The translations under genes and the position numbers were made by a program. From positions 220,981 through 284,980 of the forward strand of contig CAWINB010000001.1 in the NCBI GenBank assembly GCA_963837465.1: a DNA stretch of 64,000 nucleotides. Direction: 5' to 3'. This stretch comes from Candidatus Doudnabacteria bacterium. GTDB taxonomy: Bacteria > Patescibacteriota > Doudnabacteria > UBA920. Numbering within the stretch: position 1 is the stretch's first letter; each line of letters starts with the position of its first letter. The notes under the pieces are model-generated. The model saw only the letters and a program-made list of their open reading frames with translations. It was not told the origin of the DNA and ran no database searches. Shown piece after piece: positions 1-64,000 of this stretch.

Positions 1-1350
1 CGGTTTTTGCCACGTAATCAAATTCTCTAGTAAGTGATATGAATCACCATATTGGCGTGAATTATAAGGTGGATCAATATAAAGCACATCGCACTGAATC
101 TGCCGAATTAGTTGGTTCGCATCTTTGTTATATATTTCATTACTATGATTATTTCGGACATTGATATCCGGAGCAACTAATTTTAGCTCTTGTATGGTAT
201 CCAAAATTTTTCTGTATGCCTCAAAGTGACCAACGGTATTAGCTACCTTATCAACGGCGTAAAGCAAAGAGGTAAGTAGTATATTCTTTTCATTGTCATT
301 GATGTCCAGATGTTCAATTTCATCTCTTATTGCACCAATCTTAAGCGAATTAGCTTTGGTGAAAAATGTGCCGCCAAAGTTTTGGGAAATATAATTTTCT
401 TTGCTTGGATTCAACTGATTCAAGTAATCTATAAGATTGCTTATTTTTTCTCTATCGTATTCATCAGTTTTAAGCCAGCACTGTAGGCTCGTATAGCTAC
501 TGGTTAAAATATCGTTGGAAATAATTTTTGCATCTGGGCGGTTAAAATAATATCCCACCACTCCGGTGCCAGCGAAGATATCACAAAAGCTTTGGAAGTT
601 GCCGCATTTTTCTGACACGATGTCGCCAATGAAACCTAAAAGTTTAGATTTATTTCCTAAAAATCTTCTGCTTTGAATCTGTAACCATTGTTCTTTTTTT
701 TTGGACATTACAAAATTAGGTAAGGTTGTAATCGGCCTGCTAGTTACAAAGGTGTCTGCGCGTATAATCCCAGTAAGTTTGCCTCTAATTTCTAAATGCC
801 TAACAAAAATAGGTTTATAATTATTATTTGCCGGCTGAAGTCTGAAGTTACTCTTTTCTTTGTAAATTCTTTTTAAAGTCGCTTCGCCATTAATAACGGC
901 AACTCCAATTTCTCCATTTTCTACCATAGGTTGCTGATGAATTACAACTATATCACCGGTAGAAATTCCCGCGTCCTGCATACTTTGCCCTTCCACTCGT
1001 AAAGCAAAGTGATTGCCAAATGGAAGGGTTAATTGTTTGGGGACAGAAATAACTTCTGGAATCTCGGTTGCTTCAATTGGCTGTCCTGCGGCGATAATTC
1101 CTAAAAGAGGTATCTGTACAAGTTCCTGACTATCATTTTCGTTTAACTCAATTGAGCGCGCCAAATTATCTATCTTTTTAAGATAGTTTTTTTCAACTAA
1201 AGCGTTGATATGCTGATGTACTGTCGAAACAGCTGAGACTTTAAGACTTTTCTTAATTTCCTCAAGAGTAGGGGGTACGCCTTTACGTTGTATAGCAGTC
1301 CGAATGAAATTCAAGACCTGCGCTTGTCTCTTTGATAAAGGCTTTTTCAT
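1..1350 (-). CDS. LexA-like repressor (winged HTH + S24 peptidase) fused in frame to a Dam-like (D12 class) N6-adenine DNA methyltransferase. It is 3'-truncated by the window edge.
   Basis: Hand translation of the minus strand from the ATG at 1350-1348 has no stop down to position 1. Residues 1-210 read MKKPLSKRQAQVLNFIRTAIQRKGVPPTLEEI...IPLLGIIAAGQP...ALRVEGQSMQDAGISTGDIVVIH...ATLKRIYKEK. This matches the LexA HTH, the Ala-Gly cleavage region and the Ser/Lys catalytic dyad. The sequence then continues KKKEQWLQIQSRRFLGNKSKLLGF...CDIFAGTGVVGYYF...ISNDILTSSY...VLYIDPPYNSRQYGDSYH. These are the Dam family N-terminal G-x-K-xxLL motif, motif I FxGxG and motif IV DPPY. A stop codon (TAA) lies immediately upstream of the ATG. 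Confidence 0.6.
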   Translation of the reverse strand, partial: MKKPLSKRQAQVLNFIRTAIQRKGVPPTLEEIKKSLKVSAVSTVHQHINALVEKNYLKKIDNLARSIELNENDSQELVQIPLLGIIAAGQPIEATEIPEVISVPKQLTLPFGNHFALRVEGQSMQDAGISTGDIVVIHQQPMVENGEIGVAVINGEATLKRIYKEKSNFRLQPANNNYKPIFVRHLEIRGKLTGIIRADTFVTSRPITTLPNFVMSKKKEQWLQIQSRRFLGNKSKLLGFIGDIVSEKCGNFQSFCDIFAGTGVVGYYFNRPDAKIISNDILTSSYTSLQCWLKTDEYDREKISNLIDYLNQLNPSKENYISQNFGGTFFTKANSLKIGAIRDEIEHLDINDNEKNILLTSLLYAVDKVANTVGHFEAYRKILDTIQELKLVAPDINVRNNHSNEIYNKDANQLIRQIQCDVLYIDPPYNSRQYGDSYHLLENLITWQKP

Positions 1351-1390
1351 ATTTTTTTATTTTACTCAAATTTATACTGTTAATTTAATT

Positions 1391-1411
1391 ATACCGAAAA
1401 AATACCGAAAA
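1391..1411. promoter_or_regulatory. Tandem direct repeat ATACCGAAAA x2 with 11-bp register in the divergent promoter region between the LexA-methyltransferase gene and the recombinase gene. It is a candidate operator. On the minus strand the repeat lies next to a TATAAT box.
   Basis: ataccgaaaa at 1391-1400 and again at 1402-1411. The minus-strand reading is ttttcggtattttttcggTATAATtaaatt. Confidence 0.3.
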
Positions 1412-1628
1412 GATAAATGGCTTATCCACATGCTTATAGCCGGTTAGGAGAATTCCAATTTTTTTTGGGGGATTAGTTATCAACTTCCTCAACCTGGACT
1501 TCACTTAGCCGTTGCGTCATTCCTTGTAGTGTAAGCAACTAATAAGGAAAGGAGCAAAATGCAAACAATAACAACAAACCAGGCACTAGGACTGGCTAAC
1601 CAAATCGCCGCGCCCCCACAACAGGTAG

Positions 1629-2906
1629 GGTCTAGCGGCAAGCTATTGCCTGTATGCAAGAAAGAGCTCGGAGGACGACGAAAGGCAGGCGCTGAGCATC
1701 GATAGCCAAATTAAAGAGATGATGCTCATAGCAGACCGCGAACATCTGGTAATATCCGAGGTGCGCAAAGAAAGCCACTCAGCTAAAGATTCTGGCCAGA
1801 GGCCGGTGTACAACCAACTGCTCAAAGATGTTAGGAGCGGAATGTTCGCGGGCATCCTAACATGGTCGCCGGATCGTCTTAGTAGGAATGCCGGTGACTT
1901 AGGGGTGCTGGTGGACTTAATGGACCAGGGACTGCTTAAGGAAATCCGAACTCACGGCCAGCGATTCAGTAACTCACCGAACGAAAAGTTCCTACTGATG
2001 ATCTTATGTAGCCAAGCTAAACTGGAAAACGATAACAGAGGTATCAACGTAAAACGCGGACTTAAAAATAAAGCTGAGCTGGGAATTAGGCCGGGACTGG
2101 CCCCCTTGGGTTACTATAACGAACTAAGTCATGACAGAAATAAGGGTAAGATTGTTGTAGACCCAGTTAGAGCGCCAGCAGTAAAAGAAATGTTTGAGAG
2201 AGTGGCTTACAATGGCGACAGTGGCCGGGACATTCTAAACTGGCTAAGTAACGAAATCGCATTTACAACCAGAACCGGTAAACGAGTGGCGCTAAGTAAT
2301 GTGTACGCCATGCTCAGGAATAATTTTTATTACGGCATGTTTGAATACCCGTTCAAGAGTGGAAATTGGTACGAGGGAACACACGAGCCGCTAATTAATA
2401 AAGATTTGTTCGATAAAGTACAAGAGCAGTTACGAACTGCGCCTAAGTCTATGCCGGGAACCAAAGAGTTCGATTTTACTAAAATATTTACTTGCGGTGC
2501 CTGCGGTTCGGGAGTAACTGCCGAGGAAAAATTTAAAAACCTAAAAGATGGAACGGTAAGAAGATATATCTACTATCACTGTACTGGTGGGTCTGACCGG
2601 AGCTGTAACCAACTTTATATTAGGGAAGATGAAATTTTAAGCCAGCTGATGGATATAATAGACCGCTTAGATATAGACCAGCTCGGGATTAAAGACCGAG
2701 TTTACAAAGAACTATTTCGCTATCAAACATTAATAAAAAGCGTCTTAGGCCAGCCAGGTATGGCGGCCATTGAATTGCCGCAGATAGACACTAAAGCTTA
2801 CGCCAAGCACATACTTAAGGATGGGAGCAGGGATGAAAAACGAGAGCTGCTATCATGTTTAAAAACCAAACTATTGATAAAAGACAAAAAAGTATACGCA
2901 GAATAA
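1629..2906 (+). CDS. Large serine recombinase (resolvase catalytic domain + recombinase domain + zinc ribbon). The N-terminus is out of frame with the only upstream ATG that has an RBS.
   Basis: The frame after the stop at 1626 reads GLAASYCLYARKSSEDDERQALSIDSQ...ILTWSPDRLSRN... (catalytic Ser motif and DRLSR), then ...CGACGSGV...YYHCTGG (zinc ribbon). The ORF track starts at the ATG at 1719, which is internal to the catalytic domain. An ATG at 1559 follows a strong RBS (aaggaaaggag) but is in the +1 frame and encodes a 48-codon ORF that overlaps the catalytic-domain start. Confidence 0.7.
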   Translation, partial: GLAASYCLYARKSSEDDERQALSIDSQIKEMMLIADREHLVISEVRKESHSAKDSGQRPVYNQLLKDVRSGMFAGILTWSPDRLSRNAGDLGVLVDLMDQGLLKEIRTHGQRFSNSPNEKFLLMILCSQAKLENDNRGINVKRGLKNKAELGIRPGLAPLGYYNELSHDRNKGKIVVDPVRAPAVKEMFERVAYNGDSGRDILNWLSNEIAFTTRTGKRVALSNVYAMLRNNFYYGMFEYPFKSGNWYEGTHEPLINKDLFDKVQEQLRTAPKSMPGTKEFDFTKIFTCGACGSGVTAEEKFKNLKDGTVRRYIYYHCTGGSDRSCNQLYIREDEILSQLMDIIDRLDIDQLGIKDRVYKELFRYQTLIKSVLGQPGMAAIELPQIDTKAYAKHILKDGSRDEKRELLSCLKTKLLIKDKKVYAE

Positions 2907-2954
2907 AGTAGGACTCGAACCTAGGAAAAGATTACTTAAAGTAGTTTAGACAAA

Positions 2955-2994
2955 AAATAAGAGCATGGACGCAAAATCCATGCTCTTATTTTCT
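2955..2994 (+). terminator. Rho-independent terminator after the recombinase gene.
   Basis: Perfect 15-bp hairpin aaataagagcatgga / tccatgctcttattt with loop cgcaaaa, followed by T-rich ttct. Confidence 0.6.
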
Positions 2995-3048
2995 ATAGAT
3001 TCTAGACCCGTGATTCAGGGTTAGTAGGTCACCAGGAACCAGAATTTG

Positions 3049-3123
3049 TGGCTGGGGCGCCAGGGATCGAACCTGGGAATGCAGGCTTCAAAGGCCCGTG
3101 CCTTACCGCTTGGCTACGCCCCA
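3049..3123 (-). tRNA. tRNA-Gln (anticodon UUG) with encoded CCA.
   Basis: Reverse complement is UGGGGCGUAGCCAAGCGGUAAGGCACGGGCCUUUGAAGCCUGCAUUCCCAGGUUCGAUCCCUGGCGCCCCAGCCA. It has a 7-bp acceptor stem, U8, anticodon stem CGGGC/GCCUG, loop CUUUGAA giving anticodon UUG, T-arm CCAGG-UUCGAUC-CCUGG, discriminator G and CCA. Confidence 0.85.
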
Positions 3124-3269
3124 ATAATATAGATTACAATTAACAGCTAAAACTATTCGGCAACTAACAGACATTATAAAATAAAACCCCGAAAAAGAAA
3201 AGACAACCAGGAGTTTTGCCGGACGGCGCCTTTAAAAGGTTGAATATTAAGGCAAAAATTGGGGCCAGT

Positions 3270-4010
3270 TTAATTTTGGGGAACATTACCGCTTTGGCCC
3301 AAATCCCCGCCTTTTTGGCCCACGTCAATAACATGCTCTTTCTTCGCGCTAATCTGAAGCTGTAAAATATTTTTGTCCAAAGAAGCCGCTTCTTCCGCTT
3401 TACCACCGGCCTTTAGGCTGTCGCGCTGCTTTTTTAAAGCCGAGAGGGCGACGGTGACTTCGGCCCTGGCTTCTACAATAGCCCGCAGCCTGAGCTGCCC
3501 GTCGCGCGAAAGGGCAGTATTCAAACCTGCTGCCGGGGAAGCCGGGCTGCCGTTGGCTGCCTGGCCACGGGAATTTAAAGCACCGGGTACGGCCGCGGCT
3601 GAATCTTTGGCCGCGAGTTCATCAAGCTCGCTGAGCCTTTCCTGGGCAAATTTGGCCTGTAGCTTGGCTTTGGATTCCGCGGATACGGTTAAAGTTAACT
3701 CCACTTTTTCCTTGGCTCTTTTAATGGAATAAAGTGGCTGGCCCGGTAAAGCGGTATTGGAGGCAAAAGCCGTTCCTGCCAGCATGGACAATCCCAGGGC
3801 CACAGCCGCGAAATAACGGGTAAATTTTCCCCAGTTTTGGGCAAAACCTTTGGCGGCAGTTTGGGGAGATGATAATAACGAGCGGAAAATTTTTTCCTTA
3901 ATCAAAGCCTGTCTGTCCGGAGCCAAAGGTTTTACGCCACTGCTTAAAACGCCCAGCGACTGGATTTCTTTTTTAAACTTTTCGGCAATTTTTTGGTCAT
4001 TAAAAATCAT
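3270..4010 (-). CDS. Putative anti-sigma factor. It is a single-pass membrane protein encoded directly downstream of the ECF sigma factor.
   Basis: 246 aa with a central hydrophobic segment YFAAVALGLSMLAGTAFA. It is co-oriented with the sigma gene and starts 18 bp after it. Confidence 0.4.
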   Translation of the reverse strand: MIFNDQKIAEKFKKEIQSLGVLSSGVKPLAPDRQALIKEKIFRSLLSSPQTAAKGFAQNWGKFTRYFAAVALGLSMLAGTAFASNTALPGQPLYSIKRAKEKVELTLTVSAESKAKLQAKFAQERLSELDELAAKDSAAAVPGALNSRGQAANGSPASPAAGLNTALSRDGQLRLRAIVEARAEVTVALSALKKQRDSLKAGGKAEEAASLDKNILQLQISAKKEHVIDVGQKGGDLGQSGNVPQN

Positions 4011-4027
4011 ACGCCGTAAAAATAAAT

Positions 4028-4597
4028 TTACGCTATTGTACTGCCAAGCTTGGAAGTTTTGCCTGAACCGGATAATATATTCTTCATCTTTTTTAAGGCC
4101 CGATGCTGGATTAACCTTACAGCCAGATTACTTTTACCCAAAACCGCTGCTGTTTCCCGCACCGACAAATCCTGGATAAAACGCAGCTCCAGAACCTGGC
4201 GGTAAAGCGCGGGCAGCAGGGCAAAAGCCCGGATGGCAATTTCCATATCCGAATTTGTGGCAGCCTCCTGCTCCAGGGAAGTTTTGTCCGCCAAATCCAT
4301 ACTGTCTTTTATGGAAGTCGTAACGGGACCGCGATAGACCTTACGGAAGTGGTCGTTAACGCAATTGCCGGCAATTTTATAAATCCAGGCGGAAAAATTC
4401 AGGCCCTCCATGTTAACCCCGGCAAGCCCGCGGTAAGCTTTAATAAAAACTTCCTGCAGAACATCTTCGGCTTCCTGCTGGTTCTGGATTTTTATGCGGA
4501 TATACCTGAAAAGCCGCCCGGCAAATTGATCGTAAATTTGGCCAAAAGCTTCGGAATCTCCCTGTCTGGCTTTAATTACCAAGTCATCAATCCCCAT
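4028..4597 (-). CDS. ECF-type RNA polymerase sigma-70 factor.
   Basis: Region 2 reads ...FGQIYDQFAGRLFRYIRIKIQNQQEAEDVLQEVFIKAYRGL. Region 4 reads ...LELRFIQDLSVRETAAVLGKSNLAVRLIQHRALKKM. Confidence 0.8.
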   Translation of the reverse strand: MGIDDLVIKARQGDSEAFGQIYDQFAGRLFRYIRIKIQNQQEAEDVLQEVFIKAYRGLAGVNMEGLNFSAWIYKIAGNCVNDHFRKVYRGPVTTSIKDSMDLADKTSLEQEAATNSDMEIAIRAFALLPALYRQVLELRFIQDLSVRETAAVLGKSNLAVRLIQHRALKKMKNILSGSGKTSKLGSTIA

Positions 4598-4742
4598 AAA
4601 TTAAAACGCTGTTTTTAGCATTCTGTTTTACCCGTTCTGAAAATTTATCTGCCTTATTTAAAGCAAAGACGGACGGACGCTGCTATCATACATTAAAATA
4701 ATGATATAATGAAGAGGCTAACTCTGCTCAAAAATAAAAACC

Positions 4743-5123
4743 ATGGGGCCCGACGAAGAACTCGCGAAAAAATTCCAAAGCTACCAGGAAGTGGCAAAAG
4801 ATAATCCCAACGTTGACGTTGGGATGCTGATGCTTAACGCCCTGCAGACCCAGAAACAAAACTACGTTTCCACCAAAAAAAAGTGGTGGATTTATACTAT
4901 TTCCTCAAGCATTCCCATGTCGGGATTTTTATTCGCCATCTACTATTATTATTTTGGCGAGGAAGACGACTCGCGCCAAGTGGCCTGGATATCCATAGGT
5001 CTAACCTTATTTTCCACTTTTATGTACTGGGCTCTGGCCAAAGCCACCTTTTCCGGCACAGGAGCTTCCGTCCAGCAAATCCAGCAGATAAAACCGAGTG
5101 ACATTATGCAGCTGACACAGTAG
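4743..5123 (+). CDS. Hypothetical small membrane protein.
   Basis: 126 aa with two hydrophobic segments (WWIYTISSSIPMSGFLFAIYYYYF and VAWISIGLTLFSTFMYWAL). A -10-like gatataat lies upstream. Confidence 0.45.
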   Translation: MGPDEELAKKFQSYQEVAKDNPNVDVGMLMLNALQTQKQNYVSTKKKWWIYTISSSIPMSGFLFAIYYYYFGEEDDSRQVAWISIGLTLFSTFMYWALAKATFSGTGASVQQIQQIKPSDIMQLTQ

Positions 5124-5187
5124 ATCGTTGCGCGACCCGCGCGAGGGTTGCCCTTGAATCCCAAAGCATCGGCCCTGCATTTTTTGA

Positions 5188-6933
5188 TTACTTCCCCGCA
5201 ATCGGGCGCGTCGGCGGAATGCGCATATAGTTTAAAATAAACTGCGCGAATTGCCCCCAAACGGGAACGGCCGTGGTTTCCGCGAAAGCCGCGTCGCGGG
5301 GATGATCAACGCGGATAAGCATCAGGAACTGCGGGTTCTCCACCGGCGCGAAACCGATAAAAGACCCAATATTATCGTTTACCAAATACTTGCCGTCCGG
5401 ACCCGCCACCTGGGCAGTACCTGTTTTACCGGCCACATAGTATCCGGGCACGGCGGCCTCTTTGCCGTAGCCGTTTTCCACCACATCCACCAGCATGGCA
5501 TCCAGAGTGCTGGCGGTTTGCGGCGAAATTACCTGGGCCACCACATGCGGCGCGGTATTTTTTATTTTTCCGTCCGGAAAAATTTCCGACTGCACAATAT
5601 ACGGCCTCATCATTTTTCCGCCGTTGGCAAAAGCGGTGTAAGCTTCCAGCATTTGCATGGGCGTTACTGTAATACCCTGGCCAAAACTGGCCGTGTCGTA
5701 ATTTACCTGAATATTGTTGTCTCTTAGGCTGCTTAAATCCCCCACGGCCTCCGGCAATTCCACGCCCGTAGCCTGGCCAAAACCAAAAGCCTTGACGTAT
5801 TTTAAAAAGTCCGGGTTGCCCAGCTGATTTTCCGCGTAAAGGGCGCCGTCGTTGTAGGACCAATCCAAAACCTGGGTCATGGTGGTTAGGCCATGGGCTT
5901 TGTTGTCGGAATCGTGAATGTGAAAGCCGTCCACCGCGACATCGCCGGTATCAATATAAGTTGATGTGGGCGTAACTTTATTTTCATCCAAAGCCGCGGC
6001 CATGGTAATGGCCTTAAACACCGAACCCGGCTCGTAATTGCCGGTGACGGCCTCGCTGTTAAACAGTGACGGATCCGTAACCTGGTTATACTGGTTGGGA
6101 TTAAAATCCGGGTAGTTGGCCAGGGCCAAAATGGCTCCGGTTTTTGGGTTGGCCACAATAATACAGCCGCTGTCAGCGCCGTTTTTGGTTACCATGGTTT
6201 GCAGAACGTTTTCGGCCTGGAACTGGATAGTCTGGTCAATGGTTAAAATTAAATTGGCGCCGTCCTGGGCGGGCTGTTCGTAATCCTGAACTCCGAAGAC
6301 CAAAGAACCGGCGGAGCCCTGCTGAGTGGTCAGTTGGCCGGAGGTGCCGGCCAAATCGTTTTGGAAATAACGTTCCAGGCCGTACAATCCGACTTTTTGC
6401 GTCCCATTGGCCCCGTAGCCCACAAACCCCACAGTCTGGCTGAGTAAATTATTTTGCGGATAAAACCTGGTGTCCTCGGAATCAAAATAAATACCGGGCA
6501 GGTTCAGGGCTTTGATTCCGGCCTGTTCGCTGTCGCTGAGTTGTTTTTTTATAACTACGTATTTTTTGCCTGTTTCCGTAATTTTGCCTAAAACATCCCT
6601 GGGGTCCAGGCTCAAAACCGAGGCCAGACTTTCGGCCGTTAAATTGGGATTTAAAATATCCGGCGGCACCGCGTAAACCAGGTAGCTTTTTAAATTGGCG
6701 GCCAGCGGGATGGCGCCGAAGGATGATTTATCCACCAAATCTATTTCACCGCGGCTGGGCAGGAGCTTTTGGTAAATACTGTGCTGGGCTTCGGCTTCCT
6801 GCCTGATTTGCGCGCCGTGAATGACCTGAAGGCTGAACAGCCGCCAGGCAATGACCAGAAAAAACAACAATAAAAAAACAGTCAACAGGCTGCTTCGGGA
6901 GTTAAAGTTGGTTTTTTCTTTTCTGGCGGCCAT
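5188..6933 (-). CDS. ftsI: Penicillin-binding protein 2 / FtsI (peptidoglycan transpeptidase).
   Basis: N-terminal TM segment, and transpeptidase motifs in ...SVFKAITMAAALDE... and ...KTGTAQ.... It occupies the expected position in the dcw cluster after ftsL. Confidence 0.85.
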   Translation of the reverse strand: MAARKEKTNFNSRSSLLTVFLLLFFLVIAWRLFSLQVIHGAQIRQEAEAQHSIYQKLLPSRGEIDLVDKSSFGAIPLAANLKSYLVYAVPPDILNPNLTAESLASVLSLDPRDVLGKITETGKKYVVIKKQLSDSEQAGIKALNLPGIYFDSEDTRFYPQNNLLSQTVGFVGYGANGTQKVGLYGLERYFQNDLAGTSGQLTTQQGSAGSLVFGVQDYEQPAQDGANLILTIDQTIQFQAENVLQTMVTKNGADSGCIIVANPKTGAILALANYPDFNPNQYNQVTDPSLFNSEAVTGNYEPGSVFKAITMAAALDENKVTPTSTYIDTGDVAVDGFHIHDSDNKAHGLTTMTQVLDWSYNDGALYAENQLGNPDFLKYVKAFGFGQATGVELPEAVGDLSSLRDNNIQVNYDTASFGQGITVTPMQMLEAYTAFANGGKMMRPYIVQSEIFPDGKIKNTAPHVVAQVISPQTASTLDAMLVDVVENGYGKEAAVPGYYVAGKTGTAQVAGPDGKYLVNDNIGSFIGFAPVENPQFLMLIRVDHPRDAAFAETTAVPVWGQFAQFILNYMRIPPTRPIAGK

Positions 6934-7042
6934 AAGTCAAGTATCGCGCTAATTACTAATTTCGCAAATATTACCTCCGTTTGGCAGTCAGAATTGGTAA
7001 TATTTATACAATTGGTAATTAGCGGAATACAAACTCCCCGGG

Positions 7043-7420
7043 CTATTTCATAGTCAGTTCATTGTCGTTAGCCTGTAAAAACTTTGGCGTTTCCGCCGGC
7101 ACATAGTTGGCGCTTAAAAAATCGTTCTGGATGCTGACCATGGAAGCCGCCTCGGAAACTTTTAAATTTATCTGTTTGTTGTCGGAAGTCAGGTTGGCCA
7201 GCTGGTTTTGCAGCGTCTTTATTTCATAGCCCTGCGAGGTGAATTGGTTGACTCCGTAAACATAGGCAAAAAGCAGGACGATATTGGCGGCCACCAGCGC
7301 GAAAGCCAAACGCGCGCGCCGGGAATTTTTGGCAGTGTCCTTTTTTATAAGCCTGACTTTTGTTTTCGAAAAACCCGCCGGCCACAAGCCTTGCAATATT
7401 GCTTCTTTGGTCATATTCAT
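7043..7420 (-). CDS. ftsL: FtsL-like cell division protein (single TM + coiled coil).
   Basis: 125 aa with a TM segment LAFALVAANIVLLFAYVYGV followed by a coiled-coil-like region. It sits between rsmH and ftsI as in the canonical mraZ-rsmH-ftsL-ftsI order. Confidence 0.55.
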   Translation of the reverse strand: MNMTKEAILQGLWPAGFSKTKVRLIKKDTAKNSRRARLAFALVAANIVLLFAYVYGVNQFTSQGYEIKTLQNQLANLTSDNKQINLKVSEAASMVSIQNDFLSANYVPAETPKFLQANDNELTMK

Positions 7421-7539
7421 TTATTTTTATTTTAATTTTAATTACCGAAATTTTTTATTGCCGCAGAAAATTACAGAAGCTAAATTTTAAAATCAATTCA
7501 AATTTAAATAATAGGTTCCGCGGTTTTCTGCGGCTGTAT

Positions 7540-8733
7540 TTACTTCTTTTCCATGGCTCTTAGCTTGGCCGCCTTTGAACGCGGGTTTTGTTTTAATTCT
7601 TCCGGCGAAGCGGTAATTATTTTTTTGGTTAAAATTTTGCCCCGCGGATTTTTGCCGCAAATACACCGCGGGAAATCCGGCGGACAAACACAGCCTTTGG
7701 CCATCCCCGCAAAAAATTGCTTTACCATTCTGTCTTCCAAAGAGTGGAAACTCACCACCACCAGCCGGCCGCCCGGGGCCAACAAATCAAAAGCTTTGGG
7801 TAAAAAACCTGAAAGGTTTTCTAGTTCATGATTTACTTCAATCCTTAACGCCTGGAAGATTCTTCGGGCGGAGTCGTCGGCTTTGTGCTTAACCGGCTTA
7901 GGCAGCGCGTCCTGGATTATCCGGTAAAGATCGTTTGTGTGTTTGATTTCTACCCCCTTACCCCTAGCCCCTATAACCTTGCCAGCTATTTGCCTGCTGA
8001 ATTTTTCTTCCCCATATTCGTAAAAAATTTTCTCCAGCCTTTTTTGGTCGTAATTATTTAAAATAAATTTGGCATCTTCGGGCTGTGACTGGTCAAACCG
8101 CATATCCAGCGGCTGGTTGGTTTGAAAGCTGATTCCCCGGTGCTCCAGCTCGTAAGACGAAAGTCCCAAATCCGCCACAATTCCATCCGGCGCCGGAAAA
8201 TTATGGTTCTTTATAATATGGTCTATTTTGGAAAAATTCCCTTGAACAAGCGAAATATTATAATATAATGATTCAAGGTGGGTTGGGGCTGGTGCCGAGC
8301 GAATCCTTGACAGTTTCGTCTCGCGGGTTCGATCCCCGTCCGGTCCGCCACTTAAAACCCGAAGGTTTGACAAACTCTGAACGTCTGATATACTAGAATT
8401 AACTGTCAAGGTTTCGCTCTGAAGCGCCGGTTTGAGGCCGGAAACCGTCCTTAATTGGGCGGTTTTTTCGTTACTCCAAGAGCTTTTAAAATTCTCAATA
8501 GCATCCTTATCTAAATCTATAGATAGTAATTTCCCTGTCTCCCCAATTTCTTTTAATATCGCCTTGCTGTATCCTCCGCCCCCCAGCGTGGCGTCAACAA
8601 TATTCTTGCCGGGCTTGGGCGCAAGATAAGAAACAACCTCATTAAGTAAAACCGGAGTGTGTTCATAATTATTGACCATGATTGAACAAAATTGACGATG
8701 ATTGACAAGATTGCCACAGCGAATCGTGTTCAA
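7540..8733 (-). CDS. rsmH: 16S rRNA m4C1402 methyltransferase RsmH (MraW) carrying an in-frame insertion of about 65 aa.
   Basis: N-terminus HTPVLLNEVVSYLAPKPGKNIVDATLGGGGYSKAIL and C-terminal ...GGRLVVVSFHSLEDRMVK are canonical RsmH. The protein is 397 aa against about 310 typical. The extra segment (SSWSNEKTAQLRTVSG...GGPDGDRTRETKLSRIRSAPAPTHLESL...) is encoded by about 8245-8440 and is low-complexity. Confidence 0.8.
   Translation of the reverse strand: MNTIRCGNLVNHRQFCSIMVNNYEHTPVLLNEVVSYLAPKPGKNIVDATLGGGGYSKAILKEIGETGKLLSIDLDKDAIENFKSSWSNEKTAQLRTVSGLKPALQSETLTVNSSISDVQSLSNLRVLSGGPDGDRTRETKLSRIRSAPAPTHLESLYYNISLVQGNFSKIDHIIKNHNFPAPDGIVADLGLSSYELEHRGISFQTNQPLDMRFDQSQPEDAKFILNNYDQKRLEKIFYEYGEEKFSRQIAGKVIGARGKGVEIKHTNDLYRIIQDALPKPVKHKADDSARRIFQALRIEVNHELENLSGFLPKAFDLLAPGGRLVVVSFHSLEDRMVKQFFAGMAKGCVCPPDFPRCICGKNPRGKILTKKIITASPEELKQNPRSKAAKLRAMEKK
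8242..8269 (+). promoter_or_regulatory. Near-consensus sigma70-type promoter (TTGAAC-16-TATAAT) antisense to rsmH. It faces the tRNA-like element.
   Basis: ttgaac at 8242-8247 and tataat at 8264-8269 with a 16-nt spacer. Confidence 0.4.
8286..8350 (+). ncRNA. tRNA-like module (acceptor stem + T-arm + CCA; no canonical D or anticodon arms) embedded antisense inside the rsmH insertion.
   Basis: 5' GGGCUGG pairs with CCGGUCC (two G-U pairs). U follows at the U8 position. The T-arm is GCGGG-UUCGAUC-CCCGU. The discriminator is G and the 3' end is CCA at 8348-8350. Only 28 nt separate the acceptor strand and the T-arm. A 19-nt segment at 8297-8315 is complementary to 8401-8419, with one mismatch. 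Confidence 0.4.
8440..8470 (+). terminator. Intrinsic terminator closing the antisense unit inside rsmH.
   Basis: Stem accgucc / gggcggu (7 bp including one G-U) with loop uuaauug, followed by TTTTTT. Confidence 0.4.
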
Positions 8734-8765
8734 TCTTATTTAATCTTTTAAATCTTGCTCAATTA

Positions 8766-9197
8766 TTAAACCCCCAAACTCCCCAACTGCTCCGCAATGC
8801 TGTTACTGGCCGCTTCGGTTTGCTGTTTGTAGGCTTGCCAGAGTTCTTCGCTCCAAATTTCTATGCGGTTGTATAAACCCGCGATTATAACTTTTTTGCC
8901 GATTTTGGCAAAATCTTTAAGGTAAGACGGCAAAATAATCCGTCCCTGTTTGTCTATTTCGCAGTCCATGGCGCCGGCCAGCATTAGCCTGGAAAAAGCG
9001 CGGGTGTTGGCAGTGGAAATTGGCAGGCTGGCCAGTTTTTCGGCCAGTTTTTTCCATTCATCCATACTGTAAAGGAACAGAGAATTGTCCAAACCTCTGG
9101 TAACAACTATTTTTGATTTCAGCGAAGGCCTAAACTTGGCGGGAATAGCAACTCTCCCCTTTTCGTCTATACTCGCCTGGTATTCACCGATAAACAT
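8766..9197 (-). CDS. mraZ: Transcriptional regulator MraZ.
   Basis: MFIGEYQASIDEKGRVAIPAKFR... and a duplicated MraZ domain. It is the first gene of the dcw cluster. Confidence 0.85.
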   Translation of the reverse strand: MFIGEYQASIDEKGRVAIPAKFRPSLKSKIVVTRGLDNSLFLYSMDEWKKLAEKLASLPISTANTRAFSRLMLAGAMDCEIDKQGRIILPSYLKDFAKIGKKVIIAGLYNRIEIWSEELWQAYKQQTEAASNSIAEQLGSLGV

Positions 9198-9315
9198 AAA
9201 TACGCCGCTAATTAATCGCTGATGAGTACGTGGATTGATAGCCGAACCGGGATCTCAGCAACTTTTCAGCGGCTGCAGACCTATCCAGTGTTAGTTCAGC
9301 GCCCAAAAAAATATA

Positions 9316-9340
9316 CACAGAAATACCCACTTATCCCCAC
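9316..9340 (-). promoter_or_regulatory. Candidate MraZ operator: GTGGG direct repeats at 10-bp spacing upstream of mraZ.
   Basis: The minus strand reads GTGGGgataaGTGGGtatttCTGTG. There are two exact repeats and one degenerate repeat. They lie between a TATAAT-like box (plus 9370-9377, minus strand) and the mraZ start. Confidence 0.35.
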
Positions 9341-9424
9341 CTACTACCACTTTTTACCATTACCTAAACATTATACTCCACAAATCCCCATAAGTCAAAG
9401 CTGTAAAAATTATGTAAAACAACA

Positions 9425-9451
9425 AAAAACCTCTTATTAAAGAGGTTTTTA
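9425..9451. terminator. Bidirectional hairpin terminator.
   Basis: aaaaacctctt-atta-aagaggttttt with an A-run on one side and a T-run on the other. Confidence 0.4.
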
Positions 9452-9598
9452 AAATATCCCTTGGCTGCTATCCACAGCAGTTCATCACTCAAGAAACCGG
9501 GAACTATCCCTTTACAGCAGGCTTATGACGGAAATAGGCAAAGGCGATTTAAAATCGCCGCTAATCTTAGTTAGTCATTAATTTTGGATTACTTAAAC

Positions 9599-10174
9599 CT
9601 ACGGCGCTTTGGTTTGTTCCGGATCGTGTTTGTCAATATCATCCCTATTCATACCAAAATCCTCTAAGCATAGATTGCGGAAATAAATAGCTCCTACTCT
9701 CCTTAAAATATTGGTGCTGATACCTTTTTCAAAGGCAAATTTCTTTAACTTATCGTCAAAAACAGGATCAAACGCAGTTATGTCAAAAACCTTAAAAATA
9801 TGTTTTTGAACTTCATACGGATTTGTTGTTTTTTTCTCCTCGCAAATTTTTATAAAATCACTTTTATGGGCATCTATATATTCTTTCATTCCGCTTTCCA
9901 CCAGCCAGCTCTCGCCGGTAGAATTTAAATTTACCGGCGAATGAGAGCTAAAAGCCGGGGTTTTCGTGTTTTCAGAATCAACCTTCAGGTCGTGTAAAGT
10001 GTCTTTCACCCACTGCATTGAAGTTTCCAAGGCCGTAAAACGACCGTTGGAATACCATGCGATACAAATCAAAAAACCTACCAACCCTAAAAAATATTCC
10101 CAACCAATTTGGATAGTCATATAAAATTCATTCCCGGATAAATTGTAACTTAAATTTATTGCCGCTACAAGCAA
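9599..10174 (-). CDS. Hypothetical membrane protein.
   Basis: 191-aa ORF with an N-terminal hydrophobic segment (EYFLGLVGFLICIAWY). Confidence 0.45.
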   Translation of the reverse strand: MLVAAINLSYNLSGNEFYMTIQIGWEYFLGLVGFLICIAWYSNGRFTALETSMQWVKDTLHDLKVDSENTKTPAFSSHSPVNLNSTGESWLVESGMKEYIDAHKSDFIKICEEKKTTNPYEVQKHIFKVFDITAFDPVFDDKLKKFAFEKGISTNILRRVGAIYFRNLCLEDFGMNRDDIDKHDPEQTKAP

Positions 10175-10194
10175 AAGTTATCCACATAATAGCC

Positions 10195-10713
10195 TTAAAC
10201 AAGAGCGATTTTATAAGCCGCGACACCAAAGGCTACCGAGACATTCAGGCTTTCTTTTTTGCCCAGCATGGGAATTTGGACGATTTGGTCGCAGAGTTTT
10301 AGCATTGGCTTTGATATCCCCCGGACTTCTTCGCCTAAAACCAAAGCCAACGGAAACTTGGGTTTGAATTTATTGATGTTAAGCGGGCGACCAAGGGAGG
10401 CCCCTGCGCTGTTTTCCAAAGCTACAATGTTTACGCCTTGGGTCTTTAGTTTTTTAATTAATCTTACCGGGGATTTTTGGTATTCCCAGGCCACCCATTT
10501 TTCCGCGCCCAGCGCGCTTTTGGCAATCCTTTTTTCCTGAAACTGATCTTTGGGCGTGCCGGTATATCCCGTTAAATAAATTTTGCCTGCTCCAAAAGCA
10601 TCGGCAGTACGAAAAAGCGACCCGACGTTATACAGCGAACGCATGTTGTGGGCTATAACAAAAAAATCTTTGGGCATAATAATACCAATAGTGTCAAGGG
10701 TCACCCTTGACAC
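10195..10713 (-). CDS. SpoU-family (TrmH/RlmB-like) RNA 2'-O-methyltransferase.
   Basis: SPOUT motifs HNMRSLYNVGSLFRTADAFG, LVLGEEVRGI and IPMLGKKESLNVSVAFGVAAY. The true start is probably the internal Met 12 codons in (MPKDFF...). Confidence 0.8.
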   Translation of the reverse strand: MSRVTLDTIGIIMPKDFFVIAHNMRSLYNVGSLFRTADAFGAGKIYLTGYTGTPKDQFQEKRIAKSALGAEKWVAWEYQKSPVRLIKKLKTQGVNIVALENSAGASLGRPLNINKFKPKFPLALVLGEEVRGISKPMLKLCDQIVQIPMLGKKESLNVSVAFGVAAYKIALV

Positions 10714-10717
10714 TATT

Positions 10718-11143
10718 TCAAACCAAGAGATTTAAATTCAAACTACTGTCCATTTCCCGCTTCATTTCTCCTTCAAGTCTTGTTAAAAATATTTCGCAGG
10801 TGGCGGAAATTACGAGTTTAAAAATATGGCCGCCGATGGCGGTTAAATCTTCGCGGGCAAATGTGCCATGGATGTGGAGCGCCGGTTGGCCGTTTGAAAT
10901 TGCGGCATTGCCGGTAAGCGAAGTTATTTCCAGCTTTTGCTTTATTTCGGTTTTAATGTAATTTTTTGATTTAAAATCAAAGTACGACAATTCCAGTTGG
11001 TCGCAGGCGCCGATTCCGTTAAAAAAAGCGGCCGTAATATTGTGGGCCGATAAAAATCGCGTTAAGGAAACAAAAACTTCTTCGCCTTTGTCAAAACGCA
11101 AGACAAAATAGTTGTTGTCTTGGAGAACTAGTTTCATAGTCAA
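10718..11143 (-). CDS. DUF296 (PPC/PCC domain) protein.
   Basis: 141 aa that reads like a DUF296 family member (...GIGACDQLELSYF...ALHIHGTFA...). Confidence 0.5.
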   Translation of the reverse strand: MTMKLVLQDNNYFVLRFDKGEEVFVSLTRFLSAHNITAAFFNGIGACDQLELSYFDFKSKNYIKTEIKQKLEITSLTGNAAISNGQPALHIHGTFAREDLTAIGGHIFKLVISATCEIFLTRLEGEMKREMDSSLNLNLLV

Positions 11144-11149
11144 TTGAAT

Positions 11150-11249
11150 TTACGAACGGAAACGAATCTGCGAATAGCTCCGAATACCGAAGCGTCGGCA
11201 TTCGTATATTCGTAAATATTAGTTGATTCGTCTGAATTCGTAGATTCGA
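11150..11249. repeat. Heptad-array palindromic element, ACGAAT family. It is an array of ACGAAT units followed by an array of ATTCGT units.
   Basis: acgaacggaaacgaatctgcgaatagctccgaat...attcgtatattcgtaa...attcgtctgaattcgtagattcg. Confidence 0.6.
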
Positions 11250-11633
11250 TTACGTTAGCTTAACGCTGCGCGCCAGCACATCCCGGACTTTTTGGATTAT
11301 ATCATCCACGGACTGGTCGGACTTAAGCAAATAATCCACAGCCCCGGCTTCCACGATTTTGCTTATAGTTTCCACATCACCAATGTTGGTCAAAACCACC
11401 ACCGGGATTTTGGCTGTGTTTGGGTCGGCTTTAAGCTCCCAAAGCACGGAAATACCGTCAAGTTTGGGCATCATAATATCCAATAAAACCAAATCAGGCA
11501 CTATTTCCTTGGCTTTGGCCACGGCTTCTTCGCCGTCGTAGGCCGGAGTAGGCTCAAAACCGGCCTGTTTAAGGGCTTCGCAAAGCGAGTTGGAGATCAA
11601 TTTGTCGTCTTCGGCCGCTAAAATTTTTGGCAT
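11250..11633 (-). CDS. Response regulator, receiver domain only (CheY-like).
   Basis: MPKILAAEDD...LVLLDIMMPKLDG...VVVLT. It is 127 aa with no output domain. Confidence 0.8.
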   Translation of the reverse strand: MPKILAAEDDKLISNSLCEALKQAGFEPTPAYDGEEAVAKAKEIVPDLVLLDIMMPKLDGISVLWELKADPNTAKIPVVVLTNIGDVETISKIVEAGAVDYLLKSDQSVDDIIQKVRDVLARSVKLT

Positions 11634-11784
11634 AATTTGTGGTCTTTCTTTAAAAGTATATTATAAATATAGCCGATTATTAATTTTTGGGCAACTGCCG
11701 CTTGTATAATTACTTATGGTCTTGTTGTACGGCATGCCGATTCATCGATCTCCTATAATTACTGATTGCCGGTAAATCGTCAGG

Positions 11785-12000
11785 TTACTGTTTAGAATTG
11801 TGTAATACATCCTCCAAAGCCATTAAGCTGGGTTTCATTCTTTCGGCCAAAGGGCCGACTTTTTCAATCAGGTACCGCGCCAGGGAATACATATTATCCA
11901 GTTCAGCTTTGGTGGAAACTATACCGCAAGCGTAAATGTAAATATGGCTATTCACAAATTCCAGACTGAAATTCTTCCACTGGTCCTGGATTTTTTCCAT
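11785..12000 (-). CDS. Hypothetical small protein between the kinase and the response regulator.
   Basis: 71-aa ORF. It is co-oriented with the kinase and starts 13 bp after the kinase stop. Confidence 0.3.
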   Translation of the reverse strand: MEKIQDQWKNFSLEFVNSHIYIYACGIVSTKAELDNMYSLARYLIEKVGPLAERMKPSLMALEDVLHNSKQ

Positions 12001-12012
12001 AAAATTCAGAGC

Positions 12013-13683
12013 CTATTTATCCAGCGGCAACGAAAAAGAAAAAGTGCTGCCCAAGCCCTCTCCGGCCGACTCGGCCCAAATCCTGCCGCCGTGCGTCTCC
12101 ACAATCCCCCTGCTGACTACCAAACCCAAGCCTGTACCCTTGCGCGCGTGGTCTCCTGTTTTAAGCTGCTTAAACTTACTGAATAAGTCCGCCAAGTCTT
12201 CGCGCGAAACGCCGATGCCGGTATCTTTAACGGAAACCGTCGCAATTTTTTCGCCGGCGTTTAAAGAAAGATTCATGTTAATCTGGCCGCTGTCGCTGTA
12301 CTTAATGGCGTTGCTTAAAAGATTGCCCAAAACCTGGCTGATTCTGACCCGGTCAAACTTCAGCAAATATTTGTCGGGCGCGGTAACGCCAATAGTTAAA
12401 TGTTTAGCCTCGGCCTGCGGCTTAAAGGCTTTGGCTTGTTCGTTTATAACTTCCACAATATCATACTGCTGCGGGTTAAGCTCAAATTTTCCGGCTTCTA
12501 TTTTGGCCACGTCCAGCAAATCGTTAACCAGCTCCAGCATATTGTTGGAAGCGGTTTCTATGGTCATCATAGTATCTTTAATCTTTGCCTGCTCCACGCC
12601 CGTGGCGGCGGCAACGCTTTTGAGCAAACTTTCGCTGGACCAGCGCACGGCCGTTAAAGGCGCCCTTAGTTCATGCACCATCATGGCCGTAAATTCCTGC
12701 CGCGTTTTTTCCAAAGTTTTTTCCGTAGTGATGTCGTGGAAAAGCACGCTGGCGGCTATAATCTGGCCGCGATTGTCTTTAACCGGGGAAATAGTCAGTT
12801 CCAAAGCTTTATCTTTCAAGACCACTTCCGGCAAAGTAATGGTTTTGCCCTGGGCTATGGCCTGGTCAATTTTGGTGCGCAAATCCACTTTGCCGGCCAA
12901 GCCGTCTATAATATCAAACATTGTCAGCGGCTTGCCCGGAGCAATGCCTAAAATTCCCAAAATCACGGGATTATAAACCCCCAGCTCATTGTTTAAATCC
13001 ACGGTAATAACGCCGTCAGCCAGGGAATAAATTACGGCGGCCAGTTTGCCTTTTTCACTTTCCAGCACCGCCTGCAGTTTGGAAACCGCGGTCGCGGCCT
13101 GGTTGGTAATGGCGTACAAAATAGAAGCCTGCTCCCCGCCGTAGCGGCCTTTTTCCGAGGAAGCTACGTTAATCAACCCCACCAGTTTTTCGGAAATGAC
13201 CACGGGCAAATTAAAAAACGACTCTACCCCGACTTTTAAACTGTCATCCAAAATGGTGCCGGTTATGCTCTCGTCCACGCTTAAGGAATTCCGGATTTTT
13301 TTGTCCAAAATGGCTTCGTAGGACATCATCATTTTTTCCTTGACCTGCTCTATAAAATTATGATTGACGGGGTTGGCCACCTGGCACTTAAACACCGTCC
13401 GTCCGTCGTTTTCCAAAACCATATAGGAAACCGTATCGTAATTTAAAAGATTGCCCAGGGAGCTGGTAATAATATCCACGATTTTGTTGGTATTCAAAGA
13501 ATAGCCGATGCGCTCGCTGATTTCCTTGAGCACCTGGGCCTGGTAAACCCTTTGCTGGAGCGTTAAAGACTGGTTGGCCTGGGAACGCAAAAATTTGCGT
13601 TCGCGCAAAGAAGCGTAAATATAAGCGCTGACCACAATGGCCAGCATCACAAAATCTATGGCGATGAGGATGTTGATTATCAT
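12013..13683 (-). CDS. Sensor histidine kinase (N-terminal TM, sensory domain, HisKA + HATPase_c).
   Basis: H-box FTAMMVHELRAPLTAV, and N/G boxes in ...LLSNAIKYSDSG...KDTGIGV...GTGLGLVVSRG. Confidence 0.8.
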   Translation of the reverse strand: MIINILIAIDFVMLAIVVSAYIYASLRERKFLRSQANQSLTLQQRVYQAQVLKEISERIGYSLNTNKIVDIITSSLGNLLNYDTVSYMVLENDGRTVFKCQVANPVNHNFIEQVKEKMMMSYEAILDKKIRNSLSVDESITGTILDDSLKVGVESFFNLPVVISEKLVGLINVASSEKGRYGGEQASILYAITNQAATAVSKLQAVLESEKGKLAAVIYSLADGVITVDLNNELGVYNPVILGILGIAPGKPLTMFDIIDGLAGKVDLRTKIDQAIAQGKTITLPEVVLKDKALELTISPVKDNRGQIIAASVLFHDITTEKTLEKTRQEFTAMMVHELRAPLTAVRWSSESLLKSVAAATGVEQAKIKDTMMTIETASNNMLELVNDLLDVAKIEAGKFELNPQQYDIVEVINEQAKAFKPQAEAKHLTIGVTAPDKYLLKFDRVRISQVLGNLLSNAIKYSDSGQINMNLSLNAGEKIATVSVKDTGIGVSREDLADLFSKFKQLKTGDHARKGTGLGLVVSRGIVETHGGRIWAESAGEGLGSTFSFSLPLDK

Positions 13684-13689
13684 TTTTGT

Positions 13690-13803
13690 TTTTATCGAAT
13701 ATACGAATTCAGACGAATAAACGAATGTCTACGAATTTACGAATGATGGCGCCGGTATTCGTAGTTATTCGTGGATTCGTTTCTATTCGTAAATTCGATT
13801 TAT
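13690..13803. repeat. Heptad-array palindromic element, ACGAAT family.
   Basis: atACGAATtcagACGAATaaACGAATgtctACGAATttACGAATgatggcgccggtATTCGTagttATTCGTggATTCGTttctATTCGTaaATTCGattta. It shares the 3' motif ATTCGTAAATTCGATTTA with the copy at 58741-58851. Confidence 0.65.
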
Positions 13804-14070
13804 TTACAAAGCTTTAACCTGGGGATATTTTTCCAAAAGCGAATTTAAGGTCATTTGGGCAATCTGCCCGGACAGGGTCATATATTCGTTGGCCACGCCT
13901 TTTAAAACCATTTGCGGGTCGCCGTCCATATCCAAAACCGAGCCGTCATCCGTGACTTTTAACCCGGGGACTTTTCGCGCCTTATCCAAAGCAATATTCG
14001 GCCCCAAAACCACCATCTGCTTCTGGATTAAATCCGTCAGCATTTTTTTGTAATCACCCTGTTCCGGCAT
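13804..14070 (-). CDS. Hypothetical protein.
   Basis: 88-aa ORF that starts 27 bp upstream of its own ATG context and is co-oriented with neighbours. Confidence 0.35.
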   Translation of the reverse strand: MPEQGDYKKMLTDLIQKQMVVLGPNIALDKARKVPGLKVTDDGSVLDMDGDPQMVLKGVANEYMTLSGQIAQMTLNSLLEKYPQVKAL

Positions 14071-14184
14071 AGTGTTAGTTTTTGTGTCTTAGTTGATGTC
14101 TTGCTTATGCCTATATTCTACCACACTTTTACAAAATTTAAAAAGCGCGGCAAACCTTACTAAAAACGCGTTTTAAAATGGGTT

Positions 14185-14835
14185 CTACTCTCCCGGATCG
14201 TTAACATTTTTCGGGAACTTAAAACTGGCGATAATTTTTTTAAATACAGCCATATCGTCAAAGGGGGTACTCGTTGGGGTAGCATTAATACTGGCAATGG
14301 TTAGTATAGTAATATCACCTGTCGGATAGTTTTGGGCTGCCAAGACTATTTGGTTTTTTTGGATCAAATCCGCGCGTAAAAAATAGGGACTTCCGGGCAG
14401 AGTTGTGTCCTGCCATTGGGATAAATAGATAACCGAGTTTTGGTCTTCCGAAAATTTTTCAAAAGAAATGTTTTTGTATCCTGGGTCTTCATCTTCCCAC
14501 CCAAGGTTAGAGGCCTGTGTTTTAATACCGGCCATGGTAGCCATCGATTTAGGCAGATAATAGCTGCCCATATACAAAGTCGGGTTGCCATTGGCATCTG
14601 AAAACTCATTACCATCATTATTTGCCTGCCAGGACGACGGCACGGTTATTTCATAGTGGAAGGTGGGGCTGGTATAGCTTTGCCAACTACCGGTTAAAGC
14701 CGACTGCTCAAGCTTTTTCGGCAACGGCGAAAATGAACCCCCCATATACAAAGACTGGCTTAAAATAAAATAAACCGAAACGACGGTGGAGGCAATTAAG
14801 GCCAAAACAATAACAACCCAGTATTTTAGTTTCAT
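14185..14835 (-). CDS. Hypothetical exported or membrane-anchored protein.
   Basis: N-terminal signal/TM segment MKLKYWVVIVLALIASTVVSVYFIL. Confidence 0.45.
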   Translation of the reverse strand: MKLKYWVVIVLALIASTVVSVYFILSQSLYMGGSFSPLPKKLEQSALTGSWQSYTSPTFHYEITVPSSWQANNDGNEFSDANGNPTLYMGSYYLPKSMATMAGIKTQASNLGWEDEDPGYKNISFEKFSEDQNSVIYLSQWQDTTLPGSPYFLRADLIQKNQIVLAAQNYPTGDITILTIASINATPTSTPFDDMAVFKKIIASFKFPKNVNDPGE

Positions 14836-14939
14836 AAAATTATTTTATTTTTATTCCGGAAGCTTTGATTGTTTTTATTATAGCAAAAAAATTTGAAGCG
14901 GCCCAAATCAAGCGCCTCTTTTTTGGACTTGGAGCCTGT

Positions 14940-15212
14940 TTAGTAAATTGAGACGTGAAGTTTTGCTCCCAGGGCTTCTGTCAGCCTGTTTAAGAATTGG
15001 AGCGACGGGCTAAAATCGCCCCGCTCTAGTCTTGAGATTACCGGCTGTTTAGTTTTAGCTCTTACGGCCAATTGTTTCTGGGTTAAACCTTCCTTTAGCC
15101 TTTTCTCTATAATCATTTCCACCACGGCAAATTCCAGGCCCAAATCCTTGTAGGCCTTGCTGATTTTTTTGTCTTTTAAAAGCTGCTTTTTAAAATTTTT
15201 ATAGTTGCCCAT
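14940..15212 (-). CDS. XRE-family HTH transcriptional regulator.
   Basis: ...LTQKQLAVRAKTKQPVISRLERG... matches a Cro/CI-type HTH. Confidence 0.65.
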   Translation of the reverse strand: MGNYKNFKKQLLKDKKISKAYKDLGLEFAVVEMIIEKRLKEGLTQKQLAVRAKTKQPVISRLERGDFSPSLQFLNRLTEALGAKLHVSIY

Positions 15213-15454
15213 AAATATTCTTTTGGTTAATATCTACCCGAATATAATATACTCTATAGGTTATATTCTGTCAAGCCACTAAATCCTTGTACTTATTAGT
15301 GGCTTTAGGCAGCTCTTTTTCGGGAATTTTTTGGGACTTCTTAACAAATCCTGACAAAAGATGAATTTGCCCTTTATGGAAACAGTAAAAAATCCTGACT
15401 TCCTGCCGACCTCTGACCCTCAACTCAAAAAATAATTTTGGTTTATGCCTCTAT

Positions 15455-16870
15455 TTACGTGCCTTTATCCGCGTATTTTTCGCGCAGGCGCCCAAAACCA
15501 ATGGAGTCGCGAAAGACTTTGCCGGCGGCGAGGACGGGGGCGCGGCAGACGGTGAAATCGCCGTATTTGTTGTTAATTTGGTCCAGGGCAAAACTGACGC
15601 GGCTTTTTTTGTCCTCGCGCTCAAATAAACCAAGCTGGTGGGCAAGGGGGATTAAGCCGCCTACGGTGACACCGATTAATTTAAATTCCCGGGGCGGAGC
15701 GCTTGCCATCACAACTTTAAAAATCTTTACGCACTGGGAAAAAATTTCCCGGCCGTCGTAAAGGTAAAAGCCCAGTTTTTCGTCCTTGCCAAAAGACTGG
15801 TAATTTTTGTCGCGGACGTAAAAGCTGACAACATTACCCATAAGCCCCTGCCGGCGCAGCCTGCGGCCCACCATCTCGCACAATTTGTACAGCACCGGCA
15901 TAAAAAATTCCGGCTTTCGGTATTCCATAGGCAGGGTATACATATGGCCGATGGATTTAATTTTATCATCCTGCTCAACCTGCGGCTTCCAAGTAGATTC
16001 CAGTTGCCCCATAGCGTGCAAGTGATGCCCTAAGATGCCAAACCTTGCCACCAACTTGGAACGCGGATAATCCCGCAAATCTTTTAAGCTGTTAATGCCC
16101 AGTTCCCCAAGCCGTTTTTCCTGCCGCCGCGCTATGCCGGGGATGTCTGTCAACTTAAGCTTATTGTAAAGTTCCTCTTTTTCCAGAATTAACGGCTTTT
16201 TATTTTGCTGGCTAATCTCTAACCCCTTAGCCCTAAACCCTATCACCACCATTCCATCCGGTTTTTGCATATCCGAAGCAATTTTAGCCAGCAGTTTATT
16301 TTCCGCAATTCCTATACTGCAACTCAACCAATCCCCGACTTCTTTTTTCATCCGCGCTTTAATTTCACCGGCAATATTTATAGCCTCTTGAAACGGATTA
16401 ATATTGCATTCCGATACCATCCCGAACGGAGTGAGGGATCCCTTAATCACAAAATCATCAGGTAATCCGGAGTTAAGGGATTCCTCTCTCGGCTGCACTC
16501 GCTCGAAATGGTACCTATAGGCACTACTGCTATTACAAACCTTTGTCATATCTATAAAAACTTCGTCTATGCTATATTTTTCCACAAAATTACTGTAATC
16601 GCCCACAACTTTTACCATTAAGCGGTTGTAATAGCGGTAACGTTCCGGGTTGGTATGGACTAAAATAATTTTTGGATAAAGTTTTTTAGCCTCCCACACC
16701 GGCGTGCCGGTTTTAATCCCCCACCTTTTGGCCTCAATACTCGCCGCGATAATAATCCCGCCCAAATGCTCGCACACCCCCAAAGGCCTGCCGCGGTATT
16801 GGGGATTATCCTGCTGCTCAACGGAGGCAAAGTAACTGTTCATATCCAGATGGAAGATGATAGGCTGCAT
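15455..16870 (-). CDS. dinB: Y-family DNA polymerase (DinB / Pol IV-like) with an in-frame insertion of about 40 aa.
   Basis: FHLDMNSYFASVEQ, SIDEVFIDMT and ...LAKIASDMQKPDG.... Between the DEVFID motif and the next helix there is an extra segment (KVCNSSSAYRYHFERVQPREESLNSGLPDDFVIKGSLTPFGM). This segment is encoded by a palindromic repeat element at 16417-16510. Confidence 0.8.
   Translation of the reverse strand: MQPIIFHLDMNSYFASVEQQDNPQYRGRPLGVCEHLGGIIIAASIEAKRWGIKTGTPVWEAKKLYPKIILVHTNPERYRYYNRLMVKVVGDYSNFVEKYSIDEVFIDMTKVCNSSSAYRYHFERVQPREESLNSGLPDDFVIKGSLTPFGMVSECNINPFQEAINIAGEIKARMKKEVGDWLSCSIGIAENKLLAKIASDMQKPDGMVVIGFRAKGLEISQQNKKPLILEKEELYNKLKLTDIPGIARRQEKRLGELGINSLKDLRDYPRSKLVARFGILGHHLHAMGQLESTWKPQVEQDDKIKSIGHMYTLPMEYRKPEFFMPVLYKLCEMVGRRLRRQGLMGNVVSFYVRDKNYQSFGKDEKLGFYLYDGREIFSQCVKIFKVVMASAPPREFKLIGVTVGGLIPLAHQLGLFEREDKKSRVSFALDQINNKYGDFTVCRAPVLAAGKVFRDSIGFGRLREKYADKGT
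16417..16510. repeat. Palindromic repeat element of the 'GGGATCCCTT'-core family, inserted in frame within dinB.
   Basis: ccatcccgaacggagtgagggatcccttaa...ttaagggattcctctctcggctgcactcgctcgaaatgg. The two arms are reverse complements. It is homologous to the copies at 18757-18879, 34103-34200 and 50118-50180. Confidence 0.55.
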
Positions 16871-16891
16871 ATATAACTGATAAGAATTAAT

Positions 16892-16925
16892 TTATAACTA
16901 ATAACTACTTTGTTATAAGTTATAA
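16892..16925. promoter_or_regulatory. 14-bp inverted repeat (TTATAACTAATAAC / GTTATAAGTTATAA) about 30 bp upstream of the dinB start. It is a candidate operator.
   Basis: 13 of 14 positions are palindromic. It lies between a TTGACA -35-like box (minus strand) and the dinB ATG. Confidence 0.3.
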
Positions 16926-17016
16926 ATTAAGGGTTATCTATAATGTATACAACCGTTCACCTTATGTCAATAAATTTTTAGGCGCTGGTTTTTTTGACCA
17001 GCGCCCCCGGCAATGC

Positions 17017-17313
17017 CTAACCAAGCTCTAATCGACGGACCAGATAGCGCTTTAAAGAAGTCGCGATGCTCTTTCTGTCTTTGGCCTCCTTAACGCGAGT
17101 GTGGCCAACGATAATTACAAGAGTTAGGCCGTCCTGAATAGGCTCAATGCGAACACCCCCTTTGTAGGTCGGCTTACGCCGACTTCCCCTTTGGATCCGC
17201 CACAGCGACAACAGCCGAATAACTTGGCGGCGGTTAACCTTGCCCGCTACGAGCAAACTCAAACGATAATCGTACATTACATTCCCCCTGTAAAATAAAA
17301 AGCCGTCTGCCAA
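17017..17313 (-). CDS. Hypothetical basic protein.
   Basis: 98-aa ORF with no recognisable motif. A GC hairpin with a T-run (ggcgctggtttttttgaccagcgcc, 16989-17013) lies downstream. Confidence 0.35.
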   Translation of the reverse strand: MADGFLFYRGNVMYDYRLSLLVAGKVNRRQVIRLLSLWRIQRGSRRKPTYKGGVRIEPIQDGLTLVIIVGHTRVKEAKDRKSIATSLKRYLVRRLELG

Positions 17314-17396
17314 ACGAATGGATCGTTTTTGCGGACGGAGTTTAGTTTACCATCATAAATCAGATTGTCAAATACTTCGCCAAAGCACCATTTCAC

Positions 17397-17834
17397 TTAA
17401 TTATGGGTGTGGTCCGCAACGTGGTGGTCGTTGTGATGGCCAGCCCCGTGGGCGTGGTGCTTGGCCTGGAGTTCTTTACGGATCTGGATGTGGCGTTTTT
17501 TGTGGAAGATGAGGGCGCTCAGGATTAAAAAAATGTAGGATATCCAGTACTCCGGTTTGGTAAATATGGACAGTCCGGTAAAATTGCCGGTTATTAGGAG
17601 ATCTAAAAAAGCTCCCCCCAAAACCCAGGCAAACAGGATAAAAAATACTTCCAGGTAATTGATAACGCCAAACCTCCTTATCACAGCCGCGCCGACTAAG
17701 GCGGTGATAACCCAAAAAACCCAGGACTGCAGCAGGGGCCCGGAAAAAATCTGGCTGTTAAAAAACCAGACTTTAACAAAAGCCAAAATTATCCACTGCA
17801 GAAAAGAATAAAGGGAAAGGGTTTTTAGGTTCAT
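17397..17834 (-). CDS. Membrane protein with a histidine-rich C-terminal tail.
   Basis: Several hydrophobic segments, then ...KHHAHGAGHHNDHHVADHTHN. Confidence 0.45.
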   Translation of the reverse strand: MNLKTLSLYSFLQWIILAFVKVWFFNSQIFSGPLLQSWVFWVITALVGAAVIRRFGVINYLEVFFILFAWVLGGAFLDLLITGNFTGLSIFTKPEYWISYIFLILSALIFHKKRHIQIRKELQAKHHAHGAGHHNDHHVADHTHN

Positions 17835-17886
17835 CTTTAGGACTTGCTCGTTTGATGCTATAAATAATTAAGAATCTACTTTAAAA

Positions 17887-18011
17887 ACGAGGGGACAAAT
17901 TATTGGAAACGGATGGACACGGAAGCAAACAAACAGATAACACGGATTACTGCATTCCATCTGTGTTAATCTGTTTCAAATCTGTGTTTATCCGTGTTAT
18001 GTTATAAAATA
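17887..18011. repeat. Left arm of a roughly 120-bp long inverted repeat flanking gene 18029-18574.
   Basis: It is about 85% identical to the reverse complement of 18628-18750. Internally it is built from short units AACACGGAT / ATCCGTGTT / ATCTGTGTT. Confidence 0.6.
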
Positions 18012-18028
18012 CTTCAATATGTTTCAAA

Positions 18029-18574
18029 TTAAAGGGAATTAAGTTTTTTTGGCGCGCGCCTGCGGACAATTTTGCGCTTAATGGCCGGCAAGGGGATTTT
18101 GGGCAAAGGTTTTTGGGGCAAATTTTCCAATTGGTTTAAATCTTCCGCCAGGCGGGTCCTTAAGGCGGCAATCGCGTTTTCATCTTGTTTAACTTCCGGA
18201 CGCGGGAAATAGCGGCTGCTTAAATGGCGCACAAAGCCCTTATGGGTTCCTTGTTCATAAATTTTGTCGTACCAGTAAAGGCCCAGCCAAATGCCGTACC
18301 AGGCGCCGAGCATCATAACCACAATTAAGATAAAATAATCAACCACCAAAAACTGCAAATAAGTGAAAGGCGGGACAATGTAGCCGCCGGCCGCTAAAAA
18401 TAAGTAAAAAAATACCACAATGCGGTCCAGCAGTAAAAACATCAGCACGCCCAGGACGGCGGTTAAAAAAATATAAAGGGATTTTTTGGCGGGGTATTGC
18501 ATATATTTTTGTTTCGATGGATTTTTATATGAGCTTATTTTATTTATTATAGCCCAAAAACCAATTTTTGCCAA
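18029..18574 (-). CDS. Hypothetical membrane protein, the cargo between the long inverted repeats.
   Basis: 181 aa with two or three TM segments and a basic C-terminus. Confidence 0.45.
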   Translation of the reverse strand: MAKIGFWAIINKISSYKNPSKQKYMQYPAKKSLYIFLTAVLGVLMFLLLDRIVVFFYLFLAAGGYIVPPFTYLQFLVVDYFILIVVMMLGAWYGIWLGLYWYDKIYEQGTHKGFVRHLSSRYFPRPEVKQDENAIAALRTRLAEDLNQLENLPQKPLPKIPLPAIKRKIVRRRAPKKLNSL

Positions 18575-18627
18575 ACTTTTGTTAAAAACTCGTTTTAAAA
18601 ATTATTTTTAGAACGGATGATAGCAGT

Positions 18628-18750
18628 TTATATAACATAACACCGATAAACACGGATATTAAACAGATTAACACAGATGACTTTGCATCCTATCCGTGTT
18701 TATCTGTTTGTCCACTTCCGTGTTCATCCGTTTCCAAAACTTGTCCCTCT
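18628..18750. repeat. Right arm of the long inverted repeat.
   Basis: Its reverse complement aligns to 17887-18011 (ggaaacggatg[g/a]acacggaag...atctgtgttaatctgttt...gtgttatgttat). Confidence 0.6.
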
Positions 18751-18756
18751 TACTTT

Positions 18757-18879
18757 GAGTTACGAAACGCCATTCCGAGCGCAGCGAGGAATCCCTTTCG
18801 ATAAGAATTATCCTTAGATAAGGGATCCCTCACTCGGCTGCACTCGTTCGGGATGGCGAAAAGCCAGTGTTTCGTAATT
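18757..18879. repeat. Intergenic copy of the 'GGGATCCCTT'-core palindromic element. This is the longest copy.
   Basis: gttacgaaacgccattccgagcgcagcgaggaatccctt...aagggatccctcactcggctgcactcgttcgggatggcgaaaagccagtgtttcgtaat. Both the outer and inner arms are reverse complements. Confidence 0.55.
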
Positions 18880-18918
18880 CAAAGCCACAAACTTGTCTTC
18901 TTGTGTTTAAAATAGGGT

Positions 18919-19926
18919 CTACCGCGAGCTCAAAATGCTTTTTTTGTAACTGTTGAGGTTATCCAAGGCCACGCCCGTGCCTTTGGCCACGCAGAGCAGC
19001 GGGTCTTCGGCCAAAAAGCAGGGCACGCCCAGGCTTTGGGAAATATAATGGTCAAGGTTACGGAGCAAGGCCGTGCCGCCTGTCATCACCATCCCCTTGT
19101 CTATAATATCCGAGGCCAGCTCCGGCGGCGTTTCCTGGAGCACGTGCTTAACCGCCTGGGCGATTTCCAAAAGCTCGTCGGAAATAGCCTGCACCACTTC
19201 GTTGGTGGAAATAGTCACGGGCTTGGGCAGTCCGGTTAAATTGTCGCGGCCTTTTATTTCCATGACCTCTTCTTCGTTTAAAATAATGGCGCTGCCGATA
19301 TTGATTTTAATTTCTTCGGCCGTACGGTCGCCGATGGCCAGGCCGTGTCTTTTTCGCACAAAGTTGATAATCGCCTGGTCCAGCCGGTTGCCGGCCACGC
19401 GCACCGAAGCGGAATTGACAATGCCGCCCAGGCTTAACACGGCCACGTCGGTGGTGCCGCCGCCGATATCTATAATTAAGTTGCCCCGCGCCTCGCTGAT
19501 GGGAATGCCCGCGCCAATGGCCGCGGCTACGGTTTCTTTAATCACGTAGGCGCCTTTGGCGCCGGCGGCCATGGCGGCATCCACCACGGCGCGGCGTTCG
19601 GTGGAGGTAATGCCGCCGGGCACGGAAATCATAACTTCCGGACGGAAAAACCGGATGTTGCCCAAAGCCTTATTTATAAAATAACGGAGCATGGCCTCGG
19701 TAACGCGGTAGTCGGCAATGACTCCGTCCTTCATGGGCCGCGACGCCACAATGCTTTCCGGCGTGCGGCCGAGCATTTCCTTGGCTTCCTGACCGACTGC
19801 CAAAACGCGGTTGTCATCCAAAGAAATAGCCACCACGGTCGGTTCGTTTATAATTATTCCCCGCTTTGGCACGTAAACCAGAGTATTGGCCGTGCCCAAG
19901 TCTATACCGATTTTAGTTTCGAACAT
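18919..19926 (-). CDS. mreB: Rod shape-determining protein MreB.
   Basis: MFETKIGIDLGTANTLVYV... and actin-fold motifs. Confidence 0.9.
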   Translation of the reverse strand: MFETKIGIDLGTANTLVYVPKRGIIINEPTVVAISLDDNRVLAVGQEAKEMLGRTPESIVASRPMKDGVIADYRVTEAMLRYFINKALGNIRFFRPEVMISVPGGITSTERRAVVDAAMAAGAKGAYVIKETVAAAIGAGIPISEARGNLIIDIGGGTTDVAVLSLGGIVNSASVRVAGNRLDQAIINFVRKRHGLAIGDRTAEEIKINIGSAIILNEEEVMEIKGRDNLTGLPKPVTISTNEVVQAISDELLEIAQAVKHVLQETPPELASDIIDKGMVMTGGTALLRNLDHYISQSLGVPCFLAEDPLLCVAKGTGVALDNLNSYKKSILSSR

Positions 19927-19933
19927 CTAAATT

Positions 19934-20008
19934 GGAATTATGAATTAGGAATTAGGAATTATGGGCCTTGATCATAATTCCTAATTCATAATTCCTAATT
20001 CATAATTC
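19934..20008. repeat. Heptad-array palindrome, GAATTAG/GAATTAT family.
   Basis: ggaattatgaattaggaattaggaattatgggccttgatcataattcctaattcataattcctaattcataattc. Confidence 0.6.
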
Positions 20009-20075
20009 AGAACCTATTATACCAAAATCCCCAATGTTGTCATAGCCCTTAAAATTAAGCTATAATTGATACAAT

Positions 20076-21371
20076 ATGTCCAATAAAATCCGTTATCTGC
20101 TTATTGCCGCGGGCTTTGTGGTTTTTGCGCTTTTGGCTCCGGCCATTATTTTATATGTGCGGGGAATTAGTTACGACTTTGGCACCGGCGGCTTTGTCAG
20201 CACCGGCATTTTGGCCACCCGCGCCCAGCCTTCAAACGCGGAAATTTTTTTAAACGGCAAACTGAAAAGGACAACCTCGGGAGACATAAGATTTCTGGTT
20301 CCGGGGGAATATCAAATTACTTTAAAAAAATCCGGTTACCAGGATTGGAGCAAGCGCCTGCCCGTCAATTCCGGGCAAGTGACATGGACCAACGGCAGCA
20401 ACAGCAGTGTTTATTTACTGCTGGCGCGACCGCGGGCGCAGGTTTTGGACGGCGGCGTTTTGGATTTTAACGGGCAAAACGGCGGCGTGGCTTATTTAAC
20501 CGCCAATGATTTTGTAATCTACCAGGGAGGCCAAAAACATAATTACGTCTTACCGCAAAGCGTGGATACCATCCTGGCCTCAGACAGCGGAAATAAAAAT
20601 TTTGTCCTGGCCAGTTCCGGCACAACGTCGGTGGCGACAATTTTAACTTTCAACTCCGGCCTGGGCACATTTAATAATCTGACCGGCTTGTTTACATCAA
20701 CGCCCCAGGTCCAATATGACTCCGGACAGCTGTACGCCTTAAGCGCGGGCACGCTCTACGCGGTTGACGCGGCCAATAAAACCAAAAGTCCGGTTTTTAA
20801 CAATGTCGGCGCGTTTTATTTTGAAGCCGGCAATTTGTATTTTATACAGCAGGCGCCGCAAAGCGCGCCCAAACTTTTTGTGACACAGTATCCTTTTGCC
20901 CAAACGGAGCAATTGGGTGACAGTCTGCCCGCTTTTGGCAACGGACAAATTTTTGCCACTTTTGAAAAGCAGATATTTTTGCTGCTGGACGACAACTTAT
21001 ACCTGGCCGGCCCAAGCGGCCCGCAGCTTCTGGCGGCGGGTGTCAGCCAGTCCCGGTTTAACGCCGAAACATCAATCCTTTCCGTTCTGCATTCCGGAGA
21101 GTTTGATTACTACGATCCTCTGTCAGCCAGCCTGAATTTTGTGACCCGCGACAGCCAGCAGCTTTATGGCCTGACCGTAAACACTTCCATAGGATACGCG
21201 TTTTTTGAAAAAAATAACCAAATCCAGGCCATTGAACTGGATATCAGAGACAGCCAAAACCAGTACGTTTTATACCAGGGCGCGGATATAAAAAAATTCA
21301 TCCTGGACGCCAAAGGCAAAACCATGACAGTTTTAGATTCGGGGCAGTTAAAAACTCTGCCTATAAGGTAA
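20076..21371 (+). CDS. Hypothetical membrane-anchored protein with a PEGA-like domain.
   Basis: N-terminal TM segment. ...AEIFLNGKLKRTTSGDIRFLVPGEYQITLKKSGYQDW resembles a PEGA fold. Confidence 0.45.
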   Translation: MSNKIRYLLIAAGFVVFALLAPAIILYVRGISYDFGTGGFVSTGILATRAQPSNAEIFLNGKLKRTTSGDIRFLVPGEYQITLKKSGYQDWSKRLPVNSGQVTWTNGSNSSVYLLLARPRAQVLDGGVLDFNGQNGGVAYLTANDFVIYQGGQKHNYVLPQSVDTILASDSGNKNFVLASSGTTSVATILTFNSGLGTFNNLTGLFTSTPQVQYDSGQLYALSAGTLYAVDAANKTKSPVFNNVGAFYFEAGNLYFIQQAPQSAPKLFVTQYPFAQTEQLGDSLPAFGNGQIFATFEKQIFLLLDDNLYLAGPSGPQLLAAGVSQSRFNAETSILSVLHSGEFDYYDPLSASLNFVTRDSQQLYGLTVNTSIGYAFFEKNNQIQAIELDIRDSQNQYVLYQGADIKKFILDAKGKTMTVLDSGQLKTLPIR

Positions 21372-21393
21372 TTTTTTTCCTCAAAGGCAGCCT

Positions 21394-21804
21394 TCAAGGG
21401 GAAAAGCGGGCTTCATCAATAGCCAGGTTGACCAGCTTGTCGGCTTCCTTGTTCCGCTCCCTGGGTACGTGGGAAAAAAGCACGGACTTAAAATTATTTT
21501 TGAGTTTCAGTACTTCCGAAGCCAGCTCACGCAGAGTCGGCTCTTTTATTTTATATTGCCCGTTCATCTGGCGGACAATCAATTCCGAATCCATTTTTAC
21601 CGTTAAGTCCAAAGCGCCGATTTTTACCGCCTCGCTTAAGGCCAAAATTAAGGCGCGATACTCGGCCACGTTATTGGTGGCTTGGCCGATGTATTGCTTA
21701 TGTTCGGCGATAACTTCATTCCGATCGTCCCGAAACACCACCCCAATTCCGGCCGGCCCCGGGTTGCCCCTGGCGCCGCCATCGGTATTTATGATTAAAT
21801 TCAT
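21394..21804 (-). CDS. rnhA: Ribonuclease HI.
   Basis: INTDGGARGNPGPAGIGVV...AEYRALILAL...RERNKEAD. Confidence 0.85.
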   Translation of the reverse strand: MNLIINTDGGARGNPGPAGIGVVFRDDRNEVIAEHKQYIGQATNNVAEYRALILALSEAVKIGALDLTVKMDSELIVRQMNGQYKIKEPTLRELASEVLKLKNNFKSVLFSHVPRERNKEADKLVNLAIDEARFSP

Positions 21805-21892
21805 ATAAACATTTTAACATAAAGCATGTTAGCATAAAACATCCAAGCAATGCCCGCGCGCTTAAATGCTTACATGTTTATACGCTCTGTGA

Positions 21893-23671
21893 TTAGATAA
21901 GCTTTAAATCTATTATCCTCAACTTCACTTCCTTTTTTCCATTCCATTCATCGCACATCAGTTCCGCAGCGATATCTACAGTATCCCCTATTTTAAGATT
22001 CTTGGCAAAATTAGACGCACTGAACATTATCCCCGCCACTTCTTTGTCGGCAATCCTGAACTTAATTTGGAGGTGAGAGCTTTGCTTACCAACCAGCTTT
22101 ACGGAAATGACTCTGAATTTGGGCATTAAAAATATCGGCTTTGGGTTGCCGATGCCGAAGGGTTCCAGTTGTAGTAACAAGTGACAAGTGACAAGTGACA
22201 AGTCTGTGGGTTCAAGTTCCGCTTCAAGGCGCAGTACAGGCGATGAGTCGTCATCCGCTGAATTTTTATCCGCGTATTCCAGGATTTTTTGGTAAAAAAT
22301 TCCCAGATGTTCATTTTTTACAGTCAGTCCGGCCGCCTGCTTGTGGCCGCCAAAACGCACCAGATGCCGCGAAGCATACTTTAATGATTCCACAACATCA
22401 AAATTCCCCGCAGTTCGCGCCGACCCTGTGGATTCCAACTCCCCTTTTTCCAAAACTATCACGGGCTTGTAAAATTCCTCGGCCAGCTTGCCGGCTACTA
22501 AGCCGACCACCCCTTTATGCCAATCGGCATTGGATAAGACCAAAATCTTTCTTTCCCCAAGCAGCAAGGCGGCTTCACGGGCTTCGCTGACAATCCTTTG
22601 GGTAATGTCCTGCCTGCGCCGGTTGACAGTTTCCAAATCAGCCGCTTTTGGCATTGCGCTTTCCAAATTATTTTCCAGCAATAAATCCAAAGCCTGGTCC
22701 GCGTGCTCCAGCCGCCCGGCCGCGTTTAAACGCGGGGCGATAATAAAACCTAAAGTGTAAGTGTCGGGCGGATTTTTCGCAAAATCCAAAGCCGAAGATT
22801 GGGCCAAAGCGCGCAAACCGGGCCACTTGGTCTTTCGCAAAACCTTAAGCCCATACTTTACCAGTATCCGATTTTCACCCATCAAAGAATGACAGTCCGC
22901 CACGGTGCCAATAGCTACCAAATCGAGCAGCCATTTTTCCCATCCTGGGATGTGTTGTGTGGGGGCGAGCTTCAGCCGCCCGTCATCAAAGGGCGGGCGC
23001 GCAAGCGCGGCCCCTGCACGGACCGCGTCAGACAAAATTCCGCACGCCAATTTAAACGCCACTCCCACACCCGTAATTTCATGGTAAGGATAAGTATCTT
23101 CGGAATTTTTGGGATTAATTAAAGCGTAAGCATCGGGAGTGGGACCGATAATTTCATGGTGGTCGGTAATAATAAAATCAATACCATTTACTTTGCAAAA
23201 TTCCGCCGCGTCCACCGAGTTGGTGCCGCAGTCTACTGTAATGATCAGACCGGCACCGCCATCTTTGATTTTTTCCAGCGCCTCTAAATTCACCCCATAA
23301 CCTTCCGTAAACCTGTCGGGAATATAACTTTCCATATTCTGGTGTCCAAGATATTTAAACGTCTGCCGCAAAACAGCATTAGCCGTCACCGCGTCGGCAT
23401 CGTAATCGCCATAAATACAAATTTTTTCTCCGCGATCAACAGCCAGCCAAATCCTGTCCACGGCCTTTTGCATATCCTTAAACAAAAAAGGGCTGTGCAA
23501 ATTTTCGTACCTGGGGTTTAAAAAATCCGCTGTCTGATGTTTATCCGTCAGCCCCCTATTGTATAAAAGTTGCCTCATCAGAGGCGGGTATTCCGATAAC
23601 TTTTCAGCAACATCCTGGGGAATTTGTGATTTTAATTTCCAAATTTTAGGCATAAACCATTGTATCAGCAT
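21893..23671 (-). CDS. recJ: Single-stranded-DNA-specific exonuclease RecJ.
   Basis: DHH motifs (ICIYGDYDADAVTANAVL, ...IITDHH...) and a DHHA1 region. Confidence 0.85.
   Translation of the reverse strand: MLIQWFMPKIWKLKSQIPQDVAEKLSEYPPLMRQLLYNRGLTDKHQTADFLNPRYENLHSPFLFKDMQKAVDRIWLAVDRGEKICIYGDYDADAVTANAVLRQTFKYLGHQNMESYIPDRFTEGYGVNLEALEKIKDGGAGLIITVDCGTNSVDAAEFCKVNGIDFIITDHHEIIGPTPDAYALINPKNSEDTYPYHEITGVGVAFKLACGILSDAVRAGAALARPPFDDGRLKLAPTQHIPGWEKWLLDLVAIGTVADCHSLMGENRILVKYGLKVLRKTKWPGLRALAQSSALDFAKNPPDTYTLGFIIAPRLNAAGRLEHADQALDLLLENNLESAMPKAADLETVNRRRQDITQRIVSEAREAALLLGERKILVLSNADWHKGVVGLVAGKLAEEFYKPVIVLEKGELESTGSARTAGNFDVVESLKYASRHLVRFGGHKQAAGLTVKNEHLGIFYQKILEYADKNSADDDSSPVLRLEAELEPTDLSLVTCHLLLQLEPFGIGNPKPIFLMPKFRVISVKLVGKQSSHLQIKFRIADKEVAGIMFSASNFAKNLKIGDTVDIAAELMCDEWNGKKEVKLRIIDLKLI
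22174..22201. repeat. Heptanucleotide tandem repeat (GTAACAA GTGACAA GTGACAA GTGACAA) inside the recJ coding sequence.
   Basis: gtaacaagtgacaagtgacaagtgacaa, read directly from the sequence. Confidence 0.8.
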
Positions 23672-23680
23672 TAACCCGCA

Positions 23681-23707
23681 TTGACAAAAAAAATAAAATC
23701 ATATAAT
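23681..23707 (+). promoter_or_regulatory. Consensus-hexamer promoter TTGACA-15-TATAAT, divergent from recJ.
   Basis: ttgaca at 23681-23686 and tataat at 23702-23707. Confidence 0.4.
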
Positions 23708-23714
23708 AAAGATA

Positions 23715-24016
23715 ATAGGTATCAATTACCGGCAGTAGGCTATCTTAACTTTTAGGAGCACGACTGACTAAAACAACTTCTCCACAAGAGAAGTTGTTTT
23801 GTTTAAGCCACATTTTATGATATGCTTACATTGTCGGAAGTTTGGGAAGTCGAAGTCAGCCGGGCTGACCGGTAATTGATACCTACCAGGTTCCGCTAAC
23901 AGCGGAATACGGTTCGACTCCGCCGGCTTCCGATACTTCCTTTCTCAAACCACCATTCTAAAATGATGCGCTAAGAGAGATGGGCAGGTTAGGAAGCTGC
24001 CCGGGGTCTTTTTTTT
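23715..24016 (+). ncRNA. Candidate structured non-coding RNA of about 300 nt with unknown identity (promoter to terminator, no ORF).
   Basis: An 11-bp long-range helix pairs UCAAUUACCGG (about 23712-23722) with CCGGUAAUUGA (about 23867-23877). There is a perfect 13-bp hairpin aaaacaacttctc-cacaa-gagaagttgtttt and a hairpin gtcagcc-g-ggctgac. A T-loop-like GGTTCGACTCC is present. The 3' end is an intrinsic terminator gggcag-gttaggaag-ctgccc followed by T8 (23982-24016). Confidence 0.35.
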
Positions 24017-24073
24017 ATCGAGGTTATATCCTCGGGTTTCGGTAGGTGTGGAGCCTACGCCCGCCTCTTTGTT

Positions 24074-24358
24074 TTAATAAAACCTCCTTGTCCTTGCTGT
24101 AATTCCATCTGGAATTTCGCAGCTGGTTTGGCCTGACCTTAACAGTTTCAGGCAGTATTTTTTGATAGTCTTTGGATTTGCAGTGACTTCATACCTCAAC
24201 CATCGGCTCATACAGATTTCAATTTCGTGGTTTAGTGGTAGTATGCACTTTAACACATGGGTGACATTAAAACCTGCTTCCGAATAAGTGACAACAAAAT
24301 CACGGCATCCAGTTTTTTGCAAAACATAAGTCAATCGGTCTGGCGGAAAGCTGAACAT
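24074..24358 (-). CDS. Hypothetical protein on the GC-rich islet.
   Basis: 94-aa ORF. Confidence 0.35.
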   Translation of the reverse strand: MFSFPPDRLTYVLQKTGCRDFVVTYSEAGFNVTHVLKCILPLNHEIEICMSRWLRYEVTANPKTIKKYCLKLLRSGQTSCEIPDGITARTRRFY

Positions 24359-24368
24359 GGTTTATAAT

Positions 24369-25133
24369 CTATTCCTCCTCTCCGTTAATTAAATCCCTTA
24401 GGATGTAGAAGTTCAGCCACTCTGGGATTGTTCCGTGACCTTTCGCAAGCTCGCGCCAGTCAGTAGCACCGTGGATTTGTCCGAGTTGTGAAAGCAAAGC
24501 CGCGAGCTCTTGTTCTGGCATAGCAAGACAGTCGATCAGCAGTAAATCAATCCTTGTCATCAAAGCCCCAAATTTAGCCTTCAATACTGGTATTGCCTCA
24601 AACGGCTTGCACTCGGCAATTTTTACCCCAGCAGCTAAACTGACTAGCTTAAGGATGAGCGAGGTGCAATTCTCCTGACCAGGAAGAATTTGTTTACCGT
24701 ATTTGTTGGCCCAATGACGGGCTTGAAAAACGGGCATTGCAATGGTCCCTTGCCGCAAAGCCGAGTAAAACTGGGCCACATAAGCAATTTGATATTCGGA
24801 TAAGTCCAGAGTGCATTCGGACTGAACCCAGTGCCAATCGCAATTAACAGCGAGCAACCCCGGGACGCCAAATGCCAACGCCATTTCGCCTTGAGGCGTA
24901 AGGTTGCCAGAGCCATCGTGAAAATTTGGATTGCGCTTAACGCCTCCGGTGAAGCGGTAAAGTGCTCCGTTTACTTCCAACCCCAATCCACCGCCAGCGG
25001 TGTAGCCGTGTCTTCCCTGATCGCCACAGAATACCCGCAGATATGGAGTGGTTTGTTTTTTGCGTTCTTCGTACGCCAGACGGCGCACCACACCATAAGG
25101 CACAGAGGGTCTTGCTTCGTCACCATTGAACAT
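24369..25133 (-). CDS. Hypothetical protein. Its GC content and codon usage are atypical for the window (roughly 52% GC).
   Basis: 254-aa ORF with no confidently recognised motif. Its codons are enriched in GCC/CGC/CTG compared with neighbouring genes. Confidence 0.5.
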   Translation of the reverse strand: MFNGDEARPSVPYGVVRRLAYEERKKQTTPYLRVFCGDQGRHGYTAGGGLGLEVNGALYRFTGGVKRNPNFHDGSGNLTPQGEMALAFGVPGLLAVNCDWHWVQSECTLDLSEYQIAYVAQFYSALRQGTIAMPVFQARHWANKYGKQILPGQENCTSLILKLVSLAAGVKIAECKPFEAIPVLKAKFGALMTRIDLLLIDCLAMPEQELAALLSQLGQIHGATDWRELAKGHGTIPEWLNFYILRDLINGEEE

Positions 25134-25305
25134 TTTTTACTCCGTATGTCCTATGTAGAGGACAGTCTGTTTTATCACAATTGTGATATATTGCCAGTTC
25201 GTCTTCCAAGGCTTTATTCAACTTAGTCAAGGAAATGACTTTGTTGATAAGGACTGAGATGACGGTTCCGAAAATTGAACTTACAACGATTTGGATCAGA
25301 GTCAA
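25120..25305 (-). CDS. Hypothetical small hydrophobic protein.
   Basis: 61 aa with N-terminal TM segment IVVSSIFGTVISVLI. It overlaps the start of the 254-aa gene by 14 nt. Confidence 0.25.
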   Translation of the reverse strand: MTLIQIVVSSIFGTVISVLINKVISLTKLNKALEDELAIYHNCDKTDCPLHRTYGVKNVQW

Positions 25306-25682
25306 TTTTTTCCTCTTTCTTTGTAAACGAGTATCCAGCGCATGCTTTTCGCTTACGATGTCAAAGTGCTTTTACGCTGGCTAAAAAAGACTTAAATCAG
25401 CTTTAGCCAAAACAAAAACACCTTCCGCAAAGCCGGGAGGTGTTTGAAAATTTGAGGAGATGGCCGATGTTATCGGCGCGCTACATTATCAAACCCGGAC
25501 TTCGCGAAAGCAGAGTCCAGTTCCAGATATTTTGTGCTTTAATGCTAAAGATTGTATTCATAAAACTATTTTAATCCAAATACTCCGTTTTGTCAAGTTC
25601 CGTTTGCGCTAGCGTACTAGTACGCTAAAACATGCGAAATTTTGCGGGATTGTCGAGGAATGAATATTTTTTAAACAGCTTC

Positions 25683-27299
25683 TTAGCGCTTTTTTGGCAC
25701 CTCGTCTATGGCATCCAGAAGATTGATGCCGGTCATTTCCGGTGGTTTGGGCAAGCCAAACAGTTCCAAAATTGTAGGGGCGATATCGCTTATGACGCCG
25801 GCCGGCACCTGGGCCGACAGGGAGTTAAAATCGGCATCCAGCGGCTTTGGAAATTTAAATTCATTGGCGGCCAGCAAAAGGGGCACCGGGTTGGTGGTGT
25901 GGTCTTTGTCTATGTCGCCGGTCCTGGGATTTATCATCTGCTCGCAGTTGCCGTGGTCGGCGGTTACAATAAGCACCGCGTCCGCGGCCAGAATAACGTC
26001 CAAAATCCTTTGCAGACACCTGTCTACGCTTTCGACCGCCGAGATGGCGGCGTTCAAGTTGCCGGTATGGCCGACCATGTCGCAGTTGGCAAAGTTAGCC
26101 ACAAAAAAATTCGTTGCCGAGCCGGAAATTTTTTCCGTTAAAAAGTCCGCCAATTTTACCGAGGACATTTCGGGATGGTCGGCATAATTGCTGCTGTTTT
26201 CCGGGCTGGCCACAATCAGCCTTTCTTCGCCCGAAAATTTTTCCGTAATTCCACAGTTAAAAAACGCGGTAACATGGGCGTACTTTTCGCTTTCGGCAAT
26301 GTGAAACTGGGTCAAACCTGCCGAAGACAGTACCTGGGCCAGGCTATTTTTAAGGGTTGCCTGGGCAAAAGCCACCTTAGACGGCAGCTCGGGAGCGTAT
26401 TGGGTCATGGTGGCAAAATAAAGATTCTGCAAAGGCTCCCTCCGGAATTCCGGCGGAACCAGCTCAGGCCGCAAAAAAGCCTGGGACAGCTGCAGCGCGC
26501 GGTCGGAGCGAAAGTTAAAAAATATAACCGCGTCGTTATCCTGAATTTTTCCGGTGGGCAAACCGTACTCATTTAATATAACGGTCGGTTTAATCATCTC
26601 ATCAAAAATCTGGGCTTTGTAACTATCGGCCACGCACTGTTCCGGCGAGCCGGCTGCTTGGCCGACACCATCGACCATTGCCCGGTAAGTCGCCATAGTC
26701 TGAGCCCAGTGGCCGCCGCGGTCCATGCCGTAAAATCTTCCGGTTATAGTGGCTATTTTCCCAATGCCTATTGTGGCCATTCTTTCCCTAAGCTTAGCCA
26801 AGGACTCCAAGGCTATTTTTGGCTCGGTATCGCGGCCATCGGTAAACATGTGGATAAAAATTTTTTTTTGCCCGCGCTCGGAGGCCATGGACAATAGGGC
26901 GTAAAGATGTTCGTCAAGGCTGTGCACGCCGCCGGGGCTGACCATGCCTATAAGATGCAGCGAGGAATTATTTTTTTTGCAGTGGTCAAGGCTAGCCAGG
27001 AAAACGGGATTTTTAAAAAACTCGCCGCTCTGGATGGCGCCGCTAATCCTGGGTAAATCCTGGCCCACAATCCTTCCCGCGCCTATGTTTAAGTGGCCGA
27101 CTTCGCTGTTGCCCATTTCCCCCCACGGCAGTCCCACCAGCGGACCCGACGCCTGCAAAGTCAGGCTGGGAAAATTGCCGACAATAAAATTCAGGGCCGG
27201 GGTGCTGGCCCGGCTAATGGCATTACCCCGGCCGGCCGGAGCTACTCCAAAACCGTCCAGAATAACAAGTACGACTTTTTTATAAATCTTATGTTTCAT
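25683..27299 (-). CDS. gpmI: 2,3-bisphosphoglycerate-independent phosphoglycerate mutase.
   Basis: VVLVILDGFGV..., ...TDGRDT... and the metal-binding motifs of the iPGM family. Confidence 0.9.
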   Translation of the reverse strand: MKHKIYKKVVLVILDGFGVAPAGRGNAISRASTPALNFIVGNFPSLTLQASGPLVGLPWGEMGNSEVGHLNIGAGRIVGQDLPRISGAIQSGEFFKNPVFLASLDHCKKNNSSLHLIGMVSPGGVHSLDEHLYALLSMASERGQKKIFIHMFTDGRDTEPKIALESLAKLRERMATIGIGKIATITGRFYGMDRGGHWAQTMATYRAMVDGVGQAAGSPEQCVADSYKAQIFDEMIKPTVILNEYGLPTGKIQDNDAVIFFNFRSDRALQLSQAFLRPELVPPEFRREPLQNLYFATMTQYAPELPSKVAFAQATLKNSLAQVLSSAGLTQFHIAESEKYAHVTAFFNCGITEKFSGEERLIVASPENSSNYADHPEMSSVKLADFLTEKISGSATNFFVANFANCDMVGHTGNLNAAISAVESVDRCLQRILDVILAADAVLIVTADHGNCEQMINPRTGDIDKDHTTNPVPLLLAANEFKFPKPLDADFNSLSAQVPAGVISDIAPTILELFGLPKPPEMTGINLLDAIDEVPKKR

Positions 27300-28575
27300 T
27301 GTTTAACTGTTCTTCAATCTCCATCAGCCGATTATATTTGCAGACCCTCTCGCCTCTGGTCGGCCCGACTTTAATCCAGTCGCTGCCCACCGCCACGGCC
27401 AAGTCAACCAAAAAAGTATCGTTGGTTTCTCCGCCGCCGCGGTGGGAGGGAATGGTGGAAAAACTATTGACGGAAGCCAGGCGGCAGCAATCCATGGTTT
27501 CCGTAACCGTGCCCGCCTGGTTGAGCTTGATTAAAATCGCGTTGGCGACTTTTTGGTTTATGGCCTGCTGAAGCAGCTCCACGTTGCTGACAGTCAAGTC
27601 ATCGGCCACAATTTTTACCGTACCGGCATTGGCTAAAAGCTGGGGCCAAAACGCCCAGTCAAATTCCGACAGGCCGTCCTCCAGCCCGACAATGGGATAT
27701 TTTTTAAACCACCCCGCGTACTTGCTGATTAATTCAACCGAAGTCAAAGATTTATTTTCAATGGCCAAATTATAAAGGCCGTCTTTATAAAACTCGGAAG
27801 AAGCGGGGTCCAGATAAATTCCGGCGTCCTCACCCGGCTTATATCCGGCTTTAATAATAGCTTCGGCAATAAGTCCGAGCGGCAGTTCGTTATCCGTAAG
27901 TCCCGAAGGAGCAAAGGCGCCCTCATTTCCCACATTGGTTGATAATTTTTTTTCCTTTAACAGTTTTTTTAAGGCCTGGTAAACTTCTTCCATCATCCTG
28001 ACGTTTTCACGCGCCGATTGCTGTTTGGTCACGGCTAAAATATATTCCTGAAAATCCGTAGAATTGTCCGCGTGCTTGCCGCCTTCAATCAAAACCGCCA
28101 AGGGCTTGGGCAAACTGCCGCCCGGGGTTTGAAACCCAAAGGCTTTGGCCAAATATTGATAAAGTTCCAGGCTTTGGGACCGTGCCGCCGCTCTGGCCAC
28201 GGCCATAGAGACGCCTAAAATGGCGTTGGCGCCAAAATTGGACTTGCTTGCCGAGCCGTCCGCCTCAATCATAATATTGTCAATGCCGCGCTGATCTCCC
28301 GCGTCACGGCCTATGAGCAGCGGCGCGATTTTTTCATTAACATTGGCCACAGCGCGGAGCATGCCCCTGCCGTTATACCTGGCATTATCGTCGTCCAAAA
28401 GCACCACGGCTTCCTTACTGCCGGCCGAAAGCCCGTAGGACACCAATGCCACGCCCGCTATTCCCGATTCCAGCTCCACCCGAACCTCCACAGTCGGATC
28501 CCCGGCGCTGGCCAAAATTTCCCTCGCCCGAATTTTTGTGATTTTCCCGCTCCCGCCTGATATTTCTGTATTCAT
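27289..28575 (-). CDS. eno: Enolase.
   Basis: ...SHRGGETNDTFLVDLAVAVG..., ...IKLNQAGTVTET.... Confidence 0.9.
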   Translation of the reverse strand: MNTEISGGSGKITKIRAREILASAGDPTVEVRVELESGIAGVALVSYGLSAGSKEAVVLLDDDNARYNGRGMLRAVANVNEKIAPLLIGRDAGDQRGIDNIMIEADGSASKSNFGANAILGVSMAVARAAARSQSLELYQYLAKAFGFQTPGGSLPKPLAVLIEGGKHADNSTDFQEYILAVTKQQSARENVRMMEEVYQALKKLLKEKKLSTNVGNEGAFAPSGLTDNELPLGLIAEAIIKAGYKPGEDAGIYLDPASSEFYKDGLYNLAIENKSLTSVELISKYAGWFKKYPIVGLEDGLSEFDWAFWPQLLANAGTVKIVADDLTVSNVELLQQAINQKVANAILIKLNQAGTVTETMDCCRLASVNSFSTIPSHRGGGETNDTFLVDLAVAVGSDWIKVGPTRGERVCKYNRLMEIEEQLNNET

Positions 28576-28667
28576 ATTGATGATTTAAATATAAATGTTA
28601 ATCCCATTATAGCATAAAATTAAAAAAACGAGCCGGACTAAGCCCGAAGTATTTTTTGATTAGATTC

Positions 28668-30137
28668 TTAATCCAAATGTTCAATCACTCCGATATTCAG
28701 CAAATGTTTTGGGTCAAGCCTATCTTTAATTTTCTGCCATTTATTAATAATTTCTCTTCTGTAATGTTTTTCTACCTGCTTTTTAGTCAGATTATGTAAA
28801 CCGTACAAATACTTTTTACCTCCAATTTCGTATACTAAATTAGAAAGTTCGTTAGATAACTTAATACCATCCCCGACTTTCCCTTGCGGTACATTTGGTT
28901 GAACAGCGACACCGAAAGAAAAATTTTGCTCCTGAGGCAAATCCAAGCTCAAAGGAAACTCCGCGCCATCCACTCTGGCAATTTTCTTTATAGGATAGGC
29001 TCCTAAAACAGGCAGATCTATGCGATTATGCCATACAGCTTGTTTAATCAAATAGTCCTGCATTTTGTATTTAAAAATCAATTTTTTTGCTTGTTCAATG
29101 AAATATGAATACGAAGCACTGTCAACAATGAAATCGGTCCAGGGATGATGCAGCTCCAATTGATTTTCGGCGCCAGGAGTAGGATACCAATAAACAATTT
29201 TTGATTTCGGAATTTTTTGAGCCTTAAGACTTGTATCTAAACTGGCGTTTTTATGGGGCTTGGCTCCAAAGGCTGTAAAATCGGCCCTGTACTTTTTTTT
29301 TATTTCCTCTACCAAAGGTTCAATTTTAACCTTGGCATCCACATCCAGTATTCCTACGACATATCTGGCCGTCAGATGAAAATTATGGGGTAAGGAAATT
29401 AAATTTTCAACTCCCCCGACAATACTAAAAGCCGGGTCTTTAATCATACTATAAAAATTAGACTGAAAAGTTGTTTGATTATGGTAAACAAAAGCAAACA
29501 TCAAGCAATCCGGCTTGCTTTTTAGCACTTGAAGAGTAACCTCGGCAATTACGCCAATGCGTCCAAAGCCACATAGCGCATAATAAAAATAGTCCTGATT
29601 ACGTTCCGGTGAACACTCAAGTATTAACCCTTCCATTGTTACGAGTTTTATTCTTAATACCGTGTTCCATAAGCCGCCAGATACTGATGAAGTCGGGCCG
29701 ACCCCCCCTGCGGAAACCGAACCTCCTACTCTGATTTTTTGTCCGGGGTTATTGGTAAATACAGGAAATGAATACCGCGGAAATTTTATAGCTGTAAACA
29801 TATCATGCCACATAGTTCCGCAGCCCGCGGTAACTGTTAAACAATTTTCATTAAAATGCGCGTGCTGTATGCCGCTTACATCAATTTGAATTCCGTCAGT
29901 AAGTGTTTGTCCATTTACCGAGTGGCCGGTATTACGAATCTTGACCGGCTTTCCTAATTTATTGTAATAGGCAAGCGTAGTCGCAAGCTCTTGGATTGTT
30001 TTTGGGCGTTCTGTAATTTCCGGCAAATTAAAATAAATCCGGCCAAAATCTGTTTGGTCGAATTCGTGGGCGGAAAAAACTCCGCTGATTGTAAAATTTT
30101 TATGTAAAAACTTTTTTATTTTATGACTTAAGGCCAT
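28668..30137 (-). CDS. FAD-binding oxidoreductase (PCMH / FAD_binding_4-type).
   Basis: ...KIRNTGHSVNGQTLTDGIQIDVSG... resembles the FAD-binding PCMH domain. Confidence 0.55.
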   Translation of the reverse strand: MALSHKIKKFLHKNFTISGVFSAHEFDQTDFGRIYFNLPEITERPKTIQELATTLAYYNKLGKPVKIRNTGHSVNGQTLTDGIQIDVSGIQHAHFNENCLTVTAGCGTMWHDMFTAIKFPRYSFPVFTNNPGQKIRVGGSVSAGGVGPTSSVSGGLWNTVLRIKLVTMEGLILECSPERNQDYFYYALCGFGRIGVIAEVTLQVLKSKPDCLMFAFVYHNQTTFQSNFYSMIKDPAFSIVGGVENLISLPHNFHLTARYVVGILDVDAKVKIEPLVEEIKKKYRADFTAFGAKPHKNASLDTSLKAQKIPKSKIVYWYPTPGAENQLELHHPWTDFIVDSASYSYFIEQAKKLIFKYKMQDYLIKQAVWHNRIDLPVLGAYPIKKIARVDGAEFPLSLDLPQEQNFSFGVAVQPNVPQGKVGDGIKLSNELSNLVYEIGGKKYLYGLHNLTKKQVEKHYRREIINKWQKIKDRLDPKHLLNIGVIEHLD

Positions 30138-30139
30138 AT

Positions 30140-31369
30140 TTATTTCAACGCCTCAATCCCGGGCAATTTTTTCCCCGCGAGGTATTCCAGCATGGCGCCG
30201 CCGCCGGTGGAGACGTGGTCTATGTGGTCAAACTGGCCGGCTTGCCTGATGGCGTCCACGGTGTCGCCGCCTCCGGCCACCACAAAGGCTTTGCCTTTGC
30301 CGCGGCCGCCTATCAGCCGCGCCAGGGACATAGTGCCGGTGTCAAAAGGTTTTTTTTCAAACAAGCCCAAAGGCCCGCTCCAGACAATGGTCTTGGCCAG
30401 CTTTAATTGTTTGGAAAATTCGAGGATGGTTTTTGGACCAATATCCAAAACCATTTCTTTTTTGCCGATTTCGTAAGGCGAACAAACGCGGATGGAACCC
30501 CTTTCCATTTTTTCGTTAACCACCACCGCATCCAGCGGCAAAACCAGTTTATCCTTAAAGTTTTTTTCCACCTGCCAGGCGGTTTTTGTTTCCGCTTCCT
30601 CAATTTTAGAAAGTCCGACTTCAAAACCCTTGGCTTTAAACATTAAGTTGGCCACTCCCCCGCCCACCAAAATTACATCCGCCTTTTTGCCCAAATTTTC
30701 CAAAGCCCCGACTTTTTCCGAAAGCTTGATACCGCCGGTCATAACCACAAAAGGATGTTTAACTGATTTTAAAATCGCGTCAAGAGATTTAATTTCACCT
30801 TCCAGCAGCAAACCAGCATAAGAAGGCAGGTGTTTAGCTACTGAGACATTTGAGGCCACCGGATGATGACATTTTGAAAAATCATCATCGACATAAACAT
30901 CGGCCAAAGCGGCTAGTTTTTTGCCGAAGGAAACATCGTCTTCAAGTTCACCCGCGTGGAATTCCAGATTTTCCAAAAAAATGACATTATGGGCAGCCGT
31001 TACCTTAAGATTTTTTTGATGTTTATCTTCACAAAAATCGCCGGTGTAAAATACCAAATGCGGAATCCCGTATTCCGGAATTTTAAAATCAGTTTCAATA
31101 AATTTTAAACCCAGTAAATTCGCCAAAACCTCCGCCGCCGGCTTTAAGCTAAGCTCTTTTACTGCCTTACCTTTAGCCCTGCCTCTCTTGCCGCAAATAA
31201 TTACTTTATTGCCCTGGGAAAGTAAAAGCTTAATCGTCGGCATAGCTGAACGAAGTCTAAAATCGTCACTGACTTTATTGGTCTTGTCGTTCACCGGCGC
31301 GTCAACGCTGCTACGCACCAGCACGGTTTTATTTTTTACTGAGGATGATTTTAAATATTTTATAGTCAT
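30140..31369 (-). CDS. pgk: Phosphoglycerate kinase.
   Basis: ...VVAGGGDTVDAIRQAG...HVSTGGGAMLEYLAGKKLPGIEAL. Confidence 0.9.
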   Translation of the reverse strand: MTIKYLKSSSVKNKTVLVRSSVDAPVNDKTNKVSDDFRLRSAMPTIKLLLSQGNKVIICGKRGRAKGKAVKELSLKPAAEVLANLLGLKFIETDFKIPEYGIPHLVFYTGDFCEDKHQKNLKVTAAHNVIFLENLEFHAGELEDDVSFGKKLAALADVYVDDDFSKCHHPVASNVSVAKHLPSYAGLLLEGEIKSLDAILKSVKHPFVVMTGGIKLSEKVGALENLGKKADVILVGGGVANLMFKAKGFEVGLSKIEEAETKTAWQVEKNFKDKLVLPLDAVVVNEKMERGSIRVCSPYEIGKKEMVLDIGPKTILEFSKQLKLAKTIVWSGPLGLFEKKPFDTGTMSLARLIGGRGKGKAFVVAGGGDTVDAIRQAGQFDHIDHVSTGGGAMLEYLAGKKLPGIEALK

Positions 31370-31374
31370 AAATT

Positions 31375-31608
31375 TTACTTTTGTTTTAAAAAAGCTTCCG
31401 GGGAAATTTCAAGGTCTTGCAGGATTGCTTTTAAAGTTTTACGTTTTAAACTTTTTGCGCCGTGGTTTGGTATTGTGGTAAAGCGATTATCCCTGTCCCT
31501 CTTCCAGACTTGGTGACTACCTTTACCCTGTCTTAACAAATAAAAGCCAAGGCTCCGTGCAACCTTGGCTACCTGGCGGTAATTCGCGTTTGGAAACTTA
31601 GTTCCCAT
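31375..31608 (-). CDS. hicA: HicA-family mRNA interferase toxin.
   Basis: ...LLRQGKGSHQVWKRDRDNRFTTIPNHGAKSLKRKTLKAILQDLEI. Confidence 0.7.
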   Translation of the reverse strand: MGTKFPNANYRQVAKVARSLGFYLLRQGKGSHQVWKRDRDNRFTTIPNHGAKSLKRKTLKAILQDLEISPEAFLKQK

Positions 31609-31624
31609 AAATTTTAGAGCCTGT

Positions 31625-31885
31625 TTAAGCTTCCACCGGAACAGAAAGTTCTATTTTTATTTCAGAAGGATTTTTTAAAATAACCGATGAAAAAGGATGC
31701 TTACTTTTTTTCCGGGCCGCGATATGCATACTAATAACTTCACGGATGTTATCTATGGCCTCGCCATAAGTTTCGCCATCGGCATGACAACCCTGAAGCA
31801 CCGGGCAAGACGCAAAAAACCCACCCTCTTCGCAAGGTTCAATAACTATCGGGTAAATGCTAATTCGTACGGATTGTTTAATCAT
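31625..31885 (-). CDS. hicB: HicB-family antitoxin (UPF0150 fold).
   Basis: ...YPIVIEPCEEGGFFASCPVLQGCHADGETYGEAIDNIREVISMHI. Confidence 0.7.
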   Translation of the reverse strand: MIKQSVRISIYPIVIEPCEEGGFFASCPVLQGCHADGETYGEAIDNIREVISMHIAARKKSKHPFSSVILKNPSEIKIELSVPVEA

Positions 31886-31974
31886 ATTTAAACTTTACCC
31901 CAAGATACCCTTTATGTCAATTTTTTAGGTTGTAACGATTATGAATTAAGTAGTGTCAAGGGTCACCCTTGACA

Positions 31975-33045
<1,071 letters not shown>

Positions 33046-33052
33046 TTAATTG

Positions 33053-34069
33053 TTAATCGTTTTTATGAGCAACTATTTCCTCTACCTCTTTTGCGGTTTT
33101 TTCATCTTTAATTTCTATCGGCACAAAAGTTTTCATTTTTTTGAGTCGGTCTTCAATTTCTTTTTTGGTTAACAGTCCGGCCTGGGGACCGACCTGCATA
33201 ACCACGCTGCCCGCGTTCATCGGCCCCCAGCGCAAAGCTTCTTTGTGGGGCTGGCCGTGGAACAGCGCGGCAATGTAAGCGGTGGTAAAACCGTCGCCGG
33301 CGCCGGTGGCCTCTATGCGCGGTCCCGGATATTCCGGCAGGTAATAAAAGCCCTGTTCGCTATAACTGTAAGCGCCTTTGCGGCCGTCGGTTAAGGCTAT
33401 GGCCTTGACTCCCAGTTTCATCAGTTGCTTGCAAAGCTCCTCCGGATCGCGCCCGCAATCTCCCACCCAGCTTTGGGCTTCTTCCACATTTAACGACAAT
33501 AAATCCGTCCGCTTTAGCATAAGCTCATTGGCTTTGGGGCCGGCCCTGAGCTGGAAGGTTCCGGGATTAAATCCCAGCCTTGCTTTATAGCGGTCCAGAT
33601 ATTTGGCCAAGTCCTTATAAATTTTTTCAAACCCCAGTCCCATGCTGGTTAAATAAACCCAAGTGGAATGCGCGAAATCAGGCAGCTTGTATTTCCTGTG
33701 TTCATGGTAAACAAAAATTGTCCGTTCGCCGCCGTGGCTTAACACGGTTGAAGCGTTGGTGGGATGCTTGTCGTTTTTTTCTATATACCTTGTGGACACC
33801 CCTTCTTTTTCCATTTTATGGACAATTTCCCGGCCGCCGGTGTCGTGCGCCACCACGCAGTAAAACGCCGTTTTAAGGCCCAGGCGGCTGCTTCCCACGG
33901 CATTGTTGGCCGCGTTCCCGGCCACAGTACGATAAAAAGCCTTCACGGGCAATTTATCGCCCCAATTTATAAGGGCCATTTTTTTGCCGCCAATTTCTTT
34001 TATTTCAACGTCATCAACAATAAGAAAGGTGTCGATGGTTGGATCGCCGATGGAAATTATGTCGAACAT
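33053..34069 (-). CDS. PfkB-family carbohydrate kinase (candidate phosphofructokinase or sugar kinase).
   Basis: ...RIEATGAGDGFTTAYIAAL... (the PfkB signature) with an N-terminal GG-type motif. Confidence 0.7.
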   Translation of the reverse strand: MFDIISIGDPTIDTFLIVDDVEIKEIGGKKMALINWGDKLPVKAFYRTVAGNAANNAVGSSRLGLKTAFYCVVAHDTGGREIVHKMEKEGVSTRYIEKNDKHPTNASTVLSHGGERTIFVYHEHRKYKLPDFAHSTWVYLTSMGLGFEKIYKDLAKYLDRYKARLGFNPGTFQLRAGPKANELMLKRTDLLSLNVEEAQSWVGDCGRDPEELCKQLMKLGVKAIALTDGRKGAYSYSEQGFYYLPEYPGPRIEATGAGDGFTTAYIAALFHGQPHKEALRWGPMNAGSVVMQVGPQAGLLTKKEIEDRLKKMKTFVPIEIKDEKTAKEVEEIVAHKND

Positions 34070-34102
34070 GGGAGAGGGTTTAGGGTATAGGGTTAGGGCT
34101 GT

Positions 34103-34200
34103 GCCATTCCGAGTCCGGAGTGCATAAGGCGGACGAGGAATCCCTTAAATATTACCGATCGTGACAGTTAAGGGATCCTTCACCTTCAGATGCATTCAGG
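34103..34200. repeat. Degenerate intergenic copy of the 'GGGATCCCTT'-core palindromic element.
   Basis: gccattccgagtccggagtgcataaggcggacgaggaatcccttaa...ttaagggatccttcaccttcagatgcattcagg. A 'GGGTTAG'-type heptad stretch (gggtttagggtatagggttaggg) lies just upstream at 34075-34100. Confidence 0.4.
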
Positions 34201-34201
34201 T

Positions 34202-34582
34202 TCAGGACGACACAACACTTGGTTTATTTTTATATTTAAAATATCTGATGATTGACAAAATTATTAAAACTACTACTACCCAAAAAAGTACATTTAACAA
34301 AAAATCGAGGTGAGAGAAAGAAACAAAAGCTTTATAAAATACCCCGAACAGATAATAATTTGGGTCGCTTGTATTATAAAAATCTGCATAATGATAAAAT
34401 GGGAAGCCTATTACCGTGGCATCGCAGTTTAATGAAGCTCCAGAGCACATATTCGAATAATAAAAAGCCCGAGGAGCTGGCACAGTTCTGGTATAACCCT
34501 CAAAAGCAATAGCAATGAGTGCCCCAAGAATTACACTCCACACCACCAAATCCGTTTTTGATTTTAAACTAAAAATTTTCAT
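34202..34582 (-). CDS. Hypothetical membrane protein.
   Basis: 126 aa with two TM segments. Confidence 0.35.
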   Translation of the reverse strand: MKIFSLKSKTDLVVWSVILGALIAIAFEGYTRTVPAPRAFYYSNMCSGASLNCDATVIGFPFYHYADFYNTSDPNYYLFGVFYKAFVSFSHLDFLLNVLFWVVVVLIILSIIRYFKYKNKPSVVSS

Positions 34583-34640
34583 TTGTATTTTGCATCCATC
34601 CCGGAATTTTTAAGGCTGTAAAAATATCCGGGATCCAGAA

Positions 34641-34991
34641 TCATTTAATTATTTCATCATATAAATCTTTCCATTCCGGATTAGACTTTTCAATAAGCTC
34701 CAATTTCCATTTTCTTTGCCATTTTTTAAGCAATTTTTCTTTCTTTAAAGCCTGTTCTTTATCTTCAAATTGTTCAAAGTAAACTAAAATATGAACTTGG
34801 TATTTATTGGTAAAACCTTTTACTATATCATTTTTATGCTCATATACTCTTTTTATTAAATTCCTAGTGTAACCGACATACAAAGTTCCGTTTCTTTTGC
34901 TGGCTAAGATATACACGTAGTGATAAACATCAAATGGCATAGTTACTGGATCCCGGATATTTTTTGTTTGCTTATTTTTATTCTTTAACAA
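34641..34991 (-). CDS. GIY-YIG nuclease superfamily protein.
   Basis: ...YVYILASKRNGTLYVGYTRNLIKRVYEH.... Confidence 0.7.
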   Translation of the reverse strand: MLKNKNKQTKNIRDPVTMPFDVYHYVYILASKRNGTLYVGYTRNLIKRVYEHKNDIVKGFTNKYQVHILVYFEQFEDKEQALKKEKLLKKWQRKWKLELIEKSNPEWKDLYDEIIK

Positions 34992-35012
34992 AAAATTCCG
35001 GGATGGAAGCAG

Positions 35013-35984
35013 CTATCGTTTTCTCTTTAAAACTTTTTTAATCGCCGCAACTACCGCATCCTTATCCATCCCATATTTCTTAATCAATTCCTCCGGTTGG
35101 CCGGATTCGCCAAAAGTGTTGGGCATACCCAAGCTTTCTACGGGCACGGGATAATTTTGGGCCAGAACTTCGCAGACGGCCGAGCCGCAGCCAGCCATGG
35201 TTTGGTGTTCTTCCAAAGTTACTACGGCGCCGCATTTTTTTGCCGCCTCTATAATTGTAGCAGAGTCTATGGGTTTTATGGTGTGGTTATTCACAACCAT
35301 TACCGAAATTCCCTCTTTTTCCAAGTCTATAGCCGCCAAAAGAGCGTTATACAACACCGGGCCGCTGGCTATTACAGCAACATCTTTACCGTCCCTAAAA
35401 ATTTCCGCTTTGCCAACGGCAAAAGGAGTTTGCGCGGTGGTTATAACAGCAGTTTTAGATCTCCCTAAGCGAAAATACGCCGGACCTTTTATTTTTCCCA
35501 AAGCCACAACTGTTTTGCGGGCTTCTATGGCATTGCATGGGACTTCTACTATAAGGTTGGGCAAGACTCGGGTAATGGCAATGTCTTCCAAAGCCTGATG
35601 AGTAGCGCCGTCCGGGCCGACAGAAACTCCGGTATGACATCCTGCTACTTTTACGTTTGCCATACTGTAGCAAACGCTTACCCGCAATTGATCCCAATTG
35701 CGGCCGGGAGAAAAAGTCGCGTAAGAAGATACAAAAGCCGTTTTGCCGTAAAGCGCCAGGCCCGCGGCCAGACCCATCATATTCTGTTCGGCCACGCCGC
35801 ACTCCACAAATCTTTCCGGATACTTTATGCCAAAATCCAAAACCTGGGTGCTCTCGGCCAAATCCGCGGTCAGCACCACTACGTTTTCATCCGCCGCTCC
35901 CAAATCCAAAACCGCCTGTCCGTAACCCTTACGCGTGGCTTCCTGTTCTATGTCTAGTTGTCCGATTTTTGGATTTAGGTTCAT
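35013..35984 (-). CDS. Transketolase, C-terminal subunit (pyrimidine-binding + C-terminal domains).
   Basis: Strong match to split-transketolase subunit B (...GAAHHAL..., ...SYATFSPGRNWDQ...). Confidence 0.85.
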   Translation of the reverse strand: MNLNPKIGQLDIEQEATRKGYGQAVLDLGAADENVVVLTADLAESTQVLDFGIKYPERFVECGVAEQNMMGLAAGLALYGKTAFVSSYATFSPGRNWDQLRVSVCYSMANVKVAGCHTGVSVGPDGATHQALEDIAITRVLPNLIVEVPCNAIEARKTVVALGKIKGPAYFRLGRSKTAVITTAQTPFAVGKAEIFRDGKDVAVIASGPVLYNALLAAIDLEKEGISVMVVNNHTIKPIDSATIIEAAKKCGAVVTLEEHQTMAGCGSAVCEVLAQNYPVPVESLGMPNTFGESGQPEELIKKYGMDKDAVVAAIKKVLKRKR

Positions 35985-36010
35985 AGTGGTTGGCGTATAG
36001 CGTATAGTGG

Positions 36011-36376
36011 TTAGCGTTTAGGCTCTGATGTTAGCTTTCTAAGCATAGCGCCCAATATTTTTTGAACTTCATTCAATAATGAAAATGCCTTTTCATAGTC
36101 CAATTCAGGATATAACTTTTTCGCGATAATCAGCTGGGTTTCTAGCTCGCAAGCAGACCCATAGGCAATTCCTAAAAATTGAATAAATTCCGGTCTATGA
36201 TTTCTTCCATAACCTTCGGCAATGTTGGAGGGAATAGAAACAGATGCTCTTTGCATTTGGGAAGCCAGCGCATATAGTTCAGACTTAGGAAAAATTCTGG
36301 TAAGTTTGTAAGACTCTGATACTAAATCTATGGACTTTTGCCAAACTATTAATTCTTTGTAGGTTTTTATTTCCAT
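36011..36376 (-). CDS. Four-helix-bundle protein (the '23S rRNA intervening sequence protein' family). It is encoded between the two transketolase subunit genes.
   Basis: ...ELIVWQKSIDLV...FPKSELYALASQMQRASVSIPSNIAEGYGR.... Confidence 0.75.
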   Translation of the reverse strand: MEIKTYKELIVWQKSIDLVSESYKLTRIFPKSELYALASQMQRASVSIPSNIAEGYGRNHRPEFIQFLGIAYGSACELETQLIIAKKLYPELDYEKAFSLLNEVQKILGAMLRKLTSEPKR

Positions 36377-36417
36377 AAGTGCGCCCTCCCTATACCCTAA
36401 ACGCTATACGCTAACCG

Positions 36418-37269
36418 CTACTGATGCTCGCTTGCTATCCGTCCTCTTAAAGTCCGCAGTTCATTTAATGCCAAAGCCGCCTGCTCCTTGTTTGGCGGCG
36501 AGCCATGCCATTTATAATCACCTTCCATAAAATCCACACCCTTGCCCGCAATAGTGCGCGCGATAATCACGGTTGGTTTTTCGTAAATGGCCTTGGCTTC
36601 GTTGCAGGCGTTGATAATTTCCTGGACATTGTGGCCGTCTACTTCCAGCACGTGCCAGTTAAAAGCTTCGTACTTGGCGCGCAAACCCTCCAGCGGCATT
36701 ATGTCTTCCGTGTAGCCGTCTATTTGGATGTTGTTGCGGTCCATAATGGCCGTAATATTATGGAGTTTATTTTTCCCCGCGAACATGACCGCTTCCCAGG
36801 TCTGGCCTTCCTGCTGTTCGCCGTCGGACATTATTAAATAAATCCGGTTATGCTTGTGGTCCATCTTCAGGCCCAGCGCCATTCCCGCGGCTTGAGACGA
36901 ACCTTGCGCCAGCGGCCCCGAAGAAGTTTCTATTCCCGGCAAAGCCAAATTGTGCGGATGTCCGTGCAGACGGGTGCCGAATTTTCTAAGCGTCAACAAT
37001 TCCTCTTTTGGAAAATAGCCGGCCTCGGCCATAGTGGCGTACAAAACCGGACAGATATGCCCGCAGGACAAAATCAGCCGGTCCCGACCTTCCCATTTAG
37101 GGTCGGCGGGATTATATTCCAATACGTTAAAATAAAGCGCGGCAAAAACATCGGCCATATCCAAAGGCCCGGCGCTGTGCCCGCTGCCGGCGGCCAACAA
37201 CATCTCTATAATATCCTGCCTTATGTCGTTAGCCTTGTATTTTATTTCGTTGATGGAAAGTTTCGGCAT
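36418..37269 (-). CDS. Transketolase, N-terminal (thiamine-diphosphate-binding) subunit.
   Basis: ...GHSAGPLDMADVFAALYF..., ...LIMSDGEQQEGQTWEA.... Confidence 0.85.
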   Translation of the reverse strand: MPKLSINEIKYKANDIRQDIIEMLLAAGSGHSAGPLDMADVFAALYFNVLEYNPADPKWEGRDRLILSCGHICPVLYATMAEAGYFPKEELLTLRKFGTRLHGHPHNLALPGIETSSGPLAQGSSQAAGMALGLKMDHKHNRIYLIMSDGEQQEGQTWEAVMFAGKNKLHNITAIMDRNNIQIDGYTEDIMPLEGLRAKYEAFNWHVLEVDGHNVQEIINACNEAKAIYEKPTVIIARTIAGKGVDFMEGDYKWHGSPPNKEQAALALNELRTLRGRIASEHQ

Positions 37270-37907
37270 TACTGAATTTCTTTCGCCAACTTTTCAAAAG
37301 CCTGGTTAACATCCGCCGCTTTTACCAGCGCGCTGCCCACGCAAATTAAATCCGCTCCGGCATCTTTTAGGCTTTTTATGTTGATTTCGTTTACCCCGCC
37401 GTCTACTTCTATTATAGCATGGGGCAGCAGCTTTCTTAAGTCCGCGATTTTTCGCGGCGCGGACTCCATAAAAGACTGGCCTTGTTTGCCCGGAATAACG
37501 CTCATAACCAGATATTGATCGGCGGCAACATCCCGCAATACGTTCACAGATGTTTCCGGGCTTATCGCTACGCCGGTTTTAAATCCCATTTGCTTGATGT
37601 CCAGCAAAGTCTGTTTTAAATCATCTGAAGACGAAAACGCTTCGTAATGCACAATCAAAGTTTTAAAGCCGCAAATCCGATAGTCCAAAAAGTCCGCCGG
37701 ATTTTTTACCATTAAATGGGCTTCCCAGGCAAAAGCGGGATTTAGAGTATCTATTTCCGCCGCCGATAATAGCCGATCCGCGACAAACTCCCCATCGCCA
37801 AAATCCACTTGGACTCTTTCGAGGCCGGAAATTTTAACCACGCGGGAAACTTTATCCAAAAAGCCTTCCTTTGTGGTTTCTAAAATCGCGGGAACAATTA
37901 TGGACAT
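37269..37907 (-). CDS. rpe: Ribulose-phosphate 3-epimerase.
   Basis: ...PAILETTKEGF..., ...HLMVKNP..., ...IEVDGGV.... Confidence 0.85.
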   Translation of the reverse strand: MSIIVPAILETTKEGFLDKVSRVVKISGLERVQVDFGDGEFVADRLLSAAEIDTLNPAFAWEAHLMVKNPADFLDYRICGFKTLIVHYEAFSSSDDLKQTLLDIKQMGFKTGVAISPETSVNVLRDVAADQYLVMSVIPGKQGQSFMESAPRKIADLRKLLPHAIIEVDGGVNEINIKSLKDAGADLICVGSALVKAADVNQAFEKLAKEIQ

Positions 37908-37961
37908 TGAACAAAATTTAAAAAATTAAATAAAATTGACAAAATTATCCGGTAAGCTTCG

Positions 37962-38417
37962 TTAATTTCGTTCATTTTTGTCAATCATGTCAATTTTGTC
38001 AATCCTTCTTTGATGTCTACCGCCGTCAAAGCCGGTTTCTATCCATAGGTCTATCGCGCGCTCAACTTCACTTGGGCTTAAAAACTTCGCGCCAATAGAA
38101 AGCACATTGGCGTTGTTGTGCTGTCTGGACAGTTTGATAATATCTTCGTGGCCGCCATAATACAAAGCCGCGCGAATACCCTTAACCTTATTTGCCACCA
38201 TAGCCTCCCCGTTTCCGGACATACCAATGACTATACCCATACTCCCGGGATTTTGCGCCACTTTAACCGCGCAGGGGTAGATAAAATCCGGATAGTCATC
38301 TTCCGGGTCAAAAGCCCCTGGGCCGCAATCCTCCACTTCCATATCCGTATTTTTTAAATGCGAAATAATTTTGTTTTTTAATTCAAACCCGGCGTGGTCA
38401 CTGGCGATGTAAATCAT
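37962..38417 (-). CDS. rpiB: Ribose-5-phosphate isomerase B.
   Basis: MIYIASDHAGFELKNKII...GMSGNGEAMVANK.... Confidence 0.85.
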   Translation of the reverse strand: MIYIASDHAGFELKNKIISHLKNTDMEVEDCGPGAFDPEDDYPDFIYPCAVKVAQNPGSMGIVIGMSGNGEAMVANKVKGIRAALYYGGHEDIIKLSRQHNNANVLSIGAKFLSPSEVERAIDLWIETGFDGGRHQRRIDKIDMIDKNERN

Positions 38418-38500
38418 AGTAATTAGCGTTTAGCGCATAGTGATTAGCGGATAGATTAGGAACGCCTGTTTTCCTAAACGCTATACGCTAACCGCTAAAC
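38418..38500. repeat. GGGTTAG/GCGTTAG-family heptad palindromic element.
   Basis: ttagcgtttagcgcatagtgattagcggatag...cctaaacgctatacgctaaccgctaaacgcta. Confidence 0.55.
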
Positions 38501-38501
38501 G

Positions 38502-39185
38502 CTACATATTGATTATCTGATTAAAATCCTTGGCAATTAAACTTGCGCCACCGATTAGCAAACCGTCGACGTTGCGTTGTTTTAAAAATTCCGCGGCGTT
38601 GGCTAAATTAATACTGCCGCCGTACAAAACTTTTTCGGCTTTATATTTGTTTTTAATAAAAATCGCGATTTTTTCCGCGTGCTCCGGCGTGGCCGCTCTG
38701 CCGCTGCCAATGGCCCAAACCGGTTCGTAGGCCACTGCTACTTTTTTAGCATCAACATCTTTTAAATCCGCCTCCAGCTGGCCGCGCAAAACATCCACCA
38801 CGTCCAAATCATCCTGCTCCACGGTAGTACCAAAACCCACGCACAAAACCGGCGTAATTTTATGCTCCAGCAAAGACCGCAACTTAAAATTCACCATCCC
38901 ATCACTCTCACCCAAAGCCCGTTTTTCACTGTGCCCGACAATGCAATATTTAACCCCCAAATCTTTCAACTGCGCCGCGCTGGTCTGCCCGGTAAACGCG
39001 CCCTTGTCCTGCCAAAAACAATCCTGCGCGCCCAAGTTGGGATAATTGATGGACGACAAATAGATGGTCGGCGGACAAAGCACAACTTTATTTTTGGCTT
39101 TAGTGGAAATCGAAGACGCCAACTTCTGCGCGTCTTTTAGAGTATTAGGATTTAACTTCCAATTTGCGATAATAAGTTTTTTCAT
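38502..39185 (-). CDS. tpiA: Triosephosphate isomerase.
   Basis: ...IIANWK..., ...VAYEPVWAIGSG..., ...GGASL.... Confidence 0.85.
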   Translation of the reverse strand: MKKLIIANWKLNPNTLKDAQKLASSISTKAKNKVVLCPPTIYLSSINYPNLGAQDCFWQDKGAFTGQTSAAQLKDLGVKYCIVGHSEKRALGESDGMVNFKLRSLLEHKITPVLCVGFGTTVEQDDLDVVDVLRGQLEADLKDVDAKKVAVAYEPVWAIGSGRAATPEHAEKIAIFIKNKYKAEKVLYGGSINLANAAEFLKQRNVDGLLIGGASLIAKDFNQIINM

Positions 39186-39192
39186 ATGGTTA

Positions 39193-40218
39193 TCACTCCC
39201 CCTTTAAAAATTTCGTGCTCACCTCCGGTGGAATCGGATTCACCGGAATTCCGGTGGCGAATTCAAAGCCGGCCCAAATGGTAATGCGGGGAAAAATCGT
39301 TAGATGCCAGTGGTAGGCTTTTTCTTCGTGCGCGCTGTGGCGATGATCTCCGTCAGGCCTTTTTAAAGGCATGTTGTGGATGTAAAAATTCAGCGGAGGG
39401 TCGGAAAGCTTGGCGTATAATTGCCCCAGCGTAACCTTAAGCACAAAGGACAGATGCTTAATTTCATCGGCCGACATATCCTCAAAACGCGCTCCGTGTC
39501 TTTTGGGCAGAATCCAGGTTTCAAACGGGCTGCGGCTGGCATAGGCGGAAATTACCACAAAATGTTCGCTGTCATGAACCACGCGGTCTTTTACGCTCAA
39601 CTCCTCTTTTATGATATCACAATAAACGCAAGCGCGGTTAGCCTGGTAATAATGGTAGCAGCCCAAAATTTCGCTATGGATGTGCGGCGGCACAATGGGC
39701 GTGGCCAATAACTGATAATGAGGATGGACAATGGACGCTCCCGCATCGCGCCCGTGGTTATGGAAAATCTGCACGTACTGCAGTTCCGGATTATTAGCAA
39801 GCCGGTTTATGCGGTCAATAAAAGTTTTAATGGACAGCTCCACTATGGAAATGGATTGCAGCGCCACCGGCTCGTTATGCTTGCGCGTCACAATAACCTC
39901 ATGGTCGCCGTTGCCGCTGTGGGAAACGTAAAATTCCTTGTGTTGGTAAATTTTAGTTTGTTCCAGGGAAGCAAACTTGTTGGGAATAATCCTGACTTCC
40001 CAATTACTGTCCTTAGGGTCCAAAATATTCCCGGCCGCGCCATAGCGCGCGATTTCCGGATTTGCCTGCTCATTGCCCGGACAAAACACGCAGCCCGCGT
40101 CCACCTCCGGCACCCCGTGCATAACACTATAAGTAGCGTACTGGTCCGGCCGCTTGCCGCGACTCGGAGCAATCAGCACCCAGTTTTTTGTTATTGGGTT
40201 TTGCCTAAATTCAGACAT
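39193..40218 (-). CDS. galT: Galactose-1-phosphate uridylyltransferase (HIT-like).
   Basis: ...CVFCPGNE..., ...HPHYQLLATP.... Confidence 0.75.
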   Translation of the reverse strand: MSEFRQNPITKNWVLIAPSRGKRPDQYATYSVMHGVPEVDAGCVFCPGNEQANPEIARYGAAGNILDPKDSNWEVRIIPNKFASLEQTKIYQHKEFYVSHSGNGDHEVIVTRKHNEPVALQSISIVELSIKTFIDRINRLANNPELQYVQIFHNHGRDAGASIVHPHYQLLATPIVPPHIHSEILGCYHYYQANRACVYCDIIKEELSVKDRVVHDSEHFVVISAYASRSPFETWILPKRHGARFEDMSADEIKHLSFVLKVTLGQLYAKLSDPPLNFYIHNMPLKRPDGDHRHSAHEEKAYHWHLTIFPRITIWAGFEFATGIPVNPIPPEVSTKFLKGE

Positions 40219-40220
40219 AA

Positions 40221-40262
40221 GGGGTTAGGGGTTAGGGGTTAGGGGTTAGGGGTTAGGGGTTA
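40221..40262. repeat. (GGGGTTA)6 perfect tandem heptamer array beginning 3 nt upstream of the galT start codon.
   Basis: ggggttaggggttaggggttaggggttaggggttaggggtta. On the mRNA strand this is (TAACCCC)6 immediately 5' of the AUG. Confidence 0.85.
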
Positions 40263-40296
40263 GAAAGTGCATTACTCTCGCCCTATTCCCTTGCCT

Positions 40297-40680
40297 CTAT
40301 CCCCTATTTTTCTTATCCAAATAATTTTGCAATAAAATTTGCGCAGCCAAACTATCCAAGTTCTTTTTTTGTCCGCTAATATGTTCCGCCATTTGCGATG
40401 ACAGCCGTTCGTCTGTAATTTCTATTTTAATTTCAGTCAATTTCTCTAGCTTCTCCCTGAATTCGGCCACTTCCCTTGTCTTGTTAGTTTCCTCTCCACT
40501 CATATTCAGGGGCCAGCCCACAACTATTTTAGTTATCTGATCATCCGCGATGATCTGCGAAATCTCATCCCAAAAATCCCTCGGCGATAAAATCGCAAGT
40601 TCCCGCGCAAAAGTTTGGCTCTCATCGCTAATTGCCAAGCCTATCCTTTTTTCTCCGTAATCAATTCCGAGTATTTTCAT
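40297..40680 (-). CDS. ruvX: RuvX/YqgF Holliday-junction-resolvase-like pre-16S rRNA nuclease.
   Basis: MKILGIDYGEKRIGLAISDE.... Confidence 0.8.
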   Translation of the reverse strand: MKILGIDYGEKRIGLAISDESQTFARELAILSPRDFWDEISQIIADDQITKIVVGWPLNMSGEETNKTREVAEFREKLEKLTEIKIEITDERLSSQMAEHISGQKKNLDSLAAQILLQNYLDKKNRG

Positions 40681-40739
40681 GGGGTTAGATGTCAGGTTTT
40701 AGGTGCCAGATCTCTAAACTAGAACCTAACACCTAAAAC

Positions 40740-42065
40740 CTATTTTGATTCTCCTAATGTTACTTTTACGTTTTCTTCCTGGCCTTTGTGGTAAATTCTC
40801 AAGGTTACTGTGTCGCCGGGATTGTAGTTGGAAATAAGCGACGCCAGGGTATTATTTTCATCGATTTTTGTCCCGTTAACCGCCAAAATAATATCGTTCC
40901 CCATTAAGCCGGCTTTGTCGGCAGGGCTTCCTGGAACTACGGCAACATCGGCAGGACTCTGACCGCGCACAATCAACGCGCCGTAGTCTCGCGGCAGATT
41001 TTCCTGGCTGGCAATATCATCTGTAATGATAACATACCTAACGCCTAAAAAGGCGCTGGTTATACGGCCGTTTTTTTGGTAGCTGGCCACGGCCTTGGCC
41101 GCTTCGTTGGACGGAATGGCAAAACCCACCAGCTGACCCTCCTGGTCTATAGCCGTATTAATGCCAATAACCTGGCCGGCAATATTAAGCAAAGGTCCGC
41201 CGCTGTTACCCGGGTTAATGGCCGCGTCGGTTTGTATAACGCCGGATAAATCTTCGCTGGAACCGTCGTCGCTGCCCGCGGTTATGCTCCTGCCAATGCC
41301 GGAAACTATTCCGCTGGTGACGGTATTTTGGTATTGCCCCAATGAGTTGCCTATGGCAATAACGTGCTGGCCAACCTGCAGCTGGGACGAATCGGCAAGT
41401 TTAAGGTACGGAGCGTTGCTGATATTAATTTTCACCAGCGCCAAATCGTTTACCGGATCCCGGCTTAAAACCTGCGCGTCATACTGTTTGCCATCGCTGG
41501 TAATTACCGTGTAGCTGTCGGTGGTATCGGCCACCACGTGCTTGTTGGTTAAAATCAGGCCGTCCGATGAAATAAAAAATCCGCTGCCGGCGCCGACTTC
41601 CTGCAGGCCGCTTGAAGGGTTTTGATTATCCGATGAGCCGCCTCCGTTTTGGGGCTGCCGCTGCCCGTTGTTAAAAAAGAAGTTAAAAAACGGATCGCTG
41701 TCAAAAGGGCTCATGCCGTAACCCGGGATCTGGCTGACGTTTTGGGAAACAATGATGGACACCACGGCCGGACCCGCCGATTTTACCACGCTCACAGTTG
41801 AAGAGTCCTCATTATAAGTTATGATTTGCCCGGGCATAGCCGAAAAAAATCCCGGCAGCAGCTTTTTACCCAAAGACGAGCTTAAAAGATAAAAATCCCC
41901 CGCCGCCCCGCCGACAGCGCCAAAAACCAAACTCAAAATAACCGCTAAAACTAATATTTTAGTGGTTTTACTTTTTAAGCCGACTTCGGAATTATTTTGA
42001 TTTATTTTATTTACAGGAGTTTGGTTTTGGTTTGGAACCGGAGGAGTTTGTTCTAAATTGTCCAT
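40740..42065 (-). CDS. HtrA/DegP-family serine protease with PDZ domain.
   Basis: ...GNSGGPLLN... and the catalytic triad context, with a PDZ-like C-terminus. Confidence 0.8.
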   Translation of the reverse strand: MDNLEQTPPVPNQNQTPVNKINQNNSEVGLKSKTTKILVLAVILSLVFGAVGGAAGDFYLLSSSLGKKLLPGFFSAMPGQIITYNEDSSTVSVVKSAGPAVVSIIVSQNVSQIPGYGMSPFDSDPFFNFFFNNGQRQPQNGGGSSDNQNPSSGLQEVGAGSGFFISSDGLILTNKHVVADTTDSYTVITSDGKQYDAQVLSRDPVNDLALVKINISNAPYLKLADSSQLQVGQHVIAIGNSLGQYQNTVTSGIVSGIGRSITAGSDDGSSEDLSGVIQTDAAINPGNSGGPLLNIAGQVIGINTAIDQEGQLVGFAIPSNEAAKAVASYQKNGRITSAFLGVRYVIITDDIASQENLPRDYGALIVRGQSPADVAVVPGSPADKAGLMGNDIILAVNGTKIDENNTLASLISNYNPGDTVTLRIYHKGQEENVKVTLGESK

Positions 42066-42310
42066 GCGATTAAAAATTAATTACCGCACCTCTTAACTAA
42101 GAGCCTGTTTAAAAATTCATTTTGGCTGCAATTTCAGGAATTGGGCTGCAAAAGCAATTTGTTAAACAGGCTCTAAGAGGCGCTAATTCTGCATATATTA
42201 TAACACAAAACCGACCTTTTAAAAAAAGCCGGATGTAGGAAACACATTGTGAAATTGCGAGTGCAGCCGAAGCAATCCCATTAATCATTAAGGCCGTTAC
42301 CCCTGTCAGA

Positions 42311-42871
42311 CTATTGCTTAAGTCCACCCCACTCAACCATCACGAATCCCTTTCTGTCAAAATGATTCAGTACTTCCGGTACCGGCTGCGTGCTAGGCAT
42401 ACTTGCCAATGCAGACCAATCCAAAAATATTCGCAACACGCTGTCCGGCTTTGGCGAAACCTGCGTTGGAATAAACTTGTTCATAGTTTGAGTCTGGAAA
42501 AATGACAACCGATAATACGGAGCGTTTTTGCTCATTAATTGCGGCAACCAATAACTCATCATATCTGTTTTTTCTTTTTCGGTTAGGCCGATTTCGGTAA
42601 GTTTACCATCCAGAAAACCTGCGACCTCATTTTTACTTACAATCCAGCCGCCGTTGGCAATAGGATAACTACCGCTTGTCTGTCCTTCCCAATATAAATA
42701 TGGGTAAATTCCCCGGCGACAAGCGTCTTGAGCATATTCAGAACCGGCTACCGAAGAATTTATTTTATCGCAATCAGTCTCCTGCGGCTGCAAATCTTTA
42801 AGCTCGCCATCAGGATTAGCCAAAACATCCCACTGCCCGTTGTAAGTTGGGATATCCAGGGTAAAATTCAT
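42311..42871 (-). CDS. Hypothetical protein. It is possibly the 3' module of a larger gene with 43017-44285.
   Basis: The frame stays open upstream of the annotated Met back to 43016 (HSNPILIFQDPWGRYIGLGEWQYQTGGGCGKPVIYLYP...), where a stop at 43017-43019 ends the run. A GGGCGK motif there echoes a GGCGE motif near the C-terminus of the upstream ORF. Confidence 0.4.
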   Translation of the reverse strand: MNFTLDIPTYNGQWDVLANPDGELKDLQPQETDCDKINSSVAGSEYAQDACRRGIYPYLYWEGQTSGSYPIANGGWIVSKNEVAGFLDGKLTEIGLTEKEKTDMMSYWLPQLMSKNAPYYRLSFFQTQTMNKFIPTQVSPKPDSVLRIFLDWSALASMPSTQPVPEVLNHFDRKGFVMVEWGGLKQ

Positions 42872-43016
42872 AGGGTTTAAAAATTTAACAGTAACTTGGG
42901 TTGGCTTGGTAGGATATAAATAGATTACCGGCTTGCCGCAACCGCCGCCAGTTTGGTATTGCCACTCTCCCAGGCCTATATATCTGCCCCAGGGATCTTG
43001 GAAAATTAAAATTGGA

Positions 43017-44285
43017 TTAGAATGCTAAATAAGTTTGGTAACTGGGAATAGGCTGGTTATTATTTATACCGCCAAACTCGTCTTTCCAGGCGGTTATTTT
43101 GGAATAATATTCTTCCTGGTTAAGAGGGTGATTTGGGTCTTTAAGGGTATATAGCTGGACACCACCATTTAAAGTTGTGGCTATTGGACTAAGGTCGCTG
43201 CTGGAAATATTTTGCAAAACATATGTTAAGTTTGCCTCCCCGCAACCGCCGGGAAATAACTCACCATATTCTTGGTAGACAGGAACATTAGAGTTTAGCT
43301 CATCTTGTTTATAAAAATTAAAGTCATAAATAAAAGTAGGGCCGCCTTTACCCTTAGACCTGTTATATTCTTCCTTGGAGATAAAGCTATAGTCATAAGC
43401 CAACCCTGCCTGGTCCTGAACTAGAATATTGGTGTTGGCAGATATGTATTTTTGTTCTGTAGCAATTAAAGTTTGATAACCCGAATCCTCGCTGCCGGTT
43501 TGCGGAGAGGGAATCTTGACAGGCTCTGCATAAAAACTTAAACCCGGAGAGTTGCTGGATAATGAAGGAGTGCCGGAAACAAAAGAGTTCCAGTCAGGCT
43601 GTCCTTGGACCATAATAAAATTGCCTTCGTCTATGGTAGCCGGAAAATTTGAAGGTATACTGCCAGCTCCTACCACTTTTGCCGTATTGAAAATAGTATT
43701 CGGGTCGGTTAAATCAGCTTCCGCGGTAGAGTCAGTGTTGGTATCCAGAATAAATTTTTGGTAGTCCTTGGTCGCAAAAATATATGTAGCGGTTCCTCCA
43801 TAATTTTCATCTGAAGTTGTGTAAGCGGCTACGCGGTGGTAGCCAGCGTATTGACCAGAGCTGATTATACCATCGTCTAGATATTGAATATTTGGATTAA
43901 AATTATTGCTCTGCTCAAAAGAATTAAGGACAAACAATTCGTATCCGCCGTCCATTATAACCTGGCTTGTTGAGGCCGTTCCATTTGCACTGGGCATTGC
44001 TGAAGGCAGGCTGGTGGTAGGAGTAGGCGGATAAATAAAATTCCCCGGAGCGACTCCTGGAACTGGTGGGTAAACTGATGGGGATCCTACTTTAAGCGAT
44101 GCGGGAACAGTTTTGGTTATATTTGAATTTTTTGATTTATTTATACTAAAATATACGCTTACAACCGCCGCCGCAATCACGATTAAAACAGCCATTGCGA
44201 TTAAGCCGTTGTGCCGATACCATTTTTTTATTGCGGGTGGCGTTGGCGAAAGAGGCGATGGGGATGAAAAATTTTGGTTTTCCAT
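43017..44285 (-). CDS. Hypothetical exported or membrane-anchored protein.
   Basis: N-terminal TM segment, with Ser/Thr/Pro/Asn-rich composition. Confidence 0.45.
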   Translation of the reverse strand: MENQNFSSPSPLSPTPPAIKKWYRHNGLIAMAVLIVIAAAVVSVYFSINKSKNSNITKTVPASLKVGSPSVYPPVPGVAPGNFIYPPTPTTSLPSAMPSANGTASTSQVIMDGGYELFVLNSFEQSNNFNPNIQYLDDGIISSGQYAGYHRVAAYTTSDENYGGTATYIFATKDYQKFILDTNTDSTAEADLTDPNTIFNTAKVVGAGSIPSNFPATIDEGNFIMVQGQPDWNSFVSGTPSLSSNSPGLSFYAEPVKIPSPQTGSEDSGYQTLIATEQKYISANTNILVQDQAGLAYDYSFISKEEYNRSKGKGGPTFIYDFNFYKQDELNSNVPVYQEYGELFPGGCGEANLTYVLQNISSSDLSPIATTLNGGVQLYTLKDPNHPLNQEEYYSKITAWKDEFGGINNNQPIPSYQTYLAF

Positions 44286-44319
44286 TTTTGTTTCTTGTAT
44301 ATTTATTATTTGCTTTATT

Positions 44320-44733
44320 TTAGCACAATAAAATAATTCTCACCATATTTTTTCTGGTTTGTGTGGCAAAATAGCTTTGAGCTATGGCTATCGGTTCTTT
44401 GTTAGGGTCGCCATTTTGTGCAATAAGATAGCAGGCATAACGGTCCAATTTATAATCCCCTACTTGCCTGACTGTATTTGAACCCACATTTACCATTTTA
44501 ACCGTCCGGTTAAAATGGTTATCCACAACCTGGCCGCTATTGATACAAGCCCTGGCCGCGCGGCCAATAACCTCTTCGGCTTTTTGCCAATTAGGATAAT
44601 CCAAAAGCGGCATTAATTCCCTAGCCTGCCAATATTCTACTCCGTTTTTATCAATTTTTTTAATGCTCTCAAAATCTCTGTGCGGGCCCTGAATTGTAAT
44701 TTCCTTTTCCATAAATTGCTTAGAGCCTGCCAA
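44320..44733 (-). CDS. Hypothetical protein, possibly of the Bro-N / DNA-damage-inducible-protein-D type.
   Basis: ...FESIKKIDKNGVEYWQARELMPLLDYPNWQKAEEVIGRAARAC... gives a weak motif-level resemblance only. Confidence 0.3.
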   Translation of the reverse strand: MAGSKQFMEKEITIQGPHRDFESIKKIDKNGVEYWQARELMPLLDYPNWQKAEEVIGRAARACINSGQVVDNHFNRTVKMVNVGSNTVRQVGDYKLDRYACYLIAQNGDPNKEPIAIAQSYFATQTRKNMVRIILLC

Positions 44734-46359
44734 TTACTCCACCAATTCCCCGCCAAAGATTTGCAGGGCGTCGGTTAGGGCGGCGGAAACGGAGGGCTGG
44801 GCGTTTTCCTGGGTAAGGACGCGGGCGGAGACGGACATTTTTTTTCCGGTAACTTCCTCAAAGGCCTGTAAAATTACTTGCGTATTTTTGGGATTTTCCA
44901 AATGCTGCTTGTTGAATAAAAACTTAACGCCAACGTAAACTTTGCCCCCCATAACTTCTATGAGCGAACAACTCTTAAGCAAATTAGCCAAGGGTCCGTT
45001 AATCTGCTTGATTTTAGCTATTACTCTGGGCCAGAAAGTTTCCACCTCGGCCAAAGTCATAACAGCCTCATCGGCGGCCGGCGCTTCGGCAATCGGCGGC
45101 GCTTCAGGCAACCCTGCGTCCGCGGCCGCGGGCTTTGGCGCGTAAATGGATTCCGTGATTGCAACGGCTGTCTTTTCCGGCTCCGTGTCTTTAACCGATG
45201 TTTTAACACTAACCCCAGGCGCCTGGGCCGCGTCCGGTTTGCCGGTTTGCCGGTCATTTGATTTGTCTATCATTTGATTCGCGGGCTTCCTAAACGCTCC
45301 CTCCAGCGCCGCCAACAACAAAGGAATTTGGGGGCTTGGAGAAGTGTCCAAGTCCTTGCAGGAACGCAAAAACAGCCGGATGATAAAAATCAAATCCTGG
45401 GATGAAAAATTTTCCGTTAACCTGGCCAGGGTTTTTAGATGATCTTCGGACAAAGAAAAGCTTTCCCGTCCCTCTGTAATTTTATAGACAAGCGCTTTGC
45501 GCAAATATTCCAGAAAGTCACGGTTTAGAATGGTAAAATCCAGACCTTTGGCCGATAGAGTGTCAAAAAATTCCGGCAAAGCCCCGGCTCCGGAATTTGC
45601 CGTTAACTCCAGGAGTTGTTCGCAAACGGCAATGTCCGTAATGCCCAAAAGCTGCTGGCAATCCGCCGCGCTTGGATCGGACCCCAAAGTCATGACCTTG
45701 TCCAGCAACGATAAAGCGTCGCGCAGGCTGCCGTCCGAGTTCTGGGCGACCAAATCCAGAATTTCAGGATTCAGGCTGATTTTTTCCAAAGCGCAAATTT
45801 TTTGCAGCTGTCCAAAAATCTCCGCGGCCGGTAAAGCTTTAAAATCAAAACGCTGGGTGCGGGAAATAATCGTGACCGGCACTTTGTTTATTTCCGTGGT
45901 AGCCAAAATAAAAACAGCGTGTCTGGGCGGCTCTTCCAAAGTCTTAAGCAAAGCGTTAAACGCGCCCTTGCTCAGCATATGAACCTCGTCTATAATAAAA
46001 ACTTTATATTTGCCAACGGCGGGAGAAAACTTGACGTGTTCAATAAGTTCGCGGATATTATCCACTCCGGTATTGGACGCCGCGTCAATTTCCACTAAAT
46101 CCATAAAATTCCCGGCTTCGATTTGCTTACAGACATTGCAAACTCCGCAAGCGTCGCCGCCTTTGGAATTTGGACAATTTATGGCTTTGGCTACAATTCG
46201 CGCCACAGAAGTTTTGCCTACTCCCCTGCTGCCCGTAAACAAATAAGCGTGCGCCGCGTGGCCCAAAGCCACCTGGTTTTCCAGGGTCCGGATAATATGT
46301 TTTTGCCCCACCACCTGGGCAAAAGTCTGGGGCCTGTATTTGCGGTATAAAACAGCCAT
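44734..46359 (-). CDS. dnaX: DNA polymerase III subunit gamma/tau.
   Basis: MAVLYRKYRPQTFAQVVGQKHI...GSRGVGKTSVARIVAKAINC.... Confidence 0.9.
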   Translation of the reverse strand: MAVLYRKYRPQTFAQVVGQKHIIRTLENQVALGHAAHAYLFTGSRGVGKTSVARIVAKAINCPNSKGGDACGVCNVCKQIEAGNFMDLVEIDAASNTGVDNIRELIEHVKFSPAVGKYKVFIIDEVHMLSKGAFNALLKTLEEPPRHAVFILATTEINKVPVTIISRTQRFDFKALPAAEIFGQLQKICALEKISLNPEILDLVAQNSDGSLRDALSLLDKVMTLGSDPSAADCQQLLGITDIAVCEQLLELTANSGAGALPEFFDTLSAKGLDFTILNRDFLEYLRKALVYKITEGRESFSLSEDHLKTLARLTENFSSQDLIFIIRLFLRSCKDLDTSPSPQIPLLLAALEGAFRKPANQMIDKSNDRQTGKPDAAQAPGVSVKTSVKDTEPEKTAVAITESIYAPKPAAADAGLPEAPPIAEAPAADEAVMTLAEVETFWPRVIAKIKQINGPLANLLKSCSLIEVMGGKVYVGVKFLFNKQHLENPKNTQVILQAFEEVTGKKMSVSARVLTQENAQPSVSAALTDALQIFGGELVE

Positions 46360-46367
46360 AAAAATAA

Positions 46368-46533
46368 ATTAGGACTTCCGCGTTTAATGCTATAAATAAT
46401 TAAATTAATGAATTAAACCACAGGGGCTTGGCCAACTTCGTCGTTATTTTCCTGCGGTGTTTGTCGTCGTAGGTGAACTACGCCTCCAAACATCCTCGGA
46501 AAATGCCTAGAATTTGGCCAAGCGCGGAAGTCC
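46368..46533 (-). ncRNA. Candidate small SRP RNA (ffs): a rod-like structured RNA immediately upstream of dnaX.
   Basis: A 13-bp terminal inverted repeat TAGGACTTCCGCG / CGCGGAAGTCCTA closes an imperfect hairpin of about 140 nt. The hairpin contains TTGGCCAA / TTGGCCAA, AUUUUCC / GGAAAAU, GUUUG / CAAAC and an apical CGUAG-UUCAC-CUACG. A symmetric 4x4 internal loop GAGG / ACGA lies near the apex. An extended -10 TGgTATAAT lies upstream on the minus strand (plus 46558-46566). ffs upstream of dnaX is a known arrangement in Firmicutes. Confidence 0.3.
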
Positions 46534-46590
46534 TACGATTCTCAAATTTGTTAGTTTATTATACCATCCCCGGAGACCGGGGGGAAATTA

Positions 46591-46631
46591 AACAAGGGCG
46601 CCCCTTGCTCGACGCAAGGGGCGCCCTTGTT
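46591..46631 (-). terminator. GC-rich perfect palindrome (18-bp arms) downstream of the metallophosphoesterase gene. It is a probable terminator.
   Basis: aacaagggcgccccttgc-tcgac-gcaaggggcgcccttgtt. Confidence 0.5.
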
Positions 46632-46648
46632 GGCCCTGTGATTCGGGC

Positions 46649-47767
46649 TTACTGCAAAATAATCACCACAATTTCGCTGTTAGTCCCAATCCTTTGCGGC
46701 GGTCCCCAGGTGCCGGCGCCGCTGGTGGTGATTACCTGCATTTTGCCGAACGGTTTTAACCCGTAATCATAGCCGTGAAATATTATCCCGGTTAAAAAAT
46801 TAAAAGGAAAAAGCTGGGCCCGGTGCGTGTGTCCGGAAAGCATAAGGCCAACGCCGTCGCTCTCCGCCGCTTTCATTCCCGTGGGGACATGCTTCATCAG
46901 AATAGTCGGCTTGGCCCTGTCATAAGGAATTTTAGCCAAAACCTTGGCCAGTCTTTTTTTACCCTGGGTGGCGTGGTAGGTTACCCCCGCTATCTGCAAT
47001 CCTTCTATTTCAACAAACTCGTTATGCAAAACTTTAATACCGGCTTTGGCCAGCGCCTGAAAATAAGCAGGATGGTGGCTGAACTCTTCATGGTTGCCGT
47101 TGGCAAAAAATACGCCGTATCGGCTTTTTACGGCGCTGAAAGGCTGGGCCAGATGCTGATAAGCGGCCGGAGTGCCGTCAAAAAAATCTCCCGGGATGAG
47201 GACAATATCCGGTTGTTGCCTGTTGGCGAGCGCGGCGATTTTTTTGCTGAAATTCAGGCCGCGGATGTTGCCCAAGTGGACATCGGCCAGCATGACAATT
47301 TTTTTACCGTGCCAGTTTTTGGGCAAATCCGCCAGACTGACTTTATAGGTTTTAACTTTTACGCGGTAAGAATTCCATACGCCCCAGGCGCTTACAAACA
47401 AGGCCAGCAAAAGCAGGAATTTCCCTATGTCCGCGACCGGCCACATAAATCCAAACAGCAGGCTGACGATTTTTACCAGCCAGTAAACCACCGAGGCCAT
47501 AATTAAAACCCATCCGGTACCCATCCAGATGGCCAGTGACCAAAAAATGGCGGTGCGCCGGGGGCTGGAACGCCTCATGACCAGCAGCCAGGAAAAAACA
47601 AAGCCTGCCCACAAAGCCAAAAAAGTAAAAGCCAAAAATTCCAGGTTCAGATAACCGTGGATGCCAAAAATATTGACAACCGTGGAAAACACAATCCAGT
47701 TGCCAAAAAATACCACGGCCTGATAGAGTGAAGTTACAAGCAGAGCTCGTAGGAACAATAGATTCAT
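46649..47767 (-). CDS. Membrane-anchored calcineurin-like metallophosphoesterase.
   Basis: N-terminal multi-TM region, then ...MLADVHLGN..., ...GDFFDG..., ...GNHE..., ...GHTH.... Confidence 0.75.
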   Translation of the reverse strand: MNLLFLRALLVTSLYQAVVFFGNWIVFSTVVNIFGIHGYLNLEFLAFTFLALWAGFVFSWLLVMRRSSPRRTAIFWSLAIWMGTGWVLIMASVVYWLVKIVSLLFGFMWPVADIGKFLLLLALFVSAWGVWNSYRVKVKTYKVSLADLPKNWHGKKIVMLADVHLGNIRGLNFSKKIAALANRQQPDIVLIPGDFFDGTPAAYQHLAQPFSAVKSRYGVFFANGNHEEFSHHPAYFQALAKAGIKVLHNEFVEIEGLQIAGVTYHATQGKKRLAKVLAKIPYDRAKPTILMKHVPTGMKAAESDGVGLMLSGHTHRAQLFPFNFLTGIIFHGYDYGLKPFGKMQVITTSGAGTWGPPQRIGTNSEIVVIILQ

Positions 47768-47879
47768 TTGTATATTAAAAAAGAACCTGCGGGCAAGAAC
47801 CTGTTTTAAACAAAATAATTTTTAGGCGGGGTCGCGGCAACTTCGGGCAAATTGGCGCGTGTAAATTTTGATGTTTAAG

Positions 47880-48539
47880 CTATTTTTTAAACACAAATAT
47901 TTTGTAGCCTATAAAATTCCAGACGAGGGAAACGCAGGTCGCGACCACAAAAGCCAGATTTTTATTCAGATCCGCGTTGGCGCTTAAATGTATGGCCGCG
48001 GAAAACCTGGCCACAATGGCAACGTTAATCAAAAAGCCTATCAAACTGACAATAAAAAACGCGGCCAGAGGGTTTTTTGTGTTTTGGGTGGTGTTATTGG
48101 ATAAGCCGAAACTCTTCCACAAGACCAGTTGCGTCAGTAAAAAAACCGCTAAAAGTATCAGATAAAAATAATAAGCCGCGCTTAATTTGGAAGCAATGAG
48201 TACCAGTAATACCGACAAAACTCCGACCGCGCCCACACCAACCAGCCGGAAAAAATTTTGCGTTAAATTCAGCGTTTGCTGCCCAAAAGCCCAGTCTTTA
48301 TTCCAGTAATAACTTTGGGTGGTGGCTAAAATAAAACCCAAGCCGCTGATTAACCCGAGTCCGCCGCCCTGTTCAACCCCCAAAAATTTGGAAATCAGGT
48401 TAGAGACAATAAAGCTAAGCGCGGTATTTAGAAACCCGATGGCCCCAAAGCGGCATAATTGCAAAATCACCGGATAACGTCGCAAAAATCCGCCGATTTG
48501 ATTGCTTAAAGATATTGGCTGCGTCTGGTAACTGTCCAT
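47880..48539 (-). CDS. GtrA-like polytopic membrane protein.
   Basis: ...ILQLCRFGAIGFLNTALSFIVSNLISKFL... is typical of the GtrA family, with four TM segments. Confidence 0.5.
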   Translation of the reverse strand: MDSYQTQPISLSNQIGGFLRRYPVILQLCRFGAIGFLNTALSFIVSNLISKFLGVEQGGGLGLISGLGFILATTQSYYWNKDWAFGQQTLNLTQNFFRLVGVGAVGVLSVLLVLIASKLSAAYYFYLILLAVFLLTQLVLWKSFGLSNNTTQNTKNPLAAFFIVSLIGFLINVAIVARFSAAIHLSANADLNKNLAFVVATCVSLVWNFIGYKIFVFKK

Positions 48540-48589
48540 GGATATAATTTCAAATCCAGATATTTATGTCGGGTTTAAATTTGGTATTT

Positions 48590-49207
48590 TTACAACTCTT
48601 CGTCTTCATCCACAATAACTTTGGAGCCCGTAGTTTCGCCCATCTCCATATCCGTATGCCCGGAACCCGCGCCTTTTTTAATGACATTTTCCACGGCGGC
48701 CCAGTCGGTGGGATGGTCTTTGGGGATAACAATGGTAACCTCGTCGCCGGCTTCAGCCTTAAAATAAGTCAAGCTGGCCAGCAGAACTTTATAAGGCTTG
48801 CCTTCGGCCAGGACGCGAAAATCGCCTTTTTCATCAACCATAAGCATTCCCAGCATTTTTTGCCGCTCCACCGGGCCTATTTGTTTATAAATAAACGAGC
48901 CATCGTCGGAGATGGTCAGTTTGAGCACGTCACCCTCCACCAGTTTGGATTTGGAAGCGTAGTTGGCGGGCACGGGATATTGTTTCTTGTCCGGGCCTAT
49001 CATATTCTGGCCGTCAAATACGCCCTCAATAACCTTGCCGCCTTCGGAAACGGTCAATACCTGGGTATTGGCCGAAAGCGCGGCAAAATTGGCTTTGGCT
49101 GCCGGTCCGCCCATCATCTCCTTAAGCAACTGTTTGGCCGAGGTGATATTTTTTTCGGCCGCTTCTATCATTTGGACGGCCAAAGCTAAATTGGAAAGTT
49201 TATCCAT
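48590..49207 (-). CDS. Hypothetical protein.
   Basis: 205-aa ORF with an acidic C-terminus. Confidence 0.4.
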   Translation of the reverse strand: MDKLSNLALAVQMIEAAEKNITSAKQLLKEMMGGPAAKANFAALSANTQVLTVSEGGKVIEGVFDGQNMIGPDKKQYPVPANYASKSKLVEGDVLKLTISDDGSFIYKQIGPVERQKMLGMLMVDEKGDFRVLAEGKPYKVLLASLTYFKAEAGDEVTIVIPKDHPTDWAAVENVIKKGAGSGHTDMEMGETTGSKVIVDEDEEL

Positions 49208-49395
49208 AAGTATGTTTTTATTTTAATTTCAAAACGAAAAAAGCCTTAACTATGATTTATGATTATAGGTTATACGAAAAAATTTGTATTTTTGTTTCCT
49301 TCTACGCCTCCAAACTAACACTGGAAGTATAACAAAAAATTAAAAAAGCCGCAACCCGCGCGGCTGTGGCTAACTTTTGGCCTTCTTAAGCGCCA

Positions 49396-49833
49396 TTAAT
49401 TCTGGCTTAAACCCGCGAAAACCCGGCCTTTTTCCGGGGAGTTCATCAAATAGCGGCAAAACTCCGGATATTTCAGGCATAATTGCTGGATGGTCAGGCC
49501 GGGACTGGCCGCATCCTGCAAAAAGGCCGTGGAAGAGTTGATGTCGCGGGCCAGAATTTTGGAAACATAATCTTTAATTTCCGACTCATAAACTTTGATG
49601 CTGGAGGCTTGATAACCAAAATGCAGAGCTTGTTTAAGCACTGTAACTTCTTCAAAATCTTTTTCAATCTGGGTCAGCATTAAAAGCGCCTCGTCCTCGG
49701 ACTCCAAACCAGGCAGCCGCGCCACCACCCTCTTGGAAATTTCCGCGGCTCTGGCCAAAGAAATACGCCTGCTGCGGATAGCCTCAGCCAAAAATAAAGC
49801 GATAAGCTGGTTTAAATTTTGGGACTGGTCCAT
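49396..49833 (-). CDS. Hypothetical protein.
   Basis: 145-aa ORF. Confidence 0.35.
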   Translation of the reverse strand: MDQSQNLNQLIALFLAEAIRSRRISLARAAEISKRVVARLPGLESEDEALLMLTQIEKDFEEVTVLKQALHFGYQASSIKVYESEIKDYVSKILARDINSSTAFLQDAASPGLTIQQLCLKYPEFCRYLMNSPEKGRVFAGLSQN

Positions 49834-49836
49834 AAA

Positions 49837-50043
49837 TTAACGATGGGATTTTCCACCACCTCTAACCCCAGGCGCAAACTCCGAAATACTTTCAATCGCC
49901 TCCCGCGATTTTTCGATCACAGGACCTATGATAGCCTCTGTAAGACCATCGGTAACGGCTCTAACCTTTCCTTCCTTATGACCTTTCGAAGAGCTAGCAC
50001 TAGAAGAATGACTAGTAGCTGCGTGTCCATGTTGCTCTGCCAT
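49837..50043 (-). CDS. Hypothetical small Ser/His-rich protein.
   Basis: 68-aa ORF immediately upstream of 49396-49833. Confidence 0.3.
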   Translation of the reverse strand: MAEQHGHAATSHSSSASSSKGHKEGKVRAVTDGLTEAIIGPVIEKSREAIESISEFAPGVRGGGKSHR

Positions 50044-50117
50044 AAATTTACATCTCCTTAATTATCTTAATTTTACCAACTTGCCAAAAAAAGTAAAGCT
50101 GCAAAACCTCTCATTAA

Positions 50118-50180
50118 CCATCCATGCCTGAAAGCACTGATAAGGGATCCCTCGGATGCACTCGGGATGGCAGATGGATG
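50118..50180. repeat. Short copy of the 'GGGATCCCTT'-core palindromic element.
   Basis: ccatccatgcctgaaagcactgataagggatccctcggatgcactcgggatggcag. Confidence 0.35.
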
Positions 50181-50334
50181 ATTACTGCGCAGCAGAATGG
50201 TCAATTTTACTTAATCCTTATTAAAGTCAGCGTTTCCAAGATCGCCCATAAATGGGCACCCTGCATCCGATTCCCTGATTCATTCGACAGCCAATTTTAC
50301 TTAATTTTATTTAATTACCAAATTTTACTTAATC

Positions 50335-52893
50335 CTAAAGCCCCCTCTCAACATCCGGCAGCGCCTCGGCCATGTTTTCGGCTACTTGGCCGGCTTCCAG
50401 GATTTCTTCTTCCACTTCGGCGCGCGGACGACCGTGTTTGAGGCGGGATAACTGGCGAATGGCCTGCGCTTGCTCCTCATTGCCATTTCTTAACAGCGGG
50501 TAGGTGGCAATATTAAACGGCTTGCTGGCCGTGCCGTTTATCATTAATTTTAAGTAGGCGTTGTAGCGGTCCACATTGACCAAATCAAACTCGTTAAAAG
50601 TCGGCTTAAATTCCTTGGCCATAACCTCGCTGTCCTCGGAACCTATCCTGAAACAAACCATACTGCCGGCGTTGCCGAACACGGCGTCGCGAAGGTCTTT
50701 GGATCCCGCTCCCTGGGCGCCGGCCTGGGTTTCCAGCTGTCCCAAATATTGGTGGGCGATAATTAAATTCAGGCGGTATTTTCTGGCTTCCGAAAGGATG
50801 GATGAAAAAGCGTCCGTGATAAAGTTTTGGAACTCATCCACATAAAGATAAAAATCCGGACGTTTATCTTCTTTAACGTCGGCCCGGGCCAGCGCGGCCA
50901 TCTGCAATTTTGAAACGATAATCAAGCCCAAAAGCTTGGCGTTGATTTCGCCAACTTTGCCCTTGGCTAGGTTTATAAGCAAAATTTTGCGGCCGTCCAT
51001 AACCTCGCGGAAATTAAAAGCGGATTTTGGCTGGCCGACTATATTGCGCATCATAGCGTTTTCCACAAACCGCCCGACTTTGGAAATTAAGTAGCCAAGC
51101 ATTTCCGACTTATGGAAGTCCGACGTCTTGGCCATTTCCTTTTCCCAAAACAGCCGCACGACAGGATCTTTAAGTTTGCTGACTTTGTACTTTTGAAATT
51201 CCGTGTCCGTAAAAATTCTTGGGATATCTGTAATAGTTCCTGGATGTTCTTCGTCCGCCATCAGCGTAAGCATGGCGTTTCTCATGTTGTGCTCAAACAT
51301 CGGGCCAAGCATAGCCGGGTCGGTAACCAGTTTGTAAAAAATCTGGATCATTTCCTGCACGGCGAAATCTTTTTGTTCTTCGCTGTCCACCTGCAGCATG
51401 TTTAATCCCATGGGCCGCTCCATATCAAACGGCTCAAACAAAATTACGTCCTCGGCGCGCTCCTTGGGTATGTGCGGCAAAATATCTTCTATAAAATCCC
51501 CGTGCGGGTCTATAACGCAAAGCCCTTCGCCGTTTTTAATATCCTGTACCGACATATACTTCATAATTTCCGTCTTGCCGCTGCCGGTGCGGCCGAGAAT
51601 ATACATATGCCTTCTGCGGTCATCGCGCTGCATAAAAACTTTTGTCTCCAGTCCGCGGTAAATATTGCGGCCCAAAAGCACGCCTTCCTTGGGCAAGTTA
51701 ACCGGCGGCGGCGCTTTTTTGGATATCAGCCATTTAATGTTGGGCGTTTCTATGTAAGGCGTGGGCAGGTGCCAAAGGCTGGCCAGTTCCTCTGTGTTTA
51801 AAATGCTCTGGCTGCCGTTGTCGCGAAAAACCCGAAAAATATAATCTTTTAAGATATCATTTTTGTCCCTTTTTTTTGTATGCAAACCGTTAAACGGCGG
51901 CATATTGTATTGCAAAAAAGCGGCCAGCAAATTGCGCATATGGCTATTGGCGTTGCCGGGAATGGATGATGATGTAATAAGGCGGATGTTGGTTTTATAG
52001 CCCGGCCGGCTGGCTTTTTCTTCCAGCTTTTTTACAATTTCCTGCTGCATCGGCGTTAGCTGGATGGGCGAGGCGTAGCCGGATAAATCTTTGTGGGTAT
52101 GAGAACCCTGTTGCTGCTGGCCGCTGCCGCCAATGCCGGCCAGGCCTTTGCCCACGCCGCGCATAAAACCTATAAGCAAACGGTAAACGTGCCCCCGCTC
52201 CACCATTTCCGGATTTTTTCCCTGCTGGATTTCCAAAGCCATATGCCGCGGCCGCCCCTGCCACAATGTGCCGGCCGGACTTAATATAAACTGGATGGCC
52301 GCGCCTTCGTTCTCCTGAAGTTTGCTCATGGCATTGGTCAGGGCGCTGAGCGGGTCGGACTCCATGGTTTTGTAAGTGCGGTAAGGATAAACGTACTGCT
52401 TGTTCAGCCTGAGTTCTTCCACTTCCACTTTGCCGTCTTTTTGGAAAGGATTATAGCCGGGCACCTGCTCAATAAAGGCGTGCGGATACTGGGCCTGGAT
52501 TTGTTTTTCCACCAGCTCTTGCAGATGCTTGGGACAGTTAACATAAAAAGAAATTTTTTTCTCCGTGCAGGCGATTTCAAAACTGAAATAATCCTTGCCC
52601 AAAAGCCAGCCCTTGTTGTGGCCGGACTCCGAAAGCGTGGTAAACAATTGTTCGGCTATGGCAATCAGCGCTTTTTTTTCTTCCTCGCTTTTAGGCCGGT
52701 CATCCGTCTTATCCGGCGACCCCTCCTTAGGCATCTGGATTTCCAAAAACACCCAGTCCTGGATCCTGGGCACCACATGCTTTGTATGATATATATGCCG
52801 CTTATAATAATAAAAAAAGACAGCCGCAAAAACGACTATCAAAACCAATAAAACCAAAACCGCAATCTGAATTGAGTTTATTTCAAGGGGCAT
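50335..52893 (-). CDS. Membrane-anchored AAA ATPase of the VirD4/TraG/TraD (type IV coupling protein-like) / DUF87 type.
   Basis: N-terminal TM segment. Walker A YILGRTGSGKTEIMK...VIDPHGDF. Walker B-like FYLYVDEFQNF. 852 aa. Confidence 0.55.
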   Translation of the reverse strand: MPLEINSIQIAVLVLLVLIVVFAAVFFYYYKRHIYHTKHVVPRIQDWVFLEIQMPKEGSPDKTDDRPKSEEEKKALIAIAEQLFTTLSESGHNKGWLLGKDYFSFEIACTEKKISFYVNCPKHLQELVEKQIQAQYPHAFIEQVPGYNPFQKDGKVEVEELRLNKQYVYPYRTYKTMESDPLSALTNAMSKLQENEGAAIQFILSPAGTLWQGRPRHMALEIQQGKNPEMVERGHVYRLLIGFMRGVGKGLAGIGGSGQQQQGSHTHKDLSGYASPIQLTPMQQEIVKKLEEKASRPGYKTNIRLITSSSIPGNANSHMRNLLAAFLQYNMPPFNGLHTKKRDKNDILKDYIFRVFRDNGSQSILNTEELASLWHLPTPYIETPNIKWLISKKAPPPVNLPKEGVLLGRNIYRGLETKVFMQRDDRRRHMYILGRTGSGKTEIMKYMSVQDIKNGEGLCVIDPHGDFIEDILPHIPKERAEDVILFEPFDMERPMGLNMLQVDSEEQKDFAVQEMIQIFYKLVTDPAMLGPMFEHNMRNAMLTLMADEEHPGTITDIPRIFTDTEFQKYKVSKLKDPVVRLFWEKEMAKTSDFHKSEMLGYLISKVGRFVENAMMRNIVGQPKSAFNFREVMDGRKILLINLAKGKVGEINAKLLGLIIVSKLQMAALARADVKEDKRPDFYLYVDEFQNFITDAFSSILSEARKYRLNLIIAHQYLGQLETQAGAQGAGSKDLRDAVFGNAGSMVCFRIGSEDSEVMAKEFKPTFNEFDLVNVDRYNAYLKLMINGTASKPFNIATYPLLRNGNEEQAQAIRQLSRLKHGRPRAEVEEEILEAGQVAENMAEALPDVERGL

Positions 52894-52917
52894 TTATTTT
52901 TGTTTGTAAGGCAGCTT

Positions 52918-53304
52918 CTAATCTTGCTTGCTTTCTGATCTTTTTTTAGCCATTTCTATCATTGCCCTAGTAATGGCATCGGGGTCAGTCAGGTCCAAAT
53001 CACCGCTCATCATTTTTGTTAGCATTTCTCCACTCATTTCATTAGCTTCTAGATTCACCGCTGGAGAAACCCCATCAGAACTTGGTTTTAATTCTGGAGC
53101 AATTACCTGATGTTCTGCTGGCAATTTTCCCATGGCTTCCGCAGTTTGTTTTTTCTCCTGAAAACTGGACGATGTTTCTGGACTGTTAGTATGTTTAAGT
53201 TCAGCTAAAGCAGCTTTGTCTCCGTTTTTTGCCAACTCTAAAAGCTCTTCTTGTTTTTTAAGAAAAGCGGCTTCTGTGGGAATAGTTTGTTGTTCTTGAG
53301 CCAT
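52918..53304 (-). CDS. Hypothetical protein.
   Basis: 128-aa ORF upstream of and co-oriented with the ATPase. Confidence 0.35.
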   Translation of the reverse strand: MAQEQQTIPTEAAFLKKQEELLELAKNGDKAALAELKHTNSPETSSSFQEKKQTAEAMGKLPAEHQVIAPELKPSSDGVSPAVNLEANEMSGEMLTKMMSGDLDLTDPDAITRAMIEMAKKRSESKQD

Positions 53305-53503
53305 AAAAAGCTATATTATTATATCATAAATACCTACATTTAACTTAATATTATAGGCCTTTTAGCCATTTTTGTCAAACAGCGACAAATCAACACCAAG
53401 ACTAAACGGCTTGTAGTTAGCCCATTTATGGGCTGTTAAGATCACTATTGACCTTCGCCAATTAGCTTGAATATGGATTAATTTTGTGCTACCATGAAGG
53501 TAT

Positions 53504-54001
53504 ATGAAAAACAAACATATATCTTCAGGGTCTCGCAAACGGGATCCACAGGCGCTGGAGTCGCGCCGCAGACAAGCCATCAGGCTCCATAGCCAGGGCA
53601 AAAGCCAGTATTTTATAGCCAAAAAGCTAAAAGTCAGCTTTGAGGCGGTCAGTAACTGGGTGGAGCTCTATAAAGATGGCGGTTTAGAGGGCTTAAAAAG
53701 CAAGGGCAGGCCCGGCCCCAAGCCTCAACTGGATAATGAAGACCGGAGAAAGCTCAAAGCCGCTATCTTAAAGGGCCCCAAAGCCCTGGGTTATTCCACC
53801 GACTTATGGACACTTCAAAGGATCGGCAAGGTAATTAAAAGCATCAGTAAGGTTAACTACCACCCGGGCCATGTCTGGAAAATTCTCATCTCTTTGGGCT
53901 TTTCCTGCCAAAAGCCTGAAACCAGAGCCAAAGAACGCGATGAGTCAGCCATCAAAGCCTGGAAAGTTCAAAGCTTTCCGGCCTTAAAAAAAATGGGCTG
54001 A
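53504..54001 (+). CDS. IS630-family transposase OrfA (HTH DNA-binding part).
   Basis: ...RRRQAIRLHSQGKSQYFIAKKLKVSFEAVSNWV... It ends at a TGA just after an A8 run (53986-53993). Confidence 0.75.
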   Translation: MKNKHISSGSRKRDPQALESRRRQAIRLHSQGKSQYFIAKKLKVSFEAVSNWVELYKDGGLEGLKSKGRPGPKPQLDNEDRRKLKAAILKGPKALGYSTDLWTLQRIGKVIKSISKVNYHPGHVWKILISLGFSCQKPETRAKERDESAIKAWKVQSFPALKKMG

Positions 54002-54551
54002 TAAACACCTGTATTTACTGGGCTTCCACGATGAGTCGGGAATTTCTGAAAAACCTACTGTCAGAAGAACCTGGTCTGTGGTGGGCAGGACGCCGATAAT
54101 ACAATCCACGGGCTCTTGGGCGACAATGAGCCTTTCCGGGACAATTGTTTGTACCCCTAAAGGCAATAATCCCCGGTTGTTTTTAAAAAGCCTGCCCCAT
54201 AGCGTCAAATTTCCCGATGTTATTGACTATTTAAAAGAACTGAAACGCCACTTAAAGGGTAAGAAGCTGTTGTTGTTTTGGGACGGACTATCGGCGCATA
54301 AGGCTAAAGCGACGATAGAATACCTCAAAACTCAAAAGCATTGGCTGAAGGTGGAGCGGTTTCCGGCTTACGCGCCGGAACTCAACCCGGCCGAATACCT
54401 GTGGTCCGCTATGAAGAACAAACATTTATGCAACCTGCGGCCCAAAGGCTTGCCGCTGTTAAAGGCCGCGGTTGGCAGGAGTTATCGTAAAATCAGGAAT
54501 GACAGGGAACTGTTACGGGGATTTCTGAGAGCCTCGGTACTCTATGTTTAA
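53988..54551 (+). CDS. IS630-family transposase OrfB (DDE catalytic part). Its frame is +1 relative to OrfA.
   Basis: The frame opens right after the TAA at 53985-53987. It reads KKWADKHLYLLGFHDESGISEKPTVRRTWSVVGRTPIIQ...LLLFWDGLSAHKAKA...FPAYAPELNPAEYLWSAMK (the DDE/DDD motifs). Confidence 0.7.
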   Translation, partial: KKWADKHLYLLGFHDESGISEKPTVRRTWSVVGRTPIIQSTGSWATMSLSGTIVCTPKGNNPRLFLKSLPHSVKFPDVIDYLKELKRHLKGKKLLLFWDGLSAHKAKATIEYLKTQKHWLKVERFPAYAPELNPAEYLWSAMKNKHLCNLRPKGLPLLKAAVGRSYRKIRNDRELLRGFLRASVLYV

Positions 54552-54719
54552 GACTATTCAATCTAATTGGCGAAAGTCAATAGTACACCTTAATTTTAAT
54601 TCTGGCTATCCAACATTTTTTGACTACCGTATATTTTTTGATTTTTAGGGATTACCTGGACGACAAAATTAAAATTATGGAGCACTAGACAGCTGATAAA
54701 TCAGCTAACTACACGCAAT

Positions 54720-55085
54720 TTATACCTTACCCTCCGCCGCCCATTTTTGTTCCAGTTTTCGGATTCCGGCTTCGTCAAAGCCAAAATGGTGGCCGATTTC
54801 GTGCCAGACTACGCGGCGGACGAGATTTGGGATGTTTGACGGGTCGCCCGCAAAGCGCTCTATAGTCCCCTTCCAAATGGTAATTTTATCCGGCAAAACC
54901 ATGCCCATGCCGTAAGACGAACCACGGTTTAACTGGGAAATTCCGTGGTACAAACCAAACAAGGAATTATTCGGCGAATCTCCGTCTTCCAAAACTATCT
55001 CAACATTACTCAGCTTCTCTTGAATCGATTCCGGCAACTCCCCCACCGCGTCGGTTATTAAATTTTCAAATTCTTCGCGTTGCAT
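54720..55085 (-). CDS. Zincin-like metallopeptidase-domain protein (HExxH).
   Basis: ...VVWHEIGHHFGFDE.... The start is placed at the internal Met (MQREEFENL...), which removes the overlap with the upstream HAD gene. Confidence 0.45.
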   Translation of the reverse strand: MQREEFENLITDAVGELPESIQEKLSNVEIVLEDGDSPNNSLFGLYHGISQLNRGSSYGMGMVLPDKITIWKGTIERFAGDPSNIPNLVRRVVWHEIGHHFGFDEAGIRKLEQKWAAEGKV

Positions 55086-55086
55086 T

Positions 55087-55692
55087 TTACAATTGGTATT
55101 TATTTTCCATAATTTTCTTAAATTTTGAAAAATCCGTATAAAACTCCGCGTTAATGCCAAATTCTTTGGCCGAGTCTACTGTAGATTGCTGGTCATCCCA
55201 AGTTAAGATTTCATTTTTCAATAGTCCAGGAAAATCTTTATAAATTTCACGCCAGAACTCAGCTTCTGGCTTTAAATATCCCACGTAGCAAGAAGAATAA
55301 ATACCGTCAAGAAAATTTTTCAGCCCAACTTGATTGGCCAAATATTCGGTGCGATATTTTTCGTTATTGGTAGACAAAAAACATTTTATCCCTTGTTTTC
55401 TTAAACTTATAATATAATTTTTCATATCTTCGTCTATCTCCGCCTCCCCTTCAAACCAAAACTCCATCAAATCATCGACCGTCTCCTTCCATCCCCAAGT
55501 CTCCAAACGCTTGGAAAGTTCTTGTTTTAAATCAGCTTTTCCTGTCTCACACCGCAAAAATTCATTTTGGAAAAACGATTTCTCTCCATCAGCATCAGTA
55601 TTAATCCCCTTTTGATCCCTGAGCCGCTGGCTGAAATATTTTGTATGTTTGATAATAAGGCCGTCGCAATCAAACAAAATTACTTTGATCAT
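55087..55692 (-). CDS. HAD-superfamily hydrolase.
   Basis: MIKVILFDCDGLII... (motif I DxDG). Confidence 0.7.
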   Translation of the reverse strand: MIKVILFDCDGLIIKHTKYFSQRLRDQKGINTDADGEKSFFQNEFLRCETGKADLKQELSKRLETWGWKETVDDLMEFWFEGEAEIDEDMKNYIISLRKQGIKCFLSTNNEKYRTEYLANQVGLKNFLDGIYSSCYVGYLKPEAEFWREIYKDFPGLLKNEILTWDDQQSTVDSAKEFGINAEFYTDFSKFKKIMENKYQL

Positions 55693-56226
55693 TTATAGTA
55701 AATTTAAATAATCCATCGCCAAATAACTTGAAGCTACGCTCGCGGAATCTGTAAAGTCAGTAGACTTTAAATATTTACGATAAGCTTTAAGAGGAAGCAA
55801 GACGGGCTCAAGAAATTCATTAAGATCAGGTTTTAGATTGCCGCCTTTTACGCAATTTTTTGCCAAAAAATTGTAACGAATCGATTTACTGTAAGCAGAA
55901 TTGATTTTTTTGCCAATAAAAATCAATTCGCCTATATAGCCAGTTTCTTCCGCCAACTCCCTTAAAGCCGCGCGGCCCACAGTTTCATTTTTTTCCACGC
56001 CGCCCGCGGGCAATTCCAAGGTTACTTTTTGGGGACCGGGACGGAATTGCTTGACTAAAATTATTTTATTGTCTTTAGTTAAAGGAAAAATGCTTACTAT
56101 TTTGTGACCGCCGCTAATATCGTAATGAGCCAATCTACGATCGGGAAGCTTAAAAGTAACTTTAGTCAGTTTCCTAAAATTAGTCTTATAAGGTTGCTCT
56201 TTGATTTTAATCCATTTTTTAATCAT
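55693..56226 (-). CDS. NUDIX hydrolase.
   Basis: Nudix box GGVEKNETVGRAALRELAEETG. Confidence 0.8.
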   Translation of the reverse strand: MIKKWIKIKEQPYKTNFRKLTKVTFKLPDRRLAHYDISGGHKIVSIFPLTKDNKIILVKQFRPGPQKVTLELPAGGVEKNETVGRAALRELAEETGYIGELIFIGKKINSAYSKSIRYNFLAKNCVKGGNLKPDLNEFLEPVLLPLKAYRKYLKSTDFTDSASVASSYLAMDYLNLL

Positions 56227-56378
56227 AAAAACCCGCCAATATTATGGCAGGTTTTTATACTAAACGCCAGACGCTATCCCCTAAACGCTATTATCCGCCT
56301 TCGCTAAAGCTTCCAATTTCGCCAAGGCTACATCGGACAAGTCGGCGGATGACCGCTATAATTTTAAATTAAAGTTGG

Positions 56379-57659
56379 TCAAAATCCCTCATAATCATGC
56401 ATCGTCAACTGCGCTTCCACTTTTTTAATTACCTCTATAACCACCGAAACGACAATCAGCAAAGATGTGCCGCCAAAGGTTAGGGAGGTGGTGCCGGTGT
56501 AGTTTTGCAGGACCAGGGGCAGAACCGCGATGACGGCTAAAAAGAAAGCGCCGGCCAGGGTGATGCGGTTTAGAACCATATTCAGGAAATCGGCAGTTTG
56601 GGCGCCGGGGCGCAGGCCGGGCACAAAGCCGCCGTTTTTTTGCACGTTCTCGGCAATTTCCTCGGGATTAAAAACCACGGCCGTGTAAAAATAAGTAAAG
56701 GCCATAATCAAAATAAAATAGCAGACTCCGTAAAACAAACCCTGGTTATTGAACAAGGCGATGGTTTTTTGCGCCAAACTGGCTAAAACATGGGAACGAG
56801 CATTGATAAAAAACTGCGAAATCATGGCCGGGAACAGCATTACGGAAATGGCAAAAATAATCGGGATAACCCCGGCTTGGTTAAGCCTTAACGGCAGGTG
56901 GGTATCCACTCCGCCGAACAGTTTATTGCCGCGCACTCTTTTGGCGTAAGCAATCGGGATGTTCCTTTGCGCTTCCGTTACCAGCACCACGCCGGCAATG
57001 ACAATCAAAAACACACCAATAAAAGCCAGCACAATCGGCAATTTGCTCGGATCGTACCAACTCGTTAAAAAATCCGCGTTGGCCGGCAATCTGGCCACAA
57101 TCCCGGCAAAGATGATTAGGGACACGCCGTTGCCGATATCAAATTCGGAAATAATTTCGCCAATCCACATAAGCAGCATAGTGCCGGCGGTAATGGACAG
57201 TAAAACCGTAAACCACTGGAACGGGCTAAAGTTACCCAGCACGCTGGCGCCGCCCTGGCTTTGCAGCAGGCGGATGGTGCCAAAACCCTGCAGCGGCGCC
57301 AAAACAATGGTCATCCAGCGGGTGTACTGGTTAATTTGCGCGCGTCCGGCCTCGCCGCCTTCCTTGGAAAGTTCGGCCAGGGAAGGAATGACAATGGTCA
57401 GCAGCTGCATAATGATGGTGGATGTAATGTAAGGGCCCACGCCAAGCATGGCAATGGAAAAACTGGTTAGGCCGCCGCCGGAAAAAATATCCAGCAGGTT
57501 AAAAAACTGGCTCTGCTGCAAATAATTTTTAAGGCCGCTTACGTCTATGCCGGCAATGGGAATGTGGGCCAAAATTCTGGTGAACAGCAAAAGCGCCAGC
57601 ACAATAAAAATTTTATTGCGCAAATCTTTTGTCTTCCAAATTAGCGATAATTTATTCAT
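56379..57659 (-). CDS. secY: Preprotein translocase subunit SecY.
   Basis: 426 aa with 10 TM helices and SecY signature regions. Confidence 0.9.
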   Translation of the reverse strand: MNKLSLIWKTKDLRNKIFIVLALLLFTRILAHIPIAGIDVSGLKNYLQQSQFFNLLDIFSGGGLTSFSIAMLGVGPYITSTIIMQLLTIVIPSLAELSKEGGEAGRAQINQYTRWMTIVLAPLQGFGTIRLLQSQGGASVLGNFSPFQWFTVLLSITAGTMLLMWIGEIISEFDIGNGVSLIIFAGIVARLPANADFLTSWYDPSKLPIVLAFIGVFLIVIAGVVLVTEAQRNIPIAYAKRVRGNKLFGGVDTHLPLRLNQAGVIPIIFAISVMLFPAMISQFFINARSHVLASLAQKTIALFNNQGLFYGVCYFILIMAFTYFYTAVVFNPEEIAENVQKNGGFVPGLRPGAQTADFLNMVLNRITLAGAFFLAVIAVLPLVLQNYTGTTSLTFGGTSLLIVVSVVIEVIKKVEAQLTMHDYEGF

Positions 57660-57711
57660 TTGTTATTCATCCCGATATGAAAAAATAAATAAGGTTTGTC
57701 TGACAAAAGAT

Positions 57712-58170
57712 TTATAACACCTTGCCACCGGCTTTCTCAATTGCTTCTTTAACGGATTTTGAGGCCGGTAACTTTATATTGAGTTTCTTTTTTATTTCCC
57801 CGCCCAAAATTTTGACTTTGGAGGTTTTATTGTCCACCAAACCTTTGGCTATTAAAGCAGCCAAAGTTACCGTGGCACCGTCGTCAAAAGCGCTGAGCTT
57901 GCTTAGGGAAATTACCGCTGGCTTGGCGTTTAAGGCCCTAAAACCCCGCAATTTCGGCAATTGGCGGACCAGAGGCTGGCGGCCGCCTTCAAAATTAGCC
58001 GGCATTTTGCTGTGGCCGGTTCGGGCAGTTTGTCCTTTGCCGCCGCGTGTGGAATAAGTACCATGGCCGCTGCCAAGACCGCGTCCGACAACTTTTTTGC
58101 GGCGGGTGGATTTGGGATGTTTTGTGAGTTGGTGGAGTTTGATCATATTTGGGAATGAATTATGAAGCAT
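57712..58170 (-). CDS. rplO: 50S ribosomal protein L15.
   Basis: ...GRGLGSGHGTYSTRGGKGQTARTG.... Confidence 0.9.
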   Translation of the reverse strand: MLHNSFPNMIKLHQLTKHPKSTRRKKVVGRGLGSGHGTYSTRGGKGQTARTGHSKMPANFEGGRQPLVRQLPKLRGFRALNAKPAVISLSKLSAFDDGATVTLAALIAKGLVDNKTSKVKILGGEIKKKLNIKLPASKSVKEAIEKAGGKVL

Positions 58171-58227
58171 GAATTAGGATTTATGACATGGGCGCATCCC
58201 TAATTCATAATTCCGGATTCCTAATTC
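58150..58227. repeat. Heptad-array palindrome, GAATTAG/GAATTAT family, between rpsE and rplO.
   Basis: tgaattatgaagcatgaattaggatttatgacatgggcgcatccctaattcataattccggattcctaattccta. Confidence 0.55.
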
Positions 58228-58731
58228 CTATTTGCGCATCTGAGAAAGTGTTTCCTTACTCTTCATCATTTTAAACGCGGCAAAAACCGCTTTGACATTG
58301 TTGACTTTATTGTTGCTGCCAAGCATTTTGGAAACAACATTTTTGACTCCCGACAGCTCCATAACGCTGCGCACCGCGCCGCCGGCAATAACACCGGTAC
58401 CGGGCTTGGCCGGCTTAAGCATCAAACTGGAAGACTTGTACTTTATTTTAAGTTCGTGGGGAATGGTGCCGTTAATTAAAGGCAGCTGGATTAAATTCTT
58501 TTTGGCCTGGTTGACAGCTTTGTTGACGCTCTCGGAAACATCCGCGCCTTTTTTTAAGCCCATACCAACCTTGCCTTTGTGGTCGCCAATAACAACCAGC
58601 GCCCTAAAGCGCATTCTTTTACCGCCGGCCGTGACACGCGTAACGCGTTTAACCTCCACGACTTTTTGGTCGAATTCAGACCTTTCGCGTTCGCCTTCAC
58701 CGCCCCTTGATTGTCTTCGTCTTTTTTCCAT
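58228..58731 (-). CDS. rpsE: 30S ribosomal protein S5.
   Basis: S5 dsRBD and C-terminal domain motifs. Confidence 0.9.
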   Translation of the reverse strand: MEKRRRQSRGGEGERERSEFDQKVVEVKRVTRVTAGGKRMRFRALVVIGDHKGKVGMGLKKGADVSESVNKAVNQAKKNLIQLPLINGTIPHELKIKYKSSSLMLKPAKPGTGVIAGGAVRSVMELSGVKNVVSKMLGSNNKVNNVKAVFAAFKMMKSKETLSQMRK

Positions 58732-58740
58732 AAATGTATC

Positions 58741-58851
58741 GAATCTACGAATTTAAACGAATCCACGAATACCTACGAATCCGTGAATCGACGAATTCGT
58801 AAATTCGTTGTCATTCGTTGATTCGTCCCATTCGTAAATTCGATTTATTAA
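58741..58851. repeat. Heptad-array palindromic element, ACGAAT family, between rplR and rpsE.
   Basis: atCGAATctaCGAATttaaaCGAATccaCGAATacctaCGAATccgtGAATcgaCGAATTCGtaaATTCGttgtcATTCGttgATTCGtcccATTCGtaaATTCGattta. Confidence 0.65.
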
Positions 58852-59205
58852 TTAAAACTCCAAACCGCCTTCTCTTGCGCCTTCGGCCAAAGCTTTTACT
58901 CTTCCGTGATAAGCAAAACCGCCGCGGTCGAATTTAACGGCTTTAATCTTTTTATCCAAAGCTTTGACAGCCATCAATTTGCCGACTTCTTTGGCAGTAT
59001 CGCTTTTTTTACCCTTGGTCTTTATCTCGCTGCTGGAAACAGCCGCCAAAGTTTTACCCGCTGTATCATCTATCAACTGGGCGTAAATATGTTTATTGGC
59101 GCGGAATACCGAAAGGCGCGGCCTGTCCGCGGATCCCGAAACCCTGGATCTCACGCGGCTGTGGCGGATAGAGCGTTTAAAATTTTTCTGCTTGTTCTTG
59201 TTCAT
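58852..59205 (-). CDS. rplR: 50S ribosomal protein L18.
   Basis: L18 family sequence. Confidence 0.9.
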
Positions 59206-59282
59206 ATAATAGGGGTTAGGGGTTAGCGTTTAGGGGTTAGATGGGCCCGTCCAGACCCTAATCCCTATACGCTATCCGCTTG
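59206..59282. repeat. GGGTTAG-family heptad element (imperfect inverted halves) abutting the rplR start.
   Basis: taggggttaggggttagcgtttaggggttagatgggcccgtccagaccctaatccctatacgctatccgc. Confidence 0.55.
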
Positions 59283-59283
59283 T

Positions 59284-59838
59284 TTACTTCCCGCCTCCGA
59301 CTACCTTAACAACTTTACCCGCTTTTCTCAATACAACTTCGTCGGAATATTTAATACCTTTGCCTTTGTACGGCTCCGGCTTTTTAAGCTCACGGACTTC
59401 GGCGGCGAACTGGCCGACCCGCTGTTTATCCGCTCCGGTGATGGTAATTAAATTTTTATCCGCCGTCACAGCCAGCTCTTTGGGAATATCAACTTCCACG
59501 GGATGGGAAAAGCCCAAAGCCATAACGATTTTCTGCCCCTGGACCGCGGCTTTAAAACCCACGCCGACTACTTCCAGTTTTTTTTCAAAACCTTTGGTGA
59601 CGCCATCCACCAAATTCTGGATTAAAGCCCGAAACAATCCCCACAGCGCGCGCTGTTTTTTGTCATCTTTGCCTTCCACATCCACCACAACTTCCCTGTC
59701 GCTGACGGTAATTTTTACCTGCGGGTGAATTGCCAAACTCAAAGTTCCCTTTGGACCTGTTACGGTTAAGGTTAAATCCTTTTTTTCTACCTTCACCCCG
59801 GAAGGAATAATCACTGGTTTTTTACCGATTCTGCTCAT
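59284..59838 (-). CDS. rplF: 50S ribosomal protein L6.
   Basis: L6 family sequence. Confidence 0.9.
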   Translation of the reverse strand: MSRIGKKPVIIPSGVKVEKKDLTLTVTGPKGTLSLAIHPQVKITVSDREVVVDVEGKDDKKQRALWGLFRALIQNLVDGVTKGFEKKLEVVGVGFKAAVQGQKIVMALGFSHPVEVDIPKELAVTADKNLITITGADKQRVGQFAAEVRELKKPEPYKGKGIKYSDEVVLRKAGKVVKVVGGGK

Positions 59839-59938
59839 AGAAGCTGAAAATTATACGCTGATTAATACTACGCTGGAATAAACGCTGCCGGCGTTTATCC
59901 GGCGTCTGCTTACAGCCGTCTTTAAACGGCTTCTATCT

Positions 59939-60328
59939 TTACCAGACCTGACACACCACTTCTCCCCCAACCTTTGCCTTCCTTGCTTCCTTGTCTGTCA
60001 TTAGTCCCCTGGAGGTGGATACTACCGTTACTCCGTAGCCGCTGTTGGTCCTGGGCAGTTTGTCGGCCGGAAGATAAATGCGCTGGCCGGGTTTGCTGAC
60101 CCTTTTTATGCCGCCGATAACCGAACCGCTGCCGGAATATTTAAGTTTTATCTGAAGCATCTTGTGCTGGCCTTTCAGCTCCGAAACCGCCGCTATGAAT
60201 CCTTCCTTCAAAAACAGCCGGGCCAGATTATCCTTAAATTTGGAGTACGGCAAAACCAGCTCGTCTTTTTTGGCGGCGGCGGCGTTGCGGATTCTGGTTA
60301 ACATGTCGGCGATGGGGTCTGTAAACAT
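59939..60328 (-). CDS. rpsH: 30S ribosomal protein S8.
   Basis: MFTDPIADMLTRIRNA.... Confidence 0.9.
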   Translation of the reverse strand: MFTDPIADMLTRIRNAAAAKKDELVLPYSKFKDNLARLFLKEGFIAAVSELKGQHKMLQIKLKYSGSGSVIGGIKRVSKPGQRIYLPADKLPRTNSGYGVTVVSTSRGLMTDKEARKAKVGGEVVCQVW

Positions 60329-60405
60329 AAAAATAGTTGTAAGTTCTAAGTTGTAGAGTTGTAAGTAACTTACTACTTACCAGCTTACAACTTACTGCTA
60401 GTTAA

Positions 60406-60600
60406 TTACCAACTTGCTTTTACAATTCCCGGGATTTCCCCTTTGGAAGCTAATTCTCTGAAACAAATACGGCAGATATTAAAGTCTCTCATGTAACCGG
60501 CTTTACGGCCGCACTTCCAACAACGCCTGGTAATTCTGCTGGAGAATTTAGGGTTTTTTCTGCTTCTTGCCGATTTGGCGATTTGAGCTTGTGTAGCCAT
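60406..60600 (-). CDS. rpsZ: 30S ribosomal protein S14 type Z (zinc-binding).
   Basis: Cys-x2-Cys...Cys-x2-Cys in ...[23 protein letters not shown].... Confidence 0.9.
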
Positions 60601-60716
60601 TGAGGTAGGGATTAGGGTATAGGGATTAGGGTATAGGGATTAGGGTATAGGGATTAGGGTATAGAAGGAAACGCTTTCCTGCTAAACGCTAATCCCTAGC
60701 CGCTAGACGCTAATTT
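60601..60716. repeat. Tandem 14-bp repeat (GGGATTAGGGTATA)x4 abutting the rpsZ start, followed by an inverted GCGTTAG-type segment.
   Basis: tagggattagggtatagggattagggtatagggattagggtatagggattagggtatagaaggaaacgctttcctgctaaacgctaatccctagccgctagacgctaa. Confidence 0.7.
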
Positions 60717-61254
60717 ATTTTTTAAACGGGAAATTCATCTGTTTTAATAATTCTTTTACCGGTTCGTTTTTGCCCGCGCCTGTGACAATGGAAACTTCAA
60801 GGCCAAAGACATTTTCCAGGGATTCCGAGGAGATTTCCGGAAATACCAGCTGTTCCTTTAAGCCTAAATGGTAATTACCCCTGCCGTCAAACCCTGTTTG
60901 CGGCAGTCCCTGAAAATCACGCACGCGGGGAAGGGCCACGTTAATCAGTTTGTCCAAAAAGCTGTACATTTTAAAGCCGCGCAGGGTGCAGGATACGCCG
61001 ACTATCTGGTTTTCCCGGACTTTAAACCCGGCGATGGATTTGCGGGAACGGTTCCTTACGGGCGCCTGACCGGTGATTTTTTTTATATCTTCCACAATCT
61101 GGTCAATCTTCTTTTTGTCATCCTTAACTTTGCCCACGCCCACGTTGACCACTACTTTTAAAATTCTGGGTACCTCCATGACATTGTTGAAAACGAACTT
61201 TTCCTTTAAAGCCGGAGCTATGTTCTTATTATATTGTTCCTGTAATCGTTCCAT
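60715..61254 (-). CDS. rplE: 50S ribosomal protein L5.
   Basis: L5 family sequence. Confidence 0.9.
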   Translation of the reverse strand: MERLQEQYNKNIAPALKEKFVFNNVMEVPRILKVVVNVGVGKVKDDKKKIDQIVEDIKKITGQAPVRNRSRKSIAGFKVRENQIVGVSCTLRGFKMYSFLDKLINVALPRVRDFQGLPQTGFDGRGNYHLGLKEQLVFPEISSESLENVFGLEVSIVTGAGKNEPVKELLKQMNFPFKK

Positions 61255-61320
61255 AGAATTAGTTATTTAGTGGATAGCAGTTAGCGTCTAGCCCTCTATA
61301 CGCTAACCGCTATACGCTCG
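61255..61320. repeat. GCGTATA/GCGTTAG-family heptad element between rplX and rplE.
   Basis: ttagtggatagcagttagcgtctagccctctatacgctaaccgctatacgctcgtc. Confidence 0.5.
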
Positions 61321-61321
61321 T

Positions 61322-61639
61322 CTACACCGCTTTTCCGCTGGCTTTTGCCGTTCTCTGTTTAATGCCGTTTTCCAAAAAAATAAAGCTTACTCTTGTGGGA
61401 TTTCCGGAAGAAGGGTCCAGCAGCATTACTTTGGAAATTGCCATAGTAGCCGCAAAGGTAATTTTTTTGCCTTTTTCCCCGGCGGTCTTGGAGCGTTCAA
61501 AGCGGGTGCGCAAATTAACATTTTCAACAACCACTTTACCCAATTTTGGCAAAACTTTAATCACCTTGCCGGTCTTGCCTTTATCCTTGCCGGATAAAAC
61601 CTTAACCGTATCGCCTGTTTTGATTCTGAGTTTATTCAT
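61322..61639 (-). CDS. rplX: 50S ribosomal protein L24.
   Basis: KOW-domain L24 sequence. Confidence 0.9.
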   Translation of the reverse strand: MNKLRIKTGDTVKVLSGKDKGKTGKVIKVLPKLGKVVVENVNLRTRFERSKTAGEKGKKITFAATMAISKVMLLDPSSGNPTRVSFIFLENGIKQRTAKASGKAV

Positions 61640-61649
61640 AGGATTATTT

Positions 61650-61726
61650 TTACGAAGTACGAATGTTTACGAACTTACAAAGGGAAACCGATTCGTACTT
61701 TCGTACCTGTTCGTACTTCGTAAAAT
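61650..61726. repeat. Heptad-array palindromic element, TACGAA family, between rplN and rplX.
   Basis: TACGAAgTACGAAtgttTACGAActtacaaagggaaaccgaTTCGTActtTCGTAcctgTTCGTAcTTCGTAaaatc. Confidence 0.65.
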
Positions 61727-62119
61727 CTAAATTACTTCCGGAGCCAATGATACAATCTTCTTAAATCCGTCCTTAAAGTTGCCTGCGGCCTTTTCGCGGA
61801 TTTCCCGCGGGATGGGCCCGAAAATACGCGTTCCTTTTGGTTCCCCGCTTTCTTTATCCACCAGCACGCCGGCATTTTCATCAAAACGGATGTAACTGCC
61901 GTCCTTGCGGCGGATTTCCTTGCGAAGCCTAACGATAACAGCATAAACCTTGTCGCCCTTTTTAAGGGTGGAATTCGGCGCTACCTGGCGGATGGAACCC
62001 GCGACCACATCGCCAATACGGGCAAAGCGGTTGCTGTTCTTGCCGTTGACGCTGAAAACATTGACGACTTTGGCGCCGGTGTTATCCGCTATTTTAATGT
62101 AGGAGCGTACTTGTAGCAT
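61727..62119 (-). CDS. rplN: 50S ribosomal protein L14.
   Basis: MLQVRSYIKIADNTGAK.... Confidence 0.9.
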   Translation of the reverse strand: MLQVRSYIKIADNTGAKVVNVFSVNGKNSNRFARIGDVVAGSIRQVAPNSTLKKGDKVYAVIVRLRKEIRRKDGSYIRFDENAGVLVDKESGEPKGTRIFGPIPREIREKAAGNFKDGFKKIVSLAPEVI

Positions 62120-62199
62120 AGGAACGATTATCTCTCTTTATTTCCATCTATTTTAAGTGGTTTCCGAAGTATGCAGAAATAGATAAAAATAAGTCGCGT

Positions 62200-62445
62200 C
62201 TAAATTTTACCGATTACCTTAAACTTCTTTTCCTTGCTCATCGGCCGTATGGATTCAATTACCACCCTGTCCCCTGTCTTGAATTCGTTGTTCTCGCTGT
62301 GAGCCTTGAATTTTTTGGAAATGGTGTAGGATTTTTTATACTTGCTGTGGCGCTTGCGCATGTCAACTTTAACAACGACCGTCTTCATCATTTTGTCGGA
62401 GACGACTATGCCGGTTAGTTGCTGTTTTTTAGGTTCGGTAATCAT
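62200..62445 (-). CDS. rpsQ: 30S ribosomal protein S17.
   Basis: S17 OB-fold sequence. Confidence 0.9.
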
Positions 62446-62584
62446 ATCTATTCTTATAAATTTCTAATTATTCTAAGTGCCCTAAATAATGTCTAATGTT
62501 TTAATAACCAAGGCCTTAGAAATTGGAAATTGTGGATAGGTTATTTTTAGAATAATTAGCACAATTAGGTTAATTAGTATAATT

Positions 62585-62776
62585 TTACTTTGAAGCTTTC
62601 TGTCCCATAAAGGTCATTATTCTCGCGATATCTTTTTTAACCGCGCCGAGCTCCTTGTAATTTTTGACCTGCTTAAGCTTCATCTTAACAGAAAGGTCGT
62701 GGGCTTTGGCCCTTAGCTCTGCCAGTAAACTTTTAATCTCGCTTTCCGGTTTGGTTGTAAGTTCCTTGTAGTTCAT
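62585..62776 (-). CDS. rpmC: 50S ribosomal protein L29.
   Basis: 63 aa, L29 family. Confidence 0.85.
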   Translation of the reverse strand: MNYKELTTKPESEIKSLLAELRAKAHDLSVKMKLKQVKNYKELGAVKKDIARIMTFMGQKASK

Positions 62777-62855
62777 TTTTTGTAAAAGCTGATATATACG
62801 CTGATTAATACTGCGCTGGAGTAGATGCTGCCGGCGTCTGCGACAGCTTCCATTT

Positions 62856-63272
62856 TTACCCTTGTTTCTCTTTCACTAAAAACCTTGATTTTACCGGTAA
62901 TTTGTAGCTGGCCAGCCTCATGGCTTCCTGGGCCTGTTCCCTGGTAACGCCGTCCATCTCAAATAAAATCTTGCCTTTTTTAACAACGGACACGAAATGG
63001 TCAACGGCGCCCTTGCCGCCTCCCATGGGACTTTCGTTGCCGTGCAGGGTGACCGGTTTGTCCGCGAATACGCGAATCCAAATCTTGCCGCCTCTTTGCA
63101 CATAACGGGTCATGGCGCGCCTGGCTGCTTCAATCTGCCGGGCCGTAACCCAGCTGCTTTCCATAGCCTTTAGGGCGAACTGCCCAAAAGCGATGTTTTC
63201 GCCGGCTGTGGCCTGGCCGTAGGTATGACCGCGGTGGTGTTTGCGGTGTTTTAATTTCTTGGGAATAAACAT
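62856..63272 (-). CDS. rplP: 50S ribosomal protein L16.
   Basis: [15 protein letters not shown].... Confidence 0.9.
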
Positions 63273-63382
63273 AGGGTATTAAGTAAAATTAAGTAAAATT
63301 TTTAATTAAATAAAATTGAAGCGCAGTCGCAGTCAAATTTTACTTAATTTTACTTAATTATGGCCAATTTTAATTAATCCTC

Positions 63383-64000
63383 TTAAGCTTTCTCTGGTGT
63401 GACAGCTTTACTCTTCCCGCCATCTTTTTTCTCCACAAATACATCTCCCTTGTATATCCAGACTTTTACCCCGACTGTGCCGTAAGTGGTAAAGGCGGTG
63501 GAACGGGCAAAATCAATGTCGGCTCTTAAAGTATGCAGGGGGATTTTTCCGGAGGATAAATGTTCGGTGCGGGCAATGTCGGCGCCGTTTAGCCGTCCGC
63601 CAATGGCCACCTTGGCGCCTTTGGCTCCGGCGTTCATGACCTGTTCCAGCGACTGCTTCATCAAGCGCCTAAAAGCCACGCGTTTTTCCAGCTGTTCGGT
63701 AATGGAGTTGGCTATAACCTGGGCCTGCAAATTGACTTCCCGAATCTCCTCTATATTTATCTTCAGCTCCTGCTTAATGCCCAGCTTCTTTTTTACCTTA
63801 TTTTTGAGCTCCTCAATACCCGCGCCGCCCTTGCCGATAATCAAACCCGGCTTGGTGGTCTTGATGATAACGGTAATGCCGCCGTTGTTTAAGCGCTCAA
63901 TGTCTATCCTGACCAGTCCGGCTTTCTTTAAATGCAATTCCAGATATTCGCGAATTCGCACATCTTCCTGCAGCTGCTTGGCAAAATTATTCTTGGAAAA
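63383..64000 (-). CDS. rpsC: 30S ribosomal protein S3. Its N-terminus lies beyond the window edge.
   Basis: KH and S3 C-terminal domain motifs. The open frame continues to position 64000. Confidence 0.85.
   Translation of the reverse strand, partial: FSKNNFAKQLQEDVRIREYLELHLKKAGLVRIDIERLNNGGITVIIKTTKPGLIIGKGGAGIEELKNKVKKKLGIKQELKINIEEIREVNLQAQVIANSITEQLEKRVAFRRLMKQSLEQVMNAGAKGAKVAIGGRLNGADIARTEHLSSGKIPLHTLRADIDFARSTAFTTYGTVGVKVWIYKGDVFVEKKDGGKSKAVTPEKA

Follow-up and report, generated by a model that had tools for sequence, protein, structure and literature searches.

A LexA–DNA methyltransferase fusion at the head of a predicted restriction-modification operon in a Doudnabacteria-like CPR bacterium

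The window (the whole 64,000-nt stretch of DNA that was analysed) begins inside an operon located on a low-GC island beside a serine recombinase gene, in a Doudnabacteria-like bacterium of the CPR. Translation of the minus strand from the ATG at position 1350 to window position 1 gave 450 codons without a stop, in which a LexA sequence is followed by a DNA methyltransferase. The rest of the gene was read from L001 (Logan ERR10755945), a separately assembled contig, possibly made from the same reads as the window, which carries the complete fusion protein of 555 aa in the same frame; the ORF of the window is 99.8% identical to this full-length protein (P0001/L001). The features of the locus are collected in Table 1. 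The divergent large serine recombinase gene named in the preliminary description is real, but in the window it is frameshifted by a 1-nt insertion near position 1633 relative to L001, where the gene is intact and encodes 448 aa.

Table 1. Features at the fusion locus, in coordinates of the window (aa, residues of the fusion protein)
Feature	Position	Strand	Remarks
LexA–M1 fusion gene	1..1350	(-)	codons 1-450 of 555; 3' end lies past the window start
LexA_DNA_bind winged-helix domain, aa 3-65	1156..1344	(-)	PF01726, 53.4 bits vs cutoff 23.7
Peptidase_S24 catalytic/dimerisation domain, aa 81-192	775..1110	(-)	PF00717, 97.4 bits
Ala88-Gly89 autocleavage site, within IPLLGIIAAGQP	1084..1089	(-)	invariant in 37 orthologues and 47 distant fusions
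Ser123 in GQSMQD	982-984	(-)	invariant
Lys160 in TLKRI	871-873	(-)	invariant
Linker, aa 199-227	670..756	(-)	with A9 run at 694-702 and invariant Pro211
D12-class N6-adenine DNA methyltransferase domain, aa 230 onward	1..663	(-)	MethyltransfD12, PF02086
Motif I FAGTG	562-576	(-)	F259xG261xG263 invariant
Motif IV DPPY	64-75	(-)	D426PPY429 invariant
Predicted -10 hexamer TATAAT	1388..1393	(-)	overlapped by the second repeat of the box
Tandem LexA box TTTTCGGTAT-T-TTTTCGGTAT, predicted operator	1391..1411	(-)	11-bp period
DnaA-box-like 9-mer TTATCCACA	1422..1430	(+)	just upstream of the LexA box
Divergent large serine recombinase	1559..2906	(+)	Pfam Resolvase, Recombinase, Zn_ribbon_recom

Profile searches placed LexA at residues 3-198 and the D12-class methyltransferase at residues 230-555 of the full-length protein. 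The Pfam models PF01726, PF00717 and PF02086 all matched above their gathering scores, the last over aa 230-449 with 118.5 bits (cutoff 22). The protein also scored above the cutoff of the NCBIfam lexA equivalog model TIGR00498 (178.7 vs 110.95 bits), and its LexA part aligned with residues 2-197 of E. coli LexA. The predicted model of the winged-helix domain contains three helices, and the recognition helix is SAVSTVHQHINAL. The S24 domain resembled the LexA C-domain structures with TM scores of 0.77-0.85 in Foldseek, and the linker was modelled with a pLDDT of about 30 and is predicted to be disordered; its sequence varies across the family yet always stays in frame.

The motifs quoted in the preliminary description (IPLLGIIAAGQP, GQSMQD, TLKRI, FAGTG and DPPY) were all found, at the positions given in Table 1. 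No exception to the Ala-Gly site, the Ser or the Lys occurs among the 84 aligned sequences, 37 orthologues (A1) and 47 more distant fusions (A3), which have diverged to about 30% overall identity, and this argues that cleavage is under selection. The LexA module is complete and apparently self-cleaving, and the invariant site and Ser/Lys dyad agree with the earlier proposal that self-cleavage at Ala-Gly would part the DNA-binding domain from the dimerisation and methyltransferase half.

In the methyltransferase domain, the FxGxG and DPPY motifs stand in alpha-class order. The earlier term "Dam-like" holds for this half at the level of the Pfam class (PF02086) but not for the Dam subfamily, whose model TIGR00571 gave 19.5 bits against a cutoff of 114.85. 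The fold match to E. coli Dam in Foldseek was weak (TM about 0.5), and a sequence search of this half against the PDB returned no match at E<=0.001, Dam included. The viral contigs searched contained no LexA fusion and gave only distant methyltransferase matches, so there is no sign of a phage origin.

The claim that a full-length LexA and a D12-class N6-adenine methyltransferase share a single frame agreed with the open ORF, with the profile matches and with more than 80 protein clusters of the same kind, which hold all three Pfam domains (58-90% identity, 551-566 aa, mostly Patescibacteria) and were drawn from JGI, ENA, NCBI and Logan. The frame also passes cleanly through the T9 run at 694-702, as had been stated: on the coding strand this is A9, which codes for Lys-Lys-Lys in the linker, and the frame is the same in L001. 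The Lys run, together with an internal Met, occurs only in the three closest of the 37 aligned orthologues, while the remaining sequences of this alignment have LPLF(M/V)YPQKNEQ at that position. Most of the aligned orthologues lack the Lys run, so the homopolymer is not needed for the fusion. That lexA and the methyltransferase gene are separate neighbours, brought into one frame in the assembly by an indel in the A9 run or the loss of a stop codon, is effectively refuted: the homopolymer does sit in the linker, the neighbouring recombinase differs from L001 by one nucleotide and so single-base errors or variants occur here, and split lexA and M1 arrangements are known from other phyla, but the separately assembled L001 shows the identical frame, the more than 80 clusters come from many samples and assemblers and mostly lack both the homopolymer and the internal start codon, and 17 genomic loci read through in the fusion frame.

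The downstream genes lie beyond the edge of the window and were read from L001, where the fusion (1728-3395) is followed by RE_AlwI (3398-5227) and N6_N4_Mtase (5234-6001), with gaps of only 2 and 6 nt. The first of these is co-oriented with the fusion and encodes an AlwI-family endonuclease (PF09491, 273.6 bits; N.BspD6I, E=3e-28), and the second encodes a further methyltransferase, M2, of the N6_N4 type (222.6 bits). Judged by these domain assignments, the two methyltransferases of a Type IIS-like system, which would each serve one strand of an asymmetric site, are present, D12 M1 and N6_N4 M2, and the fusion is the first gene of a predicted M1-R-M2 restriction-modification (R-M) operon of that type. 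The preliminary description had seen in the protein a damage-gated methyltransferase or a methyltransferase-tethered SOS repressor; the joining of LexA to a methyltransferase stood, while the picture of a solitary regulator or enzyme did not. Because the gene is the first of an M1-R-M2 operon, the name "R-M controller" is more apt than that of an SOS repressor to which a methyltransferase is attached. A sigma-70 promoter and terminator scan of L001 gave counts at or below the shuffle expectation and was uninformative on operon structure. In a 5-mer under-representation test for the recognition site, GAGTC, GGATC and GGATG were not avoided in the host part of the window.

The order fusion, R and M2 was also found in the loci L002, L004, L005, L007 (the complete WWE3 genome CP006914.1) and L083-L087. 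A fusion is also carried by the complete Nealsonbacteria genome that holds XOA42984.1. M1-R-M2 operons with an unfused M1 are widespread in other phyla; in L033 a separate lexA overlaps M1-R-M2, and in L014 lexA lies upstream of M1-R. The fusion locus L006 is without the AlwI-type R and M2 and adjoins a different R-M pair. In other Patescibacteria, M1 is fused to RadC instead of LexA.

The ATACCGAAAA direct repeat reported earlier in the promoter region is the tandem box of Table 1 and is conserved. The box, which can also be written TTTTCG-N5-TTTTCGGTAT, overlaps the predicted -10. All 17 fusion loci examined have it, with 0-1 mismatches and 48-65 nt upstream of the start codon; it is the sole invariant block of the upstream alignment of these loci. 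At unfused M1 loci it was absent in 65 of 65 (>=5 mismatches). The -10 sequence TATA(A/C)T is kept in nearly all aligned fusion loci, L085 having TATGAT. The stand-alone lexA genes of the lineage carry the same tandem box upstream, and across the collected loci (1.56 Mb) it stood essentially only before lexA-type genes; no further boxes beyond chance were found in the 64-kb window. A candidate LexA box was thus obtained for this lineage. Since stand-alone lexA genes share it, a host LexA, if present, could regulate the promoter of the fusion, and SOS genes of the host could be targets of the fusion. According to PMC7739468, the LexA of Patescibacteria recognises a direct repeat.

Two further observations concern these promoters. 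The 9-mer TTATCCACA recurs in most fusion promoters and also in those of stand-alone lexA genes, in one orientation or the other. P0153, chosen as a stand-alone LexA for comparison, has a Firmicutes-like gene neighbourhood and a promoter with GAAC...GTTC-type inverted repeats and no tandem box; it was used as a negative control only.

A search with the LexA part alone showed that the fusion belongs to a wider set. Among the 40 best-scoring cluster representatives at 50% identity, 35 were at least 270 aa long and thus longer than stand-alone LexA. The 47 nearest LexA relatives of at least 270 aa all had the LexA domains (47/47), and at least 27 had a clear DNA methyltransferase domain; the types, whose counts overlap, were N6_N4 (27), Eco57I (7), N6_Mtase (5), D12 (4), MmeI-type (4) and C5 (3). 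By these assignments, at least four unrelated families of DNA methyltransferase serve as fusion partners of the closest LexA relatives, and the formation of the fusion with so many families in CPR bacteria suggests strong selection. Promoters of gamma- and beta-class methyltransferase fusions likewise contain tandem repeats with an 11-bp period, whose sequence changes together with that of the recognition helix. In two systems the fused M is convergent with a separate pair of genes, encoding a small HTH protein and a presumed endonuclease (Pfam RE_AccI in one system, no Pfam match in the other). With M and R in such convergent, separate genes, the LexA module there would control M specifically.

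These fusions are already present in public databases, automatically named "transcriptional repressor LexA" or "Modification methylase StsI". The preliminary description had taken the architecture to be undescribed, and our literature search indeed found no description of it, though work on the SOS response of Patescibacteria (Sanchez-Osuna et al. 2017) may define the box or mention fusions; the architecture is not unique, however, being one of a broad set of LexA–methyltransferase fusions.

The reading that we favour, as a probable one, is that of an autorepressing methyltransferase whose repression would be lifted by RecA-stimulated self-cleavage. The LexA winged helix, dimerised via the S24 domain, would bind the tandem box overlapping the -10 of its own promoter, and the more methyltransferase is present, the more strongly it would repress its own gene and probably the entire operon. 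DNA damage, whether from self-restriction at under-methylated sites, repair synthesis or cut phage DNA, would lead to RecA-ssDNA filaments, and these would stimulate Ser123/Lys160 self-cleavage at Ala88-Gly89 and free the DNA-binding domain. Repression would thereby be lifted and more methyltransferase and operon product made, with the S24–methyltransferase part left intact. The endonuclease is apparently transcribed together with M1, so that loss of repression would increase R along with M; the simple idea of more methylation to stop self-cutting is weakened by this.

It is less probable, and on balance unlikely, that the fusion is the SOS repressor of the cell, possibly its only LexA, with global damage regulation as the primary role and the methyltransferase as a passenger or delivered to SOS boxes. 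The score as a LexA equivalog, the identity of the predicted operator with the box of the lineage's stand-alone lexA genes, the direct-repeat recognition by Patescibacteria LexA and the length of most of the best LexA-part cluster representatives are in keeping with such a role. However, the gene lies in a tight R-M operon on a low-GC island by a recombinase and moves horizontally, the box does not recur beyond chance in the window and stands essentially only before lexA-type genes in the collected loci, and fusion to several unrelated methyltransferase families indicates a link with methyltransferases as such. Neither a second lexA nor a recA was found in the window, which amounts to only some 9% of the genome (about 0.7 Mb in size).

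Type I systems are known to show restriction alleviation once DNA has been damaged, and a Type II analogue can be envisaged in which the LexA module mainly brings the methyltransferase to RecA filaments or dimerises it, transcription control being secondary; methylation would then be aimed at newly synthesised or recombined DNA. In its favour, a physical fusion, and not a separate gene, has been selected repeatedly, and the LexA C-domain does bind RecA filaments in solved structures (8trg, 8gms). We regard it as improbable, since the DNA-binding domain and the predicted operator are the most conserved parts and yet would not be needed for recruitment. Slightly more doubtful still is an S24 domain deaf to RecA, the LexA module serving as a constitutive autorepressor and dimeriser, functionally like the SsoII-type HTH methyltransferases. 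Autorepression alone would account for the promoter architecture, but the invariance of Ala-Gly, Ser and Lys across sequences so diverged would hardly be expected unless cleavage were under selection.

Among known systems, autorepression by methyltransferases with an N-terminal HTH is an established mode of R-M control (PMC3874152). The fusion resembles M.SsoII, M.Ecl18kI, M.EcoRII and M.ScrFIA in having an N-terminal DNA-binding domain on an R-M methyltransferase (PMC3874152), in an operator predicted to overlap the methyltransferase's own promoter, and in the feedback of methyltransferase level on transcription that this would allow. It differs in containing an entire LexA, with winged helix, S24 autoprotease and an intact cleavage site, so that a DNA-damage signal should be able to relieve repression; its predicted operator is a tandem direct repeat, and the fusion partners are not confined to C5 enzymes but include several classes of N6A-type methyltransferase. 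With a D12 N6A catalytic domain and a LexA DNA-binding part, it is a functional analogue of the SsoII type and not a member.

The homology with E. coli LexA (PDB 1jhh, 3jso; TIGR00498) extends from end to end at about 34% identity and includes the Ala-Gly site, the Ser/Lys dyad, a promoter predicted to be autoregulated and the tandem box of the lineage. Unlike that LexA, the fusion has a C-terminal DNA methyltransferase of 330 aa and is encoded in a mobile R-M operon, and the sequence at hand revealed no regulon apart from its own promoter. The C proteins (C.PvuII, C.AhdI, C.Esp1396I) are also dedicated transcription factors that set R-M expression, and the split lexA-M1-R-M2 operon of L033 resembles an operon with the C gene first. 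C proteins, however, are small, with an Xre-type HTH, palindromic C-boxes and no signal-sensing protease, whereas the regulator described here is fused, LexA-type and has a direct-repeat box; some LexA–M fusions coexist with a small HTH_3 (Xre-type) protein beside a putative R, in the position of a C protein.

Cleavable repressors of the LexA/CI type also control mobile elements, as do lambda CI and SetR of SXT, and CapH-CapP and BrxR/CapW are damage-responsive regulators of defence systems. There, too, repressed mobile or defence genes are freed by a damage signal through RecA-stimulated or protease-mediated inactivation of the repressor. The repressor in those systems is a separate protein, while in the fusion it forms a single polypeptide with the protective enzyme, and the system it would control is a classical R-M operon. 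Also close to the system described here are the AlwI/BspD6I/PleI-family M1-R-M2 operons with an unfused M1, which share the homologous D12 M1 (48-64% identity), the endonuclease, M2 and the gene order, but are without the LexA module and the tandem box.

In an R-M system, a toxic nuclease has to be kept in balance with a protective methyltransferase. Known means of control are C proteins, methyltransferases that bear an HTH, methylation of promoters and antisense RNA; to our knowledge, none of these devices senses DNA damage. We tentatively propose, as a possibility that falls short of being likely, that the LexA–methyltransferase fusions are a widespread and undescribed class of R-M control in CPR/Patescibacteria, in which the protective methyltransferase carries an SOS sensor. 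If so, RecA filaments formed on cut or repaired DNA of the cell's own, or on degraded phage DNA, would trigger self-cleavage; the methyltransferase would be derepressed and possibly relocated, and Type II systems would have an alarm of their own against self-restriction, akin to restriction alleviation. Because the fusions use the canonical LexA box of the lineage, the only SOS repressor of the cell may, in some of these tiny genomes, even come from a mobile R-M cassette.

CPR bacteria rely heavily on R-M for defence. A methyltransferase with a cleavable LexA would tie the SOS signal directly to R-M expression, and such a link would give a simple, testable circuit for the avoidance of autoimmunity or for a boost of defence. 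Many CPR proteins annotated as "LexA" are R-M methyltransferases, which affects any reconstruction of CPR SOS regulons. The recurrence of the fusion with unrelated methyltransferase families points to an undescribed, DNA-damage-sensitive control of restriction systems.

The analysis of the reading frame showed that the fusion gene, in which LexA is joined to a D12-class adenine methyltransferase (M1), is open for 450 codons up to the edge of the window. Two LexA profiles and one methyltransferase profile matched the protein far over their gathering scores (Table), the NCBIfam LexA equivalog model gave 178.7 bits (cutoff 110.95), and residues 3-197 aligned with E. coli LexA over its residues 2-197. 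The frame is the same in L001, a near-identical Logan contig of the same locus (run ERR10755945; a separate assembly, possibly from the same reads as the window), also across the A9 run (coding strand, 694-702) encoding Lys-Lys-Lys. The full-length protein there has 555 aa; between L001 and the window, a single residue of the fusion and a single base of the adjacent recombinase are different. All of the more than 80 clusters retrieved from a large protein database (58-90% identity, 551-566 aa; sources JGI, ENA, NCBI and Logan) have the three domains. In an alignment of 37 fusion proteins, the Lys run and the in-frame Met218 occur only in the three closest sequences, and the others carry LPLF(M/V)YPQKNEQ at this position; the fusion is thus independent of the homopolymer and of an internal start codon. 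An assembly artefact is essentially excluded, as the separately assembled L001 has the same frame and 34 of the 37 aligned fusions lack the Lys run and Met218. The single-frame fusion proposed in the preliminary description was therefore borne out, with every motif quoted there in its place. The AlphaFold model (mean pLDDT 75) predicts both LexA domains (N and C) and a methyltransferase fold apart from them, with a disordered linker at residues 199-220; Foldseek matched it to LexA structures, with C-domain TM values of up to 0.85, and less well to E. coli Dam.

Positions of the features of the LexA-methyltransferase locus and of related loci
Feature	Sequence	Position	Strand	Remark
Fusion gene, from ATG	window	1350-1	-	
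LexA_DNA_bind	fusion protein	residues 3-65		Pfam
Peptidase_S24	fusion protein	residues 81-192		Pfam
MethyltransfD12	fusion protein	residues 230-449		Pfam
Tandem box TTTTCGGTAT-T-TTTTCGGTATAAT	window	1411-1388	- (coding)	fusion promoter region
DnaA-box-like 9-mer	window	1422-1430	+	
Conserved block, ~45 nt	window	about 1475-1519		between recombinase start and LexA box
Serine recombinase	window	1559-2906	+	
RsmH (MraW)	window	7540-8733	-	397 aa
VirD4/TraG-like protein	window	50335-52893	-	852 aa
Fusion gene	L001	1728-3395		
AlwI-family endonuclease	L001	2 nt after fusion gene		609 aa; PF09491, 273 bits
N6_N4 methyltransferase (M2)	L001	6 nt after endonuclease gene		255 aa
256-aa protein	L001	6031-6801		after M2; no Pfam match
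256-aa ORF	L002	16131-16901		downstream of operon, then serine recombinase
RadC-M1 gene	L010	5302-7110		
Promoter repeat CTTTCGA x2				one of three inspected fusions
Promoter repeat ATGTTCTATA x2				one of three inspected fusions
Promoter repeat CTTTCGG, two repeats and degenerate third				one of three inspected fusions

In L001, the fusion gene is followed by genes for an AlwI-family endonuclease (R), whose best solved relative is N.BspD6I (E=3e-28), and a second methyltransferase (M2). The M1-R-M2 order with a fused M1 is also present in L002, L004 and L007, the last being part of the complete WWE3 RAAC2 genome (candidate division WWE3; CP006914.1), and, with a more divergent endonuclease, in L005 and L083-L087. 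Operons with an unfused M1 (~335 aa) occur in Campylobacterales, Clostridia, Treponema, archaea and others. This context indicates that the fusion is the first methyltransferase of a Type IIS-like restriction-modification (R-M) system, and the gene order identifies it as a predicted member of an R-M operon, not a free-standing regulator or enzyme. The exception is the L006 fusion, after which an Eco57I-type methyltransferase and a BsuBI/PstI-type endonuclease come next.

The fusion region has a GC content of 36% vs 45-52% beyond 3 kb, adjoins a serine recombinase and is inserted beside an ECF sigma factor and the mraZ-rsmH-ftsI cluster; the closest relatives of the host RsmH are proteins named Candidatus Doudnabacteria. 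The divergent large serine recombinase noted previously is present; it is intact (448 aa) in L001 and split in the window by a 1-base insertion near 1633, outside any homopolymer. The insertion could be an assembly error, or the gene could be a true pseudogene that keeps the island fixed. The block TGACGCA...GAGTCCAG...AGTTGATAACT, conserved in the three loci with the divergent recombinase (window, L003 and L005), is possibly the promoter of the recombinase or the site of its recombination. The 256-aa ORFs of L001 and L002, which gave no match to each other in tblastn, could either of them be further island cargo. Elsewhere in the window, an 852-aa protein has weak matches to VirD4/TraG type IV coupling proteins and HerA-like ATPases, in a small CPR genome, and RsmH is longer than most of its homologues (about 310-330 aa), many of which align to just ~60% of it.

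The direct repeat reported earlier in the shared promoter region proved to be conserved in 17 of 17 fusion loci, and is a predicted LexA box. It is built from a pair of 10-nt repeats (11-bp period), of which the second overlaps TATAAT. All eight fusion loci of species-representative genomes have TTTTCG-N5-TTTTCGGTATA with 0-1 mismatches 48-65 nt ahead of the start codon, and the core TTTTCG-N5-TTTTCGGTAT is at the same position in all nine metagenome loci. No box with fewer than five mismatches was found in 65 loci with unfused or RadC-fused M1. In an alignment of 16 upstream sequences (100 nt), only the box, the start codon and one isolated T are invariant. The 64-kb window holds no second exact box, and looser matches are at chance level.

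A DnaA-box-like 9-mer (TTATCCACA or TTATTCACA) lies 0-25 nt upstream of the tandem box, also in L004, L048, L083, L085, L090, L166, L172 and L175. Most fusion promoters contain it, in one or the other orientation, as do stand-alone lexA promoters of the lineage. The window has four exact copies, whereas a random 9-mer counted on both strands would be expected roughly 0.5 times; the element could serve as a DnaA site, a promoter part or a further operator element. In the 65%-identity fusion group (L002, L007, L048, L083-L090, L111), a 5' leader without an obvious Shine-Dalgarno sequence, ATATAGCAnTT ... AAAACATCAATCAA, is conserved over the 40-60 nt that precede the start codon; the leader of the window's fusion differs.

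A tandem TTTCGG-N5-TTTCGG-type box likewise precedes three unfused lexA genes of this lineage (L172, L174, where one repeat is TTTACGG, and L175), whose products are 45-46% identical to the LexA part of the fusion and carry the recognition-helix motif STVHEH or STIHQH. The promoter of a LexA with a Firmicutes-like gene neighbourhood has no tandem box and instead contains GAAC...GTTC-type inverted repeats. Across 1.56 Mb of collected loci, TT[TA]CG-N6-TT[TA]CG occurs 31 times, in 23 cases immediately before a gene for LexA or a LexA fusion. According to PMC7739468, the motif recognised by LexA of Patescibacteria is a direct repeat. The same box before stand-alone lexA genes suggests that the fusion has kept an ancestral autoregulated lexA promoter. 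Because the fusion uses the lexA box of its lineage, it might instead be the SOS repressor of the cell, perhaps the only one, which we regard as a serious rival although an unlikely one.

The LexA-methyltransferase fusion appears much broader than the window protein. When its LexA part was searched against 1.84 billion cluster representatives, 35 of the 40 best matches had at least 270 aa with LexA at the N-terminus. In a set of 47 such long proteins, Pfam found LexA_DNA_bind and Peptidase_S24 in every one, with N6_N4_Mtase in 27, Eco57I in seven, N6_Mtase in five, MethyltransfD12 and MmeI_Mtase in four each, C-5 DNA_methylase in three and TaqI_C in two. The cleavage-site Ala-Gly, the Ser and the Lys are invariant in these as well. 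Named members belong to Candidatus Nealsonbacteria and the 'Patescibacteria group' and are annotated as 'transcriptional repressor LexA', 'LexA repressor' or 'hypothetical protein'.

Gene context was inspected for three fusions with other methyltransferases. An Eco57I-type fusion runs convergently to genes for an AccI-family endonuclease and a small HTH_3 protein, an N6_N4 fusion runs convergently to an unknown 212-aa gene and one for an HTH_3 protein, and a gamma methyltransferase fusion lies in a neighbourhood rich in defence genes. Their promoters carry tandem 11-bp-period repeats between or over -35 and -10, and in this small sample the repeat sequence varies along with the recognition helix. 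Split forms also exist, each with its own tandem repeats: in L033 a 203-aa lexA overlaps M1-R-M2 by 14 nt, and in L014 M1-R is preceded by a lexA-like gene. Separately, complete RadC (UPF0758_N and the RadC JAB domain) is fused to the N-terminus of the same D12 M1 (about 600 aa) in L008-L012, L016, L018, L019, L021, L026, L028 and L029, from other Patescibacteria and some other taxa, with the AlwI-family endonuclease and M2 following in at least 10 of these 12 loci. M1 has thus been joined to two different DNA-repair-associated modules.

Autoregulating R-M methyltransferases are established as a kind: SsoII and EcoRII repress their own promoters through an N-terminal HTH (PMC3874152), whereas the fusion has a whole LexA as the DNA-binding module. 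In the most likely mechanism, a fusion dimer on the tandem box over -10 would set the operon level by its own concentration; RecA filaments would stimulate cleavage at Ala88-Gly89, after which the freed N-domain would no longer repress and the S24-methyltransferase part would stay intact. That self-cleavage matters is argued mainly from its chemistry, which is strictly conserved in fusions to many methyltransferase families. It seems improbable that the LexA module serves to recruit the methyltransferase to RecA filaments, and slightly more so that the role of the module is non-cleaving and purely SsoII-like.

No description of this architecture was found in the full-text literature searched, in agreement with the preliminary description, nor in a 2013 review of R-M regulation, a 2025 review of R-M biology, where LexA is not mentioned, a 2026 review of prokaryotic methyltransferases or a 2026 preprint on CPR methyltransferases. 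The fusion sequences are already public, under automatic names only. The fusion would extend the known autoregulating R-M methyltransferases by one in which a cleavable SOS repressor provides the DNA binding. The purpose of LexA control in R-M systems is less certain. Methylation might rise during cutting of the cell's own DNA or following repair synthesis, a logic that would be clearest where R is separately controlled by an HTH (C-type) protein; alternatively, the whole R-M system may be boosted while phage DNA is degraded. As R looks co-transcribed in the window's operon, the second option would fit better there.

Follow-up and report, generated by a model that had tools for sequence, protein, structure and literature searches.

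Integration at the 3' ends of tRNA genes is textbook behaviour of tyrosine integrases, whereas serine integrases are associated with protein genes and tiny cores: the characterised members of this class insert inside protein-coding genes or at intergenic sites. Mobilizable elements that depend on serine recombinases occupy sites in protein-coding genes or intergenic sites (PMC5704250), and tyrosine integrases have longer cores and a preference for RNA genes (PMC13626063). Here we analysed a 64,000-nt stretch of a Candidatus Doudnabacteria genome (the window), at whose left end a large serine recombinase gene lies beside the 3' end of a tRNA-Gln gene. We conclude that window positions 1-3054 are quite probably the right-hand 3 kb of a ~6.8-kb island, integrated in a Patescibacteria (CPR) chromosome and carrying its own serine recombinase. 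The first-pass annotation had taken this locus for the edge of an integrated element, a proposal that is now supported by tRNA polarity, a junction motif, the swapping of cargo between relatives and the foreign composition of the cargo. The locus comprises the following features:

1-1350, minus strand: first 450 of 555 codons of a gene for a LexA (HTH + S24 peptidase)-D12 N6-adenine methyltransferase (Pfam), gene 1 of the cargo operon
1351-1432, minus strand: regulatory region of the restriction-modification (RM) module, with tandem ATACCGAAAAA (x2.3) at 1391-1415
1462-1558, plus strand: 5' leader/promoter region of the recombinase module, with boxes GTTATCAACTT (1476-1486) and CTGGACTTC (1494-1502) and ribosome-binding site GGAAAGGAG
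1559-2906, plus strand: large serine recombinase (integrase) gene (Pfam, PHROG), 448 aa when intact, frameshifted in the window
2954-2992, plus strand: intrinsic terminator hairpin of the recombinase gene, with a perfect 16-bp stem and a 7-nt loop, followed by TTTTCT
3014-3048, no strand assigned: candidate element-side att half-site, TTCAGGGTTAGTAGGTCACCAGGAACCAGAATT plus two variable nucleotides (TG in the window)
3043-3054, no strand assigned: candidate common core containing the crossover, AATTTGTGGCTG, spanning 6 nt of spacer and the terminal 6 nt of the tRNA
3049-3123, minus strand: intact tRNA-Gln(UUG) gene (ARAGORN; Rfam tRNA, 63 bits), 3' end facing left, the proposed integration target

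The reading frame at 1629-2906 matched the Resolvase domain (PF00239; E 1.9e-17, covering profile positions 3-143 of 145), as well as Recombinase (PF07508; E 3.3e-16) and Zn_ribbon_recom (PF13408; E 4.9e-07), the latter two above their curated cut-offs. Together, these three domains identify the product as a large serine recombinase. The catalytic YARKSS motif, in which the nucleophilic serine is part of a Y-x-R-x-S pattern, is encoded at 1653-1670. In PHROG, the protein matched integrase phrog_95 (E 2.7e-58), and the closest solved structures were SPbeta SprA/YokA (4.3e-13) and the TP901-1 and A118 integrases. This frame opens directly after a TAG (1626-1628), and its first start codon, ATG 1719, lies downstream of the catalytic motif. 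Intact homologues (444-451 aa) begin at the position equivalent to ATG 1559, which is preceded by the ribosome-binding site and stands in a different frame from 1629. We found that the window carries an extra T at 1633 (GGTCTAGCGG, versus GGTC-AGCGG in contig L090), which shifts the reading frame after codon 25 in the assembly. Contig L090, which derives from the same organism, lacks the extra T: it encodes an intact 448-aa recombinase, with a single gap relative to the window. Thus, the earlier assignment of 1629-2906 to a serine recombinase was correct as to identity, but the gene starts at ATG 1559 and the frameshift had been overlooked. If the 1-nt insertion is real, this copy of the recombinase would be immobile by its own means.

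Both leader boxes are retained in the related loci L008 and L009, and no conserved RNA structure was found in the recombinase leader. A hairpin upstream of the ribosome-binding site (TTCCTTG..CAAGGAA), considered as a conserved RNA switch, was rejected: it gave no consensus structure and is absent from L003. Downstream, the first-pass annotation had placed a terminator after the recombinase gene, and the hairpin at 2954-2992 confirms it (-23.3 kcal/mol, z = -7.4; 0/200 shuffles were as stable); a simple terminator scan overlooked this hairpin. A hairpin is kept at the same position in loci L002, L007 and L175, although its sequence has changed.

Between the recombinase stop codon (2906) and the tRNA 3' end (3049) lie 142 nt, and ARAGORN and Rfam both agree with the earlier statement that the 3' end of the tRNA-Gln(UUG) gene points toward the recombinase gene. 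The Rfam scan matched only this tRNA and no other RNA family. When the window was compared with L002, L007 and L175, the best-conserved non-coding block was 3014-3048, which stops at the tRNA 3' end. Its last 2 nt differ among the four (TG, AG, GT and AT). The tRNA sequence itself also varies among these loci (that of L002 is the CUG isoacceptor), whereas the neighbouring block on the element side is conserved. Within this block, the motif GGTC occupies 3027-3030 in the window, 22 nt from the tRNA end. We also observed that Logan contigs break inside the tRNA: L001 ends at 3098 and L090 starts at 3078, and L007 and L175 likewise end in the tRNA. These breaks may point to branching of the assembly graph at this position.

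The association with tRNA 3' ends extends throughout the recombinase family. In 68/68 related loci with a tRNA within 10 kb downstream, the first downstream tRNA faces the recombinase, always lying on the opposite strand (51/51 loci from GTDB, 13/13 from IMG/VR, 3/3 close relatives, and the window). A tRNA was found upstream of the recombinase in only 7 loci, with similar lengths searched on both sides, and the tRNA lies within 400 nt of the recombinase in 17/74 GTDB loci. The neighbouring tRNAs belong to eight species: Gln, Ser, Asn, Arg, Asp, Glu, Trp and Ile. The junction motif follows the same pattern: GGTC occurs 22-27 nt from the 3' end in 44/68 of the first-downstream tRNAs, this interval being the peak of the distance histogram. 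At 22-25 nt, it was present for 14/23 abutting and 22/45 distant first-downstream tRNAs, versus 0/47 other tRNAs in the same loci.

In L082 (16 nt, ~3.7 kb) and L027 (16 nt, ~15 kb), the recombinase lies between terminal direct repeats of the tRNA 3' end, and tandem copies are present in L045, L062, L065 and L072. Terminal repeats of at least 12 nt do not hold as a general rule: they occur upstream of the recombinase in only 4/47 loci, and one of these reflects tRNA-tRNA similarity. We also rejected, as a general rule, the idea that loci with a distant tRNA keep a leftover tRNA-end fragment at the recombinase (mean best match of 6.8, versus 6.4 in controls); such a fragment was seen only in L017, as a 12-mer 117 nt past the recombinase stop. 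Members of the family are carried on 50 predicted viral contigs (IMG/VR). The closest gene upstream of the recombinase codes for a DNA methyltransferase or belongs to an RM system in ~15 of 77 cases, and is of housekeeping type in some family loci. Our literature searches on this serine recombinase family in CPR returned nothing relevant.

Comparison with four close relatives, whose recombinases are 85-96% identical, revealed a constant module with changing cargo: all have the recombinase module and its junction with tRNA-Gln in common, the cargo differs and the flanks are unrelated. The L002 recombinase (96% identical) is accompanied by type ISP/IIG RM cargo, with unrelated flanks on both sides; L007 (92%) bears another LexA-methyltransferase set; and in L175 (85%), genes for the small and large terminase adjoin the recombinase at the position taken by RM cargo in the window. 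DNA similarity of L002, L007 and L175 to the window extends only from ~1462-1513 to the tRNA 3' end and is followed by tRNA-Gln sequence. The individual start points are 1513 for L002, 1462 for L007 and 1491 for L003, and the cargo further left is unrelated. The cargo in the window is also foreign in composition: its GC content is 38.1%, about 5 SD below that of the host (about 45.6 +/- 1.4% in 5-kb windows), and no host window is that low (minimum 42.8%). The recombinase gene has a GC content of 44.8%.

The first cargo gene is divergent from the recombinase and leaves the window at its left edge. Its minus-strand frame (1350->1) matched LexA_DNA_bind (2.2e-14), Peptidase_S24 (5.8e-28) and MethyltransfD12 (5.2e-34) in Pfam, and the full-length, 555-aa protein P0121 is 100% identical across the 450 aa present here (BLASTP). 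In DNA comparison with L090, this gene differs by 1 mismatch, which changes D to N. Alongside the winged-helix DNA-binding domain, the motifs AAG, GQSM and LKR are visible in the translation, matching the Ala-Gly cleavage site and the Ser/Lys catalytic dyad of self-cleaving LexA/S24 repressors. Next to this gene, L090 encodes RE_AlwI (E 4.1e-81), N6_N4_Mtase (8.2e-66) and a 256-aa protein without assigned function. The endonuclease and methyltransferase genes are consecutive both in L090 and in L091, as in an AlwI-like RM system. The first-pass annotation had named the LexA-methyltransferase gene as putative cargo; L090 bears this out and completes the predicted operon, so that the cargo is, judged by its gene content, a full type IIS-like RM operon.

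Contig L091 contains the same RM module and has no recombinase within 9 kb; thus, the module may have come to the recombinase's side independently. Its similarity to the window fades past ~1432 and includes an unchanged 24-nt block of the regulatory region. Read on the gene strand as TTTTCGGTATTTTTTCGGTATAAT, the tandem repeat in this region overlaps a TATAAT that resembles a -10 element; the LexA domain may have its operator in these TTTTCGGTAT repeats. The LexA-methyltransferase fusion is common in CPR metagenomes: homologues with the same three domains and 58-90% identity numbered more than 80 among the matches listed. None were found among viral contigs. We found no paper describing such a fusion, and an exact 36-mer of the window's left edge had no match in metagenome contigs.

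L090 reaches 3.76 kb beyond the window's left edge and offers a candidate for the far end of the island. The 12-nt AATTTGTGGCTG is directly repeated at the far end of L090, ~6.8 kb to the left (L090 positions 25-36 and 6829-6840 are identical); if this repeat marks the far end, the island would be ~6.8 kb long. By our own estimate, the chance expectation of such a match for the 45-nt junction is about 0.01-0.03, and inverted matches stayed below 12 nt in a control of 47 loci. Somewhere in these AT-rich 6.8 kb, exact matches of 12-13 nt are common, and the candidate far end is a single 12-nt repeat at a contig end. The first-pass annotation had called for an upstream repeat of the 3' 15-40 nt of the tRNA-Gln. 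A long tRNA-Gln 3' repeat was sought in the window and none was found; the only repeat seen is the one of 12 nt where L090 ends. The expectation itself needs adjusting, because it follows the rule for tyrosine integrases and serine integrases share only short cores. A far-end arm that mirrors the tRNA-side arm (TAGGT..GAAC by eye), the inverted symmetry expected of two element arms, was considered but not supported: its best ungapped alignment (13/33) was reached in 1473/2000 shuffles.

From these results, we propose that the island inserted at, or a few bases from, the tRNA-Gln(UUG) 3' terminus (...CCCCAGCCACAAATTTT), leaving the tRNA gene intact. Leftward from the tRNA, the predicted order is the att arm (3014-3048), the terminator, the recombinase gene (reading toward the tRNA), the divergent RM operon (LexA-fused D12 methyltransferase, AlwI-family endonuclease and second N6/N4 methyltransferase) and the 256-aa gene. 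A recombinase dimer would bind the acceptor/T-arm end of the tRNA together with the sequence downstream of it as one site, and the circular element would offer a comparable site to another dimer; strand exchange between the two would then take place in a short core that they share, probably inside AATTTGTGGCTG. The island's left edge would accordingly read ...GGCTAGGTAGATTTGAACATTGCCCCATAACGTCAGCCACAAATTTT, and the circle junction would be ...CCAGGAACCAGAATTTGTGGCTG joined to ACGTTATGGGGCAATGTTC... Recombination at short (about 40-50 bp) attP/attB sites with a central dinucleotide, as catalysed by large serine recombinases, would fit the conserved arm of the junction and the two variable nucleotides beside the tRNA, which bear on it indirectly. 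In such a scheme, the recombinase module (1462-3048) would serve as a conserved backbone, the elements differing in the attached cargo, be it one of various restriction systems or a phage genome. More tentatively, and at somewhat less than even likelihood, a single compact clade of serine recombinases present in all major Patescibacteria (CPR) lineages may have specialised on tRNA 3' ends through a universally conserved acceptor/T-arm half-target, hopping between tRNA species and serving as the main vehicle of defence islands and prophages. A half-target of this kind would permit hops between tRNA species with small changes.

Several other explanations of the locus have to be weighed. Only the 1.6-kb recombinase module (~1462-3048) might be mobile at the tRNA, with the RM operon a separate cassette that landed or recombined in next to it and is not moved by this recombinase. 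Such an arrangement would agree with the sharp start, at 1462-1513, of the DNA similarity that links the window to L002, L007 and L003, with the presence of the RM module and its regulatory block (to ~1432) in L091 with no recombinase within 9 kb, and with the housekeeping-type upstream neighbours in some family loci. We consider it unlikely: there is no copy of the junction core at 1432-1462, several kb on the upstream side of the recombinase lie between the tRNA-end repeats of L082 and L027, the RM operon is bracketed by the 12-nt repeat that recurs at the L090 end, and phage packaging genes stand at the equivalent position in L175. Those same genes, adjoining an 85%-identical recombinase, lend some weight to the idea that the island is a decayed CPR prophage remnant that lost its structural genes and retained integrase and RM system, as do the family members on viral contigs and the frameshift in the window. 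This idea partly overlaps with the integrated island that we favour. It is nonetheless quite unlikely, as no phage gene lies in the 6.8 kb, the 92-96% identical relatives likewise bear only RM cargo, of differing types, and the L090 recombinase is intact.

An ancestral, fixed gene order, in which the recombinase is domesticated or a chance neighbour of the tRNA and no insertion took place, is contradicted by the data and very improbable. A fixed order does not predict an orientation rule without exception over eight tRNA species, a conserved junction motif found only at recombinase-facing tRNAs, flanks in L002 that are unrelated on both sides despite 96% recombinase identity, or cargo so far below the host in GC content. 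The host-like GC content of the recombinase agrees with it, as does the failure to find an empty site among relatives of the host flank identified by FtsI, whose loci were too diverged or not syntenic. In one of these, L098 (FtsI 62% identical), tRNA-Gln(UUG) lies beside the same sigma factor/DUF5667 pair as in the window and otsB, not a recombinase gene, comes after its 3' end, but the genome is too distant and rearranged to count as an empty site; in L096 (78%), synteny ends before the tRNA. The comparison with insert-free genomes suggested earlier yielded no true empty site. Finally, the recombinase might act as a DNA invertase and so cause phase variation of the adjacent RM genes, a reading that the JGI naming of some homologues ('DNA invertase Pin-like') and the frequency of methyltransferase or RM genes upstream might favour. 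It is extremely improbable, because the protein has two integrase domains, Recombinase and zinc ribbon, that small invertases lack, L090 contains no inverted repeat pair around a promoter or gene segment, and inversion leaves the tRNA association unexplained.

An integrated tRNA-end island would account for the origin of a complete restriction system in this Doudnabacteria genome. If true, the division between tyrosine and serine integrases would have a clear exception in a large, conserved clade of serine integrases that leaves a recognisable junction motif beside tRNA ends. If this CPR clade is indeed the main tRNA-end vehicle, it would fill, in reduced genomes, a niche held elsewhere by tyrosine integrases. 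The junction motif would mark island boundaries in CPR genomes, whose mobile elements are poorly charted, and compact (~448 aa) recombinases with natural, highly conserved targets are possible genetic tools for organisms that have almost none.

The recombinase resembles the phage-type serine integrases (SPbeta SprA, A118/LI Int, TP901-1 Int, Bxb1 and phiC31) in its catalytic resolvase, recombinase and zinc ribbon domains, in the position of its gene at the element end by the attachment site, and in its short candidate core. Unlike those, it is small for the class at 448 aa, with only remote similarity to solved proteins (E ~1e-13), and members of its CPR clade are found at the 3' ends of tRNA genes that stay intact, in contrast to the sites of the characterised serine integrases. 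In its layout, the island is like the tRNA islands and prophages of tyrosine integrases (e.g. P4-like): the integrase lies by the 3' end of an intact tRNA, the cargo is variable, often defence-related and foreign in composition, and elements accumulate in tandem (L045, L062 and L072). It differs from them in its unrelated recombinase class and in terminal repeats that are short (12-16 nt where seen) and mostly undetectable. Like the tycheposons of Prochlorococcus, it is a small, cargo-bearing integrative island of a type described in connection with tRNA genes, although the host phylum is another and the serine enzyme is here the family-wide rule rather than the exception. The cargo, in turn, matches AlwI-family type IIS RM systems in its RE_AlwI endonuclease and in having two methyltransferases, which an asymmetric site would lead one to expect, and departs from them in that one methyltransferase bears a complete LexA-like N-terminus.

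The first-pass annotation placed a serine recombinase beside the 3' end of tRNA-Gln, followed by a clean terminator and divergent from a LexA-methyltransferase gene, and read this arrangement as the edge of an integrated element. Domain matches, hairpin folding and the tRNA call bore out the layout:

1350 to 1, minus strand: LexA-D12 methyltransferase, first 450 residues, with LexA DNA-binding, S24 peptidase and D12-class adenine methyltransferase domains
1629-2906, plus strand: large serine recombinase open reading frame, with Resolvase, Recombinase and Zn_ribbon_recom domain matches
2954-2992, plus strand: terminator hairpin, a perfect 16-bp stem then TTTTCT (-23.3 kcal/mol, z = -7.4)
3049-3123, minus strand: tRNA-Gln(UUG), the sole tRNA in the 64 kb (ARAGORN; Rfam 63 bits)

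The extent of the recombinase gene, by comparison, required correction. The domain-bearing frame is preceded by a TAG at 1626-1628, and we found no start codon in it before 1719, past the catalytic YARKSS motif. Intact homologues are 444-451 aa long and begin with MQ..TNQA.GLA.QIAAPP; the window's equivalent starts at ATG 1559, which has the ribosome-binding site GGAAAGGAG and is out of frame with the domains. A Logan contig from run ERR10755945 (L090) matches window 1-3078 in reverse complement with one mismatch and one gap, the gap being an extra T at window 1633, and encodes an intact recombinase of 448 aa. Thus, the gene starts at 1559, and as assembled in the window it is frameshifted by the extra T. 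This T may reflect an error of assembly, or it may be a genuine mutation that inactivates the gene in the assembled strain. In a second contig of the same run (L001), the sigma factor and DUF5667 genes of the window recur with 100% identity. The recombinase protein, remotely related to the SPbeta SprA, A118 and TP901-1 integrases, is by its sequence a serine integrase.

The recombinase family is very large, with at least 8000 scored candidates; the best 120 of these matches are 58-96% identical, and members with a named organism are mainly CPR/Patescibacteria (e.g., Peregrinibacteria, Saccharibacteria, Kazan, Doudnabacteria, Moranbacteria and Uhrbacteria). The loci we gathered comprised 80 in species-representative genomes, 50 in predicted viral contigs and 6 in close relatives; wherever a tRNA lay downstream, the first one faced the recombinase.

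First downstream tRNA on the strand opposite the recombinase
GTDB genomes: 51/51
IMG/VR contigs: 13/13
Close relatives: 3/3
Window: 1/1

Only 7 loci had any tRNA upstream of the recombinase, the lengths searched being similar on both sides, and in 17 of 74 genome loci a tRNA lay less than 400 nt from the gene. The rival reading, also raised in the first-pass annotation, was conserved synteny. Because the first downstream tRNA, where there is one, is always on the opposite strand, and this across eight tRNA species (Ser, Gln, Asn, Trp, Glu, Arg, Asp and Ile), the arrangement cannot be conserved synteny.

Four independent short-read contigs break within the tRNA-Gln beside the recombinase: L001 at its end (window 3098), L090 at its start (window 3078), and two contigs with related recombinases, L007 and L175, at their ends. 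In ERR10755945, the 19-nt tRNA-Gln anticodon arm is absent between two contigs. These breaks suggest that the assembly graph branches at the tRNA, owing to strain variants or tRNA paralogues.

The closest elements at tRNA-Gln junctions are those of the window, L002 (96%), L007 (92%) and L175 (85%). All four share the block TTCAGGGTTRGTAGGTCNNNAGGAACCARAATT; after it come a dinucleotide that varies (TG, AG, GT or AT) and the tRNA 3' end, TGGCTGGGG. The block is better conserved than the remaining spacer, and the tRNAs at the four junctions vary (UUG versus CUG isoacceptor, with unlike T-arms). Across the wider set of loci, GGTC recurred at a similar offset.

GGTC 22-25 nt from the 3' end
Abutting first-downstream tRNAs: 14/23
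Distant first-downstream tRNAs: 22/45
All other tRNAs of the same loci: 0/47

At 20-30 nt, GGTC accompanied 45/68 first-downstream tRNAs versus 5/47 others, with an offset peak at 22-27 nt (44/68). We interpret the conserved block and GGTC as a candidate element-side half of the attachment site, which would put the crossover right at the tRNA 3' terminus or within a few bases of it. Since GGTC is also present at distant first-downstream tRNAs, the element would end at the tRNA even with the recombinase kilobases away.

DNA similarity to the window starts at 1513 in L002, 1462 in L007 and 1491 in L003, and extends to the tRNA in L002 and L007 and to the recombinase gene end in L003. Left of these points the cargo varies: it is a type ISP/IIG enzyme in L002 and L003; a different LexA-methyltransferase, a D12 methyltransferase and a 668-aa protein in L007; a type I system in L008; and small and large terminase genes in L175, making that locus phage-like. 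DNA methyltransferase/restriction genes form the largest single class of nearest upstream neighbours (about 15 of 77), the remainder being diverse. From these gene contents, the recombinase module looks like a backbone with exchangeable cargo.

L008 also holds, at 13890-13945, 56 nt of DNA with 82% identity to the recombinase gene 3' end. This fragment is about 530 nt from tRNA-Gln and distinct from the intact recombinase, which lies 2.5 kb upstream; it looks like what remains of an element that earlier occupied this tRNA. In another family locus (L009, 1160-3442), an additional and different serine recombinase adjoins a REP_ORF2-G2P replication gene, and the recombinase family is present twice on each of four viral contigs (3300042286_000458, 3300000970_000154, 3300032737_000190 and 3300009873_002614).

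The window's own cargo begins with the LexA-methyltransferase, whose translation shows the cleavage motif AAG plus the Ser and Lys motifs GQSM and LKR. L090 reaches 3,764 nt left of the window; there the complete protein is 555 aa, accompanied by:

L090, after the LexA-methyltransferase, same direction: AlwI-family restriction endonuclease (E 4.1e-81)
L090, same run of genes, same direction: second methyltransferase, N6_N4 class (E 8.2e-66)
L090 6031-6801, left of the window, same direction as the LexA-methyltransferase: 256-aa protein (265 aa if counted from the first in-frame ATG), matching only an unknown-function PHROG and nothing in Pfam

As judged from domain content, these cargo genes make up a complete type IIS-like restriction-modification (RM) system. 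Cargo GC is 38.1% versus 45.7% for the rest of the window, where the lowest 5-kb host window is 42.8%. The three-gene RM module also occurs in another locus, L091 (methyltransferase 90% identical), with no recombinase nearby. There it retains its own upstream block including the invariant TTTTCGGTATTTTTTCGGTATAAT (window 1391-1415), where the window carries a tandem ATACCGAAAAA x2.3, 5' of the LexA-methyltransferase gene; a 24-nt block that takes in both the tandem and a TATAAT is unchanged in L091, where the module's surroundings differ. We infer that this upstream block comprises the promoter and a candidate operator of the LexA domain.

Proteins that join a complete LexA (HTH plus S24 peptidase) to a D12 adenine methyltransferase occur commonly among CPR metagenomes (P0121-P0240; 550-565 aa, 58-90% identical); in a parallel family, this methyltransferase is fused to RadC-like domains. 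The 256-aa protein has 290 homologues, some outside CPR; one 78% homologue stands alone amid housekeeping genes, adjoining a small GIY-YIG protein, and a small GIY-YIG gene also lies directly past tRNA-Gln in L002.

Characterised serine integrases share short cores only (PMC5704250; PMC13626063), and thus long terminal repeats are not expected at the far boundary. In two further family loci, a 16-nt repeat lies upstream of the recombinase: at 2.3 kb in L082, where it matches the tRNA-Gln 3' end and has a degenerate tRNA-like stretch after it, and at 7.8 kb in L027. The final bases of L090 are ...CGTCAGCCACAAATTTT, and the 12-mer CAGCCACAAATT at this end is the reverse complement of window 3043-3054 (6 nt of spacer and 6 nt of tRNA). 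Chance matches for the 45-nt window junction were estimated at about 0.01-0.03, and an inverted-match control on 47 loci gave none as long as 12 nt; nevertheless, exact 12-mers are frequent somewhere in the AT-rich L090 DNA. On balance we lean slightly towards this repeat as a putative far boundary, which would make the element 6.8 kb. The expected mirror symmetry between the two element arms was not significant. The metagenome scan for host relatives revealed no empty site in the best of them: in L096, synteny with the host flank is lost before the tRNA, and in L098, the nearest case but distant and rearranged in this region, tRNA-Gln(UUG) lies by the sigma factor/DUF5667 pair, then otsB, without a recombinase.

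Elsewhere in the window, many short 7-nt tandem-repeat arrays occupy small gaps between open reading frames. Their units differ, including AATTAGG, TCATAAT, AGTGACA, CTAAACG, AGGGGTT (x6.3 at 100%) and TAGGGATTAGGGTA (x4.2). An RsmH-like frame appears to hold an internal insertion relative to the usual RsmH length of about 310 aa.

19930-20009, 22173-22203, 38474-38504, 40220-40263, 58199-58230, 59210-59240, 60606-60664: 7-nt tandem-repeat arrays
7540-8733, minus strand: RsmH-like open reading frame, 397 aa

Together, tRNA polarity, the junction motif, swapped cargo and low cargo GC support the interpretation of an integrated element, here a serine-integrase-type defence island at tRNA-Gln. 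This kind of element is already known; what appears to be new is that a whole serine-integrase clade sits consistently at tRNA 3' ends, with a recognisable junction motif. In the open-access literature we found neither the CPR recombinase family nor its targeting of tRNAs described, and no paper on the LexA-methyltransferase fusion. Islands that target tRNAs are normally driven by tyrosine integrases; they behave like this element, whereas the integrase here is of the serine type. Precedent comes from the Prochlorococcus tycheposons, some of which likewise use a large serine recombinase (27 of 937 elements; 10.1101/2020.12.28.424599).

What the first reader, a model, noticed from the sequence alone, without database searches (positions are those of the whole stretch)
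8242..8470. rsmH carries an in-frame insert of about 65 codons, and the insert is an antisense promoter, tRNA-like module and terminator cassette
RsmH here is 397 aa against about 310 typical. The surplus lies between the canonical N-terminal SAM-binding motifs and the NF..I..L helix. It is encoded by about 8245-8440 and has the low-complexity composition expected of non-coding DNA read through. On the opposite strand the same DNA contains a near-consensus promoter (TTGAAC-16-TATAAT, 8242-8269). About 17 nt downstream there is an RNA with a 7-bp acceptor-like stem (GGGCUGG/CCGGUCC), U at the position-8 equivalent, a textbook T-arm (GCGGG-UUCGAUC-CCCGU), a discriminator and CCA (8286-8350). It lacks D and anticodon arms. 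After that comes a 19-nt perfect-but-one complement of the inter-stem region (8401-8419 against 8297-8315), and then an intrinsic terminator (8440-8470). The stretch has no stop codon in the rsmH frame. Chance alone would keep it open with a probability of only about 0.04. The possibilities are a tRNA-derived miniature element inserted in frame, an antisense regulatory RNA of the dcw operon, or a CCA-ending decoy or processing signal. Any of these inside an essential, conserved gene deserves a look.
Basis: partly seen in the sequence, partly recalled or inferred. Interest (0 to 1): 0.7.

Follow-up and report, generated by a model that had tools for sequence, protein, structure and literature searches.

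The report
tRNA-like RNA plus antisense partner inside rsmH
The extra 72 codons in this rsmH gene are a self-contained non-coding cassette on the opposite strand, encoding an alanine-type tRNA-like RNA and a second small RNA built to pair with it; the same cassette sits in-frame inside several unrelated genes of other ultra-small (CPR) bacteria and matches no described RNA family.

Summary
rsmH (minus strand, 7540-8679) carries about 72 extra codons (8257-8472) in a surface loop. Between two orthologues the insert evolves like non-coding DNA: changes fall evenly over codon positions (27/24/22, against 57/35/152 in the flanks).

On the plus strand it is a compact cassette that recurs in 12 sequences from CPR bacteria:
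- P1, a promoter of mainly the extended -10 type.
- RNA1, a 71-nt cloverleaf at 8280-8350. It has a 7-bp acceptor stem with G3:U70 in all copies, a 3-bp D hairpin, an 8-bp arm with a 9-nt loop, a canonical T arm and CCA.
- P2, a near-consensus promoter at 8367-8394.
- RNA2 (8402-8468). It starts 6-7 nt after the -10 and pairs with the whole 5' half of RNA1 (30-34 bp, 16 positions changed on both sides), then ends in a terminator.

The cassette lies antisense and stop-free inside four unrelated host genes, and it is intergenic elsewhere. RNA1 most resembles the tRNA-like domain of tmRNA without a coding part. Such molecules inhibit trans-translation. I infer that RNA2 is its dedicated antagonist. 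The function is untested.

The parts
7540..8679 (-). rsmH (16S rRNA m4C1402 methyltransferase), the host gene. The ORF stays open up to a TTG at 8733, but ATG 8679 matches the start of the homologues.
   Evidence: ORF list; PDB and Pfam matches; alignment with 11 homologues.
8257..8472 (+). The whole cassette, equal to the 72 extra rsmH codons (NEKTAQ...LYYN). It runs from the -10 region of P1 to just past the U run of the terminator.
   Evidence: Empty-site homologues; sequence shared between copies in unrelated hosts starts at the extended -10 and ends at the T run; codon-position test.
8242..8269 (+). Promoter P1: TTGAAC-16-TATAAT. The -10 (8264-8269) belongs to the cassette. The -35 overlaps the native rsmH codons for V-Q of the LVQGNF motif.
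   Evidence: In all 12 copies a -10 hexamer ends 10-11 nt before G1. Nine of the 12 have TG one base upstream of the -10 hexamer (TGnTAnnnT); not the window, L014 or L018.
8280..8350 (+). RNA1, a 71-nt tRNA-like cloverleaf. Acceptor 8280-8286 / 8340-8346, with G3:U70 = G8282:U8344. D hairpin 8287-8296. Long arm 8297-8322, with its 9-nt loop CCUUGACAG at 8305-8313. T arm 8323-8339. Discriminator G8347. CCA 8348-8350.
   Evidence: Model R1 scores 85 bits here and finds a single copy in the window. Alignment of 11 sequences: 98.8% of cells paired, 11 pairs with changes on both sides, 0 of 500 shuffles as good. RNAalifold gives the same structure on its own.
8367..8394 (+). Promoter P2: TTGACA-16-TATACT, preceded by TG.
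   Evidence: TTGAC(A/T/G)-16/17-TA(T/C)A(A/C)T is conserved in all 12 copies while the spacer sequence varies.
8402..8440 (+). Antisense segment of RNA2. It is complementary to RNA1 nucleotides 1-35: the acceptor 5' strand, the D hairpin, the 5' strand of the long arm, and the loop.
   Evidence: RNAduplex gives 31 pairs and -49.2 kcal/mol here, and 30-34 pairs in all 11 copies, with 16 RNA1 positions changed on both sides. Complementarity starts 6-7 nt after the -10 of P2 in 12 of 12 copies.
8440..8468 (+). Intrinsic terminator of RNA2 and of read-through from P1: a hairpin followed by UUUUUU (8463-8468).
   Evidence: Folds. A hairpin with a T run lies at the same place in the other copies.

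Best explanation
The insert is an autonomous non-coding cassette of about 212 bp with two RNA genes. It lies antisense to rsmH in a permissive surface loop and is translated only as a disordered linker.

Shown by sequence and comparison:
- P1 drives RNA1, a 71-nt miniature cloverleaf. It has the alanine identity pair G3:U70, a canonical T loop, GG in the D loop, and an encoded CCA. A 3-4 nt leader and the lack of a terminator after the CCA mean its ends must be made by tRNA-processing enzymes.
- P2, a stronger and near-consensus promoter, drives RNA2. The first nucleotide of RNA2 is the complement of RNA1's apical loop. Its first ~38 nt pair with the whole 5' half of RNA1. The rest of RNA2 is just a terminator.

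Inferred:
- RNA2 nucleates on the loop with its free 5' end, as IS10 RNA-IN does on RNA-OUT. It then zips through the long arm, the D hairpin and the acceptor strand.
- This unfolds RNA1, so RNA1 cannot be charged or bound, and the duplex probably becomes a target for a double-strand RNase. RNA2 would thus be a dedicated antagonist of RNA1.

More speculative (about 0.3):
- RNA1 acts as a tmRNA tRNA-like domain without a message. Such molecules inhibit trans-translation, probably by titrating SmpB.
- The pair would then behave as an RNA-only, toxin/antitoxin-like or tightly gated module. That would fit its sporadic, context-independent distribution.

Copies survive inside genes only when they are antisense (the terminator does not face the host transcript) and in the one frame that can be kept free of stops.
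For: Not a protein domain:
- Insert aa identity is 44% against 77% in the flanks. Differences at codon positions 1/2/3 are 27/24/22 in the insert and 57/35/152 in the flanks.
- AlphaFold gives pLDDT below 50 and no secondary structure for residues 93-156, between helix 76-98 and strand 160-164.

Family:
- The same cassette is found in L001 (orthologous rsmH), L003, L004, L007, L008, L012-L016 and, in divergent form, L018.

RNA1 fold:
- 98.8% of cells paired, 11 of 23 pairs changed on both sides, G3:U70 in 11 of 11, and shifted-register controls collapse.
- RNAalifold predicts the same structure independently.
- L018 keeps both the fold and G3:U70.

RNA2:
- 30-34 intermolecular pairs at -46 to -56 kcal/mol in every copy.
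- 16 RNA1 positions covary with RNA2, including loop positions that are unpaired within RNA1.

Strand:
- 20 G:U cells against 1 A:C cell. Both the fold and the duplex are weaker on the rsmH strand.

Promoters:
- P1 and P2 are conserved in position while the spacers vary. RNA2 complementarity begins 6-7 nt after the -10 in 12 of 12 copies.

Resemblance to the tmRNA tRNA-like domain:
- Rfam tmRNA matches both ends of the L004 RNA1 (E = 1e-5), with the 328-nt interior absent. mascRNA, which has the same architecture, scores 29.6 bits.
- Model R1 finds the unannotated TLD-only tmRNA of phage DS6A at 32.5 bits.
- TLD-only molecules strongly inhibit tmRNA (PMC4131195, citing Mao et al. 2009; PMC11915505).

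Autonomy:
- Five different genomic contexts, and one copy per locus or window.
Against: - No expression data. Both promoters and both transcripts are inferred from sequence. Counts of promoter-like sites in the region do not exceed chance, so the case rests on conservation.
- P1 transcripts necessarily contain RNA2 in cis. The functional form could therefore be one long hairpin, which one search shows is the minimum-energy fold of the whole transcript.
- The D region is a 3-bp hairpin, not the GG..UUCGAC loop of tmRNA. No family threshold is reached, and ARAGORN calls nothing.
- Aminoacylation and SmpB binding are untested.
- I could not check whether these genomes also have a normal ssrA.
- Covariation between inverted repeats could partly reflect gene conversion at the DNA level.
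- Only 11-12 sequences from a few lineages are available, and some are close relatives (L004/L008, L014/L016).
- No toxicity is shown.
Confidence: 0.55

Rival explanations
1. RNA1 is a real, reduced tmRNA: the ribosome-rescue RNA of these organisms, without a tag, as in mitochondria and some plastids. RNA2 tunes its level.
For: G3:U70, T arm, GG in the D loop and a long arm in place of the anticodon stem. [quoted passage not shown]
Against: The distribution is sporadic. Only 2 of the 120 closest RsmH loci carry it, and a strict pattern found it in only 2 of 185,579 species genomes. An essential rescue RNA should not have a built-in antagonist that unfolds it, nor lie inside varied host genes. 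Family thresholds are not reached.
Confidence: 0.1
2. The functional product is one long plus-strand hairpin RNA: the RNA1 5' half paired in cis with the RNA2 segment. It would act as an antisense or RNase III-dependent regulator of the host gene, here rsmH and the dcw operon. The tRNA-like part would serve only as a processing or stability signal.
For: The whole 197-nt transcript folds best as that hairpin (-78.6 kcal/mol, z = -3.65). There is no terminator between RNA1 and RNA2. In four host genes the cassette is fully complementary to the host mRNA.
Against: Acceptor-stem and long-arm pairs that exist only in the cloverleaf covary (4 + 4 pairs), and G3:U70 is invariant. P2 is conserved, with its start exactly at the complementarity. 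L004, L008 and L018 copies are intergenic and overlap no host gene. The host genes are unrelated.
Confidence: 0.15
3. RNA1 is a dedicated alanine carrier for a non-ribosomal use, such as cell-wall cross-bridges or lipid aminoacylation. RNA2 would be its regulator, and the position in the dcw cluster would be meaningful.
For: G3:U70 in all copies. In this window it sits between mraZ and the ftsL/PBP genes.
Against: The other copies are not in cell-wall contexts. No aminoacyl-tRNA transferase gene is associated in any locus examined. The distribution is sporadic.
Confidence: 0.08
4. It is a selfish palindromic DNA element of the Rickettsia-palindromic-element or MITE type, with no RNA function. 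The promoters and folds would be incidental.
For: In-frame residence in several unrelated ORFs. An inverted repeat is present. The same rsmH loop hosts other palindromic inserts in relatives.
Against: Single copy per window or locus. No terminal inverted repeats or target duplications are seen at the ends. G:U against A:C asymmetry is 20:1. Pairs that lie outside the inverted repeat, in the acceptor stem and T arm, also covary. Both promoters are conserved.
Confidence: 0.07
5. The insert is a genuine lineage-specific protein domain of RsmH.
For: The frame is open, and an orthologue keeps an insert at the same site.
Against: 44% aa identity against 77% in the flanks, with substitutions even over codon positions. 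The region is predicted to be disordered. The same peptide appears in unrelated proteins only because the same DNA is there. Intergenic copies have stops in all three antisense frames.
Confidence: 0.02

Closest known systems
TLD-only (CDS-less) tmRNAs: mycobacteriophage DS6A, some plastid and mitochondrial ssrA
   Same: About 65-85 nt. A 7-bp acceptor stem with G3:U70, a canonical T arm, GG in the D region, a helix in place of the anticodon stem, and no tag reading frame. Model R1 finds the DS6A RNA at 32.5 bits. Rfam tmRNA aligns to both ends of RNA1. A similar molecule inhibits tmRNA (PMC4131195).
   Different: RNA1 has a closed 3-bp D hairpin instead of the GG..UUCGAC loop. It reaches no Rfam threshold. 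It always comes with a dedicated antisense RNA gene, whereas DS6A has none. It often lies inside protein-coding genes.
mascRNA / menRNA (RF01684), vertebrate tRNA-like small RNAs
   Same: The same miniature cloverleaf layout: a 7-bp acceptor stem directly followed by a 3-bp D hairpin with a 4-nt loop, then a short middle arm and a T arm. These RNAs are released by tRNA-processing enzymes. Best Rfam hit for L004 (29.6 bits, E = 2.6e-4).
   Different: Below the gathering score of 42.5. Those RNAs are eukaryotic and nuclear, lack an alanine identity pair, and have no antisense partner. This is structural analogy, not homology.
IS10 RNA-IN / RNA-OUT and plasmid CopA/CopT-type antisense pairs
   Same: The free 5' end of one RNA is complementary to the apical loop of a stem-loop in the other. 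Pairing extends to about 35 bp. The regulator has a strong promoter of its own.
   Different: Here the target is a tRNA-like non-coding RNA, not an mRNA. The two genes are in tandem on the same strand and the complementarity comes from an inverted repeat, not from overlapping transcription.
Rickettsia palindromic elements (selfish DNA inserted in frame in protein genes)
   Same: Non-coding DNA of 100-200 bp that is tolerated in frame inside conserved genes at surface positions and is translated as an extra loop.
   Different: Single copy per locus, not a dispersed repeat family. It carries promoters, a terminator and two structured RNAs under purifying selection. It is always antisense to the host gene.
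Type I and type VIII (RNA toxin) toxin-antitoxin systems
   Same: A compact two-gene cassette with its own promoters, an antisense RNA as the neutraliser, and sporadic distribution that does not depend on context.
   Different: There is no toxin peptide ORF: no ATG in 8270-8400. Toxicity of RNA1 is only an inference from TLD-only tmRNA experiments.

Membership tests
tRNA (RF00005 / ARAGORN) | Score at or above the Rfam gathering threshold (29 bits), or an ARAGORN call | tested here: not met
   17.8 bits, E = 0.47, with the D and anticodon arms deleted in the alignment. ARAGORN calls nothing at the cassette in the window or in five other loci.
tRNA (RF00005 / ARAGORN) | 5-bp anticodon stem with a 7-nt loop, a standard D arm, and linker nucleotides 8, 9 and 26 | tested here: not met
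   The arm is 8 bp (3 + 5 with a bulged U) with a 9-nt loop. The D hairpin is 3 bp with a 3-4 nt loop. There are no linker nucleotides.
tmRNA (RF00023, RF04321) | tRNA-like domain with G3:U70, a 7-bp acceptor stem and a T arm | tested here: met
   G3:U70 in 11 of 11 copies and in L018. T loop UUCGAU(U/C) in all copies.
tmRNA (RF00023, RF04321) | mRNA-like domain with a resume codon and tag reading frame; score at or above the gathering threshold (47 bits) | tested here: not met
   The 328-nt interior of the model is replaced by 27 nt. 18.2 bits in L004. In the window the tRNA model scored best within the clan, and the permuted model scored 9.8 bits. ARAGORN finds no tmRNA.
TLD-only tmRNA (DS6A type) | Little more than the tmRNA tRNA-like domain, recognisably related to tmRNA | tested here: inconclusive
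   The architecture is shared, and model R1 cross-detects the DS6A RNA (32.5 bits, E = 2e-6). However, the D region differs and no curated model exists to set a threshold.
TLD-only tmRNA (DS6A type) | Binds SmpB, is charged by AlaRS, and inhibits trans-translation | not testable with these tools
   Needs biochemistry. Only the identity pair can be read from the sequence.
mascRNA-menRNA (RF01684) | Score at or above the gathering threshold (42.5 bits) | tested here: not met
   29.6 bits in L004. Not reported for the window.
Type I toxin-antitoxin | A small toxin ORF on the target RNA | tested here: not met
   No ATG on the plus strand between 8270 and 8400. RNA1 is a conserved cloverleaf, not an mRNA.
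Type I toxin-antitoxin | An antisense RNA that pairs with the target RNA | tested here: met
   30-34 bp of complementarity with 16 covarying positions.
MITE / Rickettsia-palindromic-element-like selfish DNA | Multiple dispersed copies per genome; terminal inverted repeats and target-site duplication | tested here: not met
   One copy in 64 kb and one per locus elsewhere. No terminal repeats or duplications at the ends defined by comparing hosts. Whole genomes could not be searched.
MITE / Rickettsia-palindromic-element-like selfish DNA | Tolerated in frame inside conserved protein genes | tested here: met
   rsmH (window, L001), the L003 ORF, the L007 DUF4012 ORF and host family X (P0121-P0126). 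All copies whose DNA was examined have 0 stops in the host frame.

The most novel reading that the evidence does not exclude
An RNA-only addiction or gating module. RNA1 would be a message-less mimic of the tmRNA tRNA-like domain, able to poison or redirect ribosome rescue through AlaRS, SmpB and EF-Tu. RNA2, a co-encoded antisense RNA, would hold it in check by unfolding it. The module would spread among CPR bacteria and persist even inside essential genes, because it can be read through as a harmless protein loop. This would be a toxin-antitoxin-like system with no protein component, built on tRNA mimicry, and a case of one DNA stretch under simultaneous selection as two structured RNAs and as an open reading frame on the other strand.
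Probability: 0.3. Interest if true: 0.9.

Novelty: new variant of a known kind. Interest (0 to 1): 0.78.

Why it matters
The work defines a conserved pair of small RNAs in the Candidate Phyla Radiation that matches no Rfam family above threshold and that I did not find in the literature searched.

RNA1 carries the alanine identity pair and the layout of the tmRNA tRNA-like domain. Its partner RNA2 has no visible job other than to pair with RNA1 and unfold it.

If RNA1 acts on AlaRS, SmpB or the ribosome, this would be a natural, genetically encoded switch for an inhibitor or alternative of trans-translation. It might also be the first toxin-antitoxin-like module made only of RNA that uses tRNA mimicry.

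Whatever the function, it is a clear example of dual coding. About 210 bp are constrained as two structured RNAs with their promoters and terminator on one strand, and kept stop-free as a disordered loop of at least four unrelated proteins on the other strand.

There are practical consequences for annotating CPR genomes. Unexplained inserts in conserved proteins can be hidden RNA genes. Peptide-level searches can be used to find such RNA genes.

Tried and rejected
Searches that gave little or nothing:
- A Rfam search of the window at gathering thresholds found only tRNA-Gln at 3052-3123.
- ARAGORN found no tRNA or tmRNA at the cassette.
The exhaustive HMM search with two peptides worked instead.
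- blastn of the cassette against plasmids and phages hit only the 3' halves of ordinary tRNAs.
- The first viral-contig pattern scan gave 0 hits. The second gave one ordinary phage tRNA-Ala (L017) and one true divergent copy (L018).
- L006 from the metagenome scan was a false positive.
- P0127 from the peptide search was a false positive, a eukaryote-like coiled coil.
- P0125 is not on record in the contig index.
- Literature searches for a tRNA-like plus antisense module in CPR bacteria found nothing relevant.

Readings considered and dropped:
- Permuted two-piece tmRNA. Both acceptor strands lie in RNA1, RNA2 starts at the helix rather than after a tag frame, and the permuted model scores 9.8-14 bits.
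- A tag ORF in RNA2 or in the spacer. No frame is conserved, and only the promoter boxes are conserved in the spacer.
- The UUGACA loop as a Val (GAC) or Ser (UGA) anticodon, or as a -35 mimic. The loop has 9 nt, and L018 has a different loop sequence.
- A T-box-like contact between RNA2 and the NCCA end. There is no complementarity.
- A minus-strand promoter at the complement of RNA2's 5' end. The spacing is wrong.
- The weak R1 hit inside the different insert of P0010 (11.9 bits, wrong strand).
Full report
1. THE OBSERVATION

rsmH lies on the minus strand. The longest ORF (TTG 8733 to 7540) gives 397 aa, but alignment with homologues puts the start at ATG 8679, giving 379 aa. Against solved RsmH structures the protein matches in two blocks: query 6-62 and 137-379, against T. 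maritima residues 8-63 and 71-295. Pfam Methyltransf_5 is split in the same way.

Of the 120 best homologues, nearly all from Candidatus Doudnabacteria and relatives (CPR), 118 are 242-343 aa. Only the protein itself (P0001) and P0002 are about 398 aa. The extra codons are NEKTAQ...LYYN, which is 8257-8472.

The frame is open, with a chance probability of about 0.03. An independent assembly holds identical DNA (L002).

2. NOT A PROTEIN DOMAIN

Between the window and the orthologous rsmH of L001, the flanks are 77% identical in protein and 73.5% in DNA. Differences there pile up at third codon positions (57/35/152).

The insert is 44% identical in protein but 66% in DNA, with differences spread evenly (27/24/22).

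AlphaFold models residues 93-156 (397-aa numbering) with pLDDT below 50 and no secondary structure. They sit between helix 76-98 and strand 160-164 of the Rossmann fold.

The same loop carries other short inserts, encoded by palindromes, in related RsmH proteins. This site tolerates insertions.

3. A FAMILY OF CASSETTES

The DNA alignment of the window with L001 showed paired changes in every proposed stem.

An exact-pattern scan (loop through T loop) found further copies:
- L003 (MAG SKS1.bin76) and L004 (Cand. Yanofskybacteria) among 185,579 species genomes.
- L007 and L008 in metagenomes.

An exhaustive HMM search with the insert peptide found six more proteins, P0121-P0126. DNA was available for five of them, and each holds the whole cassette.

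A looser pattern found a divergent copy on an IMG/VR contig, L018.

In all, this gives 12 sequences with the same order of parts.

4. RNA1

In an 11-sequence alignment (A7), RNAalifold predicts a four-arm cloverleaf with no linker nucleotides:
- a 7-bp acceptor stem;
- a 3-bp D hairpin with loop NGG(U);
- an 8-bp arm (GAG plus 5 bp, with a bulged U) capped by a 9-nt loop NNUUGACAN;
- a 5-bp T stem with loop UUCGAU(U/C);
- a discriminator (A in 10 copies, G in the window);
- CCA, encoded in 8 of the 11 copies.

Pair counts: 98.8% of 253 cells are standard pairs, 11 of 23 pairs show changes on both sides (35 cells), and 0 of 500 shuffles reach any of the measures. Sliding the partners by one column drops pairing to 53-68%.

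G3:U70 is invariant, while pairs 4-7 of the same stem change freely. L018 keeps G3:U70 and the fold although its loop sequence differs.

In the window RNA1 is 8280-8350. Model R1 finds a single copy in the window at 85 bits. The window's tRNA-Gln scores 20 bits.

5. RNA2 AND P2

Between RNA1 and the terminator every copy has TTGAC(A/T/G)-16/17-TA(T/C)A(A/C)T, often preceded by TG. The spacer sequence and the distance from the CCA vary: 36-81 nt in the 11 aligned copies and 45 nt in L018.

Six or seven nucleotides after the -10 begins a stretch complementary to RNA1. RNAduplex pairs 30-34 of RNA1 nucleotides 1-35 in each of the 11 copies, at -46 to -56 kcal/mol. A 3-5 nt bulge in RNA2 lies opposite the junction between the D hairpin and the long arm.

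Sixteen RNA1 positions change together with their RNA2 partner. These include loop positions 26, 27, 34 and 35, which are unpaired within RNA1.

After this segment RNA2 has only a short A-rich linker and an intrinsic terminator. In the window, P2 is 8367-8394, RNA2 is 8402-8468, and the terminator is 8440-8468.

6. STRAND AND TRANSCRIPTION

Cloverleaf cells hold 20 G:U against 1 A:C. The 18-bp duplex core holds 5 G:U and no A:C. Both the fold and the duplex are less stable when computed for the rsmH strand. The RNAs are therefore plus-strand.

P1 is an extended -10 promoter in most copies (TGATATAAT or similar), ending 10-11 nt before G1 in 12 of 12. This implies a 3-4 nt leader that RNase P would have to remove.

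In the window the TG is missing, but the native V-Q codons of the LVQGNF motif supply a TTGAAC -35 at 16-nt spacing.

There is no terminator after RNA1. Its 3' end must come from tRNA-type processing, and P1 transcripts also contain RNA2.

7. LIFE INSIDE GENES

The cassette is antisense and stop-free in four unrelated hosts:
- rsmH (window, L001);
- a protein of more than 1200 aa with an N-terminal membrane anchor (L003);
- a DUF4012 protein (L007);
- host family X, which lies next to TrbL_3, PrgI and TraC-like genes (L012-L016).

All these copies are read in the same antisense frame (...GGPEGNRTPET.LS...LYH.).

The four ORF-embedded copies checked (window, L001, L003, L007) have 2-10 stops in the other two frames. 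The intergenic copies L004 and L008 have stops in all three. L018 lies upstream of a TnpB gene.

The open frame is therefore selected in ORF copies and is not a built-in property of the cassette. The antisense orientation is expected, because in the sense orientation the terminator would cut the host transcript.

I found no terminal repeats or target duplications. How the cassette moves is unknown.

8. COMPARISON WITH KNOWN RNAs

No Rfam family reaches its threshold.

For L004 the best partial matches are:
- mascRNA, which has the same miniature cloverleaf (29.6 bits);
- tmRNA, which matches both ends of the tRNA-like domain with the interior missing (E = 1e-5).

Model R1 detects an unannotated 83-nt RNA in mycobacteriophage DS6A at 28478-28560. 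This is the 'TLD only' tmRNA listed in PMC4131195. That paper states that a similar molecule, chargeable or not, strongly inhibits tmRNA, perhaps by titrating SmpB.

PMC11915505 lists CDS-less tmRNAs of about 65 bp in plastids and mitochondria, and two bacterial groups that may lack tag frames.

DS6A has no antisense partner downstream. The partner RNA and the residence inside ORFs are what set the present cassette apart.

9. MECHANISM

Shown: two conserved transcription units, a tRNA-like fold with the alanine identity pair, and a partner RNA whose predicted 5' end matches the loop and whose body matches the whole 5' half.

Inferred:
- Pairing starts between the loop and the free 5' end, as in IS10 RNA-IN/RNA-OUT, and unfolds RNA1. 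RNA2 is thus an antagonist.
- RNA1 is charged by AlaRS and acts like a message-less tmRNA domain.
- The pair behaves as a gated or addiction-type module, which would explain its autonomy and patchy distribution.

The main rivals are a cis hairpin regulator, a reduced genuine tmRNA, an alanine carrier for another pathway, and functionless selfish DNA. They are weighed in the rivals section.

10. LIMITS

- There are no expression data.
- Only 12 sequences were available.
- The large collections could be scanned only with exact patterns, once each.
- The carrier genomes could not be checked for a standard ssrA.

Noticed in passing
window 8671-8716: Between mraZ and the likely rsmH start, the gene strand carries four copies of (T)GTCAAT / GTTCAAT spaced 10 nt apart (TTGTCAATCA TCGTCAATTT TGTTCAATCA TGGTCAATAA). 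The last one overlaps the ATG. This could be an operator-like repeat. It lies inside the 18-codon N-terminal extension of the annotated 397-aa ORF, which suggests that the extension is not coding.
   Followed up: no
L010/L011 about 1740-1800 (rsmH of P0010); also P0024, P0004, P0007, P0053: Related RsmH proteins carry a different insert of 10-30 aa at exactly the same loop. It is encoded by G/C-rich palindromes and read as ..SPLKGEE..PLPSGEGLGEG. The loop between helix B and strand 3 is a hot spot for in-frame insertions in Doudnabacteria.
   Followed up: partly
L015 about 3155-3199 (gene-sense strand): Just beyond the cassette terminator lies a degenerate T arm, acceptor 3' strand and CCA in the opposite orientation (GTCTCGCGGGTGCGAAACCCCTCACATCCACCA; R1 12 bits). 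The peptide it encodes (..GAGGSLAGAKPLTST..) is also in P0123. This may be a relic of a second, inverted copy.
   Followed up: no
L018 440-660 and 690-1826: A divergent cassette on an IMG/VR contig has loop CUUCCUAU instead of UUGACA, keeps G3:U70, and still has a complementary RNA2. It lies about 30 nt upstream of, and divergent from, a TnpB (OrfB_IS605 / Cas12f-like) gene. The rest of the contig (a glycosyltransferase and unknowns) is not obviously viral.
   Followed up: partly
L014 and L016 (host family X, P0123 / P0126): The 500-550 aa host proteins that carry the cassette near their C terminus lie directly after a TrbL_3 (VirB6-like) gene and near PrgI, TraC-like and 23S_rRNA_IVP genes. 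This is a type IV secretion or conjugation-like cluster.
   Followed up: no
L019 (phage DS6A, JN698994) 28478-28560: The TLD-only tmRNA of mycobacteriophage DS6A is not annotated in the GenBank record. It lies between gp33 and gp34 (DNA polymerase III) and was picked up by the model built from the CPR RNAs.
   Followed up: yes
literature, PMC11915505: The 2025 tmRNA database paper notes that a bacterial group named '9FT-COMBO-53-11 sp001772805' may lack a tag reading frame. This might be a member of the RNA1 family already recorded as an odd tmRNA. Neither the sequence nor the taxonomy could be retrieved here.
   Followed up: partly
window 3049-3123: An ordinary tRNA-Gln (UUG) on the minus strand is the only RNA gene in the window that reaches a curated threshold.
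   Followed up: yes
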